From Ignavibacteriota bacterium (GTDB lineage: Bacteria > Bacteroidota > Ignavibacteria > UBA10030 > CAVZMI01): a stretch of DNA of 64,000 nt. The first letter of the stretch is position 1. Every line of letters begins with the position of its first letter. A program made the translations under genes and the position numbers. Of the stretch, positions 1 through 64,000 are shown in pieces. The stretch spans positions 64,001-128,000 of the forward strand of contig CAVZMI010000018.1 of assembly GCA_963776275.1 (NCBI GenBank), given 5' to 3'. The notes beneath the pieces are model-generated. The model was not told the DNA's origin, did no database searches, and saw only the letters and a list, made by a program, of their open reading frames with translations.

Positions 1-651
1 GAGGTCAATTTTATCGAATGCGATATTTTTAAGTTTGTTGATCTCGTCTTCCATTACCGAGATGTTCTGGTCCAGTTCATCGATCAATTTTCGATCGTCA
101 CTGCTGAGTTTTTGTCGTGCGACGATATCGGTGCTGATTTTTATTGCTGCAAGAGGATTATTGAATTCGTGGCAAATTGTTACAATGAGTTCTTTTATTG
201 CTTCTGCACGTTTTTGGGTAATGAGCTTGTTTTTCTCCACCGCTGCAATTTGCCGCTTTAATTTCACACGCTCGAGAACGCTCAGCAGTGTCGATGGCAG
301 GATTGTCTCGGACATTTCTTCTTTGATAAGGTAGTCTTCAACGCCGAGTTTCATTACTTCTACTGCCAGACGGAAATCTTTATTTGAGGTCAGGAAGATG
401 ATCGGGGTATTGATGTTTCGGCTCCGGATTGTCTTTGTGATCTCGCTTCCGTTCATCTGGGGAAGGAAATAGTCCATCAATATGACATCGATACCCGGGT
501 TATGCTCGAGCTCTTCGAGTCCCTTTGCACCGTCTTCCTTCCAAATGATGTTGAACCGTCTGCCCTGATATTTCTTGAGATGCATCTGGGCGATTCGGAC
601 ATAGGCGATATCGTCGTCGATAATAAGGACGTTAACAGCCGGAGATTCCAT
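1..651 (-). CDS. Response regulator receiver + HisKA-domain protein (3' end runs off window)
   Basis: Manual translation from ATG at 651: MESPAVNVLIIDDD...VILMDYFLPQMNG...IIFLTS...DYLIK (REC), then ICHEFNNPLAAIK (H-box); no stop before position 1. Confidence 0.85.
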   Translation of the reverse strand, partial: MESPAVNVLIIDDDIAYVRIAQMHLKKYQGRRFNIIWKEDGAKGLEELEHNPGIDVILMDYFLPQMNGSEITKTIRSRNINTPIIFLTSNKDFRLAVEVMKLGVEDYLIKEEMSETILPSTLLSVLERVKLKRQIAAVEKNKLITQKRAEAIKELIVTICHEFNNPLAAIKISTDIVARQKLSSDDRKLIDELDQNISVMEDEINKLKNIAFDKIDL

Positions 652-860
652 AGGCACCTGTATCTAAGAGTGCTTTCTTTAAGTAATTGTAGGATTTCTC
701 TTGATGAATTGCAAGTAAAAAAATGCACTGCCAGCCGGTATTGCTTTTTTCCCGAACTTTCTCTATACTTTTGCAATAATGTCAGGTACAACTTGTATAC
801 AGGTATCATCGGTTGCCCCCACGTCATTAGATAAGAATGAAACTTACCCAAGGAACCTGA

Positions 861-1235
861 ATGGCGAATAAGAACAGGATTCTCGTTGTTGATGATGAAG
901 CCGCATTGAGAACCGTTCTGAGTTCAGAACTTCATACCGAAGGTTATATGGTGTCGACTGCTTCGGATGGCGATGAAGCGATAGAACTTCTCCAGGCACA
1001 TCCGATTGATTTAATCCTTCTCGACATTAAAATGCCGCGTGTCGATGGATTTCAAGTGTTGCGTCATGTCAAAGAGAAACTTCCTCAGGTGAAAGTTATT
1101 ATGCTGACGGGGTTCGCCGATCTCAAAAATGCAATTGAATCAAAAAAACTTGGCGCGGAGGATTTCATAAGCAAACCGTACGATCTGGTCGATCTACTCG
1201 CGACCATCGAGCGGGTTCTTACGAGCGGCTCATAA
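861..1235 (+). CDS. Single-domain response regulator (CheY-like receiver)
   Basis: ILVVDDE, LLDIKMP, MLTG and SKP receiver motifs; 124 aa. Confidence 0.92.
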   Translation: MANKNRILVVDDEAALRTVLSSELHTEGYMVSTASDGDEAIELLQAHPIDLILLDIKMPRVDGFQVLRHVKEKLPQVKVIMLTGFADLKNAIESKKLGAEDFISKPYDLVDLLATIERVLTSGS

Positions 1236-1259
1236 GAAACGAGAGGTGAACATCGCCGT

Positions 1260-2627
1260 ATGGCCCGACGAACCAGTATACTTATTGTCGATGATGAAGT
1301 CGCGCTCAGCCGACTGCTGAAGTCCGATCTGACGGAAGAATCGTATTATACAGTCGACCTCGCATCCGATGGGGCGGAAGCGATCAATCGCCTCCAGGAA
1401 CAGGTGTTCGATGTCGTTCTCCTTGATATTAAAATGCCCCGTGTGAGCGGCATCGAAGTGCTCAAGTTCATCAAAGAGTACTCTCCCTCCACGCAAGTCA
1501 TCATGCTCACAAACTATGCCGATGTCAAAACCGCAATTGAGACGACAAAGCTCGGTGCCTATGATTTCCTCAGTAAACCGTACGACTTCGACGAACTCAT
1601 CGCAACTATCGAACGTGCAGTTGAACGTAAACAGCTTACAATCGATAACACACTGATGCGCTCGGAACTTTCCCGAAAAACCGGAGTATCGGGAATTGTC
1701 GGGAAGAGCACATCTATCATCGGGGTAATCGAAAGCGCGAAAAAGATTGCGAAGAGTGATTCCTATGTTCTCATTCAGGGAGAAAGCGGGACCGGCAAAG
1801 AGCTCATTGCACATCTTATACATCAGTACAGCCAGCGCTCGGAACTTCCTTTCGTGCCGGTTAATTGCGCGTCAATTCCCGATTCACTTCTGGAAAGCGA
1901 ACTGTTCGGTCATGAAAAAGGGGCATTCACCAATGCCTATCAGATGAAGCAGGGACTCGTTGAAGTTGCAAACGGTGGCACACTTTTTCTCGATGAGGTC
2001 GGTGATATCAGTCCCACGATCCAGCCGAAACTTCTGCGATTTCTCGAAACGGGAGAATTCCGGCGGGTGGGCGGAACGGTAACAAGGAGGGTCGCGGTTC
2101 GTGTTGTTTCAGCTACGAATAAAGACCTCTCGGCCGAGGCGGCAGCAGGACGGTTCCGGAACGATCTGCTGTACCGATTGAATGTCGTACAAATTCTGGT
2201 TCCTCCCTTGCGTACTCGGATCCAGGACGTCCCTTTACTCGTTGAACATTTTCTCAGAGTGAAAGCGAAAACAAAAACAGAAATATCAATCAGTCTTGAA
2301 GCGATGGCCGTATTGATGAAGCACGACTGGCCCGGGAACGTCAGGGAATTGGAACACGTCCTCGAAGGTGCAATGATCCTTTCGCATTCCAATATAATCC
2401 AGGCGAGCGAGCTTATCTTGAGTGTCCAGAGACCGGAACAGCGATTCCCATCGTCACAACTTATGGCGAGTGGACAAAAAACTCTTGAGGATCTTGAAAA
2501 AGAGCATATCGTTCGGGTTCTCGAGACAAATAAATGGAATCGTGGAAAAACAGCCGAGATCCTTGGAATTACACCAAAGACGCTCTATTTAAAGATCAAA
2601 CGATATAAACTTAAAGAACCCTCATGA
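1260..2627 (+). CDS. Sigma-54-dependent response regulator, NtrC family
   Basis: REC domain, GESGTGKE Walker A, GAFTNA loop, LFLDEVG, WPGNVREL, C-terminal Fis-type HTH. Confidence 0.95.
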   Translation: MARRTSILIVDDEVALSRLLKSDLTEESYYTVDLASDGAEAINRLQEQVFDVVLLDIKMPRVSGIEVLKFIKEYSPSTQVIMLTNYADVKTAIETTKLGAYDFLSKPYDFDELIATIERAVERKQLTIDNTLMRSELSRKTGVSGIVGKSTSIIGVIESAKKIAKSDSYVLIQGESGTGKELIAHLIHQYSQRSELPFVPVNCASIPDSLLESELFGHEKGAFTNAYQMKQGLVEVANGGTLFLDEVGDISPTIQPKLLRFLETGEFRRVGGTVTRRVAVRVVSATNKDLSAEAAAGRFRNDLLYRLNVVQILVPPLRTRIQDVPLLVEHFLRVKAKTKTEISISLEAMAVLMKHDWPGNVRELEHVLEGAMILSHSNIIQASELILSVQRPEQRFPSSQLMASGQKTLEDLEKEHIVRVLETNKWNRGKTAEILGITPKTLYLKIKRYKLKEPS

Positions 2628-2824
2628 TGCATCGATCCTAAATCTCTTTACCTTCCGGTTTTTTCTAAAGTTTTTCTTCGGAAATACCGATAATTCTTAT
2701 AAGAAACGACTTGATCTAAATTACTTAAGTGCCGCTCCAATATAAATAATCATTTAAAAATTTTTTGAATGATAGTCAGAGCGGTAATAAGTAGTCTTAA
2801 AACCGACCATGGGACTCTTGTTCC

Positions 2825-5800
2825 ATGGAAGTACGGACGGACATTTCAATAATGAAATATATACAATCCTTAATCCATGTCTCGAGAGACATTACGCTTC
2901 GTATGACGTGGAAGATCGTTATAATTGTTCTGTTCTTTGTCGCTGGGGGATTCGCTCTCCATGCTCTATTATTTCACTTCTTGATTATCACTTCCGGATG
3001 GCAGATCGTTATCTCCATGTTATTTGTTGTCACGGTCGTACTTAGTGGTGTCTTTCTTCTGATTCGTATTTCCCAGATCGAGATCAAATCCCTTCTTGCC
3101 AGTGACATCGCAAAAGAACGAGAACGGCTGCACAGACTCAGCACAACCGTCACAGCCCAAACCTCATCTCTGTCGATGCAAGAACTGTCACGAACAATTG
3201 CCGATAACGCTCGAATTATATCAGGAGCATCCTCTATTTCAATCGGCCTTATAAATGCAAATCGTTCAACTGTCCATATTACACTTCTGTCGAGCGGAGA
3301 CGATGATTCACTTAAAAAGGCTATTGAAGGCACCGGAGTCGATCCTGCAAATCTTGAGTGTTCGATGGGAGAGAGGACGCTTCTAGAAAAGATTGCAGAG
3401 GAACGTGTTCTATGGAGTTCGAGTGATCCGACTGTCTTTTTCTCGGCGTTGCTTCCCGAAAAGGTCGGCGCTGAGATTCGGCGTATTTCAAATATGAGAC
3501 ACGTGGTCATCGTCCCTATGTCAATTGAGGGTGCGAAATTAATCGGTTTTATGATTTATTTGTTCGACGGGGAGATCTGCGATGTCGATCTTCTTGAATT
3601 TTTCGGAAATCAGTATGCTCAGGCGATTGAGAAATTCCGGATGCTCGATGAAATCCGGCAGTATTCTACGCATCTGGAAGAGCTTGTTGAACGAAAAACG
3701 CGCGAGCTTCAAACGTCAGAGAACCAACTGAGCGATTTCCTGCAGAATATGAGCGATCTTGCCCTTGCACTCGACCCGGATGGACGGATCGTTTTCGCAA
3801 ATCGCAAGTTTGAGACCTTTGCCGGGAGCGATATTCCTCCGGGACCCGTTATTGACGGATTTCTTATCTCCCGAAAGCATCGAAATCACAATGTCAAATC
3901 TGAATGATGTCTGTCGGGGTTATCCGCGTGAATTTACAGTAACGTTCAAAGCGCGGAAGTCCATTGCACATGTGAAGGCAAGCCCACGGTTCGACAGCCT
4001 GGGGCGTGTAGTACAGGTTTTCGCGATTGCACGCGATGTCACCGAGACAGTCGAAATGGAAAAGCGTATTCATCAGTATGCAAAGGAACTGGAAATACTG
4101 GTCAACGAGCGCACTGCGCGGCTGCGTCGTTCGGAAGAACATTACCGGTTGATTGTTGAGAACATTCATGATAAGGTGTTTATCCTCGATGCAAAAGGGA
4201 AATATACATATGTCAGCCCAAGCTGTGCGATGTTGAGCGGGTATACGGTTGATGAGTACATATCAGGAGCCGTTTCTCTCAAAGATTATATTTATCACGA
4301 GGATTATGATCGGGTTATAACGCTTCTTGCGAAAGCACTTGCCCTGGGTGAGCCCCGCAACGATGTCGAATGCCGCGTGGTTCATAAGAATGGTGAGATT
4401 ATTTGGGTATCGATGAGCTGGGCGGTCGTACGCAATCATAACGGAGAACCTGTTGGTGTGGAGGGCGTCGAGCGTGATATCACGGCGCGAAAATATGCTG
4501 AAGAACAGGTCGCGATGTTCGCCCGGGCGGTAGAGAGCATTCACGAAGTCGTGATGGTACTGGATCTCAAGGGTAAGTGTATCTATGCCAATGAAGCGGC
4601 ATCGGATTTGCTCGGGTATCAAGTCGATGAACTTCGCGGGATGAATTTCTCGCTCTTCTTTTCACATGAAGACCGTGTGGGGATTGACACCGATATTCTG
4701 ACACAGGCGCAGGAGTCGAATTGGGAAGGCGAAGTTACAATGTCGAAAAAAGATGGAGGCCGGTGTTCGATGTATATGGTCGCCTCGCCCATCCGTGGAA
4801 CAGCAGGACATCCGACTGCCATCGTCGCCATAGCACGGGATATCAGTCAACAACATGCACTTGAACTGCATCGTGAGCTTCTCCTCCAGGCCTCACGGAT
4901 CAGTAATGAGACCGAAGAAGCCCCACTATTCTGTCATAAGGTATGTGCGTTAATTGCGAAAGATGGACTGTATACTGTCGCTGCTGTTCATCGTTATGAG
5001 GCCGAGAAATCAACTCTGGAACTCTGTTCGATTTCCGGCGATGAATTGCATCGAGCCGAGATTGCTCAGTCATACTCGATCATGGATGGGAATGGCTCAG
5101 AGTCCCTCCCATGGATCCGTGCGGTCCGGACACGTCAACCCGTTCTTGACGGCCCGATTATCTCCATTCCGCTGATCGCAGAAGAGAGTCTTATCGGTAC
5201 ATTGACACTGGTCGAATCACCGCTACAAAAGCGGATTGACCAGAATATTAACATGCTCTATCTGCTGGCAAATGATATAGCGATTTCGATATCGAAAAAG
5301 CAACTGATAAAGCAGCTGTCACATCGAACAACCGAACTGACTACTCTCAACGAGATCAGCACGGTCGTCGCTGGGACGCTTGATCCGCAAAAGGTCTATG
5401 AGCGAATCTATACGGCTATCAGCGAGTTGTTCCCGGTCGATGCTTTTTATATCCGGATCTACCGACCTAAACACCACACTCTTGAGTGGGCGATTCTTGT
5501 CGATACAGTCGATGGTGTGCGGCGTATCCTTCCGACATCGGAGTTGAGTTCAAGTTATGGCGCAACCGTCGAAATGGTGATGCGCGAACGGAAGCCGCTT
5601 CTGGAAATAGGCGTTCCCTCCAATCGTCGTACATCTGGGACTGAAAAATATATAGATGATGAACGACATGCACCGTCGACAATGCTGGTACCAATGATTG
5701 CGCGTGATAAGGTTGTCGGAATTATGTCGATACAGAGCTATACCGAAAATGCGTATTCACATAGCGATATCATACTGCTTCAGAATATTGCCAACCAGTT

Positions 5801-7412
5801 GACGTCGGCGATCGAAAATGCAGAGCTAGTAAACGGTTTGGAGAATGCCCTCAGGGAACAGCGCCAGCTTCTCATTGAGCTTCAACGCACAAACCAGAAT
5901 TTGAAAGAACAGAGGGAACAGGCCGAAAAAGCTAATAAAGTGAAAACAGAGTTTCTCGCCAATATGAGCCATGAACTGCGGACACCGCTGAACGCAATTA
6001 TAGGCTTTAGTGAAATTCTCATCGCTGATTATGCGACATGCTCGAAAGATGTAATTGAAGAATTTTTAGAGAATATACGTAAAAGCGGAAAACACTTACT
6101 CCATCTTATTAACGACGTTCTCGATATTTCGAAGGTTGAAAGCGGAAAAATGGAATTACGATTGGCCGATTGCGACCTGCTGGAAATGATGGAAGATGTC
6201 CGTGGCACCATGAAACCAATTGCAGATCGGAAAGAAGTCCATATCGTAACAGAATACAATGCCCGTATCAAGACGGCCTATGTCGACCAGCAAAAATTCA
6301 AGCAAATACTCTTCAATCTTCTTTCGAACGCCGTCAAATTCAGTCACAATGCAGGGATTGTCGTCGTTCGGACGGATGTTGTCGACGAGATGCTCGAGGT
6401 AACGATCGAAGATCATGGAATCGGGATCAAACCGGAAGATCAGAAAAGACTTTTTAAGGCATTTCAACAGGTCGATAGTTCCTATTCGCGAAAATATCAA
6501 GGATCGGGACTCGGTCTTGCCCTTGCAAAAACCCTCGTTGAGTTACACGGAGGCGCGATCTCGGTCGACAGCGAATCTGGAAAAGGGGCAACGTTCCGGT
6601 TCAGGATTCCAATGGGGACGCGATCGGTCGATATCCAGAAAAATGTGCCGGCAAGTGCACCTCTCGTGCTTGTCGTCGAGGATACTCCGGAAGTTGCCCG
6701 TCTTCTTGAGGTCTATCTGAGCGAAGGTGGGTATAGGGTCGCTATTGCAACGAATGGGGTCCAGGCGGTCGACAAAGCAAAAGAGTTACTGCCCCACGCG
6801 ATCACACTCGACGTTATGCTGCCGCTGAAAGATGGATGGAGTGTGCTTCGTGACTTGAAATCGGATGAGGCGACGAAACAAATCCCGGTGATTATGATCT
6901 CGATTATCGACGATAAGCAACGAGGATACAGTCTGGGAGCAGTCGATTATCTGGTCAAGCCGGTCGAACGGCGACAACTCCTTTATCGGCTAAGCATGCT
7001 CGGCCTTGATGCCCGCGTGAATCGAATCTCAACCGTGGTGATCGACTCGGAGACGGAAGCGCAATCACATATGAAGCGAATACTTAGCGAAGGACACTTC
7101 AACGTCGCAGGTGCGTTATCAGGCGAAGAGGGAATACAGCTTGTCAAGGAAAAGAAACCGGCTATTATTATTCTAGATTTTCTTCTGAAAGATATGGCAT
7201 GTTTTGATGTGGTCCAAATTCTCAAGAAAGACTCAAAAATGAAAAACATACCAATCATTCTAACAACACATGCCGATCTCACGCCTGACGAAAAGGCGCG
7301 GATCAGTGATGGAGTCGATGCGATAATAAAGAAAAATGCATTTTCACGAGATGAACTCTTTCGAGAAATAAGACGGTTGATCGAAGGAGAACAGGTCAGT
7401 GCAACAAAATAA
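2825..7412 (+). CDS. Membrane hybrid sensor histidine kinase (TM-GAF-PAS x3-GAF x2-HisKA-HATPase-REC x2), split by a frameshift near 3835-3850
   Basis: ORF 2825-3907 ends inside a PAS domain ([16 protein letters not shown]) that continues in ORF 3759-7412 (LTDFLSPES...IARDVTE); [29 protein letters not shown], two receivers. Confidence 0.88.
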
Positions 7413-7468
7413 ATGTTATTCGGGGGAAGAAACAACAACAGGGATTAATTCAGGAGAGGGGAGAGAAT

Positions 7469-7834
7469 ATGAAAATACTGGTCGTTGAAGACAACTTGAT
7501 GAACCGACAACTCGCAGGGTATCTACTGCGAAAAGTAGGAATTGAAACGGCCGAAGTGGAATCGGGTGAAGAAGCACTCGCCTGGCTCGAAGAACATGCC
7601 GCCGAGATCGCACTACTGGATATCCAGCTTCCGGAAATGGACGGCGTCGAGGTGCTGCGGCGAATTCGTATAAACGAGAATTGGCGTGATATGACCGTTA
7701 TCGCATTGACCGCTTATTCAATGCAGGGAGATAAAGAACGATTTGAAGCAGTCGGGTTCGACGGCTATATCGCAAAACCGATTGACTCGAAGACATTCGT
7801 TCAATCCATTCTCCAGGTGAATTATCATCACTGA
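7469..7834 (+). CDS. Single-domain response regulator (DivK/CheY-like)
   Basis: KILVVEDN, LLDIQLPEMDG, IALTA, YIAKP. Confidence 0.92.
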   Translation: MKILVVEDNLMNRQLAGYLLRKVGIETAEVESGEEALAWLEEHAAEIALLDIQLPEMDGVEVLRRIRINENWRDMTVIALTAYSMQGDKERFEAVGFDGYIAKPIDSKTFVQSILQVNYHH

Positions 7835-7982
7835 AATATCGGCGCGTTGATCCTATCTTTACAGTGTACGACGGAGGGATAATCTTCGAGCGAAGTAATA
7901 CGATTTTGCATTTATGGTGTAACTTTTTCGGGCTGTCACAGTATAATAAAGCGACAAGCAAGAAAACTCTCCTTCTTAGAGT

Positions 7983-8027
7983 CAGCCTGCTGGAGGTTTC
8001 TAAAGCCACAGCAGGCTGTTTTATTTC
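7983..8027 (+). terminator. Rho-independent terminator-like hairpin
   Basis: CAGCCTGCTG (7983-7992) / CAGCAGGCTG (8009-8018) perfect 10-bp stem followed by TTTTATTT. Confidence 0.6.
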
Positions 8028-8162
8028 ATCCATTCCTTGACTTTGCCTCAATTTTTCCCTAATTTTTCTATTCATTTGAACGAAAATCGAGTCAGGTGTC
8101 TATTTTTGGCGACATAAACCAGACTGTTCCGTAGTTTTCCATACTTTCCTGAGGTCTCCACA

Positions 8163-9332
8163 ATGTCGAAATTTCAGGGGGTCGATTATTTCCAGATGAA
8201 TTCACTCCTCTCAGGAGATGAAATCCTTGTACGAGATACGAGCCGGGCATTTGTGGAGGACAGAATTATACCGATCATCGAACACCATAACAGAGCGGGT
8301 ACATTCCCGATCCACCTCGTTTCAGAAATGGCGGACATTGGAGTATTCGGAGCGACACTACCCGAAAAATATGGTTGTGCCGGATTGAATAATGTCGCGT
8401 ACGGTTTGATGATGCAGGAATTAGAACGCGGTGACAGTGGTGTCCGGAGTTTTGCATCAGTACAGAATGCTCTTGTAATGTATCCCATCTTCACGTTCGG
8501 CTCTGAGGAACAGAAAGACACCTGGCTTCCGAAACTTGCAAAAGGCGAAGCGATCGGATGTTTCGGATTGACGGAACCTGATTATGGATCGAATCCTGGG
8601 GGAATAATTACGCGGGCTGAGAAGGTTTCAGGTGGTTACAAGCTCAACGGCGCAAAGATGTGGATAACCAACGGAACGATTGCAGATATCGCCGTTGTCT
8701 GGGCGAAACTTGACGGGGTAATTCACGGTTTCCTTATTGAGAAAGGGACACAGGGATATAGTGCTCCGGAGATGAAAGGTAAACATTCATTGAGAGCTTC
8801 CGTCACCTCGGAGCTTGTGTTCCAAGACTGTGTCATTCCGGAAAAGAATCGTTTGCCGCTGACAAGCGGGTTGAAGTCTGCCTTGATGTGCTTGAATCAG
8901 GCCCGGTATGGAATTGCATGGGGTGTAATCGGTGCAGCAATGGCATGTTATGAATCTGCTTTGAATTATGCAAAGACCCGGATTCAATTCGACAAACCCA
9001 TCGCCGCATTCCAGATAACACAGGAAAAGCTTGTGTATATGCTCACCGAAATCACAAAAGCACAGCTTCTATGTCTGCAGCTCGGCCGTTTGAAGGACAA
9101 GGGTGCGCTGCGCTATCAGCAGGTTTCGCTCGCAAAACGGAATAACGTTCAACAGGCGCTTGAGATAGCGCGGGTTGCTCGGGAGATCCTCGGCGCCAAT
9201 GGTATTCTCGATGAGTATCCGGTTATGCGTCATAGTGCAAATCTTGAATCGGTAAAAACATATGAAGGCACTCATGAAATGCACACGCTCATTGTCGGGG
9301 AGGATATTACAGGGATTGCTGCCTTCTCCTGA
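8163..9332 (+). CDS. gcdH: Acyl-CoA dehydrogenase, glutaryl-CoA dehydrogenase type
   Basis: ELERGDSGVRS, GCFGLTEPDYGSNPG, GAKMWITNG, TYEGTHEMH motifs. Confidence 0.85.
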   Translation: MSKFQGVDYFQMNSLLSGDEILVRDTSRAFVEDRIIPIIEHHNRAGTFPIHLVSEMADIGVFGATLPEKYGCAGLNNVAYGLMMQELERGDSGVRSFASVQNALVMYPIFTFGSEEQKDTWLPKLAKGEAIGCFGLTEPDYGSNPGGIITRAEKVSGGYKLNGAKMWITNGTIADIAVVWAKLDGVIHGFLIEKGTQGYSAPEMKGKHSLRASVTSELVFQDCVIPEKNRLPLTSGLKSALMCLNQARYGIAWGVIGAAMACYESALNYAKTRIQFDKPIAAFQITQEKLVYMLTEITKAQLLCLQLGRLKDKGALRYQQVSLAKRNNVQQALEIARVAREILGANGILDEYPVMRHSANLESVKTYEGTHEMHTLIVGEDITGIAAFS

Positions 9333-9359
9333 AGAGTTGGTGCCAATTATTTGGAATGA

Positions 9360-10835
<1,476 letters not shown>

Positions 10836-10841
10836 CCTTTC

Positions 10842-11909
10842 ATGAAGTATCGTCTTTCGAAAGTGCAGTCCACCCTTACTTCCTTGGGGCTTGATGGATT
10901 TCTTGTCACATTTCTTCCTCATATCCGTTATCTCACCGGATTCACAGGCTCGAATGCAATTCTTTTCTATAATAGTCGTCGCTGGTATTTTCTTACGGAT
11001 GCACGATATCGGGTTCAAGGTGAAGCTGAAGTGAAGGAATGCAAAGTGATTATTTCGAGCCGTGGGAGCATCGAGGAGCTTCAGAAACGGAATCTTATGA
11101 GGGGAGTCCGTACGCTGGGCATCGACGAATGCTCGATGTCGTTAGCCACATTTAAAACAATAAAGAGGTGCTTTTCGAAGCTCCGGTTTCGTTCGGTTGA
11201 CAACCTGATTGAAAACCTAGCAATCATAAAAAATAAGAATGAGATTGAGAAAATCCGGAAGGCAGTAAATATATCGGACGCGGTTTTTTCCGAAATCCTT
11301 CCGTTCCTTAAAGCCGGAACCCGCGAGTGTGATATAGCAGCTGAAATAACATATCGGGTGAGAATCCACGGTGCGGAAGGCGAGAGTTTTGATCCGATCG
11401 TCGCAAGCGGATTCCGGAGTGCATATCCGCACGCACGTGCCTCAACAAAAAAAATACGAACAGGAGAATTCGTTCTAATCGACTTCGGCTCAAGATATCG
11501 TGGTTATCACTCCGATATTACCCGGACTGTTCATGTCGGAGTGCCGTCATCACGACGCAGGAAACTCTATCAAGCGGTACTTGACGCCCAGGAACGTGCA
11601 ATGGAAAAAGCACGGGCAGGAATACCGGCGATGGAAGTCGACCGTGTTGCCCGGGAATCTCTTACAAACGATGGGCTTGCGAACTATTTTATTCATCCGG
11701 TCGGGCACGGCATCGGCATGCAGGTTCATGAATCACCGATTATTTCTTCGAATAATCCGTACCGCCTTGCGGTGGGAAATGTTGTCACGATCGAACCAGC
11801 TGTGTACGTTCCGGGCGTGGGTGGAATCCGAATTGAAGATGATATCGTCATTCAGAAAAATTGCTGCCGTATTTTAAGCACATCTCCGAAACATTTGATT
11901 ATCATATAG
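10842..11909 (+). CDS. Xaa-Pro peptidase, M24B family
   Basis: YLTGFTGS, DFG...SDITRT, HPVGHGIGMQVHE, TIEP, RIEDD metal ligands. Confidence 0.92.
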   Translation: MKYRLSKVQSTLTSLGLDGFLVTFLPHIRYLTGFTGSNAILFYNSRRWYFLTDARYRVQGEAEVKECKVIISSRGSIEELQKRNLMRGVRTLGIDECSMSLATFKTIKRCFSKLRFRSVDNLIENLAIIKNKNEIEKIRKAVNISDAVFSEILPFLKAGTRECDIAAEITYRVRIHGAEGESFDPIVASGFRSAYPHARASTKKIRTGEFVLIDFGSRYRGYHSDITRTVHVGVPSSRRRKLYQAVLDAQERAMEKARAGIPAMEVDRVARESLTNDGLANYFIHPVGHGIGMQVHESPIISSNNPYRLAVGNVVTIEPAVYVPGVGGIRIEDDIVIQKNCCRILSTSPKHLIII

Positions 11910-11916
11910 ACGCTTC

Positions 11917-13221
11917 ATGAAGAATATATTAATCGTTGCTTACTATTTCCCGCCGATGGGACTCAGCGGAGTCCAGCGTACGCTGAAATTTGCCAAATAT
12001 CTTCCGCAATTCGGCTGGCAGCCGACGGTGCTGACTGTCGCTCCGACTGGATATTATGCTCATGATCTTTCGCTCCTCGAAGAAGCGCAAGCTGCGGGCA
12101 TATCGATTGTCAGAACGAGATCGCTTGATCTTAATCGGTTGCTCTCCCGAAAAGGAACCATCGAGATTCCGCACGAAAAAATTCGGGCGTTGCTTAGCAT
12201 AATAAGTCAGATTTTCTTTATTCCGGACAATAAAATTGGATGGAGAAAAAGGGCGATTAGAAAAGCAGAGGAACTGATACAGCAACAGGAGTTTTCTGTT
12301 ATATTTGCAACTGCGCCTCCTTATACAGATTTTCTCATTGGGCGATATCTCAGGGAAAAATATCATATCCCGATGGTGATCGATTATAGGGATTCCTGGT
12401 ACGATAACCCGGCGCATTTCTACTCTACACCTCTCCATATGCTTGCACACAGGCAACTTGAAAAAAGAGTTTTGAAAAGCGCCGACAGGATTATCGTTAT
12501 CAATAGACGTATCAAGGAGCTTCTCCTCAAGCGGTACGAATTTCTACGGTACAATGAAATTGAAATTATACCTCAGGGATTCGACCCTGCAGATTTTAAT
12601 CTCCAGCCAAAGGCCGTGCTGCCGAAATCGAAAAAGATGCGCTTCACCTATTCCGGTACCTTTAATGGCGGCCGGACTCCGAAATATTTTCTCGAAGCAC
12701 TGGCGAAAGTATTCCGCGAACATCCGAAACTCCGGGGATCGATCGAGGCGTGTTTCATGGGAGCCTTCAGAGAAGAAAATAAAAAATATATTCAACAATT
12801 AAACCTGCAGGACGACGTAGTAATTCTTGGATATCTCGATCATACCGAATGTACAAAATATCTCCTCGCGTCGGATGTTCTCTGGATGATGTTGAGTAAA
12901 TCGAAAGGATCCGACATGATATCAACCGGCAAGCTCTATGAGTACATCGGAGCAGGGAAACCGATCTTTGGATGCGTCCCCGACGGCGTTGCACGCCAGA
13001 CCATTCTCGAAGCCGGAGGTGTTGTTGTCGATCCCACCGATGTTGACGGAATTGCCGATGCGATCCTTGATTTCTATGAAAAATATAAGAAAAAAGAGTT
13101 GACGGTTCCATCGGAAGAGGTCGTTAAGCGTCATGATAGAGTCTTTCTTGCAGGAGAAGTCGCACGGTTGATGGAATTCCTTGTCGACTATTCCCACCAA
13201 ATAGAAAAGGTCTCGGTATGA
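11917..13221 (+). CDS. Glycosyltransferase family 4
   Basis: IVAYYFPPMGLSGVQR, DYRDSW, GKLYEYIGAGKPI. Confidence 0.88.
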   Translation: MKNILIVAYYFPPMGLSGVQRTLKFAKYLPQFGWQPTVLTVAPTGYYAHDLSLLEEAQAAGISIVRTRSLDLNRLLSRKGTIEIPHEKIRALLSIISQIFFIPDNKIGWRKRAIRKAEELIQQQEFSVIFATAPPYTDFLIGRYLREKYHIPMVIDYRDSWYDNPAHFYSTPLHMLAHRQLEKRVLKSADRIIVINRRIKELLLKRYEFLRYNEIEIIPQGFDPADFNLQPKAVLPKSKKMRFTYSGTFNGGRTPKYFLEALAKVFREHPKLRGSIEACFMGAFREENKKYIQQLNLQDDVVILGYLDHTECTKYLLASDVLWMMLSKSKGSDMISTGKLYEYIGAGKPIFGCVPDGVARQTILEAGGVVVDPTDVDGIADAILDFYEKYKKKELTVPSEEVVKRHDRVFLAGEVARLMEFLVDYSHQIEKVSV

Positions 13222-14510
13222 AAATCCTCGTTGTCGGTTCCGGCGGCCGTGAACATGCGCTTACCTGGAAACTCAAACAGAGTCCTAATGTCACGGAACT
13301 CTATTGTGCACCGGGGAACGCAGGAACAGTGTCTCTGGCAACCAACGTCCCGGTGAAGGCAAATGATATTCAGGGCCTTTTAAAATTTGTAAAGAGCAAT
13401 CGAATCGATCTGACGGTCGTCGGTCCTGAAGTGCCTCTTACCGAAGGCATAGTCGATTCATTCGAGCCGGAAGGATTATCAATATTTGGCCCGACAAAAC
13501 TTGCCGCGGAAATCGAGGGGAGCAAAGTATTTTCCAAAAACTTCATGAAGAAATATTCTATTCCGACGGCGGCATACGCTGCGTTCAGCATTGATCAACG
13601 CCGTGAGGCTGAACAGTATATCGGAGCGTCTCCGCTACCGTGTGTTGTCAAAGCGGATGGACTCGCTGCAGGAAAAGGAGCGGTCATATGTGAATCGCGC
13701 GACGATGCCCTGAAGGTGATCGATGAAATGATGGAACAGAAAATATTCGGATCGGCGGGCGAGCGAATTGTCGTCGAAGAATTTATGACCGGTGAGGAAG
13801 CATCGGTGTTTGCACTTTCGGATGGAGAAAATTTCGCCCTTCTATCGCCCGCGCAGGATCATAAGCGGATTCTGGATGGCGATCAGGGTAAAAATACCGG
13901 CGGTATGGGTGCATATGCTCCGGCACCAGTGATGACCGCAGAACTCATGTCGCAGGTTGAATCAACGATAATTATACCGACAATAAAAGGAATGGCTGCA
14001 GAAGGAAGAACATATAGGGGGTGCTTGTACGTCGGTATAATGGTGACTTCAAGCGGCCCGAAAGTTGTGGAATATAACTGTCGTTTGGGAGATCCTGAAG
14101 CACAGGTCGTTCTCCCGTTGATCGATGGCGATCTTGCGGATATTATGATGGCAGCATGTCATGGAAATTTGAAGAATTATCACGTCAAGCCTCATGATGC
14201 CACCGCCGTGTGTGTGATTATTGCCTCGAGGGGATATCCCGACAAGTACGATACGGGGAAGAAAATATACGGACTTGATGCCAGTCAGTCGACAAATGAT
14301 GTCGTGGTGTTTCATTCGGGTACCCGATATGAAAATGGAGATATTGTGTCTTCGGGCGGGCGTGTTCTTGGAGTCACAGCAATTGGTTACGGGCATGGGC
14401 TTGAACGGACAATCCGCATTGCATATTCAGGAGTGCGACAAATTACCTTCGATGGTGCGTATTATCGCAGTGACATCGGGCAAAAAGGGCTGCGTCATCT
14501 CCGGCAGTAA
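13218..14510 (+). CDS. purD: Phosphoribosylamine--glycine ligase
   Basis: MKILVVGSGGREHAL, VKADGLAAGKG, GKNTGGMGAY, EYNCRLGDPE. Confidence 0.97.
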   Translation: MKILVVGSGGREHALTWKLKQSPNVTELYCAPGNAGTVSLATNVPVKANDIQGLLKFVKSNRIDLTVVGPEVPLTEGIVDSFEPEGLSIFGPTKLAAEIEGSKVFSKNFMKKYSIPTAAYAAFSIDQRREAEQYIGASPLPCVVKADGLAAGKGAVICESRDDALKVIDEMMEQKIFGSAGERIVVEEFMTGEEASVFALSDGENFALLSPAQDHKRILDGDQGKNTGGMGAYAPAPVMTAELMSQVESTIIIPTIKGMAAEGRTYRGCLYVGIMVTSSGPKVVEYNCRLGDPEAQVVLPLIDGDLADIMMAACHGNLKNYHVKPHDATAVCVIIASRGYPDKYDTGKKIYGLDASQSTNDVVVFHSGTRYENGDIVSSGGRVLGVTAIGYGHGLERTIRIAYSGVRQITFDGAYYRSDIGQKGLRHLRQ

Positions 14511-14539
14511 AAACATAATAATCTGATTACGAGGTAGGT

Positions 14540-15472
14540 ATGAATATTCTTGTCACAGGAGGAGCCGGATTCATCGGTTCGCATGTTGTTGATGCATACA
14601 TCGAAGCAGGTCATTCGGTATTTATCATTGACGATCTTTCGACAGGGCAGCGGGAGAACATTAATCCAAAGGCACATTTTTTTCAGATAGATATACGATC
14701 GTCTGAAATTGAATCCATTTTCAAAATGTATCCGATTGAAATTGTGAACCACCATGCTGCACAGATGGATGTCCGGAAATCTGTCGCCGAACCGCAATTC
14801 GATGCTTCCGTCAATATCGTCGGCATGCTGAATCTGATGGAAAATGCAGTACGAAATGGAGTTAAAAAAGTGATCTTTTCATCGACAGGTGGAGCGATCT
14901 ACGGTGAACAGGATTATTTCCCAGCCGATGAAGATCACCCGACACGTCCTCTCTCTCCCTATGGAATTGCAAAACTTGCAACAGAAAAATATCTGTATTA
15001 TTATGAAGAGGTTTATGGACTTCCCTCGATCATTCTCCGGTATGCAAACATCTTTGGCCCGCGTCAAAATCCATACGGCGAAGCGGGTGTGATAGCAATA
15101 TTTACGGATAAATTACTTCGGGGTGAACAGCCGATCATAAATGGCGACGGCCGACAGACACGCGATTATGTATATGTCGGCGATGTTGTCGAAGCAAATG
15201 TGCTTGCGCTCACGTGCCGGAATTCGGAAATTTTCAATATTGGGACCGGGATCGAAACGGATGTAAATACTCTTTATGCGTACGTCCAGGCTGCCGTCAG
15301 TTCTCATATGCCCGAGGTTCATGGTCAGGCGAAGAAGGGAGAGCAACTCCGAAGCGTCATTTCATCAAAAAAGATCGAACGTCTTCTGGGTTGGAAGCCA
15401 TCGGTCGCCGTCCGGGAAGGTATTCTGATTACTGCGAATTCTTTCCGATCACGGTTGTCACGTCCCATATGA
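14540..15472 (+). CDS. NAD-dependent epimerase/dehydratase (UDP-glucose 4-epimerase-like)
   Basis: VTGGAGFIGSH, YGIAK (YxxxK), GDGRQTRDY. Confidence 0.9.
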   Translation: MNILVTGGAGFIGSHVVDAYIEAGHSVFIIDDLSTGQRENINPKAHFFQIDIRSSEIESIFKMYPIEIVNHHAAQMDVRKSVAEPQFDASVNIVGMLNLMENAVRNGVKKVIFSSTGGAIYGEQDYFPADEDHPTRPLSPYGIAKLATEKYLYYYEEVYGLPSIILRYANIFGPRQNPYGEAGVIAIFTDKLLRGEQPIINGDGRQTRDYVYVGDVVEANVLALTCRNSEIFNIGTGIETDVNTLYAYVQAAVSSHMPEVHGQAKKGEQLRSVISSKKIERLLGWKPSVAVREGILITANSFRSRLSRPI

Positions 15473-15538
15473 ATAATGAAGTAGAAATTTTCGTATGCTT
15501 AATAGTTTTTATGGTTAATTAACTCATTGCGAGGAGTT

Positions 15539-18500
15539 ATGAAGAACCAGAATATCCTTACCGTTGTCGCTTTGGCATTTATCATTTCTGGAATTTGTGG
15601 ATTGATTTATGAGGTTGTGTGGGCAAAGTATCTTGCGTTGTTTATCGGGAATACAACATATGCACATACCGTTGTGTTGGCCACATTCATGGGGGGATTG
15701 GCTGCGGGAGCGTATTTCTGGGGGAAAAGATCTGATATCACTTTGTCACGGCTACGGTTGTATGGTTTTCTTGAAGTAGTCATCGGTCTTTATTGTTTCT
15801 TTTATCCTCCGTTTCTTCGTTTGCTCGAAAAGACATACATCGCCATTGTCGCAGGTGTCGATGCTCCATCCGACGGAATACTGGTGCTATCGTTGAAACT
15901 GGGTGTGAGTGTAGTATCGCTGTTCCTCCCGACTTTTTTAATGGGCGGGACTCTGCCGGTTCTGGCGCGTTTTGTCACGAAAAAGATCGATGAAACGGGG
16001 AAAGAGGTCGGCATTCTATATTTCCTCAACAGCTTTGGAGCGGTCGTGGGTTCTTTTTTTGCCGGCTTTTTTCTTATCGAAGCGTTTGGATTGAGCAATA
16101 CCGTCTATATCGCGGCAATCATGAATTGTATCATTGGCTCCGGAATGATCGTTCTTTCATATTTCTGGAAGGAAGAAGAGCAGCTGCCGGAAGCAGCGCC
16201 GGTCGAGACAGCGGTCGAAGGGAATGTAGAGCCGGCTTATATTTTTTCATCGCGAGAGATACGAATAGCGCTGCTGACGGCGGCTCTTTCGGGTTTTGCT
16301 GCCATGGTCTACGAGTTGACTTGGATTCGATTACTCACGCTGATCCTCGGTTCATCGGTATATTCATTTTCATTGATGCTGATGGCCTTTATTTCCGGAA
16401 TCACGATCGGAAGCTATATCGTATCAAAGATCGTTCAGCGCCTGAAAAACCTCTATACATTTTTGGGGATCTGTGAGCTTGCCGTCGGTATCTCGATGCT
16501 GCTTGTTCTTCCGCTTTATCAGCGCCTGCCGTATTACTTCTGGGTTATCGGGGACATGGTGAGTCGAACGACAGAAGGCTATTATTTTTTTGTTATTATT
16601 GAGTATGTATTTTGTTTTCTTCTTATGCTTCTGCCGACGGTCTTTCTTGGAATGGCATTGCCTCTCATCAGCCGGATCGTTGCAACAGATATTCGATGGA
16701 TAGGAAAATCAGTCGGAAGTGTTTTTTCGATAAACACCCTGGGGACGGTTTTCGGTTCACTATTGACGGGATTACTTTTCATTCCGTGGATCGGTGTGCA
16801 CCGATCGATTCAATTGGGAATAGCCATCAGTCTTCTGCTGGCGACAATCATTCTGCTGACAAGTCGGGAGAAAAATTTCAAGCGATGGATACTCGCTCTT
16901 AGCGGTTGGACACTGCTGCTGGTGTACGGAATTATCGCTCCAGCATGGAGTAACCAGGCACTCAGTGTCGGGGTATTCCGTGAACGACTTCATTCACCCG
17001 CGCCGTCGTCGTATAAAGAGTTTGTCGAGAAGTACCAAAATACGAAAATACAGTACTATAAGGAAGGTGTTCATGCGACAGTCGTCGTGACAGGTGAAGA
17101 ACCCAGCCTTTCGCTTGTCATAAATGGGAAAGTCGATGCGAGCTCACGGGGTGATCTTGGCACACAATTAATTTCCGGTCATATAGCGGCGGTTCTCTCC
17201 ACCAAATTCGATTCAGTTCTTGTCATCGGTTTAGGAAGCGGTATTACAGTCGGGGCCGTTACCCGTCATCCGGTTCGTCATGTCGATGTGATCGAGATAT
17301 CCCCGGAGGTGAAAGAAGCTGAAGCACTATTTCATAAACATGATTATAATGTATTGTCTGATCCTCGCGTAAAATTGACCATAGAAGACGCAGTAACGTT
17401 TCTGAAAACTTCAAAGAATAGATACGATGCTATCATCAGTGAGCCATCGAATCCCTGGATTGCAGGAATCGGCAATCTATTTACCAAAGAATTTTTCGAG
17501 CTATCGAAACAGCGGTTATCATCTTCCGGATTGATGGTTCAATGGATTCATCTCTATGAACTGGATAATGAATTATTCGGACTCGTCCTGCGCACTTTTA
17601 CACGGGTGTTTCCTTATGTCAGTATCTGGATGACAATGCGAAATGACGTTATTCTGATCGGTTCTATGTCTCCTGTCCAACGAGATTTCAACGAGATGGA
17701 GCGTATTATCGAACAGCCGTTGGTGGCTCGGGATCTCGCCAGAGTTCAAATTCATCATCTACTCACTTTACTATCCACACAGATGATCGCTCCGTCTATG
17801 AGCAAGACAATCTATCCATTCGGAGCATCCAATACGGAAGAATATCCTTACCTTGAATATATGGCTCCGCGTGCATTCTTCATGAATAAGATTGCCGATG
17901 TGTGTTATAATTTTGATGCACGATATCAATCTGCGGATACAACACTATATATCAATAAGTACTTGTCTTCTCACAGATGTCTTCCAGAGGAATACCGTGA
18001 GCTGGGTTTTTTTTGCAGCGGACCTTATCGGTTGGAATATCGACTGGCAGAACATGCATTCGAGAAATACCTGGAATTGGATAAGGAAGATATTGAGGCG
18101 TCTTTGATGTATGCGAGCGTCCTTGAACAATTGGGAAAAAGCGAGCAAAGTAGGTCGGTATTGAAACAAATAATCGGTCGACCTTTTTCAAAATTTAATT
18201 CGATTATATCCTATGCGAGAATGATATATCAAAAGCTCGAAGAACAATCGTCGTTTCTGGTGCAGACCGATCCCTCGGAACTTGAGAAATTGATTACCGA
18301 AGGACAAGCCGTTGGAAAAGACAGTACACAGGGTTTCTTGGTCTTACAGGCACTGCTGGATTATCATGAAGGTCATTATCGGGAAGCATTGAAGGGATTT
18401 CGAGCAATCATGAGTTACCGCGAGGAAAAAAATTTGGATGATCCATTATTAAATGATGAGCGAATGCTTGCATATGCAGCGATGGCTGCAGTGGAGTCAG

Positions 18501-18628
18501 ACAACGATGTCTTAGCTCTTATCTATGCCAACCAGGCGCTTGAGATCAACCCGCGGAATGCGCTGGCAATGAGCGTCTTTTATAAAGTAAGACAAAGAGT
18601 GGTACGACCCGTGGCACCGGCACCGTAG
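15539..18628 (+). CDS. Fused multi-TM (MFS-like)/spermidine synthase-like SAM-binding protein with C-terminal TPR repeats
   Basis: SGICGLIYEVVW membrane region, VLVIGLGSGIT, DAIISEPSNPW; SD GAGGAG before ATG 15539. Confidence 0.85.
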   Translation: MKNQNILTVVALAFIISGICGLIYEVVWAKYLALFIGNTTYAHTVVLATFMGGLAAGAYFWGKRSDITLSRLRLYGFLEVVIGLYCFFYPPFLRLLEKTYIAIVAGVDAPSDGILVLSLKLGVSVVSLFLPTFLMGGTLPVLARFVTKKIDETGKEVGILYFLNSFGAVVGSFFAGFFLIEAFGLSNTVYIAAIMNCIIGSGMIVLSYFWKEEEQLPEAAPVETAVEGNVEPAYIFSSREIRIALLTAALSGFAAMVYELTWIRLLTLILGSSVYSFSLMLMAFISGITIGSYIVSKIVQRLKNLYTFLGICELAVGISMLLVLPLYQRLPYYFWVIGDMVSRTTEGYYFFVIIEYVFCFLLMLLPTVFLGMALPLISRIVATDIRWIGKSVGSVFSINTLGTVFGSLLTGLLFIPWIGVHRSIQLGIAISLLLATIILLTSREKNFKRWILALSGWTLLLVYGIIAPAWSNQALSVGVFRERLHSPAPSSYKEFVEKYQNTKIQYYKEGVHATVVVTGEEPSLSLVINGKVDASSRGDLGTQLISGHIAAVLSTKFDSVLVIGLGSGITVGAVTRHPVRHVDVIEISPEVKEAEALFHKHDYNVLSDPRVKLTIEDAVTFLKTSKNRYDAIISEPSNPWIAGIGNLFTKEFFELSKQRLSSSGLMVQWIHLYELDNELFGLVLRTFTRVFPYVSIWMTMRNDVILIGSMSPVQRDFNEMERIIEQPLVARDLARVQIHHLLTLLSTQMIAPSMSKTIYPFGASNTEEYPYLEYMAPRAFFMNKIADVCYNFDARYQSADTTLYINKYLSSHRCLPEEYRELGFFCSGPYRLEYRLAEHAFEKYLELDKEDIEASLMYASVLEQLGKSEQSRSVLKQIIGRPFSKFNSIISYARMIYQKLEEQSSFLVQTDPSELEKLITEGQAVGKDSTQGFLVLQALLDYHEGHYREALKGFRAIMSYREEKNLDDPLLNDERMLAYAAMAAVESDNDVLALIYANQALEINPRNALAMSVFYKVRQRVVRPVAPAP

Positions 18629-18632
18629 GAGG

Positions 18633-19398
18633 GTGCACGAAAGGAAAACACACGATACGGATACATTGTATTATCTGTGGCATTATTTTCCTCATTCCGG
18701 GGAAGGAACTCTGCGCACAAGAGATTCGCATCATTGATCGTTCAACGCGCGCCGATTCGCTGTTGCTCTATGAGCCGGATTGCTCTATTCTTCGATCTGT
18801 CGCCGAGTGGATACTTCCTGAAAGCGTGTCCGGCATACTTGCGATGAAGGAATTTATCCGGTGGGATGCTTTTCAATCGTTTCGTCGCGACTCCGGGGAT
18901 CGACAGGCGGTGGATCTGATTTTTCAGAAAGGACTTCAGATCGCCCGGGGAGATATTGACGCAGCTTTGTTTCTGTGTTTCGTTGGGACTACAGACCATG
19001 CAAAAGTCGGAGTTCACATGCCATTATTCGGATTTGTGGTAGTTATTCCTCTGACGACTGAGTCGGATCAATATTTTCAAAAACGTCTTGATCATATGCC
19101 CTCACATTTCTACCCCGACAGTCCCAAATGGAAATCTGGCGATAAGGATAAACTCCAGCATTTTTTTGGATCAGCCTTTCTTGCCTATCTCACCGGGAGT
19201 GGAGCATACACGAAGACGCTTGGCGATTGGACCGAGGTGCTGGAACAGCGTTACATTGTCGATGGACTTGACGATCCGCGTGATCGTCGAGCGAACAATC
19301 AGGGAGTCCAATTTGGAAAGATGTTGTTCGACGGGATGAAGGTCCTTCCAAGCGACGTTCTTGTCGATTCTGTAAAAATTCGAGAAATGGAAAAATAG
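18633..19398 (+). CDS. Hypothetical secreted protein (apparent +1 frameshift at about 18648)
   Basis: ORF 18763-19398 with DKDKLQHFFGS motif; frame stays open upstream; removing one A after SD GGAGG/GTG 18633 gives a signal peptide ending ELCA|Q. Confidence 0.6.
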
Positions 19399-19421
19399 AT
19401 TTATCATGAAGGCCTACAGCA

Positions 19422-20777
19422 ATGAAAACCATTCTTGTTGTTGATGACGAGCGCAGTATTCAGGAATCGCTTACGATGATTTTGGAATACGAAAAATTTA
19501 CAGTTGAGTGTGCATCGTCGGGTTCCGAAGCGCTGGAGAAATTACAATCAAATGGATACGCCGTTGTCCTCCTCGATGTTAAAATGCCGGGGATGGATGG
19601 TCTGGAAACTCTCGATAAAATCCGTCAGCTCAATCCGGATCTTCCGGTCGTAATGATTTCCGGGCATGGTACTATTGAGACCGCCGTAGAAGCGACAAAG
19701 CGGGGCGCATTTGATTTTCTTCAGAAGCCTCTCGATCGGGATAAAGTCCTGGTAACTATCCGGAATTCTATTGAACGGACTCTCCTTGTCAAGAATTATA
19801 AACAAATCAAGGAAACACTCGAAGGACGGGATACCATTATAGGGAAGAGCAAAGTCATGATGGATATTCTTGCCCTGATCGAGCGGGTTGCTCCCACCGA
19901 TTCCCGCGTCCTAATCACCGGAGATAACGGGACAGGAAAAGAACTGGTCGCGAAAGCGATTCACAGGTTCAGCCGCCGCGTACGGAAGCCGCTGATCGAG
20001 GTCAACTGTGCTGCGATTCCGACTGAGCTTATCGAGTCCGAACTCTTCGGTCATGAGAAGGGTTCGTTTACCGGTGCAACTACACAGCGCATCGGAAAAT
20101 TTGAACAGGCGGATGAGGGAACAATATTCCTTGATGAAGTCGGTGATATGAGTCTGCCGGCTCAGGCAAAAGTACTCCGGGCGCTTGAGGAGGGGAAAAT
20201 CGAACGGGTGGGAGGGAATAGAACGATATCGGTCGATGTACGGATCATCGCAGCAACAAATAAGAACCTTAAGGAAGAAATTGCAAAGGGACAATTCCGC
20301 GAGGATCTTTATCATCGTTTAAATGTCATCCCGATGCACGTTCCTGCGCTCCGCGAACACAGAGAAGATATACCTCTGCTTGTAAAGCATTTTGTCGACG
20401 ATATTTGTTCTAGAAACGGTATGCCGGCAAAACAGGTGGAACACGATGTATTGAAAGTTCTTGAATCGATGGAGTGGGGCGGGAATGTCCGGGAACTTCG
20501 AAATATGGTCGAACGTCTGGTCATTATGTCGCCCGGGAATCGGATTGATGTGCAATTGATTCAGCCGTCTCCCGCTGCGATAAAAGGTGAATTTGACGCA
20601 ATGCTTACTACAAGTACAACATTTCAGGAATTTAAGGATGAGGCAGAGAAGCTGTTCATCAGACGCCAGCTCGAGCTTCATCAGTGGAATATTACAAAGA
20701 CCGCCGAGGCACTCGATATACAGCGTAGTCATCTCTATACGAAAATGAAGCGGTACGGATTGATGAAGGAGGAATAG
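19422..20777 (+). CDS. Sigma-54-dependent response regulator, NtrC/NtrX family
   Basis: REC, GDNGTGKE, GSFTGA, FLDEVG, WGGNVREL, HTH (IQRSHLY). Confidence 0.95.
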   Translation: MKTILVVDDERSIQESLTMILEYEKFTVECASSGSEALEKLQSNGYAVVLLDVKMPGMDGLETLDKIRQLNPDLPVVMISGHGTIETAVEATKRGAFDFLQKPLDRDKVLVTIRNSIERTLLVKNYKQIKETLEGRDTIIGKSKVMMDILALIERVAPTDSRVLITGDNGTGKELVAKAIHRFSRRVRKPLIEVNCAAIPTELIESELFGHEKGSFTGATTQRIGKFEQADEGTIFLDEVGDMSLPAQAKVLRALEEGKIERVGGNRTISVDVRIIAATNKNLKEEIAKGQFREDLYHRLNVIPMHVPALREHREDIPLLVKHFVDDICSRNGMPAKQVEHDVLKVLESMEWGGNVRELRNMVERLVIMSPGNRIDVQLIQPSPAAIKGEFDAMLTTSTTFQEFKDEAEKLFIRRQLELHQWNITKTAEALDIQRSHLYTKMKRYGLMKEE

Positions 20778-20786
20778 CAAAGAAGA

Positions 20787-20866
20787 GAATTGTGAATTTC
20801 GAATTGCGACCTGTCCGCCGGATCCCGACCCCGACGAAATCAGGGGGAGAAGGCGGAATTGTGAAT
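20787..20866. repeat. Heptamer repeats (GAATTGT/GAATTTC/GAATTGC) interrupted by nested REP-like palindromes
   Basis: TCCGCC(20814)...GGCGGA(20857) enclosing CCCGACGAAATCAGGG. Confidence 0.55.
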
Positions 20867-21070
20867 GGAGAGGAAAGTCTTTTAAGGGAAACCATGAATA
20901 GTAAAACTACGGAAAGAGTTAAATCCACAGTCGCAGTACGAGTAATGGTGAATCAAAGATCCGAGTACAGTTGATCTATTGTATATTGTAACTGTAAGAT
21001 TAATAATACATGACCGACGATCGGTAAGTCCTCGATATAAGAAGCATCGTTTTTTCCCGCAGTAATCGGT

Positions 21071-21577
21071 TCAGGGATAGAAGTGCAGTCCGATACCCGC
21101 CTCGAAGGCCGAACCGAAATTCGGCGTCACACCGACAAGAAGTCCGAGCTCGAAAAAGAATTCAAGGGGAACGGTGTGCGGTTCGTACGTGAGTCCTGCC
21201 AGTCCGCGAGCCCCAAGGCCGATCCCTTCGTTTGACCGGTAATAGAAATCCCCTGAATTGTATCTCCAGAATATACCATGGCCATTCCCGAAACCGATCG
21301 TTCCACCAAGTCCGGCGTAGAAATGAACGATATTTGACTGTCTGACCGGATAATGCCAGAGATAATCGATCCCGATTCGTGGTGAGCCGAAATACGATCC
21401 TCCGATGTATCCGTCGAATGCAGTGCGCTGTGTCGTCCAGTATTTGACCGTGAAGCCCGAGGGATCTCCAAGTTCCAGACCGATCCCTAACGGTCCCTTT
21501 GATTCACTCGCCAGTGCCAAAGGCGAGAATGTGAAGATAAAAAGCATTGTAGAGAGAACGAGTATCGATTTCTTCAT
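21071..21577 (-). CDS. Hypothetical outer-membrane beta-barrel protein
   Basis: Signal peptide, GIGLELGDPSGFTVKY, alternating strands, aromatic C-terminus GLHFYP. Confidence 0.7.
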   Translation of the reverse strand: MKKSILVLSTMLFIFTFSPLALASESKGPLGIGLELGDPSGFTVKYWTTQRTAFDGYIGGSYFGSPRIGIDYLWHYPVRQSNIVHFYAGLGGTIGFGNGHGIFWRYNSGDFYYRSNEGIGLGARGLAGLTYEPHTVPLEFFFELGLLVGVTPNFGSAFEAGIGLHFYP

Positions 21578-21702
21578 CGGATTACCTATAATTTTGAGTG
21601 GGAAAATTGTTGGCGCACCATTTGGTGCGCATGGAAAAGAATCTAAGGTTATTTATTCATACGCGTGCCCGGCGCCAACGTCTGCGACTTCCATTAAAGC
21701 TT

Positions 21703-22452
21703 TCACGCTCTTTGAGCGGCTTTACGATTTCTTACCACCTCGTACATCACCAATGCCGCGGCGACCGAGGCATTAAGCGATTGAATTTTTCCGAACATAG
21801 GGATTCTAATTAAAAAATCACACTTCTCTTTCACGAGCCGCCGCATTCCGCTCCCTTCACTGCCAATGATAAGTGCAAGAGGTATCGAATAATCGAACTG
21901 GTCGTATGATTTCCCTCCATCCATGTCCGTCCCGATCATCCAGAGGCCCGCTTCCTTGAGCTGCTCCATCGTCGATACGAGGTTTGTCACTTTTGCGATC
22001 GCCATATGTTCGGTCGCGCCTGCCGACGCTTTGCTGACCGTTCGATTGACCGATGCCGCATGATGCTTTGGGATAATAACGCCATGTACACCGGCACATT
22101 CTGCGGTACGAATCATCGCGCCGAGATTCTGAGGGTCTTCAATCTCATCGAGGATAAGAAGAAAAGGCTTTTGCTTGAGTTCGCGCGCAATCGCCAGCAG
22201 ATCTTCGATTTCTGAATATTTTTTTGTGCCTAATAACGCGACTACACCCTGTGCATCCGCCTCGCCTGCGAAATCACGGAATTTTTGTTTATCGGTTTCG
22301 ACACACGGAATATTCTTTTCCCGCGCTATCGCTCGTATTTTTTCGATCACATTACCCTTCACACCAAAAAGAATCATGATCTTTTCAATGGACGCACCCG
22401 CCTTGAGCGCTTCCATAACAGGATTTCGACCGGCAATAAGGTGACTGCTCAT
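21703..22452 (-). CDS. rlmB: 23S rRNA (guanosine-2251-2'-O)-methyltransferase
   Basis: GRNPVMEAL, LDEIEDPQNLGAMIRTA, IGSEGSG, SLNASVA. Confidence 0.95.
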   Translation of the reverse strand: MSSHLIAGRNPVMEALKAGASIEKIMILFGVKGNVIEKIRAIAREKNIPCVETDKQKFRDFAGEADAQGVVALLGTKKYSEIEDLLAIARELKQKPFLLILDEIEDPQNLGAMIRTAECAGVHGVIIPKHHAASVNRTVSKASAGATEHMAIAKVTNLVSTMEQLKEAGLWMIGTDMDGGKSYDQFDYSIPLALIIGSEGSGMRRLVKEKCDFLIRIPMFGKIQSLNASVAAALVMYEVVRNRKAAQRA

Positions 22453-22477
22453 AAAAAGTCCGGATAGATATTGGTAT

Positions 22478-23296
22478 TCAAGTAAGTGCTTTCGTCCGTG
22501 AAATAATTCTCTTCATTCCATAGAGACCGATGGCGATGAGAACCAGAGCGACCACTTGCGCCTCGGAGAGTCCGAAAAGAAATGGGGGATTGATGCGGAT
22601 GAACTCAATCGTGAATCTCTCAACCCCGGAAAGAATGAGGTACCACATGAATAAGGTGCCGTCAGGAGTTTTTTGCTTTCGTATTCGCCATAAAACTGCA
22701 AAAATAAGTGCACAGAGAATGAACTCATATACCGGCGTTGGATGGAGTGGTGTATTATCCGGAACGATACCGTTGGGAAAATTACGTGCAATTTCAGGCA
22801 CATCCCTGAATGCAATTGATGGGGGATATGTACCATGCTCGTAGTTTGTACCCCATGGAAGCGATGTCGGAATTCCATAATCCCCGTCGCCGGCTAGATG
22901 GCATCCGATGCGGGCAATACCGTATCCCAGGATGAGAGCCGGTGCGGTTGCATCGCATATTTTTGAAAACGGGATTTTTTTCTTCCTTATGTAAAGGTAA
23001 ATGCATCCGGTGGCGAGGAGAAATCCGCCGTACCAGGTAAGTCCTGATGCCGAAAATGTAAATTCGACCGGTGCCCGAAGAAAATCCTGCCAGTTTTCAA
23101 ATAAGAAAAGGATTTTTGATCCGGCAATCCCGGCCACGAGGGCGATCAATGTGATTGAATTTCCAAGATCGGGATCGAGCTTTTTTCTTTTAAGCTCTTT
23201 CGTCAGGATGATGCTTGCCACAATAAAAGCAATACCCATCATCAGGCCGAAACCGTAGATCGTAAAAGGGCCGATTGTAACAATCCTTGGGTACAT
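22478..23296 (-). CDS. lgt: Prolipoprotein diacylglyceryl transferase
   Basis: GLTWYGG, ARIGC, HPTPVYE, RFTIEFIR. Confidence 0.92.
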   Translation of the reverse strand: MYPRIVTIGPFTIYGFGLMMGIAFIVASIILTKELKRKKLDPDLGNSITLIALVAGIAGSKILFLFENWQDFLRAPVEFTFSASGLTWYGGFLLATGCIYLYIRKKKIPFSKICDATAPALILGYGIARIGCHLAGDGDYGIPTSLPWGTNYEHGTYPPSIAFRDVPEIARNFPNGIVPDNTPLHPTPVYEFILCALIFAVLWRIRKQKTPDGTLFMWYLILSGVERFTIEFIRINPPFLFGLSEAQVVALVLIAIGLYGMKRIISRTKALT

Positions 23297-23304
23297 AAGA
23301 ATTT

Positions 23305-23742
23305 CTATTGGTTAATAACCGGTCGGTACGTGTGAATCGATTTCCACTCTTCAGGATTGGTAAAAACAGTGATAAATTTTCCTGCCGGATGAAATTTTAC
23401 AGTAACACCCTTCTTTGTAATCTTCACCGAAAAATGATTCTCAGCTCCATCGAGTTTAGAAACGACGACGTTGTAGCTTCCATGGAGATCGTCGAGCTCA
23501 ATGTGTTTTCGTGCCGATCCGAATGCAGGCATGGTCACTTCAGGAGTTTGCAATCCGAGAATATCCAGTCGAATTGTTTTATTCTTGACGGTTTCCTTGA
23601 GAACGATTGAATACCTGAACGTGCTGAATTCTTTTATTGTCTCCAGAAGAAAAAGAGTTGTCTCTTTTTTCCGCATCTCGTTATAATATGGAGAGATGAA
23701 GAGCCTGTATTCAATTGTTATCTTTTTTTTCTTTGCAGGCAT
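23305..23742 (-). CDS. Hypothetical protein
   Basis: 145-aa ORF packed tightly between hisS and lgt on the same strand. Confidence 0.7.
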   Translation of the reverse strand: MPAKKKKITIEYRLFISPYYNEMRKKETTLFLLETIKEFSTFRYSIVLKETVKNKTIRLDILGLQTPEVTMPAFGSARKHIELDDLHGSYNVVVSKLDGAENHFSVKITKKGVTVKFHPAGKFITVFTNPEEWKSIHTYRPVINQ

Positions 23743-23753
23743 GGGATGCTATT

Positions 23754-25019
23754 TTATGAAGACACACGTGTCTTGATAACTGCCGTAAGGTCGGCGATAT
23801 TGATTTCCTCTTCACTTCCCTCCCGCATATTCTTCAGTTTTCCGCGTTGGGTTTCCAATTCGTCCGATCCAACAACTAGCACGTAACGCGCATGCTGTCG
23901 GTCTGCTTCGCGCATTTGCGCTTTCACGCTCCGGTGAAGGTAATCGGTTTCACAACTGATGCCGAGCTTTCGGAGCCCATCGATGGCTTTCATTCCCCAC
24001 AGCCGGGCGTGATCGTCAAGAGTAACTATGAAGAGTGAAAGAGGACGGTCGCCGCCGAAAGAAAGTTTCTGCTTATCCATTACCATCAGGATACGTTCGA
24101 TGCCGGCAGCGAAGCCGACACCGGGAGTCCGTTTTCCTCCGATTTGTTCTGTAAGGAGATCGTACCTGCCGCCGCCGGCGAGTGCATCCTGGGAACCGAG
24201 ATCGGGACTGAGCAGCTCAAATGCCGTTTTTGTATAATAATCCAGACCGCGCACGATCCTTCCATCCACCTCATATTCGATTTCGAGATTGGTCAGATGA
24301 TGTTGGAGCGACCGGAAATGTTCCGCACATTCCAGACAGAGGTGGTCTTTCATCAGCGGTGCATCGGCTGTCAGCTTCTGATCATTCTCGTTCTTCGAAT
24401 CCAGAATGCGCAGTGGATTCTGATCGAACCGATTCTGGCTTTCTGAAGAGAGGCGTTCAAAGACCCGTGTAAGATGATTTTTCAGAACCGTTCGATACAG
24501 CGGCCTGCACACCTCGCATCCGACGGAATTGATTTTCAGGATGGACTTCGGGATGCCGATTCTTCTGTACAACTCAACGGCCAATCCGATGACTTCAGCA
24601 TCGAGAGCAGCATCCTGTGCACCGACGGCCTCTATGCCGAATTGATGAAATTGGCGGAACCTCCCGGCCTGAGGCCTTTCCTGCCGGAAAATTGGTGCAA
24701 TGTAGTACAGCTTGGTGAGCGGTTGCTGCTCGCCGATGTTATGCTGGATGTATGCCCGAAGAACGCCGGCCGTCATTTCCGGTCGTAGTGTCAGGCTGTC
24801 TCCGCTCCGGTCGGTGAATGTGTACATTTCTTTGCTGACAATATCGGTGAGATCGCCGATACCGCGGGCGAAAAGTGCGGTCTCTTCGAAAACCGGAGTT
24901 CGAATCTCTTTGTAATTATAAGCGTGTGTAAGTTGACGGAGCACGTCTTCAACATATTGCCACTTTGGTACATCCTCCGGTAGGATGTCTTTTGTACCCT
25001 TTATTGATCGAAAAGCCAC
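23754..25019 (-). CDS. hisS: Histidine--tRNA ligase
   Basis: IKGTKDILP, LRPEMTA, RQERPQAGRFRQFHQFG, VRGLDYYT, GGGRYD. Confidence 0.97.
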   Translation of the reverse strand: MAFRSIKGTKDILPEDVPKWQYVEDVLRQLTHAYNYKEIRTPVFEETALFARGIGDLTDIVSKEMYTFTDRSGDSLTLRPEMTAGVLRAYIQHNIGEQQPLTKLYYIAPIFRQERPQAGRFRQFHQFGIEAVGAQDAALDAEVIGLAVELYRRIGIPKSILKINSVGCEVCRPLYRTVLKNHLTRVFERLSSESQNRFDQNPLRILDSKNENDQKLTADAPLMKDHLCLECAEHFRSLQHHLTNLEIEYEVDGRIVRGLDYYTKTAFELLSPDLGSQDALAGGGRYDLLTEQIGGKRTPGVGFAAGIERILMVMDKQKLSFGGDRPLSLFIVTLDDHARLWGMKAIDGLRKLGISCETDYLHRSVKAQMREADRQHARYVLVVGSDELETQRGKLKNMREGSEEEINIADLTAVIKTRVSS

Positions 25020-25055
25020 AGAAGTCTTAAAGTAGTGGTGAAAAGAGCGTTATCT

Positions 25056-25250
25056 AATTAAAAAGGAAATCCTTCGGCTCGGTCGCTACGCTCCCTCGCT
25101 CAGGACAAGAATTAAACCCTTCGACTCTCCACCTACGCTCTGCTGGTGCGGAGGTTCGGCGGATCGCTCAGGGCGAGAAATTAAAAAATGACTTAATTTA
25201 TAATACGATTAATTATCCTTTTTTCCTTTTTAATTTTTACTTTTTCCTTA
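25056..25250. repeat. Two CCTTCG...GCTCAGG REP-like palindromes embedded in AT-rich AATTAAA-type repeats
   Basis: ATCCTTCGGC...GCTCAGGAC (25069-25106) and CCCTTCGAC...GCTCAGGGC (25117-25174); the same motif occurs reverse-complemented at about 35757. Confidence 0.6.
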
Positions 25251-25308
25251 GAAGAAGGCAGTTATACTTTTTTCTATTGCCATTTAAAATGGTCAGGATC
25301 GATATCCA

Positions 25309-25779
25309 TTAAATTTCGAAGTAATTTGCCTCTTCAGTTTTGAAAGTTGCCAGAACCTCCTGCGCCGACTTGCATGCGAGGAGCTTTTTTCGAAATTCTT
25401 CTTTATTCATCAGACGGGAGATTCTGCTCAGAAGCTTGATATGAGGTCCGACAAGGCTGTCCTTTCCGATGAGAAGAAACACCAACCGTACCGGTTGATC
25501 GTCGAGTGCCTGATAATCGATCGGCCGTTCTGTGAGGGCGAATGCTGCGGCAATATCCGAGACGGCATCTGTTTTTCCGTGCGGGATTGCGAAGCCGTTA
25601 CCAACGCCGGTGGACATGATTTTTTCCCGTTCGAAGATTGCCTGGCGCACTCTTTCTTTGTCAATAATTTTTTTGGATGTCCCAACAATATCGATCATTG
25701 CATTTATGATTTCGGTTTTGTTTACGCCGGGAAGATTGGTACGGATAAATTGTTCTTCAAGGATCTCGCTGATTTTCAT
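25309..25779 (-). CDS. PTS EIIA component (PtsN/fructose-type IIA)
   Basis: REKIMSTGVGNGFAIPHGK phosphohistidine motif. Confidence 0.9.
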   Translation of the reverse strand: MKISEILEEQFIRTNLPGVNKTEIINAMIDIVGTSKKIIDKERVRQAIFEREKIMSTGVGNGFAIPHGKTDAVSDIAAAFALTERPIDYQALDDQPVRLVFLLIGKDSLVGPHIKLLSRISRLMNKEEFRKKLLACKSAQEVLATFKTEEANYFEI

Positions 25780-25830
25780 GATTTCACTATGCTCCTTACA
25801 GGAAAAAACTGCGTCCGAGATTTCTTCTCG

Positions 25831-28342
25831 TCACGCATCTCGCCATTTCAAAAATTTTCGTTCATATTCATCGCTGAGTTGCTTCGCGGTCGTCCAGTCA
25901 CGTGCCTCCACATTAATATGGAACAACGGCCGTTCCCGATCAGGCAATAGAAGGATTGAAGCGAAGCTCTCGGGCGGCTCGAGATAGATTTTTACTCCAT
26001 CAATCAGATCGCGGCGCATATGTTCGGTTTCTTTGATAATATGCCGCATAACTTTCCCTTTATAATCCCATGCGCAGCTTATACTCTTCTTCACAAATCG
26101 GAGGCGGGGAAGCGTTTGGTCGAGTTCTGCGAGACGAAGCCTGGAAATTGCCATTAATTCCAGAATCTTCGCTATGGCAAACATCCCGTCGGTCGCCTTC
26201 AGGAAGTCTGGAAAAATAAAGCCGCCTTTTGTCCCTCCGACGAAGGAAATGCCGGGGTCGGAAATGACATCCATCATCGAGTAATGATTATCCTTGGTCC
26301 GTATGACGATAACGCCGTGTTCCTGTCCGATAAGGTCGACCTCGCGCGTTGCAGTTATCGGTACGGCAACTTTTTTTGTGTCCGGATTTGATGCAAGGAA
26401 GAGTTTTAAAACGATTGTCAGAAATCGATCCTGGCTTATGAGCTCACCCCGGTCATCGACAAGGGAAAGCTTTTCTCCTCCTGCGTCGATCATAAGGCCG
26501 ACGTCATATTTAAGTGAAAGGACAATATCAGAGAGTTGTTTCATCGAAGTTTCGAATTCCTCCGAAGTCCGTGTCAGTTTCGCCGGATCGAGGTATGCGT
26601 TTAATGCGACGACCTGGCAGTTCAGCAAGCCGAGGATCGTAGGAAATATTGTTGATGCGACGCCGTTTGAATAATCGATGACGATTTTGAAATTCGCCTT
26701 CTTAATCTGTTCGATGTTGAGGCGCTTGATGAAATGATCACGATATGACTCGGAAGCGCGATCAGAAAACGTCATACTGCCGACCTTCGAAAATTCTGCA
26801 CGCCGGAAATCCTCGCTGAGGAACAGGCGTTCAATTGCCCTGGTTTTGCCGACCGGGAGATCCTTGCCGGTATTTTCAAAGACAATGATATCCGTGAGGT
26901 GTTTGTCGAATGGTGATTTCCGTGTATGGACTCCGCCTTCGGCTGTTCCTGATTGGGCGAGTTCATGACGAAGGACAGGAATTGAGACCGTCCTGAGATC
27001 GTAGATATTGACCCCGGCGGACATCAATCCCGCCATGAGAGCACGATTCATCATTCGGGACACATTATCTGAATCGCGGCTAACGATAACAGTCTTACCG
27101 GAACCGACGTATGCACCGATCGCTGCACCGAGTCTGGAACCGAATTCCGGCGTCATCTCGATATTCGAGAGTCCTGTAATCCGTGAATCGGTGAACAATT
27201 CACGCAGCCACCGGTCTTCCCATATCAGGCTCCGGGATAATGTTGCCCTGTCTTCGATGACTTTCTCGGGCCAGAGCTTGATATTTGCGGAGAGGTGCGC
27301 TTCCTGACCGATGTAACAATGGTCGCTGATGAAGACATTTTCATCGATGACTGCTCCCGAACCGATCACGCAATCGCTTCCGATCACGTCATTGGAAATC
27401 TCTGTGCGCTCTCCGATTTTTACATGACCCCACACTACAGCGTTATGAAGTGAGGCGCCTGCGTATATGATCGTTCCATCGCCGATGACCACGTTATGGA
27501 GACGGACATTCTCATGGATTGTGCAGCCCTTTCCGATGACAACCTTCCCTGTCAGGTTTTTTTGACTGGTGTGGAGCGTCGAGCCTTCGCCGAGAAATCC
27601 ATAGGATGTCGGGTTTCCCTCGATTGCAACATGAGACCTTTCCATGAAGATAATCGAGGTGTGCATCCTGATACTCGTTGAGTGTTCCGATATCGCGCCA
27701 GTATCGGTCTGAAATATATCCGTAAAGTCCCAGATCCTGTTCCATCATAAACGGGAATAGGTCTTTGCTAAAATCAAATTCTTCTTTTGTCGGGATCAGT
27801 TCCATTACGGATGGTTCCAGGATGTAGATTCCGGTATTTACCGTATCACTGAAGACTTCCCCCCACGAAGGTTTTTCGAGGAACCGGGTAATTTTCCCCT
27901 GTTTATTGGTGATCACAACGCCATACTGCAGCGGATTCTTCACCCGTGTGAGTACCAGTGTCGCACGGGCTTTTCGTTCTTCATGAAATCGAATCGCCTC
28001 CGAGAGATCGCAATCTGTCAATACATCGCCGCTGATGATCACAAAACGGTCGTTCAGCAATGAAGAAGCATTACGGACGCTTCCAGCCGTCCCGTAATCG
28101 GCTTCCGCCTTGACGTATCTTAGAGAAACTCCGAATTTCGAGCCGTCGCCGAAATAGCGTGTGATGACTTCCGGTTGATAAAAGAGAGTAGCGACCAGAT
28201 CGGTGATACCGTGAGAATGCAGCAGTTCAATGATATGCTGCATCATCGGTTTATTCATCACTGGTACTATCGGCTTGGGAATGTTACACGTTAGTGGACG
28301 TAAGCGTGTCCCGAAACCTCCGGCCATTATCACTGCTTTCAT
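25831..28342 (-). CDS. Mannose-1-phosphate guanylyltransferase/phosphomannomutase fusion, split by a frameshift at about 27634
   Basis: MKAVIMAGGFGTRLRPLT nucleotidyltransferase (27512-28342) joins hexapeptide-repeat and PGM/PMM domains (25831-27666); one extra base in gtc-T-cat. Confidence 0.88.
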
Positions 28343-28475
28343 GTGAATCCCGGCATTACGAAAAGATACGGGGTGGGGTTAGATGTATTTATCAAAGTAC
28401 AGAAAAAAAGCGTATGCTGCAAGCTATACTCTCGACATTCAAGTATAATAAGCTTCCTTGTCCATTCTTGCACCA

Positions 28476-29246
28476 TCATGTTTTTTTTCTCACATTATTA
28501 ATGAGGCTTGCCGCGAATCCCGCGCCGAATCCGTTATCTATATTTACAACGGTTACACCGGCAGCGCATGAATTGAGCATTCCGAGCAGCGCCGATAATC
28601 CTTTAAAACTCGCGCCATATCCTATCAACGTCGGTACGGCAATCACCGGAACGTCGCATAACCCGCCAACTACGCTAGCGAGAGCCCCCTCCATGCCGGC
28701 TACGACGATGATCACACTTGCATTTCTGATTAGATTGTGATGCGACAATATACGGTGAATGCCGGCGACACCGACATCAAAAAGGGTTTTGACATGATGA
28801 CCCAGCATAGTTGCGGTCAGTACGGCTTCCTCTGCCACCGGGATATCCGACGTGCCGGCAGTGATGACCATGATATAGCGGTTTGCGGCCGAACGAGATT
28901 TTGCTTTCTTTGGAACGTTCGCAGTAATAACCCGGCATGTCGGGTGATATTTTGCATTTCGCACCACCCGTTTTATAGCACGATACTGTTCTCTTGATGC
29001 TCTTGTTGCCAGCAGTGGTTGATGGTTTTTTGTAAGCTGCTGACCGATGCGAGCCACCTGCTGTGGGGTCTTTCCCTCACAGAAGATAACTTCAGGAAAA
29101 CCCTGCCGCAGAGTCCGATGATGATCGATTGTGGCAAAACCGAGCGATTCAAAGGGAAGAAGTTCTAATGTGTTGATAACTTTCGCGAGACTATGTTTCC
29201 CGTGTTGAAATTCACGAAGATAATTTTGTAGATATTTACGATCCAT
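28476..29246 (-). CDS. larB: Nickel pincer cofactor biosynthesis protein LarB (PurE-like)
   Basis: DHHRTLRQGFPEVIFCEGK, TAGTSDIPVAEEA, DVGVAGIHR, VVNIDNGFGA; start placed at MDRKY. Confidence 0.9.
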   Translation of the reverse strand: MDRKYLQNYLREFQHGKHSLAKVINTLELLPFESLGFATIDHHRTLRQGFPEVIFCEGKTPQQVARIGQQLTKNHQPLLATRASREQYRAIKRVVRNAKYHPTCRVITANVPKKAKSRSAANRYIMVITAGTSDIPVAEEAVLTATMLGHHVKTLFDVGVAGIHRILSHHNLIRNASVIIVVAGMEGALASVVGGLCDVPVIAVPTLIGYGASFKGLSALLGMLNSCAAGVTVVNIDNGFGAGFAASLINNVRKKT

Positions 29247-29377
29247 AAAACAAATGTTCGATAAGAGAGAAAATATAAAGAAAAATATACGACAACGAAC
29301 GAGGAGAAGCAAGTAACATCTGATTAATGAATATGTTACAAATATTGGCCAAAAATGAAATTTTCTGAAGAAAAGAC

Positions 29378-29406
29378 TTGCTCCAATTTTGAAATTATAT
29401 TATATT
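29378..29406 (+). promoter_or_regulatory. Sigma70-type promoter of the repeat array/tRNA-Gly-tRNA-Cys transcript
   Basis: TTGCTC (29378-29383) - 17 bp - TATATT (29401-29406) with AT-rich upstream sequence. Confidence 0.6.
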
Positions 29407-29424
29407 CAATCCGCTATGATTCAT

Positions 29425-29854
29425 GCGGGAATAGCTCAGTTGGTAGAGCGTCCCGATGAAATCGGGACCAAGATTGATGTCACGGGAGATATAACGTGAC
29501 AGTGTTAAATGCGGGAATAGCTCAGTTGGTAGAGCGTCCCGATGAAATCGGGACCAAGGTTGATGTCGTGTGAGATATAATGTGACAGTGTTAAATGCGG
29601 GAATAGCTCAGTTGGTAGAGCGTCCCGATGAAATCGGGACCAAGATTGATGTCACGGGAGATATAACGTGACAGTGTTAAATGCGGGAATAGCTCAGTTG
29701 GTAGAGCGTCCCGATGAAATCGGGACCAAGGTTGATGTCGTGTGAGATATAATGTGACAGTGTTAAATGCGGGAATAGCTCAGTTGGTAGAGCGTCCCGA
29801 TGAAATCGGGACCAAGATTGATGTCACGGGAGATATAACGTGACAGTGTTAAAT
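29425..29854 (+). repeat. Tandem array of five 86-bp tRNA-Gly-derived units (A-B-A-B-A)
   Basis: Units start at 29425, 29511, 29597, 29683 and 29769; each begins with the first 26 nt of the downstream tRNA-Gly. Confidence 0.97.
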
Positions 29855-29927
<73 letters not shown>

Positions 29928-29975
29928 CGAGGTATCCGTCAGGGTACCTTATTTGATACACTTCCTCTTTAAATT

Positions 29976-30015
29976 GCCCCGTCGCCCCCAATCCCACCAG
30001 GTGGCGGGGCCTTTT
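29976..30015 (+). terminator. GC-rich hairpin with short T tract between tRNA-Gly and tRNA-Cys
   Basis: GCCCCGTCGCC...GGTGGCGGGGC followed by CTTTT. Confidence 0.35.
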
Positions 30016-30030
30016 AATTGATGAAGTGAC

Positions 30031-30102
30031 GGCGACGTACCCAAGTGGTAAGGGAGAGGTCTGCAAAACCTTTATGCGGCGGTTCGAATCCGCCCGTCGC
30101 CT
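30031..30102 (+). tRNA. tRNA-Cys (GCA)
   Basis: Acceptor GGCGACG/CGTCGCC, anticodon arm GAGGT-CTGCAAA-ACCTT, GGCGG-TTCGAAT-CCGCC. Confidence 0.96.
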
Positions 30103-30366
30103 CTATCTTTTCTCTATCGCGTCCGGAGCCGCTGGGTGTCCAGAGACTCTCCCCGATATAATCCCAATTGTGTGAAAAGCATGCATTCTGCCTTTCACCA
30201 TTCCCACAAAAAACATGGGGTGGGATGAGCACGAGAACGATGGAAAGAGTTTGTTCTTTCACAATAACCTTAAACATCCTCGAATTCATTTAGAATTCGT
30301 AGTATAACTTTTGTGTGGTTATTCGACACGCAGAAGTATTAATATTAGTCATACGGAGAAAAAAGA

Positions 30367-33300
30367 ATGGTTAGACGCAAAGTTACTATCGACGGAAACG
30401 AAGCTGCCGCGTATGTTGCTCATAAAGTAAACGAAGTTATCGCAATCTATCCTATTACTCCTTCATCGAATATGGGAGAATGGGCCGATGATTGGTCGGC
30501 AGCCGGTAAAAAGAATATCTGGGGCACTATACCGCTTGTGACAGAACTCCAGAGCGAAGGAGGAGCTTCAGGCGCAGTGCATGGTGCCCTTCAGACCGGA
30601 TCGTTGACAACGACATTCACTGCATCGCAGGGACTATTGCTGATGATCCCCAATATGTTCAAAATTGCAGGCGAACTCACCTCAACTGTCTTTCATGTTT
30701 CAGCACGCACCGTTGCAACACATGCGCTGTCGATCTTTGGAGATCATGGCGATGTAATGGCGACGCGATCCACAGGATTTGGTCTCATCGCTTCAAACTC
30801 GGTGCAAGAAGTGATGGATTTCGCCCTGATCGCACAGGCAGCAACGCTCGAAGCCCGTGTTCCATTGATCCATTTCTTCGACGGATTCCGGACATCGCAC
30901 GAAGTTATGAAGATCGAAGAGCTGGCGGTTGAGGATCTCAGAGCAATGATCGATGATGAATTGGTTCGCGCACATCGTGCGCGCTCGCTCTCACCGGATC
31001 ATCCTGTCACGCGCGGCACTGCACAAAATCCCGATGTGTTCTTCCAGAATCGCGAGACGGTCAATCCGTTCTACGCCGCCTGTCCGGATATCGTGCAGAA
31101 AGCAATGGATAAGTTTGCGAAAATTGTTGGTCGTCAGTACCATCTCTTCGATTATGTTGGGGCGCCCGATGCCGATCGTATTATCATTATAATGGGTTCA
31201 GGAGCCGAAGCCGCTCAAGAGACGGCAGAATATCTCAACAACCATGGAGAAAAAGTCGGCGTGGTGAAAGTCCGACTCTATCGTCCGTTTTCTGTAAGAC
31301 ACTTTATAAAATCTCTGCCAAAAACGGTGAGGGGAATTGCGGTTCTCGACCGTACAAAGGAACCGGGTGCCGCAGGTGAACCGCTATATCAGGATGTCCT
31401 CACGGCGTTGAGTGAGACGCTGATGGGTGGAACGCTTCCGATGGGGCGGTTTCCACAGGTCATAGGCGGACGCTACGGCCTCTCGTCAAAAGAATTCACA
31501 CCGGCGATGGTCAAGGCGGTTTTTGATGAATTGAAAAAAGAAAAACCGAAAAATCACTTTACAGTAGGCATCAACGAAGACGTGACGAAAAGCAGTCTCG
31601 ATTTCGATCCCCGTTTCTCGACCGAGGGTGATGATGTCGTCCGTGCAATGTTTTACGGACTCGGCGCCGATGGAACCGTTGGTGCGAATAAGAACTCGAT
31701 CAAGATCATCGGTGAAGACACCGACAATTATGCGCAGGGATATTTTGTTTACGACTCGAAAAAGTCGGGTTCAATGACGACGTTCTCATCTTCGCTTCGG
31801 CCCCGCCCGATTCATTCGACATACCTTGTTTCGAGGGCAAACTTCATTGCCTGCCATCAATGGTTTTTCCTGGAGAAGTACGATATGTTGAAAGATGCAA
31901 TTCCCGGCGCAACATTCCTACTTAACAGCTCATTCGGTCGGGATGAAGTATGGGATAAACTTCCGCGGACAGTCCAGGAACAGATCATTGAAAAGAAATT
32001 AAAGTTCTATGTGATCGATGGATACAAGGTTGCCGCCGATACCGGCATGGGTGCACGGGTGAATACGATCATGCAGACATGCTTTTTCGCCATCTCAGGG
32101 ATATTGCCGAAGGATGAAGCAATCACAGCAATTAAAAATTCAATCAGGAAGACATATGGAAGGAAGGGAGAGGAGATTGTTCAGCAGAACTTTAATGCCG
32201 TCGATCAGACTCTTGCTCATCTCAATGAGGTGGAATATCCCTCGACGGTTACCAGTAAAATAGAAATGCCGCCCACTGTCTCTGCAAAAGCTCCTGAATT
32301 CGTCAAGAATGTCTCGGCAAAAATGATAGCCGGGATGGGCGATTCAGTACCTGTAAGCGCATTCCCGGTTGACGGTACATGGCCGGCGGCGACATCGCAA
32401 TGGGAGAAACGGAACATCGCTCTCGAGATCCCGGTTTGGGACGAGAGCATTTGCATTCAGTGCGGCAAGTGCGCCATAGTCTGTCCGCACGCAACGATTC
32501 GTATCAAAGTGTTCGATCCAAAATATCTTGCTGCCGCACCGCCGACATTTAAATCGATGGATTATAAAGGCAATGAATATAAAGGGATGAAATATACGAT
32601 CCAGATTGCGCCGGAAGATTGCACGGGTTGTGCTCTCTGCGTCGATGTTTGTCCGGTGAAGAACAAATCGGAGACCCGTCTCAAATCCATAAACATGAAA
32701 CCGCAGCCGCCGATCCGCGAGTCTGAACGTATGAATTACGATTTCTTCCTCGGCCTGCCTGAGGTTGACCGGCGTAATGTGAAGATCGATACGATTAAAG
32801 GATCGCAATTCCTGCAGCCGCTGTTCGAATATTCCGGTGCATGTTCAGGGTGCGGTGAAACGCCGTATGTGAAACTGGTCAGTCAACTCTTCGGTGATAG
32901 GGCTATCATTGCAAATGCCACAGGCTGCTCGTCGATTTACGGCGGCAACCTCCCGACGAGTCCGTGAACCGTCAACAATGAAGGACGCGGTCCGGCATGG
33001 TCGAATTCTCTCTTCGAAGATAATGCAGAATTCGGATTCGGTTTCCGGATCTCGATCGATAAGCAGAAAGAATTCGCAAAGGAATTGCTGACGCAGCTTG
33101 CTCTATCCATCGGTGATGATCTTGCCACTGCACTGATTAACGCAGATCAATCGGATGAAGTAAAGATCTATGAACAGCGTGAGCGTGTTGTCGCTCTGAA
33201 GAAGAAACTTAATCAAATGAACACGCCGGAAGCAAAAAACCTGATGGCCATAGCCGACGTTCTTGTAAAAAAGAGCGTCTGGATCATCGGCGGCGATGGA

Positions 33301-33951
33301 TGGGCGTACGATATTGGATACGGCGGACTCGATCACGTTCTTGCCTCCGGCCGTGATGTGAATGTGCTTGTGCTTGATACTGAAGTGTATTCGAACACGG
33401 GCGGTCAGATGTCGAAATCCACTCCGCGTGCCGCTGTCGCAAAATTTGCTGCCGGCGGTAAACCGCTGCCCAAGAAAGATCTCGGAATGATCGCGATGAG
33501 TTATGGAAACATCTATGTCGCAAAAGTAGCTATGGGATCCAATGATCTGCAGACGGTCAAGGCCTTCCTTGAAGCAGAGGCATATAACGGACCGTCGCTC
33601 ATTATCGCTTACAGTCATTGCATCGCGCATGGAATCAACATGGAAAAGGGAATGGATAATCAGAAGGCCGCAGTAGATTCAGGTCACTGGCCGCTCTTCC
33701 GGTTCAATCCGGCGTTGGCCTTGGAAGGGAAGAATCCGTTGAAGCTCGATTCGAAAGCCCCGAAAATTCCGTTTAAGCAGTACGCATATATGGAAACGCG
33801 ATATAAGATGCTGACAAAGAGCAAACCCGAAGAAGCCAAGCGTTTGATCGAGCTTGCACAGGGAGACACAACATCACGATGGCACTTATATGAACAGATG
33901 GCCAATTTGAAATACGATTTCACTACCAGCACTGAGGAGTCACACGAATAA
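30367..33951 (+). CDS. nifJ: Pyruvate:ferredoxin (flavodoxin) oxidoreductase, interrupted by an in-frame TGA at 32965-32967
   Basis: IYPITPSS, two CxxCxxC ferredoxin motifs, [18 protein letters not shown]; ORFs 30367-32967 and 33085-33951 are in one frame and [16 protein letters not shown] follows the TGA. Confidence 0.93.
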
Positions 33952-33965
33952 GGAGGGTGGAAATT

Positions 33966-34958
33966 ATGGATCTATCGGCCAGGTATATGGGGATGACATT
34001 AAAAAATCCCCTCGTTCCATCGGCATCACCACTCTCACGGTCTATCGATGGAATTAAAGAGCTTGAAGATGCCGGTGCATCTGCTGTTGTATTGTATTCG
34101 ATTTTTGAAGAACAATTCAGTCATGAAGCACGGGAGCTTGCACATTTTCTTTCACATGGAACTGAAAGCTTTGCGGAAGCGGTGACATATTTTCCCCAGC
34201 CCGATGAATTCAATCTCGGGCCTGAAGAATATCTCGAGCTAATTGCGAAGGCAAAAAAGACGGTTGGAATTCCGATTATCGGCAGTTTGAACGGATACTC
34301 GACCGGCGGATGGATCTCACACGCAAAGAAAATGCAGGAAGCCGGCGCCGATGCGCTTGAATTAAATGTATATTATATCCCAACCGATCCAAATCGTTCA
34401 GGAATTGAAATCGAGGCCATGTACATCGATGTTCTCAGGGCGGTGAAGAAATCGGTGACAATTCCGGTGGCGATGAAAATGAGCCCCTATTTCAGCTCGT
34501 TTGCCAACATGGCAAAACGGCTGGATGAAGCGGGTGCGGATGCGCTCGTGCTCTTTAACCGATTCTATCAGCCCGATATCGATCTCGATAAGCTCGAAGT
34601 CGTTCCCAACGTCACGTTGAGCACATCCAACTCGATTCGTTTGCCTCTTCGATGGATTGCGATTCTCTACGGGTATATAAAAGCAGACCTGGCAGCGACG
34701 AGCGGCATCCACACTGCCGATGATGTTCTGAAAATGCTCATGGCCGGTGCAAGCGTGACGATGCTCTGTTCGTCGCTGTTGAGGATGGGGCCGCGTCACA
34801 TTATGTCGATACTTAATAATCTCAAGCAATGGATGGAGGAGCGGGAATACGAGTCGGTGGCCCAAATGCGCGGCAGTATGAGTCAGAGATCGGTAGCCGA
34901 ACCCGCGGCATTTGAGCGCGCAAATTATATGAAGGCGATCACCCGGTATCGGCGGTAG
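33966..34958 (+). CDS. Dihydroorotate dehydrogenase-like flavoprotein (NifJ-associated family)
   Basis: [31 protein letters not shown]; SD AAGGAGG 9 nt before ATG 33966. Confidence 0.88.
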
Positions 34959-34961
34959 AGC

Positions 34962-35140
34962 AAATCCGAAATTCTAAATACGAAATTCTAAACAAATCCA
35001 AAATCTAAATACCAAATATCAAAACAGGATGGGTGGTTTCTGGATTTGAATTTTTGATTTTGTATTTTTATATTGTTTAGGATTTCTCAGCCGGAGGCTG
35101 ATGCGCCTCTGGCGCAGATATTCGGATTTAGGATTTATGT
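34962..35140. repeat. Inverted heptamer-repeat element (AAATNNN x n ... NNNATTT x n) with an inserted double hairpin
   Basis: AAATCCG AAATTCT AAATACG AAATTCT... left arm and complementary TAGGATT/TCGGATT right arm; TCAGCC-GGA-GGCTGA TGCGCC-TCT-GGCGCA at 35087-35116. Confidence 0.7.
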
Positions 35141-35154
35141 TTTTGGCTTTTAAT

Positions 35155-35225
35155 GCCGGGATGGTGGAATTGGCAGACACGAAGGACTTAAAATCCTTTC
35201 AGCCCATAAAGGCTGGTGCGGGTTC
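35155..35225 (+). pseudogene. 5' 71 nt of a tRNA-Leu(TAA) broken at the T-loop
   Basis: Identical to the intact tRNA-Leu except the variable arm (CAGCC/GGCTG); stops after GCGGGTTC. Confidence 0.85.
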
Positions 35226-35330
35226 TCTGCTGCCATGGGGATTGCATTCTCGCAGACCCGCCGTCCCGACAGACGTTCTTTGATGGTTTTCGATGCAGTT
35301 ATTGGCTGTACAAGCAATTTATGCGTGGTC

Positions 35331-35419
35331 GCCGGGATGGTGGAATTGGCAGACACGAAGGACTTAAAATCCTTTGAACCGCATAACGGTTCGTGCGGGT
35401 TCAAGTCCCGCTCTCGGCA
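35331..35419 (+). tRNA. tRNA-Leu (TAA)
   Basis: Acceptor GCCGGGA/TCTCGGC, AAGGA-CTTAAAA-TCCTT, long variable arm GAACCG/CGGTTC, GCGGG-TTCAAGT-CCCGC. Confidence 0.96.
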
Positions 35420-35471
35420 CAGATACCCAAAAATTCTTTTTAAAAACCGTCTGTCGGGACAAGCAGGCGGG

Positions 35472-35489
35472 AAGTCCCGCTCTCGGCAC
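35472..35489 (+). repeat. Direct repeat of the tRNA-Leu 3' end
   Basis: AAGTCCCGCTCTCGGCAC identical to 35403-35420. Confidence 0.9.
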
Positions 35490-35537
35490 GAAATGGCAAG
35501 GAAAAAGCAAGAAGGAAAAAGTAAAAAGTATGATTAG

Positions 35538-35570
35538 AAGCTGCTGGATTTCCAGTGGCTTTTTTATTTT
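35538..35570 (+). terminator. Rho-independent terminator after the tRNA-Leu locus
   Basis: AAGCTGCTGG-ATTT-CCAGTGGCTT followed by TTTTATTTT. Confidence 0.7.
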
Positions 35571-35583
35571 ATAGAATGGTTCT

Positions 35584-35850
35584 AGGCCGGAGGCCTGCCC
35601 CTGCCTGCGTGCCGGAGGCACTCCGGTAGGCAGGCGCCGAAGTGCCCGCTTCGCCGAGCGAAGCGAGGCGAGAAACGAAGGCGTGGCCTGTCCGCTGCCG
35701 GAGTCCCGATTTCTCGTCCTGAGCCTTCGGCCCGAGCTCAGGCCGAGGGCTTGCTTGCCCTGAGCTTGTCGAAGGGCTTGCCGCGAGCCCCTCGGCATGC
35801 TCGGGGCAGGTTTGTCGAGCGGTCGAAGGATGTAGGGATGTAGGCGTGAT
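35584..35850. repeat. Cluster of nested GC-rich REP-like palindromes
   Basis: CCTGCCTGC...GTAGGCAGG, CGCTTCGC-CGA-GCGAAGCG, GCCCTGAGCTTGTCGAAGGGC, CCCTCGGCATGCTCGGGG. Confidence 0.75.
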
Positions 35851-35917
35851 TCCCTCGTAACATTAGTGAGCATCAATATCTTACAACAAAGACCTCTTTT
35901 TTAGCTTTATTTCGCCT

Positions 35918-35945
35918 TGACTTTCCCCACCTTTTCACGTATATT
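35918..35945 (+). promoter_or_regulatory. Sigma70-type promoter upstream of tRNA-Val/thrS
   Basis: TTGACT - about 17 bp - TATATT. Confidence 0.65.
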
Positions 35946-36040
35946 TTTAGGGCTATAGTTTCAAGAGCACCAGCGTCTGTTGGTAGTTACTCGAGACGAG
36001 CAGGTGCTTTTTTTTGTCCCTACGGGTCGTAGACTCTAAT

Positions 36041-36114
36041 GGGCTCTTGGCGCAGTTGGTTAGCGCGCTTCCTTGACATGGAAGAGGTCATAGGTTCGAA
36101 TCCTATAGGGCCCA
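36041..36114 (+). tRNA. tRNA-Val (GAC)
   Basis: Acceptor GGGCTCT/AGGGCCC, CTTCC-TTGACAT-GGAAG, ATAGG-TTCGAAT-CCTAT. Confidence 0.96.
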
Positions 36115-36169
36115 CGCAGTTGGGATCAACCGTATCGGAGAAGTCTCCGGTTTTTTTTTATCTGCCCAA

Positions 36170-38117
36170 ATGACAATGAGTACAATTTCAATTACATTCC
36201 CTGATGGGGATACCCGGCGATACGAACAGGGGATTACCGGGTTATATATAGCAGCGGAAATCAGCAAGGGACTTGCCCAGCAAGCTCTCGCGATTCTGGT
36301 TAATGGAGAGACGTGGGACCTCACTCGTCCGATCACGACCGATGCGGAAGTCAGAATAGTAAAGTGGGGCGACGAAGAGGGGAAACGCACCTACTGGCAC
36401 AGCTCTGCACATTTAATGGCAGAGGCAGTCGAGATTCTATTCCCCGGAACAAAATTCGGTATCGGAACCGGCAATTGAAAACGGCTTCTATTATGACATC
36501 GACATGAACGAGCATTCTCTGACGCAGGAGGATCTCGCCAAAATAGAAGCAACGATGTTCGAGCTCGCAAAGAAAGATTCTTCATACGTCAGAGAAGAGA
36601 GATCGTGGGAGGATGCAGTCAGGGTATTTACCGAGAAGGGTGATCCATATAAACTCGAACTTCTCGAAGGTCTGAAAGGACAAACGATTACGCTGTATCA
36701 CAGCGGATCCTTCACCGATTTATGTTATGGTCCGCATCTACCGTCGACAGGGAAGATCAAAGCGATCAAGTTATTGAGTGTTGCCGGTGCTTACTGGCGC
36801 GGGAGCGAAAAGAACAAGATGCTGCAGCGTATCTATGGAATTACGTTTCCGGCACAGAAAGAACTCGATCAATATCTTGAAAGACTGGAGGAAGCAAAAC
36901 GCCGGGATCACCGGAAGCTGGGTGCAGAGCTCGATCTTTTCCATATAACGCCAAAAGTCGGCGGAGGTTTGCCCCTCTGGATGCCGAAAGGGACAATCAT
37001 CCGTGAGACTCTGGAAAACTTTTTACGGGAAGAACAGCGGAAACGCGGATATCTGGCAGTCGTAACGCCGCATATCGGCAATATCAATCTTTATAAGACA
37101 AGCGGGCATTATCCATATTACAAAGACAGTCAGTTCACGCCCATCAAAGTCGAAGATGAAGAGTATCTCCTCAGGCCGATGAATTGTCCGCATCACTTCC
37201 AGATTTATGCTGCACGGCCTCGGAGTTATCGCGATCTACCGATTCGGCTGTGTGAATTCGGAACGGTCTACAGATATGAACAATCCGGCGAGCTGAACGG
37301 GTTGACCCGTGTTCGCTGTTTTACGGTCGATGATTCACATATGTTTGTTCGTCAGGATCAATTGAAGAAAGAAGTCTGCGACGTCATCGAGCTCATCCAA
37401 CTGGTATTTCGAACCCTGGGATTCAGCGATTTTAAGACACGGTTGTCGTTCTGTGATCCGAAGAATAAAGAGAAATACGGCGGAGAGGATTCGCTCTGGG
37501 AGCAGGCGCAAAAGGATATCAAAGAAGCCGCCGACGAGATGAAATTGGATTATAAGATTGCAATAGGCGAAGCTGCGTTCTACGGTCCGAAGATTGATTT
37601 CATGGTTCAGGATGTCCTCGGTCGTACGTGGCAGCTTGGAACTGTACAGGTTGATTATGTAATGCCGGAACGATTTGAGCTTGAGTATGTCGGAAGCGAC
37701 GGACAAAAACACCGTCCTGTTGTGATACATCGCGCACCATTCGGATCGCTCGAGAGGTTTATCGGCGTGCTCATCGAACATTTTGCGGGATATTTCCCAT
37801 TATGGCTCTCGCCCGTACAGGCTGTTGTCCTGCCGATAAGTGATGCATTTATGGGATATGCCGACGAAGTATTCGGGAAGCTCAAATCTGCCGGAATCCG
37901 TGCAGAGGTCGATTACCGCAACGAAAAGATCGGTTATAAAATCCGTGATTGGGAGACGAAGAAGGTTCCCTATATGCTGATTGTAGGGGAAAAAGAAAAA
38001 GAACGAGGCAGTGTATCGGTTCGTATCCATAAAAAAGGTGACATTGGGGCGATGGATACCGGTGAGATCATAGCAAAAATAAAAGATGAAATAGATCGGA
38101 AAATACTCACAACGTAG
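36170..38117 (+). CDS. thrS: Threonine--tRNA ligase, split by an extra A at about 36467
   Basis: TGS domain, WHSSAHLMAEAV; removing one A restores FGIGPAIENGFYYD; RDHRKLG, PMNCPHH, IHRAPFGSLERF. Confidence 0.95.
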
Positions 38118-38128
38118 GAGGCAGAACT

Positions 38129-38710
38129 ATTACTAAAGAAGACAAGCGTATACGCATCAACGAAGAAATTCGTGCGGTGAAAGTCCGCGTAATAGATGAC
38201 GAAGAAGGTCAGCTTGGGATCATGTCGCCGCGCGAAGCGTTACAGCTTGCCCGAGAGCGAGGGAGAGACTTGATCGAGATAGTTCCGAATGCCAATCCGC
38301 CTGTATGTAAAATCATGGATTTTGGCAAATTCAAGTACGAATTGAGTAAGAAGGAGAAGCTTCAGCGGAAGCACCAGCATATTGCATTGGTTAAAGAACT
38401 TCGCTTTCATCCAAATACTGATATTCATGACTTTAATTTCAAAACAAGACACGCCCGCCAGTTCCTGGAGGATGGGAATAAGGTAAAGGCGGTTGTGGTA
38501 TTCAAAGGTCGTGAGATTACATATAAAGAGCAGGGCGAGGATGTACTTCAGCGATTGACCGTTAATCTTGCTGATGTGGCGAAAGTCGATCAGGAGCTGC
38601 GGCTCGAAGGACGTCACATGATTATGATCTTTGCACCGGATAAGTCGAAGAAAAAGCAGGACTCTGGTAAACAAGCGGATGCAAAAAAAGGGAATGAGAA
38701 CAAGGAGTAA
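38129..38710 (+). CDS. infC: Translation initiation factor IF-3 (ATT start)
   Basis: SD GGAGG then in-frame ATT at 38129; [23 protein letters not shown]. Confidence 0.93.
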
Positions 38711-38712
38711 AT

Positions 38713-38907
38713 ATGCCGAAAATGAAAAGCAATAGCGGAGCGGCAAAGCGTTTTAAAAAAACAGCATCAGGGAAATTGAAACGGCATAAAGCGTTCCGCA
38801 GCCATATATTGACATCGAAATCCAGGAAACGGAAGCGTGCACTGAGAAAACCCACGTACGCATCGAAACAGGAGACAAAAGCTATAAGGACGTTGATTCA
38901 GGTTTAA
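38713..38907 (+). CDS. rpmI: 50S ribosomal protein L35
   Basis: [21 protein letters not shown]; synteny. Confidence 0.96.
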
Positions 38908-38996
38908 AAAAGCATAATTCACCGCACCGAAAAGTATTACTTCAAGGCACAACGAAGTGGTACTATCTAATCATCTAACAGGAGACAAGAGCAACT

Positions 38997-39344
38997 ATGC
39001 CACGTTCGCAAAACAAAGTTGCCTCCCACCGCCGTCGCAAGCGCATTATTGCGCAGGCGAAAGGCTACTGGGGACGCAGGAGTAAGGTACTGACGGTCGT
39101 TAAGCATTCCGTCGACAAGGGAATGCAGTATGCGTATCGCGACCGTCGTGCAAAGAAACGCAGCTATCGACAGTTGTGGATTGCACGAATTAATGCGGCA
39201 GCCCGGATGCAGGGGACGACCTACTCGAAGCTTATCGCCGCTTTGAATTCAAAAAATATTGATATTAACAGGAAAATTCTTGCCGATCTTGCAGTGAACG
39301 ACGCACGGACGTTTGCTGAAGTCGTGAAGTTTGCCCTGGCCTAA
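38997..39344 (+). CDS. rplT: 50S ribosomal protein L20
   Basis: [25 protein letters not shown]. Confidence 0.97.
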
Positions 39345-39351
39345 TCTTCTA

Positions 39352-39395
39352 TCCCGTCCTGTCCGATTCAGGACAGGCCGGGAGGTTTTTCTTTT
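39352..39395 (+). terminator. Terminator-like hairpin after rplT
   Basis: TCCCG-T-CCTGTCC-GATTCA-GGACAGG-C-CGGGA followed by GGTTTTTCTTTT. Confidence 0.55.
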
Positions 39396-39456
39396 CGAGT
39401 GAGGAATCAATCGAAAAGAAGAGCAAGAAGATTTTTTTATTAATCGAATCTTCCTC

Positions 39457-40467
39457 ATGAAAGAAAAAATAGAAAAAATTCGTACGCAGGCACTTGCAGA
39501 AATCGGAGCGGCTCGTTCGGCAGACGATCTTGATCGATTCCGTCTTACATATTTGGTACGGAAAGGGAAGATTGCAGAGCTGTTCGATCAGTTACGCACA
39601 GTGCCACCTGCAGAAAAACCGGCTGTGGGTAAAATGCTCAATGAATTGCGAAACGCAATCCAGGCTGCATTTGATGCGAAGCAGCAGGCCGTTGAATCGA
39701 ATGCGGGGACGAAGAAGGGATTCATCGACCTGACGATCCCGGGCCGTTTGCGGCCGGTCGGGACGAAACATCCGATAACCCAGACGCTCGATGAAATGAA
39801 GCGCATCTTCCTGAATCTTGGGTTTAGCATAGTCGATGGACCGGAAGTGGAAGATGATTATCATAATTTTGGGGCGCTCAATTTTGCGCCGGATCATCCG
39901 GCGCGCGATATGCAGGACACATTTTTCATCAGTGAGCAGGTTCTTCTGCGGACACATACCTCACCTGTCCAAATACGGGTGATGGAAAATCAGAAACCGC
40001 CGGTTCGCGTTGTTATGCCGGGACGATGTTATCGGAACGAGGCAATCAACACGCGAAGCTATTGCATGTTCCATCAAATCGAAGGTCTCTATGTCGACAG
40101 ACATGTAACATTTGGTGAACTCAAGGGAACACTTTTTGCATTTGCACGGCAGTTCTATGGACACGACATCAAGTATCGGTTCCGGCCAAGCTTTTTCCCT
40201 TTCACAGAGCCGAGTGCGGAAATGGATATCACCTGCTTCCTCTGTCACGGCAAGGGATGCCGTGTTTGTAAATATTCCGGATGGCTTGAGATACTCGGCT
40301 GCGGTATGGTCGATCCGAATGTATTCAAGGCTGTCGGATACGATCCGGATGAATTGACAGGCTATGCATTCGGTATGGGAATCGAGCGTGTTGCACTGCT
40401 GCGACATGGTATCAATGACATCCGTCTACTTTTTGAAAACGATATTCGTTTCTTGAATCAGTTCTGA
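39457..40467 (+). CDS. pheS: Phenylalanine--tRNA ligase alpha subunit
   Basis: HPARDMQDTF, LRTHTSPVQ, FPFTEPS, FGMGIER. Confidence 0.97.
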   Translation: MKEKIEKIRTQALAEIGAARSADDLDRFRLTYLVRKGKIAELFDQLRTVPPAEKPAVGKMLNELRNAIQAAFDAKQQAVESNAGTKKGFIDLTIPGRLRPVGTKHPITQTLDEMKRIFLNLGFSIVDGPEVEDDYHNFGALNFAPDHPARDMQDTFFISEQVLLRTHTSPVQIRVMENQKPPVRVVMPGRCYRNEAINTRSYCMFHQIEGLYVDRHVTFGELKGTLFAFARQFYGHDIKYRFRPSFFPFTEPSAEMDITCFLCHGKGCRVCKYSGWLEILGCGMVDPNVFKAVGYDPDELTGYAFGMGIERVALLRHGINDIRLLFENDIRFLNQF

Positions 40468-40472
40468 CGTAT

Positions 40473-42902
40473 ATGAAAATTTCATTATCCTGGTTACATG
40501 ATTATGTCTCCTGGGGAGTTTCACCGGAAGAAGTGGCACATCGCTTGACGATGGTCGGGCTTGAAGTCGAATCAATCGAAAATCTTGGAAAGCAATTTGA
40601 CGGTTTTGTTGTGGGCGAAGTAATCGACCGTCAAAAGCATCCGGATGCCGACAAACTAACGGTGTGTTCGGTCAATGTCGGAAAGGGAGAGACACTGCAG
40701 ATCGTATGTGGTGCGCCGAATGTCGCAGCCAAACAGAAAGTTGCAGTCGGACTTGTCGGCACAACCGTTCCTCATAACCAACACGACCCGGATGGAAAAC
40801 CATTTGTACTCTCTCAGGTCAAGATTCGCGGCGTGGATTCCTACGGAATGATTTGCTCTGAGTTCGAGCTCGGCGTCGGTGAGGATGCAAATGGGATTCT
40901 AGTTCTTTCGAACAACGCCATTCCCGGGATACCGCTGGCCGACTATTTCGGGCTAAACGATATCGTGTTTGAAGTCGGCATTACACCGAACAGGCCGGAT
41001 TGCCTAAGTCATCTCGGCGTTGCACGGGAAGTTGCCGCCCTTTTCGGTACGAAGATCAAACGACCCGTTCCTGCAATAAAAGAATCCGAAACACCGACCG
41101 CAAAGGTGGCGATAATAAAAATCGAAGATTCCATTGCATGTCCCAGATACACCGGCCGCGTTATCCGGAATGTGACAATAAAGGAATCGCCGGCATGGCT
41201 ACAGCGCCGATTGAAAGCTGTAGGTCTTCGGCCGATTAATAACGTGGTTGATGTAACGAACTATGTCTTGATGGAAATGGGGCATCCGCTCCACGCATTT
41301 GATTATGATTTGCTCGATGAACATACAATCATTGTACGCTGTGCGCACGAAGGAGAAAAATTTTTAACGCTTGATGGAAAGGAGCGAACGCTTAGAGCCG
41401 ATACTTTAATGATCTGTGACGGTAAAAAAATGGTTGCGGTGGCCGGCGTCATGGGAGGGATGAATTCTGAAATCAGCTGGAGTACGAGGAATGTTCTGCT
41501 CGAGAGCGCATATTTTTCTCCGACGAGCATCAGGCGGACATCAAAATACCTCGGCTTGAGTACCGATGCATCGCAGCGGTTCGAACGGGGAGCAGATCCG
41601 GCAATTACCCAATATTCTATTGATAGGGCTGCAGCACTCATACAGGAAACCGGTGGCGGTGAAATATGTAAAGGAGTTATCGACGCTTACCCAAAAGAGA
41701 TACAACGTCTGGTCGTCCCGATTCGGGTCGGAAGGGCCAATGCATTACTGGGAACGTCGCTGACAGATTCGGTAATTTCTGACCTCCTGGCGAAAATTGA
41801 TTTCAAGATCATTGAAGAAAAAGGTGACACGCACTGGGTCGAAGTCCCGTCATTCCGCCCGGACGTGGAACGCGAGGTAGATCTTATCGAAGAAATTGCG
41901 CGGATTCACGGATATGATAATATCCCGGATCAGACTATTGCGTCGATCGATTTTACATCACCTCAGACGCCGGTAGATCTGGCTGATGCCCTACGCGATT
42001 GGCTGGTCGGTTGTGGCTTCAACGAGATTATTACAAACAGCATGCAGGATCCTAAGGTTGCCCGTCTGGGGCACGAAGCTATTATAGAGGTACAAAACCC
42101 GTTAGGTATCGAAATGTCGGCACTCCGGACGAGTCTCATTCCTGGAATACTTCAAACAATCGGGCATAACCAGTTTCATGGGAATGAAAACCTGAAAATC
42201 TTCGAAATCGGCCATGTTTTTCATCGTTCTGACGAGCACAACCCGAAAATACTGGTTGATAATATAATAGAAGAAGAACGTATTGCCCTGGCGATGATCG
42301 GGAATGTTCACTTCGAAGCATGGGACGAACCACTTCGAGTTGCTGATATCTATGATATCAAAGGCGAGGTCGAATCGCTCTTCAAGAAGATTTCGCTTGA
42401 CAAACACAGGTTTATTTATTATTCTACCCAAAAGACTTTAAGTGAATCTTGCATTACTATTGAAATAAGTGACACTTATGCAGGGTTCATTGGAATGATT
42501 CGAGATGAAGTAGCTAAGGTGTTTGATGTCGAAGGATCGGTCTTTGTTGCTGAACTAGATCTTGATCTTCTCCGGCAGCATCGAAGCCTTCGTCGTGAGT
42601 ATCATCCGCTGCCAAAGTTTCCGGTAGTGCGTCGTGATCTCGCCTTTGTTGTCGATGGGAAGATGCATGTTGAAGATATGATCCAGCAGATGAAGATATC
42701 AGCGGGATCGATACTTCGGCAGGTAAAATTATTTGATGTTTTTATTGATGATCGATTTGGAGTGGGGAAAAAAAGCATTGCGTTCAGGTTGGAATTTCTC
42801 TCACTGGAACGCACGTTGATTGATAAAGAGATTGATATGTCGGTAGATAAGATAGTAACGGATTTCGCACGGATGTTCAATGCAGAGCTTCGCAGTGCAT
42901 AG
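40473..42902 (+). CDS. pheT: Phenylalanine--tRNA ligase beta subunit
   Basis: MKISLSWL, IVCGAPNV, ITPNRPDCLS, RFERG, DLIEEIARIHGYD. Confidence 0.97.
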   Translation: MKISLSWLHDYVSWGVSPEEVAHRLTMVGLEVESIENLGKQFDGFVVGEVIDRQKHPDADKLTVCSVNVGKGETLQIVCGAPNVAAKQKVAVGLVGTTVPHNQHDPDGKPFVLSQVKIRGVDSYGMICSEFELGVGEDANGILVLSNNAIPGIPLADYFGLNDIVFEVGITPNRPDCLSHLGVAREVAALFGTKIKRPVPAIKESETPTAKVAIIKIEDSIACPRYTGRVIRNVTIKESPAWLQRRLKAVGLRPINNVVDVTNYVLMEMGHPLHAFDYDLLDEHTIIVRCAHEGEKFLTLDGKERTLRADTLMICDGKKMVAVAGVMGGMNSEISWSTRNVLLESAYFSPTSIRRTSKYLGLSTDASQRFERGADPAITQYSIDRAAALIQETGGGEICKGVIDAYPKEIQRLVVPIRVGRANALLGTSLTDSVISDLLAKIDFKIIEEKGDTHWVEVPSFRPDVEREVDLIEEIARIHGYDNIPDQTIASIDFTSPQTPVDLADALRDWLVGCGFNEIITNSMQDPKVARLGHEAIIEVQNPLGIEMSALRTSLIPGILQTIGHNQFHGNENLKIFEIGHVFHRSDEHNPKILVDNIIEEERIALAMIGNVHFEAWDEPLRVADIYDIKGEVESLFKKISLDKHRFIYYSTQKTLSESCITIEISDTYAGFIGMIRDEVAKVFDVEGSVFVAELDLDLLRQHRSLRREYHPLPKFPVVRRDLAFVVDGKMHVEDMIQQMKISAGSILRQVKLFDVFIDDRFGVGKKSIAFRLEFLSLERTLIDKEIDMSVDKIVTDFARMFNAELRSA

Positions 42903-42919
42903 AACAAGATGATGGAGTA

Positions 42920-43255
42920 TTGATGATCCAACACACGGAATCAGAACTATCGCAGATACATGTTGTTAAGACGGTCGAAGCGATGCTGCGTGGGCTTTTA
43001 GGAAAAGCGCAACATGCAGCAGAGATAATTGCTAGCCTGCGATCCGAGAATCAGATACTCAATCGTCATGTAGAGGAATTGGAACAACATATCACGCAGT
43101 TACAACGGGAACTTTCTGCGCGTGAAATGGAGTTACAACAGAAAGAGGCGAAAGGAAAGCAAATAATCGCGGAAGGTTTTCTGACGCCTGAAGAGAAAGC
43201 GATCATGCGCGAAAAAATAAAAGATTTCCTCGCGCGGATATCGCGATATGTATAA
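42920..43255 (+). CDS. Coiled-coil protein (ZapB-like)
   Basis: Heptad-rich 111 aa in the pheT-X-zapA arrangement. Confidence 0.7.
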   Translation: MMIQHTESELSQIHVVKTVEAMLRGLLGKAQHAAEIIASLRSENQILNRHVEELEQHITQLQRELSAREMELQQKEAKGKQIIAEGFLTPEEKAIMREKIKDFLARISRYV

Positions 43256-43281
43256 GGCATGTTTGACTACGGCTTACAACT

Positions 43282-43587
43282 ATGACAACCGACGGAAAAA
43301 GCGTTAGAGTAAAAATTTTCGGTTCAGAATATCCACTCCGGGGTGATAACGAAGAACTCACAAAACGGGTCGCATCATATGTGGATGAGATGATCCAGAC
43401 AATCCATGAGAAAATTCCAGAGCAACCGCCACTGACTATTGCTGTGCTCTCTGCATTAAATATCACTGAAGACCTTTTTAAGGAGAGGGATGGTGCACAG
43501 TCATTTCTCTCAACAGTTGAAAGTGAAGTTGCCAGAATCTCTGAAATTTTGGATCAATCAATAGAACCTGATCCCTCCACGCACTAA
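43282..43587 (+). CDS. zapA: Cell division protein ZapA
   Basis: VRVKIFGSEYPL, VASYVDE, AVLSALNI. Confidence 0.9.
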   Translation: MTTDGKSVRVKIFGSEYPLRGDNEELTKRVASYVDEMIQTIHEKIPEQPPLTIAVLSALNITEDLFKERDGAQSFLSTVESEVARISEILDQSIEPDPSTH

Positions 43588-43683
43588 CGCTGTGAGGGTG
43601 ACGATACATTGATACCACGTTCTTTGTAAAGCAACGACGGTTAGGACATTAAACAACCGCACCGTCAGCCGTAGTCAAACAAA

Positions 43684-43860
43684 AAAGAACCATTAGTGAG
43701 ACTCAAGGGAGCTCGACTCGTGAGCGTGAATTACAGGCCTCACCTTTCACGAGAAGGGATTCTTGCCATGACTTCCGTCGTATAATGCACGGGACGAGCG
43801 AGTCGGTGGACGTAAAACACGTTCAGGCGGGCACCCACTGTGTATGAAAGAAGGTTCTTT
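43684..43860 (+). ncRNA. ssrS: 6S RNA
   Basis: About 177 nt between zapA and rny; closing stem AAAGAACC/GGTTCTTT, inner CGACTCG/CGAGTCG, GGCACCCAC motif; known zapA-ssrS synteny. Confidence 0.75.
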
Positions 43861-43917
43861 CATTGCACGCATACGGCTGCGATGCGGTTTTTTATTTATG
43901 GTGAATTCGGAGGTAGT

Positions 43918-45480
43918 ATGGAATTATACATTTTTATTCCATTTCTTATCGCTGCTGCGGCAGGAATTTTCTGGGGCGGGTGGTTGATTAACGCCAGAAT
44001 ATCCCAGGCGAAGATAGGAAGTGCAGAAGAACGTGCAAAGAAGATCATCGAGGATGCTGAGAAAGATGTTGCTTCACTCAAGCGTGAAAAGCTTCTTGAA
44101 GTCAAAGACGAGTGGTATAAAAAGAAACAAGATTTTGACACGGATATCAATGCCCGTAGAAATAAGCTGCAGGCGTACGAAAAACAACTGAGTAACCGTG
44201 AAGAGAACATCGACAAAAAAGTGGAGTTTCTCAATCGAAAAGAGAAAGAAGTGACGAGCCTGAAGCAAGAGTACGAGACCAAGGTTCAGCTGGTGACTTC
44301 AAGAGACCGCGACCTTCAGAGACTTGTTGAGGAGGAGAATCTCAGACTCGAACGCATTTCAGGGATGACCCGGGATGATGCAAAGAAACTTCTCATCGAT
44401 AACATGGTCTCTGACGCAAAGACTCAGGCCGCACAACAACTGAAAGAAGTCCGGGATGAAGCGCGTGATTCAGCTAAGAAAGAAGCACAAAAATTGGTCG
44501 TTCAGGCTATTCAACGGACAGCCGCGGACCACTCTGTTGAAACAACCGTGAGCGTCTTAAGCATACAGAGCGACGAGTTAAAAGGACGCATCATAGGACG
44601 TGAAGGGCGTAACATCCGGGCGTTCGAAGCTGCAACCGGAGTCGATGTCATAGTCGATGATACTCCGGAAGCGGTCATTCTATCGGGCTTTGATGCATTC
44701 CGAAGAGAAGTCGCCCGGCTATCACTTGAGCGACTCATCGCCGATGGAAGGATCCACCCTGCACGAATCGAAGAAATCGTCGAGAAAACACGTAAGGAGC
44801 TCGAAGAAGAAGTTGTACGAATCGGCGAGAATGCACTTCTCGAGGTCGGATTACACGGCGCTCACACTGAGATTATAAAACATCTTGGCCGGATGAAATA
44901 TCGGTCGAGTTACGGGCAAAATCTGCTGCAACATAGCATCGAAGTCGCCTATCTGACAGGAATCATGGCTTCTGAGCTCGGCATCGATACTAATCTGGCA
45001 AAACGGGCAGGACTCCTTCACGATATCGGCAAAACGGTCGACCGGACAGTTGAAGGTCCTCATGCATTATTGGGATATGACCTCGCAAAGAAGTTCGGCG
45101 AACATCCTGTCGTTTCCAATGCAATTGGTTCGCACCATGAAGATATACCGATGGAGCATCCGATTGCAGCATTGGTACAGGCGGCAGACGCTATCAGCGG
45201 TGCACGCCCCGGAGCACGCCGTGAATCGGTAGAAGGATACGTCAAGCGTCTTGAAAAGCTCGAATCTCTCGCACAAGGATTCAGCGGTGTCTCAAAGACC
45301 TATGCGCTTCAAGCAGGACGTGAAGTCCGGGTCATTGTTGAACATGATAAGGTCGACGACGCCCTTGCCGATCAACTGTCACATGACATCGCTGCGAAGA
45401 TAGAGCAAGAAATGGAATATCCCGGACAAATTAAAGTGACGGTTATTCGTGAAGTACGTGCGGTTGCATACGCTAAATGA
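43918..45480 (+). CDS. rny: Ribonuclease Y
   Basis: N-terminal TM, KGRIIGREGRNIR KH domain, LLHDIGK HD domain; SD GGAGG before ATG 43918. Confidence 0.96.
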   Translation: MELYIFIPFLIAAAAGIFWGGWLINARISQAKIGSAEERAKKIIEDAEKDVASLKREKLLEVKDEWYKKKQDFDTDINARRNKLQAYEKQLSNREENIDKKVEFLNRKEKEVTSLKQEYETKVQLVTSRDRDLQRLVEEENLRLERISGMTRDDAKKLLIDNMVSDAKTQAAQQLKEVRDEARDSAKKEAQKLVVQAIQRTAADHSVETTVSVLSIQSDELKGRIIGREGRNIRAFEAATGVDVIVDDTPEAVILSGFDAFRREVARLSLERLIADGRIHPARIEEIVEKTRKELEEEVVRIGENALLEVGLHGAHTEIIKHLGRMKYRSSYGQNLLQHSIEVAYLTGIMASELGIDTNLAKRAGLLHDIGKTVDRTVEGPHALLGYDLAKKFGEHPVVSNAIGSHHEDIPMEHPIAALVQAADAISGARPGARRESVEGYVKRLEKLESLAQGFSGVSKTYALQAGREVRVIVEHDKVDDALADQLSHDIAAKIEQEMEYPGQIKVTVIREVRAVAYAK

Positions 45481-45487
45481 TAATGGG

Positions 45488-46129
45488 TTGCCTGAAAACC
45501 GGAAACAGGCCCTTCGAATCGGTGTTACCGGTGGAATCGGGAGCGGCAAATCTGTAGTGTGCTCGATACTTCAGGAATGCGGTATTCCGTTAATTGAAGC
45601 TGACAGACTTGCGCGGATTCTAATGGTTCATGATGCTATTCTCAAATGCCGGATCATTGCCGAATTTGGGGAGCACATCTATCATGCGGACGGAAGTCTT
45701 AACCGGCTGGCCATGGCGGGGATAATCTTCAGTAATCCCGATCGACGGAAGCAGCTTGAAGCAATCGTCCATCCACGTGTGATAAAAGAAATCGATCGAT
45801 TATTGGGCGATATAGACAATGCACCATATGCCGTCGTTGAGGCTGCCCTGATTTACGAATCGGGATTAGATAAAAATCTTGATTATATTATCGTTGTGGA
45901 TGCAGATGAACGACTTCGTATCGCACGCATCCATGAACGCGATGGAACAGCCGGGGAAGAAATCCGGCAACGGATGAATGCACAAATGTCTACGAAGGAG
46001 AAACGAAAGCGGGCAGATTTTACTATTATTAATAACGGGACTTTCGCCGAACTGCGAAAACAGGTACTGTTTGTTCATACCATACTAATTGGCCTTGCAC
46101 GACGCATTCAAAAGGAAGAGATAGAATAG
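45488..46129 (+). CDS. coaE: Dephospho-CoA kinase (start uncertain)
   Basis: IGVTGGIGSGKS, LEAIVHP, RMNAQM, ADFTIINNG. Confidence 0.93.
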   Translation: MPENRKQALRIGVTGGIGSGKSVVCSILQECGIPLIEADRLARILMVHDAILKCRIIAEFGEHIYHADGSLNRLAMAGIIFSNPDRRKQLEAIVHPRVIKEIDRLLGDIDNAPYAVVEAALIYESGLDKNLDYIIVVDADERLRIARIHERDGTAGEEIRQRMNAQMSTKEKRKRADFTIINNGTFAELRKQVLFVHTILIGLARRIQKEEIE

Positions 46130-46151
46130 TAATTCAGTAGGAGAAACAGTC

Positions 46152-47363
46152 ATGACCTCGTTCGAGGAAGCAGCAAACTTATTCTTCAATACTTACAAAC
46201 GATATCCCATTGAAATCGATCGTGGTGAAGGTCTATATCTCTACACTAAAAGCGGCGATCGATATCTCGATCTTTTCGGCGGCTTGGCGGTGAACGCCCT
46301 GGGATATAATAATGAAGCTGTGAACCTGGCCATCGAGAGACAGATTAAAAGGTATATCCATCTCTCAAACCTTTTCTATCAAGATTCACAGATTGAGCTT
46401 GCTGAACGTCTCCTTGCTTATTCGCGTTATGCGAAAGTTTTTTTCTGCAACAGCGGAACCGAAGGAATCGAAGGGGCAATGAAGCTTGCACGGAAATGGG
46501 GAAAGCCGAAAGGGAAAAGCGATTTTGTCTCTCTTTCGAATTCATTTCATGGGAGGACATACGGGGCCGTGACACTCACTGAGCGTCACAAATACCGCGA
46601 CGGTTATGAACCGATGCTTCCGGGTGTCTCGTATGCACAATTTAACGATCCCGATGATCTGCGTCGCGCCGTTACAGAGAACACAGTCGCAATCGTTTTT
46701 GAGTGCATCCAGGGTGAAGGCGGAATATTTCCCATCTCAAAGGAGTTTGCCGATGCCCTGGTTGAATTACGCAGTAAATACGAACTCTTACTGATAGCCG
46801 ATGAAATACAGGGGGGACTCGGGCGTACCGGAAAATTTTTTGCATTTGATCATTTTGGATTCCGTCCGGATGTTGTTGTTGTGGCAAAACCACTGGGAGG
46901 TGGCCTTCCTCTCGGAGCAATTCTCGGTTCTGAAAGAGTTGCCGAAACGTTTAGCATTGGTGCCCATGGGACAACCTTTGGTGGAAATCCGGTAGCATGC
47001 GCGGCAGGAGTCGCAACTCTCGAACAGATTGTCGAGAAAGGTGCAATGGCCAACGCGGCATCCGTCGGTGAATATTTGAAATCACGGTTTGAAGACCTGA
47101 AACATGAATATCCCGATCTGATCCGCGAAGTCCGCGGCCGGGGAATGATGCTGGGAATAGATTTGACAGTCGAGGGGACTCCGTTTGTCGATAAACTTCT
47201 GCAACGCCGGATTCTCATCAATTGCACCAATACGACAGTACTCCGTTTTCTACCGCCGTACGTTCTGACAACGAAGGAGGCTGATTCGGCTCTCTTTGCT
47301 TTGAGAGAGGTGATTCAAGAGTACGTCAATTCGCCGGCGTTAGCATCACATGATCACGTATAA
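46152..47363 (+). CDS. argD: Acetylornithine aminotransferase (class III PLP)
   Basis: FFCNSGTE, SFHGRT, DEIQGGLGRTG, AKPLGGG, HGTTFGGNP. Confidence 0.88.
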   Translation: MTSFEEAANLFFNTYKRYPIEIDRGEGLYLYTKSGDRYLDLFGGLAVNALGYNNEAVNLAIERQIKRYIHLSNLFYQDSQIELAERLLAYSRYAKVFFCNSGTEGIEGAMKLARKWGKPKGKSDFVSLSNSFHGRTYGAVTLTERHKYRDGYEPMLPGVSYAQFNDPDDLRRAVTENTVAIVFECIQGEGGIFPISKEFADALVELRSKYELLLIADEIQGGLGRTGKFFAFDHFGFRPDVVVVAKPLGGGLPLGAILGSERVAETFSIGAHGTTFGGNPVACAAGVATLEQIVEKGAMANAASVGEYLKSRFEDLKHEYPDLIREVRGRGMMLGIDLTVEGTPFVDKLLQRRILINCTNTTVLRFLPPYVLTTKEADSALFALREVIQEYVNSPALASHDHV

Positions 47364-47382
47364 TTCTTTTAAATAGGAATTC

Positions 47383-47411
47383 TTGACAGTAAGGCGTTCA
47401 GGAGATATCCT
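47383..47411 (+). promoter_or_regulatory. Sigma70-type promoter of nadB
   Basis: TTGACA (47383-47388) - 17 bp - TATCCT (47406-47411). Confidence 0.55.
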
Positions 47412-47439
47412 GGACGCCTATGTTATCTTAAGGATCGAA

Positions 47440-49047
47440 ATGGAATATCGGACAGACTTTCTCATCATTGGCAGTGGAATCGCCGGTCTATCGTTCGCCC
47501 TCGAAGCAGCAGAGCTGGGCTGTGTTGCGATTGTCACAAAGAAGGCTAAAGCCGAATCGACCACCAACTATGCTCAGGGCGGCATTGCTTCCGTGATCGC
47601 TCCGGACGATACGTTCGAATCACATATCCGTGATACGCTTGTTGCCGGTGCCGGTCTTTGTCATAAGGATGCGGTAGAAGTCCTGGTAAAAGAAGGCCCT
47701 GCAAAGATTGATGAACTCATCCGCATTGGCGTAGAATTCACCATGCAAAACGGGAGACTTGATCTCGGACGTGAGGGCGGACATTCAATGAATCGTATCG
47801 TTCATGCTAGGGATCTTACCGGTAAAGAGATTGAACGGGCACTCCTTGCAAATGTCATAGGGCATCCGAATATTCAGATATTCGAAAATCATATCGCAAT
47901 TGATTTGATTACGGAACATCAGCTCGGCCTCCGGAGAAAAACGGAAGGAAAACATTGCTGGGGAGCGTATGTTCTTGACGTAGAGAAAAATCAGGTTAAG
48001 ACATTCCTTGCAAATGTGACAATGCTTGCAACAGGAAGTCTCGGGCAGGTTTACCTCCACACATCGAACCCGGATATTGCCACCGGTGATGGGATTGCAA
48101 TGGCCTATAGGACCGGCGCATCAATCGCAAATATGGAATTCATTCAATTCCACCCGACTACTCTCTATAATCCGACGACCATGAGCAATTCGACGACATC
48201 ATTTCTCATTTCCGAAGCTGTTCGAGGATTTGGAGCCGTCCTGGTAAATCGAGACGGGACTGAATTCATACAGAAGTATGATCAACGCGGTTCCCTTGCA
48301 CCGCGTGACATCGTTGCCCGCGCGATAGATAGTGAACTCAAGCGAAGTGGTGACGAGTGTGTATATCTCAAACTCACACATCTCAATCCGCAGGAAGTTC
48401 AAGAACATTTCCCAAATATCTACCGTCGTTGCCTTGAGTATAAAATTAATATGACTGAAGAACTTGTTCCAGTTGTTCCTGCAGCGCATTATTCATGCGG
48501 CGGAGTTCTGACCGATCTGAATGGACGAACGACAATCCACAACCTCTATGCATGTGGTGAAGTAAGTATGACCGGTGTACACGGGGCGAACAGGCTGGCA
48601 AGCAATTCATTGCTTGAAGCAGTCGTCTTTTCCCATCGTGCCATTGCAGATGTGAAAACTCATCAAATGTTTCACGCCGATATTCCGCCTATTCCGCCAT
48701 GGGATGAAAGCGGTACGTTCAATAGCGAGGAGTGGGTGTTGATTGCTCATGACCGGAGAGAAATTCAACAATTGATGTGGGATTATGTCGGAATTGTTCG
48801 TTCAAATCTCCGTCTCGAGCGGGCACAACGGAGAATTCGTCTCATTCTGGATGAAGTCATGACGTTCTACAAAAAGACAAAGGTCACCGAAGGATTGATA
48901 GAATTACGGAATCTGGCAATTATCGCCGATCTCATCATCCGATCAGCACTGATGCGGAAGGAGAGCAGGGGTCTTCATTATACAACAGATTATCCGGAAA
49001 AAGATGACTCCCGATGGTTATACGATACAATTCTCAATGTAGAGTAA
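47440..49047 (+). CDS. nadB: L-aspartate oxidase
   Basis: [46 protein letters not shown]. Confidence 0.96.
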
Positions 49048-49051
49048 TGGA

Positions 49052-50476
49052 TTAATGCGTATAAAAATCAATCATCCGTTCAATTGCCTCTGAACAAACC
49101 TGGTCGAAATCTACAAGACTCAAACTGAACATCCGACAATCGATGGATGGTCTGTAAAGACCTTCAGAAACATATCCGGCTCCTTCAAATGCACCGACTA
49201 TATTTTTATATTGTGTACTATTCAATATTTCCTGTTCCCCTTTCATCAGTGGTTCTCTTTTTTCATAATAATCGGCAGCGAGACGGTCGAGTTTCGCACG
49301 CTCTCGTTCCAGACTATCATAGAGGGATTTCTTCCAGGGAGTGGGGATTGGTGTGCCGGGGTCGATAAATTTTTTCCATTTAAGATTGTTCGGATCCAAC
49401 AATGCCGTGATATTGGGTTCCCAGGGTTCAATCCCTTTGCTGTAGAAATCGATATAAGAAACCTGCGAGCCATAATACTCGTCGCCGAGTCCGCCAAACG
49501 AATGTCCGAATTCATGAACAAACACATAATCCGGTTGCCATTCCTGGCCGGGTTGATCCGTGTTTGTAAAGCATGTCGTATACAGATTGAAAATTCCACC
49601 GCCTCCGTAGCGGTTATCATTGACTAAAATAGAGATGAAATCGTATGGCACCGCCGCTGCAATATCCCTGAGCCTTCGATTTTCTTCTGTGAGAACATAT
49701 CGTTCACTGTTAAATGTATTATATGTCGTGCCGAGGGTAGAATTCTTCCATATATCCTTGTCAGGTTTATCAATTCCGGATTCATCTGATTCAACTTCGA
49801 TAGTCCAGACGTTGAAGTCCGATTTTCGTTCCTTGAATGGATGTGTGTTGAATAGAACGCCGATAAAATGCGCTACATCGGCCCGAAATTTTTCCATATC
49901 CTTTTTTGTGTATCCATCACCAAGAAGAAGAAGATCGACTTTTTTCTCAGGCGGTCCGTTTTTCATAAAAGTCGTGATGGTGTAATGTGCCTTCTGTGTT
50001 TCTTTTTGAATGCTCCGTGGAACCGACGGATCGATAATGGTGGAAAAAATTTCATGAAAGATCATTTGCCTGTCCCGCCGTGAAATTATGAGCTGGATTT
50101 TCCGGAGCGGAAAAGGAAAGCGAACGGTTTCATGGAAGGTGCGATACATGCCTGAGTTTGCCTCATCGGTGGTTTGCCATTCGTTAAAGATCGTTGAATA
50201 CCCTCGGGAGTAAATTAGGATATTTGTTGTTGCGTCGGTAATGCGGACAAAGTATTCCCCGAGATTTAATGTGTCCACTAGATTTATTCTGCTCCCGGGC
50301 CAGGGCCCTTCACGATAGACTCTGTCCAGGCTGATCGTTTCCTGTCCTTTCGTGCCGGTATGATAATAATCTACCCGCATGGTTTCGTTGTGGAAGTACC
50401 GCTCAAAGTCTTGGGCAAAACTCGCCGAAATTGTCAGAGCAAGGATCGGGACTAAAAAGAATATTTTCCGTAGCAT
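49052..50476 (-). CDS. Secreted metallopeptidase, M64 (IgA peptidase) family
   Basis: Signal peptide, LLGDGYT, YGGGGI, VHEFGHSFGGLGDEY, EGAGY...YRP..DCRM. Confidence 0.9.
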   Translation of the reverse strand: MLRKIFFLVPILALTISASFAQDFERYFHNETMRVDYYHTGTKGQETISLDRVYREGPWPGSRINLVDTLNLGEYFVRITDATTNILIYSRGYSTIFNEWQTTDEANSGMYRTFHETVRFPFPLRKIQLIISRRDRQMIFHEIFSTIIDPSVPRSIQKETQKAHYTITTFMKNGPPEKKVDLLLLGDGYTKKDMEKFRADVAHFIGVLFNTHPFKERKSDFNVWTIEVESDESGIDKPDKDIWKNSTLGTTYNTFNSERYVLTEENRRLRDIAAAVPYDFISILVNDNRYGGGGIFNLYTTCFTNTDQPGQEWQPDYVFVHEFGHSFGGLGDEYYGSQVSYIDFYSKGIEPWEPNITALLDPNNLKWKKFIDPGTPIPTPWKKSLYDSLERERAKLDRLAADYYEKREPLMKGEQEILNSTQYKNIVGAFEGAGYVSEGLYRPSIDCRMFSLSLVDFDQVCSEAIERMIDFYTH

Positions 50477-50697
50477 TTTGTATCTCTCCTGTATGGTGAT
50501 TCGAGGAATAACGAAACTGCTCGATCATCAAACCCAGTTTTGGATGGCTGCCAATAAATGTTAAATGATCGATGGAACCTTTATTAAAATAAGGGAGTTA
50601 GATCGGATAAGCAACAGCAAAATCTACCTTGTTTCAGTTCCCTTTTTTCCGTATCTTAGAGACGATTTTTTTTGTGGACTTATAAAAACACTAATAG

Positions 50698-52188
50698 ATG
50701 GATACTGCACAACCTGACAAGCCACGCTGCAATTGCGGCATTTTTGGCGTTTTTGGACATTCCCAGGCTTCGAGATTGATTTACTATGGGCTTCTGGCTC
50801 TTCAGCATCGCGGTCAGGAGGCCTCGGGTATTGTTACCAGATATTATGACACTGAAAGACAAAAACATCGCTTCCATACCTATAAGGGGATCGGACTGGT
50901 GAATGATGTCTTTCGGGATGAGAAAATACTCGCCGAGACACTGGATGGCGATGCGGCCATAGGTCATAACCGTTATTCTACTACGGGTTCTTCCGATAAC
51001 CGGGCGAACGTCCAGCCTTTCGTGGTGAACTACCGGAGCGGTAATCTTGCTGTTTCTCATAATGGAAATCTTACAAATTATCGTGCACTTCGGAAGAAAC
51101 TGAGTTCAGAAGGAACGATATTTCAGACTACCTCGGATTCTGAAATTATTCTCCATTTGATGGCCAGAAGCAGGGAGCAGAATCAGATAAATCAGATTCA
51201 GGAAGCTCTCAATACAGTCGATGGAGCATATTCTCTGCTGATTCTTACCGATAACATGCTTGTAGCGGCCCGTGATCCTTATGGATTCAGACCGCTTTCC
51301 CTCGGGAAATTGGATGGTGTCTATGTCGTTGCATCCGAGACATGCGCGTTTGATATCATCGGTGCCGAATATATCCGTGATATCGCCCCGGGTGAAATTC
51401 TCGTCATTGATGACGAAGCTAAACAGGCACAAAAACCGAAATCATTCTGGGTATCGAAAAAAGTCGCGCAACCGAGATTTTGTATCTTCGAATATATCTA
51501 TTTTTCACGCCCCGATAGCAAAATATTCGGGAACAGCGTCGATCGTGTTCGGCGGAAACTTGGAAAAAGTCTTGCAAAACAATCTCCGGTTGAGAAGAAA
51601 TCCGATGAGACAAAAACTATTGTCATCAGTGTACCTGACTCGAGTAATACGGCAACATTGGGATTCGTTTCGGAAAGCAATAAGCTGGGATATGAGGCGA
51701 AGCTTGAGATAGGCTTAATAAGAAGTCACTACATCGGCAGGACATTTATCCAGCCTGAACAGGATATCCGTGAATTGAAAGTGAAGATGAAATTCAATAC
51801 TGTTAAAGGTGTGTTGAAAGATAGGGTTGTTGTGATTATTGACGATTCAATTGTCCGTGGTACGACATCCAAAAAATTGATACAACTCATCCGTGAGGCT
51901 GAACCGAAGGAAATCCATTTCAGAGTTACAGCTCCTCCTATCAAGTATCCATGTCAGTATGGTATGGATTTTCCGAGTAGGGAAGAGCTCATTGCAAATC
52001 AATGCGGTGGAGATGTCGAAAAGATACGCCAGGAGCTCGGCGTCGATAGTCTCGCATATCTCACGATCGAGAAACTTCTCGAATCCGTTCCGACAGAGAA
52101 CGGTGAAGGATATTGCACGGCATGTTTCAGCGGTTTCTACCCTGTCGCCGTTGAACCGGTTGGGGCGAAGGATGAAAATGATGTCTGA
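50698..52188 (+). CDS. purF: Amidophosphoribosyltransferase
   Basis: Propeptide then CGIFG, LQHRGQE, GHNRYST, VIIDDSIVRGTT. Confidence 0.97.
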   Translation: MDTAQPDKPRCNCGIFGVFGHSQASRLIYYGLLALQHRGQEASGIVTRYYDTERQKHRFHTYKGIGLVNDVFRDEKILAETLDGDAAIGHNRYSTTGSSDNRANVQPFVVNYRSGNLAVSHNGNLTNYRALRKKLSSEGTIFQTTSDSEIILHLMARSREQNQINQIQEALNTVDGAYSLLILTDNMLVAARDPYGFRPLSLGKLDGVYVVASETCAFDIIGAEYIRDIAPGEILVIDDEAKQAQKPKSFWVSKKVAQPRFCIFEYIYFSRPDSKIFGNSVDRVRRKLGKSLAKQSPVEKKSDETKTIVISVPDSSNTATLGFVSESNKLGYEAKLEIGLIRSHYIGRTFIQPEQDIRELKVKMKFNTVKGVLKDRVVVIIDDSIVRGTTSKKLIQLIREAEPKEIHFRVTAPPIKYPCQYGMDFPSREELIANQCGGDVEKIRQELGVDSLAYLTIEKLLESVPTENGEGYCTACFSGFYPVAVEPVGAKDENDV

Positions 52189-52741
52189 TCCCGATGTTCG
52201 TCCCCGTGTAAGGGTATGGACAATCTCGAATCTTCTTAGTTGCACCCGAATCGTCCTCGCGATTCCGATCTTCCTGCTCTTGCTTCATGGTACACTTCAG
52301 AGCCGTCTGTCGGCGGTCCTGATCATGCTTGTTGCTGTCGTAACAGATTTTCTGGACGGCTATATCGCCCGGCGGCGAAATGAAGTCACTGCATTAGGAA
52401 AAATTCTTGATCCTCTTGCCGATAAAATCGGCGTCGGAGTCGTCGCATTCGCCTTATCAATTATGCAGTATCTTCCAATATGGTTCTTCTTGCTCGTTCT
52501 TTTTCGTGATGCTGTTATTCTTGCTGGCGGAGTGTGGCTCATACGGACGCGAAATATCGTTCCGCAGTCTAATTGGATAGGGAAATGGACTGTAAATGCA
52601 GTTGCATTAACAATAGTAATGGCGACATTGAGGGTGAACGCAGTAGTGGATATTCTAATCGGAATAAGTTGTATACTCCTACTCTGGTCGTTGGTGGCAT
52701 ATGGTCAGCGCTTCTTTATAGCGGTCCGTAGAAAAGTATAA
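52178..52741 (+). CDS. pgsA: CDP-alcohol phosphatidyltransferase (PgsA-like)
   Basis: TDFLDGYIARR...LGKILDPLADK motif; real start inside ORF 51893-52741. Confidence 0.85.
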   Translation: MMSDPDVRPRVRVWTISNLLSCTRIVLAIPIFLLLLHGTLQSRLSAVLIMLVAVVTDFLDGYIARRRNEVTALGKILDPLADKIGVGVVAFALSIMQYLPIWFFLLVLFRDAVILAGGVWLIRTRNIVPQSNWIGKWTVNAVALTIVMATLRVNAVVDILIGISCILLLWSLVAYGQRFFIAVRRKV

Positions 52742-52750
52742 GGGTGTCGA

Positions 52751-53701
52751 ATGGGATTCTTTGATACATTAAAGTTTGAAAGATTAAAAGAAGGACTGAC
52801 GAAGACACGCGACAACATCTTTGGAAAGGTGCAGCGGCTGGTAACGGCAAAATCAAAAATAGACGATGAAATGATCGATAAACTCGAAGAGATACTTATT
52901 ACAGCCGATGTGGGTGTCAATACGTCAATGAAGATTATCGAGAGAATCAAAACACGAGTAAGAGAAGAAAAGTATGAAGATTCAAACGAGCTTGATCGAT
53001 TACTACATGACGAAATTCGAAATGCATTAGGTGAAGGCAATCAGATGAACAGGAATGATTACTTCTCAATTCCTACAGGTATCAAACCATTCGTAATTTT
53101 GATTGTTGGTGTCAATGGAGTCGGTAAAACCACAACAATCGGAAAGCTTGCATATAATTATCGGACAGCAAAGAAAAATGTAATCATTGCTGCTGCGGAT
53201 ACATTCAGGGCAGCGGCGAATGAACAGCTTGAAATCTGGGCACAACGCGCTTCAGTCGATATCATTCAACAGGCGCACGGAGCGGATCCGGCTGCCGTCG
53301 CCTATGATTCGCTCAATGCGGCAAAAGCACGTGGAGCGGATGTAGTTATTATCGATACGGCCGGTCGTCTCCATACAAAAACCCCCTTAATGGAGGAACT
53401 AAAAAAAATCAGACGAGTGATGCAAAAAATCGTTCCTGAAGCACCCCACGAAGTTCTGCTCGTCCTTGATGCATCAACCGGACAAAATGCCCTCGAACAG
53501 GCTCGTCAGTTTGCCAATGCTGTTGGAGTTACAGGGCTTATTATTACAAAGCTTGACGGCACTGCGAAAGGTGGAATTATATTTGCAATCAACCAGGAGT
53601 TGAACATCCCTGTGAAATTTATCGGTGTCGGAGAACAGATTGGCGATCTTCAGCCTTTTGACAAGTCCGTCTTTGTTAATGCATTATTGCAGACTGAATG
53701 A
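52751..53701 (+). CDS. ftsY: Signal recognition particle receptor FtsY
   Basis: GVNGVGKTTTIGK, DTFRAAA, DTAGRL, TKLDGTAKGG. Confidence 0.97.
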   Translation: MGFFDTLKFERLKEGLTKTRDNIFGKVQRLVTAKSKIDDEMIDKLEEILITADVGVNTSMKIIERIKTRVREEKYEDSNELDRLLHDEIRNALGEGNQMNRNDYFSIPTGIKPFVILIVGVNGVGKTTTIGKLAYNYRTAKKNVIIAAADTFRAAANEQLEIWAQRASVDIIQQAHGADPAAVAYDSLNAAKARGADVVIIDTAGRLHTKTPLMEELKKIRRVMQKIVPEAPHEVLLVLDASTGQNALEQARQFANAVGVTGLIITKLDGTAKGGIIFAINQELNIPVKFIGVGEQIGDLQPFDKSVFVNALLQTE

Positions 53702-53736
53702 TGTAACATAATTAAGGAGGATTATCAGGACGATTT

Positions 53737-55746
53737 ATGAAAGATCTAGGTTCAGGCCTCCTGAAAAATAATCGTATACGTGTTGTTGTTGTCACAACGG
53801 TCATGCTGACGTTCATATCGTATTGGCGTGCGGCTGCAATTGTGCTGAGTGATCTGGCATCTTCCGCATATTATGTCGTTGGTATTGCCGAAGGAGCAAT
53901 CGGGAAATCGGCCCCATATTACATCTTTGCCGTCATGCTTTTTTCATATGCTGTCCGGCTCCTATATATAGAGTCAAGCGCCATGTTTACACGGGGAGGT
54001 GTCTATAAAGTTGTAAAACAGGCGATGGGTGGGGGATTGGCCAAGATTGCGGTTTCGGCACTTCTTTTTGATTTCATGCTTACAGGTCCGATCAGCGCTA
54101 CATCAGCCGGACAGTATATGGTCGGATTATTAAATTCCATTTTTATACAGGCCGGAATTCCTATTACACTTCCTGCAAATGTAACATCGGCGATCTTTGC
54201 TATCATGATCGTGCTCTATTTCTGGCATCAGAATATTCTCGGTATCGAAGAAAGTAGTGGCAAGGCGTTGAAGATCATAAAGATCACAACCGTAATGGCG
54301 GTCTTGATCATCGTCTGGAGCGTTGTTACCTTGCTTGTACAAGGGTTCAAGCTCCCGCCATTTGAAATTAGTGTTCATGAAGATGCAATGGGATGGCTGA
54401 GGGGGGTCGAATGGGCAAAAACAATTGGATTTGTCGGGGTCATGATTGCATTTGGCCATTCAATCCTCGCAATGAGTGGTGAAGAGACGCTTGCGCAGGT
54501 GTATCGTGAGATCGAATCGCCGAAGCTGAAAAATCTTAAAAAAACGGGATTGATAATTTTTATATACAGTATGGTTTTTACATCGCTGATTTCTTTTTTC
54601 GCGGTGATGATTATTCCCGATGGGCTCCGGACCACGATTTACAAGGATAATGTGATCGGAGGACTGGCCATGTTTGTGCTCGGGCCGGTATGGATACGCC
54701 TTGCAATGCAGGCATTTGTCGTTGTTGTAGGTTTCCTTATTCTTGCCGGGGCCGTTAACACGGCTATCATTGGTTCGAATGGAGTACTGAATCGTCTTGC
54801 AGAAGACAACGTTCTGACCGATTGGTTCCGTCATCCACATCGTAGATACGGTACGACAAGCCGGATCATCAACTGGATTGTTGGACTTCAGATCATGGTG
54901 ATCATTCTCAGTCAGGGCGATATATTTGTTCTAGGTGAAGCATATGCGTTCGGTCTGGTGTGGAGTTTTGTAATGAATGCACTCTCTACACTCGTCCTTC
55001 GATTTAAAGACCGTTCAAAGCGGGAGTTCAGGGTGCCGTTGAATTTCACAATCGCGGGCAGAGAAATTCCCCTGGGGATTGGTTTGACTTTTCTTGTTTT
55101 ATTACTCGTGGCATTGACAAATCTGTTCACGAAGCCGGTTGCTACAGAGTGGGGAATTGCTTTTACAATTTTCCTATTTATCGTGTTTTCCTCTTCTGAA
55201 ATGGTGAACAAGAGACATGCACAAAAATCGGAGACACATTTAGAAAAATTTAATATCTTTGGAGAATCGACAATAACACCTGAAAGCATCGGCAGTGTAC
55301 GAATTAAACGAAAGGTGGTCGGAGTCGGATCGATTACTAATTTAAAACATCTTATGAAATGCCTTGAAGAGACCGATACGGATGATGTGGACATCGTGGT
55401 TATGACGGCGAAGGTTCTCCGTGATCGGCAGAGCGAAGTGGTCGAGGCTCAACTCAGTCGTTCGGAACAGGCGGTATTATCGGAGGTTGTCAGTATCGCC
55501 GAAAAAGTTGGGAAGCCCGTGATTCCGATCGTTGTCCCGACAAATAATGTCCCTTATGCGCTCGCAATGACGGCAAAAGAATTAGGGGCAACGGAGATAT
55601 TTCTTGGTGCATCGGCTAAATACGATCCTGATTTTCAGCTTCAACAAATTGCGCTGCTGTGGGGAGCAGTGCAACCCGACGAGACCAAACAGATTTGCAT
55701 ACGAATATTCGATCCAACATATCGGGAATATCGAGCGGAGTTGTAA
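53737..55746 (+). CDS. APC-family permease with cytoplasmic C-terminal domain
   Basis: About 12 TM segments, DLASSAYY, LAMSGEE; soluble C-terminal region. Confidence 0.85.
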   Translation: MKDLGSGLLKNNRIRVVVVTTVMLTFISYWRAAAIVLSDLASSAYYVVGIAEGAIGKSAPYYIFAVMLFSYAVRLLYIESSAMFTRGGVYKVVKQAMGGGLAKIAVSALLFDFMLTGPISATSAGQYMVGLLNSIFIQAGIPITLPANVTSAIFAIMIVLYFWHQNILGIEESSGKALKIIKITTVMAVLIIVWSVVTLLVQGFKLPPFEISVHEDAMGWLRGVEWAKTIGFVGVMIAFGHSILAMSGEETLAQVYREIESPKLKNLKKTGLIIFIYSMVFTSLISFFAVMIIPDGLRTTIYKDNVIGGLAMFVLGPVWIRLAMQAFVVVVGFLILAGAVNTAIIGSNGVLNRLAEDNVLTDWFRHPHRRYGTTSRIINWIVGLQIMVIILSQGDIFVLGEAYAFGLVWSFVMNALSTLVLRFKDRSKREFRVPLNFTIAGREIPLGIGLTFLVLLLVALTNLFTKPVATEWGIAFTIFLFIVFSSSEMVNKRHAQKSETHLEKFNIFGESTITPESIGSVRIKRKVVGVGSITNLKHLMKCLEETDTDDVDIVVMTAKVLRDRQSEVVEAQLSRSEQAVLSEVVSIAEKVGKPVIPIVVPTNNVPYALAMTAKELGATEIFLGASAKYDPDFQLQQIALLWGAVQPDETKQICIRIFDPTYREYRAEL

Positions 55747-55750
55747 GCCA

Positions 55751-56764
55751 ATGAGACTTAACATTTGGCGTTCTTCACTTCAATTAAAACATGAGTTCAC
55801 GATAGCACACGGCACACGTACTTTAGTGCCGGTCGTCTTTTTAGAACTTCACCACGATGGGATTGTTGGAATAGGTGAAGCGTCGCCGTCGTCCCGTTAT
55901 GGAGAAACAGTCGAATCGGTGGAAGCGTTTCTTTCAAAGGTGAATCTTGAACCATTTGAAAGCCCGTTCATCATCGATGCAATTCTGGGTTATATCCGGG
56001 ATATTGCTCCCGGAAATTCCGCGGCCAAAGCCGCGATCGATATTGCACTTCATGATTGGATAGGGAAAAAACTCGGTATTCCGCTATATCAATTCCTGGG
56101 ACTCGAAGGGAAACAAACGCCATATTCGTCCTATACTATCGGTATTGATACACCCGAAAAAGTAATGCAAAAAGTTGAAGAGGCGGCAGAGTATCCAATC
56201 CTGAAAATAAAGCTGGGACTGGAGAATGACCGCGAAATAATGATCGCAATTCGGCGCGTCACAAGGAAAACACTGCGGGTCGATGTCAATGAGGGATGGA
56301 AGACACGCGAGCTTGCGCTCGAGAGTATTGAGTGGTTGTCAGAACTCGGCGTCGAATTTGTCGAACAACCAATGCCCGCGTCACAGATCGATGATATTGC
56401 ATGGCTCCGGGAACGGTCGCCTCTGCCGTTGATTGCGGATGAAAGTGTCATGCGGCTCGAGGATATCCCGGTTCTTGCCCACGCATTTGATGGGATCAAT
56501 ATCAAGCTGATGAAATGTACGGGGATTCGGGAAGCATTGAAAATGATCAGCGCCGCCCGCGCATCCCGCCTCAAAGTGATGATGGGATGTATGGTGGAGA
56601 GTTCTGTCGGAATTTCTGCTGCGGCCCAATTATCGCCGCTTATTGATTTTGCCGATCTTGATAGTGCAGAAATGATATCCAATGATCCATATGAAGGAGC
56701 CGTCATCGAGAAAGGCCGGTTGAAATTGCCGGATCGTCCGGGGATTGGAGTGAAAGAAGGATAA
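55751..56764 (+). CDS. Dipeptide epimerase (L-Ala-D/L-Glu epimerase, enolase superfamily)
   Basis: KIKLG, RVDVNEGW, EQP, ADES, NIKLMK, DLD. Confidence 0.9.
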   Translation: MRLNIWRSSLQLKHEFTIAHGTRTLVPVVFLELHHDGIVGIGEASPSSRYGETVESVEAFLSKVNLEPFESPFIIDAILGYIRDIAPGNSAAKAAIDIALHDWIGKKLGIPLYQFLGLEGKQTPYSSYTIGIDTPEKVMQKVEEAAEYPILKIKLGLENDREIMIAIRRVTRKTLRVDVNEGWKTRELALESIEWLSELGVEFVEQPMPASQIDDIAWLRERSPLPLIADESVMRLEDIPVLAHAFDGINIKLMKCTGIREALKMISAARASRLKVMMGCMVESSVGISAAAQLSPLIDFADLDSAEMISNDPYEGAVIEKGRLKLPDRPGIGVKEG

Positions 56765-56769
56765 AGCTT

Positions 56770-58541
56770 ATGCCGCATACTATTCATATAATGTCGGAAC
56801 AGCTTGCCAATAAGATTGCAGCCGGTGAGGTTGTCCAGCGTCCGGCGTCGGTAGTGAAAGAACTTATGGAAAACTCCATCGATGCCGGCGCATCGCAAAT
56901 CTCCGTCATCATTAAGGACGGCGGACGAACACTCGTTCAGGTTGTCGACGATGGATCAGGCATGAATGAAGAAGATGCACGGATCTCGTTTGAACGCCAT
57001 GCGACGAGTAAAATTCTAACATACGAAGATCTGGAAAGCATACACACTCTGGGATTTCGAGGAGAAGCCCTCGCATCGATTGCCGCTGTGGCACATGTCG
57101 AGCTGAAAACACGACGAAAAGAAGATGATGTAGCATCGTTCGTCCGGATCGAGGGAGGAGAGATGCGGGAAACCGGGAAAATTGCTTTCGAACATGGAAC
57201 ATCGGTTGCTGTAAAGAATCTTTTTTTCAATACGCCCGGTCGTCGGAATTTCTTGAAAAGCGATTCGACGGAATTCAAACATGTTGCCGATGTCGTCCAG
57301 AGGCTTGCGGTTTCTCATCCCGAAATAGGATTCGAATTCGTCAGCGATGACGAGACGATTCTATTACTTCCGAAAGCCGAAAGTATCGACCGGCTCCAGG
57401 CACTCTTTGGTGAGAAACTCAGTGCATCATTGATCGAATTCAGGGAAGAGACCGATTTTCTAACAATCCATGGCTACGTAGGGAGACCCGATTTTGCACG
57501 AAAAATCCGTTCAGAACAATATCTTTTTCTCAATAAGCGCTTCATCATTAACCGGAACCTCAACCATGCTGTATTCAATGCGTATGAGCACATTCTTGAA
57601 AAAGGAAATTATCCATTCTTTATCCTTTTCATGGAAATAGATCCGCAACATGTTGATGTGAATGTGCATCCGTCTAAATTGGAGGTAAAATTTGAAGATG
57701 AGCGTAATATCTATCATTTCCTTCTGACAGTCATCCGCCGGACATTGGCCACCAATGATGTTGTTCCTACAATAAGCGTGGGACCGGCAACGTCAGGCGA
57801 TGGTCGTACAGGATCATCCGAACAAAAAGCAAAATTGTTTTTTACGGGGAGGGATCAAGTTAGACCCGATTTTCCACCTCAAAAAATGAGTCAGGAAATA
57901 CCGGCGGATACTTTTACTCTAACTTCACGTACGCCGTCAGATTCTCAATTCACCGTTCCACATCAGGACGATATAAAACCGATCTGGCAGCTGCACAACA
58001 AGTACATCCTTTCTCAGGTCGGCACGGATTGATGATTATTGATCAGCATGTAGCCCACGAGCGAATTCTTTACGAGCGAGCTATGGCAAGTTTCGAGAAT
58101 GCTGTTCCTGTATCGCAGCAGCTACTATTTCCTCAGACCTTAACGCTCAGTGCATCAGAATATGCGACCGTCAAGGAACTTCTCCCGTATCTCACGAAGC
58201 TGGGATTCGATATGAAACTTTTTGGAAAAAATGATATCGTCATCGAAGGAGTTCCCGGTGATGTACGCCCCGGACACGAGCACGATATCCTGATAGAAGT
58301 TATCGAACGATTTAAAGAAAACGAGCACAGCAAAAAACTTGATGTAAAAGAAAATATCGCAGCCTCCTTTGCATGTAAAGCGGCAATTAGAGCAGGAGAT
58401 AAACTCAGCCATGAAGAAATGAGTGTCCTGATCGATCAACTTTTTGCGACGAATATGCCGTATGTATGTCCTCACGGACGTCCTGTGGTTATAAAGATCC
58501 CGATTGAAGAGCTTGATAAACGTTTTGGTAGAACATCATAG
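56770..58541 (+). CDS. mutL: DNA mismatch repair endonuclease MutL, split by a missing G at about 58026
   Basis: IAAGEVVQRPAS, GFRGEAL, DVNVHPSK; second ORF has DQHVAHERILYE, ACKAA, CPHGRP. Confidence 0.94.
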
Positions 58542-58565
58542 TAATATCATCAGCAGGGTGCTGTC

Positions 58566-59453
58566 ATGAATGCTCTAATTCGAAATTTCATCGTATCATT
58601 TCGTCCGCAGCAATGGATTAAAAATCTTATTCTTTTTGCGCCGCTGATATTTTCTGAAAAACTTTTTGATATCAGGGCGTTCGGAATTGTCAGCATGGGA
58701 TTCGTTCTTTTTTCTCTGGCGGCCAGTGGAATATATACGATGAACGATCTGGCTGACACTGAGCGTGATAAGCAGCATCCGGTCAAATCACAAAGGCCGA
58801 TTGTCTCGGGCGTAATCCCCCCGGGTCTTGCCGCGGTGGTCGCTTTTTTGTTAATGGTGTTAAGTGTAACGGTCGGGTTCCTGGTGAATTCGAATTTTGG
58901 AGTATTTATCCTCGTATATGTCCTCTTGAATATCGCCTACTCCTATGGTCTAAAAAACATTGTGATTCTCGATGTCATGACAGTGGCAATCGGTTTTGTC
59001 CTGCGTGTACTCGCGGGGGCGGCGATAGTATATGTCCCGGCGTCGGAATGGCTTATCATCTGCACGCTTCTTCTCTCTTTATTCCTTGGTTTCAGCAAAC
59101 GCCGGCATGAACTTAATCTGCTCGATGTAAGAGCTGCCGATCATCGGAACGTCCTTGGTCAGTATAGTGCGGGATTTCTCGATCAAATGATAGCTATTGT
59201 CACCGCTGCCACTGTGATGTCATATGCGCTGTATACTATTTCTAACGAGACTGTTCAAAAATTCGGAACAACCCACCTTTACTATACGATTCCCTTTGTA
59301 TTATATGGCATTTTTCGATACCTTTATCTTATTCATAAGAAAGATGAAGGGGGAAATCCCACACACACAATTATCACCGATGTACCCCTTATAGTCAATG
59401 TAGCGATTTGGATCGTCGTTTCAGTCATGATTATTTATTTTCATGTATTATAG
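58566..59453 (+). CDS. UbiA-family polyprenyl-phosphate phosphoribosyltransferase-like protein
   Basis: RPQQWIKN, YTMNDLAD..RD.QHPVKSQRPI, KRRHEL. Confidence 0.88.
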   Translation: MNALIRNFIVSFRPQQWIKNLILFAPLIFSEKLFDIRAFGIVSMGFVLFSLAASGIYTMNDLADTERDKQHPVKSQRPIVSGVIPPGLAAVVAFLLMVLSVTVGFLVNSNFGVFILVYVLLNIAYSYGLKNIVILDVMTVAIGFVLRVLAGAAIVYVPASEWLIICTLLLSLFLGFSKRRHELNLLDVRAADHRNVLGQYSAGFLDQMIAIVTAATVMSYALYTISNETVQKFGTTHLYYTIPFVLYGIFRYLYLIHKKDEGGNPTHTIITDVPLIVNVAIWIVVSVMIIYFHVL

Positions 59454-59471
59454 GTCACGGAGAGCCAGCCG

Positions 59472-60572
59472 GTGAAGTCCGTTGTTGCTGTCATTAAAAC
59501 ATCTCCCGCTACAGTTCTCAGAGATATTACTCGCCTATGCGAACTTGCGGGAATGAAACAGGCATTGGATGTCGGTGCCCCAACGATTTTAAAGGACAAT
59601 ATCTCTTGGCATTTTCCATTCCCTGCAGCGAATACAACCCCATGGCAGCTTGAAGGCACTATTCACGCTCTTCGACAATCGGGATATAAGCATCTTACAT
59701 GTGTTCAGAATAAAACCGTTGTGACCGATGCGTTCAAAGGCGAGGACCTGAACAAATATCTCCCCATATTGAGAAAAAATGACATTCCAATTTTATACAA
59801 TTTTAAAAAGCAGGACATGCACTGGATCCTCCACACTCCGAAAGTCCGGATGCACGTCCTTCCCAAAATATACCCTGAGGGGATATTCATTCCAGATTTT
59901 TTTTACGGGAAGAATATTGTCCATCTTCCAACGGTTAAATGTCATATCTATACGACGACGACAGGGGCTATGAAAAATGCTTTTGGTGGACTTCTTTCCA
60001 CAAAGCGGCACTATACCCATTCTTGGATTCATCGTACACTCGTCGATTTACTCGCGATTCAAAAGGAGATTCACGCGGGAATTTTTGCAGTGATGGATGG
60101 GACAACGGTGGGGAATGGTCCGGGACCGAGAACGATGATTCCGGTTGTCAAGGATTACCTCCTTGCATCATCAGATCAGGTGGCAATCGATGCAGTTTCG
60201 GCTAAAATGATGGGATTTGACCCGCTATCGATCGAGTATATCAAAATTGCCCATGATGACGGCCTCGGTATCGGCGATCCTCGCGATATCGAAATCGTTG
60301 GTACCGATATCTCGAATGAGTCTTGGGGCTTTAGTGTCGGCAATAATCTGGTGCGCGTTGCTGCCGGTTTGCTGTGGTTCGGGCCGCTCAGAGGAATTCA
60401 AAAAGTCTTCTTCCATACGCCGTTAGTCAATTTCTTTGTGCTCGCATCGGAACTCTACCACGATTACTATCGCTGGCCGTTCAAAGAGCGAAAAATCTTC
60501 GAAGAGTGGAAAACAACGACTGAATGGGGTGAACTTTTTCATCAGTATGAGACGGGTGAAATATGGAGGTAG
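59472..60572 (+). CDS. DUF362 domain protein
   Basis: LPTVKCH, TTGAMKNAFGG, DQVAIDAV. Confidence 0.8.
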   Translation: MKSVVAVIKTSPATVLRDITRLCELAGMKQALDVGAPTILKDNISWHFPFPAANTTPWQLEGTIHALRQSGYKHLTCVQNKTVVTDAFKGEDLNKYLPILRKNDIPILYNFKKQDMHWILHTPKVRMHVLPKIYPEGIFIPDFFYGKNIVHLPTVKCHIYTTTTGAMKNAFGGLLSTKRHYTHSWIHRTLVDLLAIQKEIHAGIFAVMDGTTVGNGPGPRTMIPVVKDYLLASSDQVAIDAVSAKMMGFDPLSIEYIKIAHDDGLGIGDPRDIEIVGTDISNESWGFSVGNNLVRVAAGLLWFGPLRGIQKVFFHTPLVNFFVLASELYHDYYRWPFKERKIFEEWKTTTEWGELFHQYETGEIWR

Positions 60573-61486
60573 CCCCGGAGAAGAAATCCCGTCGGATAGC
60601 AGAGACTGTTCTTCTCGGCATGACCATCATCTGGGGAGGCACATTTGTCATTGTCAAGAGCGGACTCGCCGATGGATCGCCCCTGGCGTTCGTGGCCATT
60701 CGTTTTTGGATTGCGACGGTGTTTTTTTTATTTTTTTTCAGGAAAAAAATAAGTCGAATTTCCTTTCCCACAATAATTCGGGGATGCATACTCGGTTTCT
60801 TGCTCTTCGCCGGATTTACAGGGCAAACGATCGGACTTAGTTTGACAACCGCTTCAAAATCGGGTTTTATTACCGGCACACTGGTAATTTTTACGCCTCT
60901 TGCCCAGTTGATCATTGAACGAAGGCCGCCAAGCATTGGAAATATAATCGGCATTATTCTTGTTACCATAGGCCTATGGATATTTACGTCTCCTCAGGGA
61001 TCGGAGCTTAATAAGGGTGATTGGTTGACATTATTTGCAGCAGTGATCTGGGGATTGTATATAGTCTATCTTGATATATTTTCAAGAAATTGTAATGGTG
61101 TGCAATTAACATTCCTGCAGGTGGTGGTAACAGCCATACTATCAACAATCGTCATGCCGTTTGTCGAAGTACCGTTTATCCGGTTTACCGCAAACATTAT
61201 CATTGCGCTAGCGTACACGGCTCTGTTGGCAACGGTGATTACGACGTACACTCAAACGCGGTATCAAAAAGACACAACTCCGACAAGAGCGGCAATTATT
61301 TATTCGCTCGAACCGGTCATCGCGGCAGTGTTGGCATTTTACATTCTTGATGAGCATATTGGAACATTGGGAGTACTTGGTGGCGGATTGATATTTATGG
61401 GACTTATAATTTCTGAATTGTTGGATGCCTTTCGTGTTATCCTTTTTCGAGCCTTGAACCGAACAAGCGGGGAAACAGAACATTAA
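60563..61486 (+). CDS. DMT/EamA family transporter
   Basis: IWGGTF, about 10 TM segments, YSLEPV. Confidence 0.9.
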   Translation: MEVAPEKKSRRIAETVLLGMTIIWGGTFVIVKSGLADGSPLAFVAIRFWIATVFFLFFFRKKISRISFPTIIRGCILGFLLFAGFTGQTIGLSLTTASKSGFITGTLVIFTPLAQLIIERRPPSIGNIIGIILVTIGLWIFTSPQGSELNKGDWLTLFAAVIWGLYIVYLDIFSRNCNGVQLTFLQVVVTAILSTIVMPFVEVPFIRFTANIIIALAYTALLATVITTYTQTRYQKDTTPTRAAIIYSLEPVIAAVLAFYILDEHIGTLGVLGGGLIFMGLIISELLDAFRVILFRALNRTSGETEH

Positions 61487-61501
61487 ATTAAAGGAATCAT
61501 C

Positions 61502-62770
61502 ATGCCAAGTCGGGAAAATGTACGTGCTGTTCGTACTCAATTAAAACGCCTGAAATCGCTTGTAGAAGCGAGCAGGATTCTTAACTCAACCCTCAACCTT
61601 GATGAACTTCTTGCATTGATCCTTGAGGTAGCGACACGGAACCTCGGGGCGACCCGCGGGACGATATATCTCGTCGATCATGAAAAGAAAGAATTATGGT
61701 CAAAAGTTCTCCACGGCGACCGGCAGGTTGAGATTCGACTTCCATTCGGGCAGGGATTCGCAGGGCATGTGGCCGCGACAGGAAAGATCGTCAATATCAT
61801 CGATGCCTATAGTGATGAAAGATTCTTTGCCGGTGTCGATCAGAAATCGGGATTCCGGACGAAAACAATGCTCTGCATGCCAATGCGGAATAAGGACTCT
61901 GAGATTATCGGGGTTTTTCAAATTATCAATAAGCGAAGAGGGATATTTTCAAAAGAAGATGAGTTGTTTCTTATCGCACTTTCGATACACGCGTCGCTTG
62001 CTATCGAGAATGCCCGATTGCTGCAGTCTGTAATCGAAAAAGAACGTATGCAAAAAGAACTCCAGATTGCACGGACAATCCAGCGAAAGCTTCTTCCCGA
62101 ACAGATTCCGGCTCTCACCGGAATTGACGTCAGTGCAATCAATCTTCCGAGCAAAGAAGTAGGCGGCGATCTCTACGATATTATCCAGCTTGATGATAGC
62201 CGGATTGCTTTTGTGATCGCAGATGTTGCGGGTAAAAGTGTTCCCGCAGCTCTGCTTGTCTCCACGCTTCATGCATCACTTCGTGCCTCAATCAGTTCGA
62301 TCGATTCTCTTCCACAACTCTGTCAACGACTAAATGGCATAATATTCAAAGATTCGTTGGCTGAGTGCTATATTACATGCTTTATCTGCATTATTGATAT
62401 GAAAGAACGGCAGTTGATATCGGTCAATGCAGGGCATAATGCCTGTTTTATTCTACGCGGTTCCAACATCATCCGTCTCGAGGAAGGTGGACTTCCATTC
62501 GGTATGTTTGAAAATGCCAGCTATGTTCAACAATATACTCCTATCCAGACCAACGATTTGTTAATCCTTTACACCGATGGTGTCGTCGAGGCAATGAACA
62601 AGAATCGGCAGTTATACAGTGAAGAACGGTTCCTCGGACAGCTTATGGACAATCTGACACGTTCGCCAAAAGAAATCGAGACTGCGGTATATGATGATGT
62701 GCGTAGATTCATCGGGAGTATGGAACCATCGGATGATTTCACGCTTATGGTGGTTCGATTTACAATATAA
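61502..62770 (+). CDS. GAF + SpoIIE/RsbU-type PP2C phosphatase
   Basis: GAF domain then VGGDLYD, ADVAGK, NAGH, YTDG, DDFT. Confidence 0.92.
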   Translation: MPSRENVRAVRTQLKRLKSLVEASRILNSTLNLDELLALILEVATRNLGATRGTIYLVDHEKKELWSKVLHGDRQVEIRLPFGQGFAGHVAATGKIVNIIDAYSDERFFAGVDQKSGFRTKTMLCMPMRNKDSEIIGVFQIINKRRGIFSKEDELFLIALSIHASLAIENARLLQSVIEKERMQKELQIARTIQRKLLPEQIPALTGIDVSAINLPSKEVGGDLYDIIQLDDSRIAFVIADVAGKSVPAALLVSTLHASLRASISSIDSLPQLCQRLNGIIFKDSLAECYITCFICIIDMKERQLISVNAGHNACFILRGSNIIRLEEGGLPFGMFENASYVQQYTPIQTNDLLILYTDGVVEAMNKNRQLYSEERFLGQLMDNLTRSPKEIETAVYDDVRRFIGSMEPSDDFTLMVVRFTI

Positions 62771-62980
62771 AAATAGACACCGGTATACTGTTCTTAACGG
62801 TTTCCGTCACCGCTTCTTCAATGGATCTTTCCTTCCGGAACAGCTAGACGGAATATACTGAATTCTGAATGTGGTTTGAGGCCACAGGACTTGAATTTCC
62901 GGCAGCGCTTGGTTATCTTCAATTCGTACTATCAATGCATTTACCGCGAAGCGGTGCCATTTCATTGTACGAATTAATAG

Positions 62981-64000
62981 ATGATTCCGACCCCATCTCC
63001 GGAAAAACCAGTCCAATACGTTCGTGGAATTGGAGCGAAACGTGCCGCGGCTCTTGAACAGCATGGAATCATCACAGTAAAAGACCTTCTGTATTATTTT
63101 CCCCGTGCCTACCTTGATCGATCGACAATTATCTCTATTCGGAACCTGCATCGGTATTTATTTACAGATCGTGACGTGACAATTGTGGGAACTGTCGGGA
63201 AAGTCGAACTTATCCGCGGTCGAAAGGGAAATGCGCGATTGCGTGTTGCTGTGTATGACGAGTCGGGAGTTGTGGAGTGCGTCTATTTTGGACGGCCGCA
63301 ATTATTCCAGAAAATGTTTCATGAAGGTGAATTGCTGGCTCTTTCAGGACGACCTCAGTTCTTCGGTCGTACAATACAATTAACACATCCGGAATTCGAC
63401 CGGCTCTCACGCTCTGATGATGACGAAGATATCGACTGGGGAAAAGCTCTGCACACCGGAAGTATCATCCCCCAGTACCGTTCGACCGAACAGCTTAAAA
63501 GTGTTAAACTTGACAGCCGTGGATTCCGGAGAATCCTCAGACATCTTATTGAAGAAGAAAGCGCAAAACAGCAGGAGATTCTCTCACCAGACATCCTTCA
63601 GCGGTGTTCTCTCTATTCTCTCGGACGTGCACTCTCGTCGATTCATTTTCCGGCATCGATGAATGATTTGGAACAGGCACGCCGTAGGTTGAAATTCGAT
63701 GAGCTGTTTTTTCTTCAAATACTTTTTGCATTTCGTAAAAGAGAAGTTAAATCGCTGTCACGTGGAATATCCTTCAACACACGTAGTACTCATGCGCGTC
63801 AACTTGTCGATACATTGCCATTCGAATTAACGAAGGCACAGCGTCATGTGATTCGTGAGATCGCACAAGACATGGAATCAGATAAACCGATGAATCGTCT
63901 TCTCCAGGGCGATGTCGGAAGCGGAAAGACCGTAGTCGGGCTGATCGCCATACTGATCGCGATCGATAATGGATATCAGACGGCTTTTATGGCACCGACG
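62981..64000 (+). CDS. recG: ATP-dependent DNA helicase RecG (partial, runs off window)
   Basis: Manual translation: VRGIGAKRA, DLLYYFPRAY, RRRLKFDELF, MNRLLQGDVGSGKT, AFMAPT. Confidence 0.95.
   Translation, partial: MIPTPSPEKPVQYVRGIGAKRAAALEQHGIITVKDLLYYFPRAYLDRSTIISIRNLHRYLFTDRDVTIVGTVGKVELIRGRKGNARLRVAVYDESGVVECVYFGRPQLFQKMFHEGELLALSGRPQFFGRTIQLTHPEFDRLSRSDDDEDIDWGKALHTGSIIPQYRSTEQLKSVKLDSRGFRRILRHLIEEESAKQQEILSPDILQRCSLYSLGRALSSIHFPASMNDLEQARRRLKFDELFFLQILFAFRKREVKSLSRGISFNTRSTHARQLVDTLPFELTKAQRHVIREIAQDMESDKPMNRLLQGDVGSGKTVVGLIAILIAIDNGYQTAFMAPT

Follow-up and report, generated by a model that had tools for sequence, protein, structure and literature searches.

At positions 35155-35489 of the window, the whole 64,000-nt stretch of contig C18 analysed here, one tRNA-Leu(TAA) lies inside another, which raises the question of which of the two copies is the working gene and how the inner one came to be there. 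The stretch belongs to a metagenome-assembled genome (G000) of 38 contigs and 3.7 Mb, with 96.4% completeness and 5.3% contamination. The original prediction, made from the sequence alone, offered two answers, an intron-like nested pre-tRNA or an element that targets T-loops and carries a replacement tRNA; all of its coordinates and sequences were correct, base for base.

The outer gene had been described as split into a 5' part of 71 nt (35155-35225), which ends in GCGGGTTC, and a 3' part of 17 nt (35472-35488). Joined, these parts give 88 nt that fold into a cloverleaf, at -35.5 kcal/mol versus -35.8 kcal/mol for the inner gene, and the variable arms ascribed to the two copies (CAGCC/GGCTG in the outer, GAACCG/CGGTTC in the inner one) are both fully paired stems. 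The 246-nt insert between the parts (35226-35471) does enclose a second, intact tRNA-Leu(TAA), recognised by ARAGORN at 35331-35420 and by Rfam with 57.3 bits; the interrupted outer 5' part reaches 24.9 bits in Rfam, below the gathering score. Over 45 nt from the 5' end and 27 nt from the 3' end the two tRNAs are identical, and the variable arm is the sole difference between them. According to ARAGORN, the whole 3.7-Mb genome has 46 tRNA genes, and the inner gene is the one with anticodon taa.

The insert starts, as proposed, with a small hairpin (TCTGC..GCAGA, 35226-35256), and the 19-bp stem expected between 35257-35275 and 35448-35471 consists of 13 perfect base pairs plus 6 bp across a 5-nt bulge. 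An inverted repeat of at least 13 bp arose in none of 300 shuffles of the two flanks, among which the maximum was 10. When the locus was folded, which the original prediction had put forward as a check, the stem was present in the minimum-energy and centroid folds of both RNA and DNA (z -3.95 and -3.89). The features of the locus are listed below, together with their counterparts in G001 (same genus), in G002 (another genus, a relative within the family) and in an insert family of ten copies that we term H.

34959-35154, + strand: spacer upstream of the outer tRNA-Leu, resident, sharing collinear blocks with the G002 spacer and unrelated to the G001 spacer.
About 35088-35118, + strand: REP-like hairpin of 31 nt, inserted in the resident upstream spacer.
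35155-35225, + strand: 5' part of the outer (resident, now dead) tRNA-Leu(TAA), up to the T-loop (...GGGTTC); 71 of 71 nt identical to the G001 tRNA-Leu, Rfam 24.9 bits.
35226-35256, + strand: hairpin 1 (TCTGC, 21-nt loop, GCAGA), which forms the left insert end, in layout and post-TTC position as in nine other H copies.
35257-35275, + strand: left arm of hairpin 2 and of the inverted repeat (CCCGCC followed by GTCCCGACAGACG), which pairs with 35448-35471 and contains the 10-mer CCGTCCCGAC.
35276-35330, + strand: leader of the cargo tRNA, 55 nt; its final 14 nt (35317-35330) are identical to those that precede the G001 tRNA-Leu.
35331-35419, + strand: inner (cargo) tRNA-Leu(TAA), intact, the sole tRNA-Leu(taa) of the genome by ARAGORN, also matched by Rfam.
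35420-35447, + strand: trailer of the cargo tRNA, 28 nt, with no terminator-like site.
35448-35471, + strand: right arm of hairpin 2 and of the inverted repeat (CGTCTGTCGGGAC, AAGCA bulge, GGCGGG) and right end of the insert, with GGCGGR directly before the 3' half of the T-loop, as in nine other H copies.
35472-35488, + strand: 3' part of the outer tRNA-Leu (T-loop AAGT, 3' strand of the T-stem, 3' strand of the acceptor stem, discriminator), contiguous with the 5' part in G001, in a metagenome contig and in a Logan contig of sequencing run X1.
35536-35573, + strand: resident terminator-like hairpin and T-run, common to G001.

Between 34900 and 35700, a single terminator-like site was detected on the + strand, at 35536-35563. 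The CCCGCC and GGCGGG arms of hairpin 2 repeat the T-stem strands of the Leu tRNA, and alternative, T-arm-like hairpins are possible in the folds.

The comparison of orthologous loci, also suggested by the original prediction, showed which copy is the intruder. In G001, the flanking genes are syntenic with those of the window (97.4% and 93.7% identity) and enclose one tRNA-Leu, whose first 71 nt match the outer 5' part throughout and continue without a break into the outer 3' part, the common downstream spacer and the terminator; no base was lost or gained at the joined T-loop. Since the gene is uninterrupted at the syntenic place, the nested arrangement is explained by a DNA insertion in G000. 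The joined, empty form was also found in one JGI metagenome contig and in one Logan contig of run X1 ('skips 246'), both of which look G001-type, so that the joined form there is not independent of G001. In G002, a single tRNA-Leu follows the same upstream gene, and its upstream spacer has blocks collinear with the spacer before the outer gene (a score reached by 11 of 500 shuffles), which places the outer copy in the ancestral context. The upstream spacer of G001 is unrelated to those of G000 and G002, and a search in it for a decayed tRNA remnant gave no significant match (137 of 1000 shuffles). The outer halves have zero changes relative to G001, which is weakly suggestive, over 88 nt, of a recent event. 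The locus is a real and probably recent DNA insertion at the resident tRNA-Leu.

The inserted DNA resembles a small family within the genome. H is a two-hairpin insert, 46 or 63 nt long in nine copies and 246 nt in the Leu copy, which alone has cargo. Hairpin 1 has the form TCNGC(C), a loop of 19-21 nt and (G)GCN'GA, and starts from the first inserted base; hairpin 2 consists of YCCGCC, a loop and GGCGGR, and extends up to the last inserted base. The Leu insert follows this layout (TCTGC, 21 nt, GCAGA, then CCCGCC ... GGCGGG). A regular expression for hairpin 1 plus YCCGCC matched 10 sites in the 3.7-Mb genome and none in the reversed-genome control, and the Leu insert (C18:99226, length 246) was one of the 10, the search pattern having been derived partly with this copy in view. 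The variable stem position is complementary in all 10 copies (C-G, T-A or A-T), with or without a filter for complementarity. The second loop of the Leu copy, of 196 nt, is the sole long one among the 10.

The junctions of the copies are equally uniform. TTC stands directly before H in 9 of 10 copies, GGCGGR before RA closes all 10, and a tRNA 3' end follows in 7. Copies were found in the T-loops of broken copies of tRNA-Ser(gga), tRNA-Pro(ggg), tRNA-Thr(cgt) and tRNA-Met, and the remaining 3 of 10 lie in a non-tRNA repeat at GTTTC|GATC, which indicates that the target is a short sequence and not a tRNA as such. The conserved loop motif of hairpin 1 (GGTGAGGC and following bases; ..ATTAT..CGGTGAG) is present in the nine other copies and absent from the Leu copy, so that the latter is assigned to the family by its layout, by the sequence of its stem, by its end motifs and by where its junctions lie.

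The distribution of H is narrow. When the junctions were included in the pattern, 9 matches were obtained in G000 and 3 in G001, with 1 match in the control for the 61 genomes and, by pattern alone, 3 single matches among the other 59 relatives; no H was found in G002. A 17-nt motif from the H loop matched 8 of 277 genomes of the order, with real H copies only in G000 and G001. The 6 single matches elsewhere were rejected as H copies, judged by eye, because the layout was absent and the sequence coding-like. As defined here, H is by these pattern matches a genus-specific family. The 10-mer CCGTCCCGAC of the 13-bp inner stem occurs 21 times in the genome versus 3.7 expected and forms hairpins within dead copies of tRNA-Thr and tRNA-Val, one of which has its own inner stem extension; by this shared motif, the repeat arms of the Leu insert are assigned to a dispersed hairpin family. 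The cargo-bearing form of H was seen as one copy, in one metagenome-assembled genome.

According to these results, we consider it likely that 35226-35471 is a 246-bp non-autonomous H element with a replacement tRNA as cargo, which was inserted in the T-loop of the resident tRNA-Leu and replaced that gene. The second answer of the original prediction, a T-loop-targeting element with a replacement tRNA, is in this respect borne out by the empty site in G001 and by two junctions that coincide with those of a recurrent T-loop element; the integrase crossover that it invoked is not, as the junctions have no common core and the gene was not rebuilt on the left. The insertion is precise and duplication-free, directly after TTC; its ends are hairpins, its cargo is foreign and intact, and the resident gene was lost. 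In the proposed course of events, the element would have split the T-loop of the resident tRNA-Leu(UAA) after TTC and before AAGT, with a second-hairpin loop that would hold the extra 13-bp stem, the 55-nt leader, the complete tRNA-Leu(UAA) and the 28-nt trailer. The insertion would have destroyed the resident gene, the genome's only tRNA for UUA, and the cargo gene would have substituted for it in the same step, so that the outer halves would be a fresh pseudogene and not exons. Since the cell would not survive the loss of an essential tRNA gene present only once, fixation at this place would have been open only to an H copy whose loop held a tRNA.

The cargo tRNA differs from the genes of the relatives in its variable arm. 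The GAACCG/CGGTTC stem is absent from the tRNA-Leu of both G001 and G002, and the full pairing of both variable stems argues for two tRNAs that diverged under selection, not for a decaying duplicate. The sequence comparison points to the cargo being a foreign, selected and functional-looking tRNA-Leu(UAA) from another lineage. A 24-mer of its variable arm gave zero exact matches in the genome contigs and metagenome contigs searched, and a family-specific 41-mer of the tRNA body matched G001 and G002 and, beyond these, a single metagenome contig, which is G001-like. The insert flanks have no second copy in their own genome and none in 60 relatives, and leader and trailer showed no homology to the G001 and G002 spacers beyond 14 nt (for G001, 482 of 500 shuffles score as well). 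These 14 nt precede both the cargo tRNA and the resident gene of G001, a match not expected under the simple model. It may be that the cargo was acquired from a G001-like locus, or that the G001 gene itself descended from such cargo. As the cargo has the same orientation as the resident gene, and no terminator-like site was detected besides that of the resident locus, the cargo tRNA is probably co-transcribed from the resident promoter and uses the resident terminator; its transcript would then be processed by RNase P and 3' nucleases.

We infer that H is mobilised in a folded, single-stranded form and that an enzyme which recognises hairpins and is supplied in trans cuts and joins it; the Y1/RAYT-like transposases and the tiny GIY-YIG nucleases of the genome would be candidates. 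No gene of either type was found in or next to the insert, and none for GIY-YIG near the Leu locus in contig C18. Nine matches to Y1_Tnp (PF01797), IS200/RAYT-like, were detected in the genome. It also has 154 YCCGCC..GGCGGR hairpins, 11 of which lie within 800 nt of Y1 genes versus 0.7 expected, and one Y1 gene is flanked on both sides by the same hairpin. Small GIY-YIG copies number 13, and 8 of them lie no more than 1 kb from a tRNA gene, at 5 of 10 loci. Their open frames cover about 94-172 aa; three translated ORFs of 72, 87 and 94 aa were recognised as small GIY-YIG by Pfam (E values from 1e-12 to 9e-15). At several loci of the genome, these genes adjoin GC-rich hairpin repeat families. 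G002 has about as many small GIY-YIG genes, yet no H.

IS200/IS605 elements, which move by 'peel and paste', and REP/RAYT elements are built on hairpins, make no target duplication and insert 3' of a fixed short target. H is likewise short, gene-less and hairpin-built, with inverted arms that form a long imperfect hairpin, and it lies 3' of TTC without target duplication, in a genome that has Y1 transposase genes with similar hairpins around them. REPs are extragenic and without genes. Compared with REPs and REPINs, the Leu insert does have an inverted pair, and its arm 10-mer is found 21 times versus 3.7 expected, but it lies in a gene, has a tRNA as cargo, and its full arms are without a second copy. 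In the literature, we found no description of a T-loop-targeting REP- or IS200-like element with a tRNA gene as cargo.

A possible counterpart of the small GIY-YIG proteins is the Ssn family, described in the available text of Chenal et al. 2025 (PMC11893778) as single-domain GIY-YIG, site-specific ssDNA nucleases that cut beside specific hairpins; that text also discusses REP/RAYT and IS200/IS605-type elements. By size and context, the 13 small GIY-YIG genes of G000 and their adjacent GC-rich hairpin repeats may correspond to this family. However, the role reported there is in transformation and not in insertion, tRNA is mentioned zero times in the available text of PMC11893778, and the Leu locus has no GIY-YIG gene.

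In its logic, the closest published parallel is the tRNA-dependent lysogeny of actinobacteriophages, where, according to the available text of Guerrero-Bustamante & Hatfull 2024 (PMC10865867), the phage inserts into a host tRNA gene that is essential, does not restore it and brings a substitute tRNA. In both cases, a host tRNA is disrupted without reconstruction and a tRNA that matches it in isotype is carried. The systems differ in scale and machinery, because those elements are, in the same text (PMC10865867), complete temperate phages that have a tyrosine integrase as well as a common core of ~10 bp, whereas the insert has 246 bp, no integrase gene and no core, and is bounded by hairpins, with the tRNA inside the terminal one. 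Our full-text literature searches returned no bacterial tRNA gene nested in another and no hairpin element with a tRNA cargo.

Of the other explanations, that of a break-repair by-product survives best, and we hold it to be improbable. A nuclease, for example a small GIY-YIG enzyme, would cut the T-loop, the right end would copy a foreign tRNA-Leu locus (trailer, gene and about 105 nt of leader), and the left end would be joined without homology. The 14 nt of G001-like resident flank retained by the cargo would be accounted for, as would the duplicated tRNA parts with foreign spacers at many loci of the genome and the vicinity of GIY-YIG genes to tRNA genes (8 of the 13 small copies within 1 kb). 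A precedent is SegB of phages T4 and T6, a free-standing GIY-YIG homing endonuclease in tRNA clusters, which according to the available text of the two sources recognises the tRNA T stem-loop (PMC2330249) and drives the spread and amplification of tRNA segments (PMC13096335). SegB differs in that it is a phage enzyme that homes from one phage genome to another, and it produces neither a hairpin-ended insert nor a nested gene. It is reportedly also longer than the small GIY-YIG proteins here, with a DNA-binding part. Against such a repair event stand both junctions, which are canonical H ends, and the occurrence of H as bare 46- and 63-nt inserts, three of them outside tRNA genes. Moreover, the cargo flanks form one 19-bp inverted repeat, as a randomly copied tract would not, and beyond the 14 nt the insert has no homology to the G001 and G002 spacers.

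It is highly improbable that the locus represents the remains of a tyrosine-integrase island, which would have duplicated the tRNA 3' end and been reduced by deletions to a 52-nt spacer, the 5' fragment being a separate event. An intact tRNA, a spacer and a 17-18-nt 3' fragment are a common layout in this genome (10 of the 32 tRNA fragments found near tRNA genes), and a 5.4-kb island lies between tRNA-Met and a displaced 3' end on contig C15; no integrase ORF, however, was recognised by eye among the 14 ORFs of at least 70 aa in that stretch. At the Leu locus, the 3' fragment takes up the tRNA sequence at the very base where the 5' fragment breaks off, and G001 joins both with no base lost or gained. 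The junctions (GGGTTC|TCTGC on the left, GGCGGG|AAGTCC on the right) have no common core and leave no rebuilt gene, and the two flanks of the inner gene together make up a single hairpin. The insert has 246 nt, of which 89 are tRNA, and no ORF overlaps it without covering part of the tRNA as well; at this size, it cannot encode an integrase. With the insert read as an H element, the resident 3' end, lying beside that of the cargo, accounts for the 17-nt 'repeat'. An integron cassette, a serine recombinase and an IS91 element (GTTC target) were also considered and set aside, since by their generally known rules the junctions fit neither a G|TT crossover nor a common dinucleotide.

We give very little credence to an RNA-level element, in which 246 nt would be removed as an intron or as an intervening sequence cut by RNase III and the outer halves would be ligated, or held together, as a second functional tRNA-Leu. 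The 19-bp stem would draw the outer halves together, RtcB ligase is encoded in the genome, the outer halves are unmutated relative to G001, and no terminator lies between the parts. However, the left stem arm is 31 nt away from the junction. EndA (PF01974) had 0 matches in this 96.4% complete genome, with four archaea positive as a control, and no Rfam intron or ribozyme was detected, at the gathering score or at E values up to 1. Every other H copy lies in a truncated or broken tRNA copy beside an intact gene, the insert is absent in the sister species G001, and the intact inner copy makes splicing unnecessary. The intron-like nested pre-tRNA, the first answer of the original prediction, thus found no support. 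Archaeal non-canonical tRNA introns and split tRNAs are interrupted outside 37/38, have halves that pair, need EndA and leave the interrupted gene functional. The Leu locus is similar in having a tRNA gene broken away from 37/38 and halves that pair; it differs in that no EndA was found in G000 and the working gene is the inner one. Two specific candidates were rejected: a group I intron of tRNA-Leu(UAA), as there was no Rfam intron match and the insert is in the T-loop and not in the anticodon loop, and a bulge-helix-bulge tRNA intron, as EndA was missing, an intact tRNA-Leu(taa) lies inside the insert and the G001 gene is uninterrupted.

An assembly artefact, arising in a metagenome with two strains of different tRNA-Leu alleles, is scarcely credible even though the genome is metagenome-assembled with 5.3% contamination and none of four sequencing runs (X1, X2, X3 and X14) covers the nested junctions, with 35241-35297 left bare in all of them, because a strain chimera would switch within common sequence and make no two new junctions, the junctions found are the conserved ends of an element family at nine other places, and the insert sequence is nowhere else in the assembly.

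If the insert is a cargo-bearing H element, essential single-copy tRNA genes could be replaced horizontally and in place by DNA of a few hundred bases without a mobility gene, which would differ from the known islands and phages that land in tRNA genes. The locus also suggests that fast change of variable arms between close relatives may have replacement rather than point mutation as its source. Nested or fragmentary tRNA matches in metagenome-assembled genomes would gain an explanation, a problem of tRNA gene annotation raised in the available text of PMC9897764. For experiments, the system would be tractable, as its target (TTC|RA in the T-arm) and its ends are defined and small nucleases or transposases for folded ssDNA are available as candidate enzymes. 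A broader proposal, which we offer tentatively and regard as rather more apt to fail than to hold, is that H would be a new minimal transposon, a double hairpin of 46-63 bp pasted as folded ssDNA into TTC|RA of T-loops, whose second loop could be loaded with a tRNA gene. The cargo would then act as an antidote, since only H copies with a working tRNA would survive landing in an essential tRNA gene present once. tRNA genes would be replaced horizontally, which would account for variable arms that differ among close relatives, and Russian-doll pseudogenes would be left behind. With the tRNA-linked GIY-YIG cassettes, H would form a layer of selfish DNA that exploits the tRNA genes of several bacterial phyla and has so far gone undescribed.

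The Leu locus stands in a genome where tRNA genes are often accompanied by pieces of themselves. Exact partial copies of at least 16 nt were found within 2 kb of 14 of the 46 tRNA genes, amounting to 32 fragments, all in tRNA orientation; 10 of these reach from the T-loop to the 3' terminus and measure 16-19 nt. The partial copies bear small GC-rich hairpins in their loops or in place of them, small GIY-YIG ORFs are found at several of these loci, and an Rfam search of eight loci at E values up to 1 returned tRNA and chance matches only. At tRNA-Gly(tcc), three 148-nt units of G000 are absent from G001. At tRNA-Pro(ggg), an H-bearing 91-nt segment and a 321-nt GIY-YIG segment are absent from G001, where the BLAST pieces abut with overlaps of 18 and 20 nt. 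The array of dead copies downstream of tRNA-Thr(cgt) is likewise mostly absent from G001, and these missing insertions indicate that such structures turn over within the genus.

The element H, a genus-specific pair of hairpins whose first hairpin directly follows TTC, lies mostly in the T-loops of broken tRNA copies. The following loci of the source genome (G000) and of the same-genus genome G001 carry broken or displaced tRNA parts, hairpin insertions, or H outside tRNA genes.

G000 contig C37, 20638-21400 (L030): tRNA-Ser(gga) locus; counterpart in G001, L037
G000 contig C10, 40586-42065 (L031): intact tRNA-Met, then four units of 349 nt
G000 contig C15, 149692-155212 (L047): 5.4-kb stretch between tRNA-Met and a copy of H, after which comes the displaced tRNA-Met 3' end
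G000 contig C21, 225020-226577: dead tRNA-Arg(tct) copy split by three hairpin inserts
G001, downstream of tRNA-Leu(cag) (L058): two tandem T-arm fragments, each interrupted by an H-type element
G000 C6:30511, C15:79221 and C31:16054, plus L050 in G001: H copies outside tRNA genes

The tRNA-Ser(gga) locus consists, in order, of a dead full-length copy with a 30-nt hairpin in its D-loop and H in its T-loop, a 72-aa ORF of the GIY-YIG nuclease type, the intact tRNA-Ser(gga), and a T-arm fragment that includes H as well as a 3' end, the acceptor strand of which is unlike that of the intact gene. Neither the dead copy nor the 5' portion of the GIY-YIG ORF is present in the G001 counterpart. Small GIY-YIG ORFs are also found at L031, where each repeat unit combines one with a tRNA-Met copy holding a TCCGCC-GAA-GGCGGA hairpin in its D-loop; in the final copy, an additional hairpin substitutes for the 5' half of the T-loop. 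The ORFs of the other tRNA-Met locus, L047, were named by eye only and include an ABC-transporter-like pair and a sulfatase-modifying-factor-like gene, among others; on this inspection by eye, no integrase ORF was seen in the 5.4-kb stretch. On C21, a DDE-transposase-like ORF (also named by eye) separates the dead tRNA-Arg(tct) from a downstream intact tRNA-Arg(tct), and both share the same 40-nt upstream flank.

At L058, one element has CCCGCC/GGCGGG as its second hairpin, resembling the insert of the split tRNA-Leu(taa), while the first hairpin of the other is divergent. All four H copies outside tRNA genes occupy the site GTTTC|GATC within another dispersed repeat, and a copy of this repeat is present without H near tRNA-Pro(tgg) in G001.

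Hairpins and repeats are also found in the window and on contig C12.

Window 29425-29854: five tandem units of 86 nt, upstream of tRNA-Gly(GCC) (29855-29928)
Window 35088-35118: ~30-nt hairpin repeat TCAGCCGGAGGCTGA..GCCTCTGGCG, in the spacer 5' of the outer tRNA-Leu
Window 34962-35005, 35070-35126, 35583-35639 and 35697-35753: four short regions where the summed depth of contigs from unrelated metagenomes (peat, wetland, sediment) is very high
G000 C12:68240-69406: Y1_Tnp (IS200/RAYT-like) gene, with the same TCCGCC..GGCGGA hairpin on either side

Every 86-nt unit is a dead tRNA-Gly copy, exact over its initial 26 nt, with a GTCCCGAT..ATCGGGAC hairpin where the anticodon arm would be and another hairpin in place of the T-arm; the array alternates between two variants of the unit. 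The hairpin repeat upstream of the outer tRNA-Leu has a close copy in the D-loop of the dead tRNA-Ser(gga) (G000 C37:20658-20687), and its core, GCCGGAGGC, has 28 occurrences genome-wide, compared with an expected 6.6. The four high-depth stretches near the Leu locus, with summed contig depth peaking at about 3000 (35697-35753, metagenome run X3), seem to be repeats common to many organisms. The layout of the Y1_Tnp gene between its two hairpins is similar to that of REP/RAYT systems.
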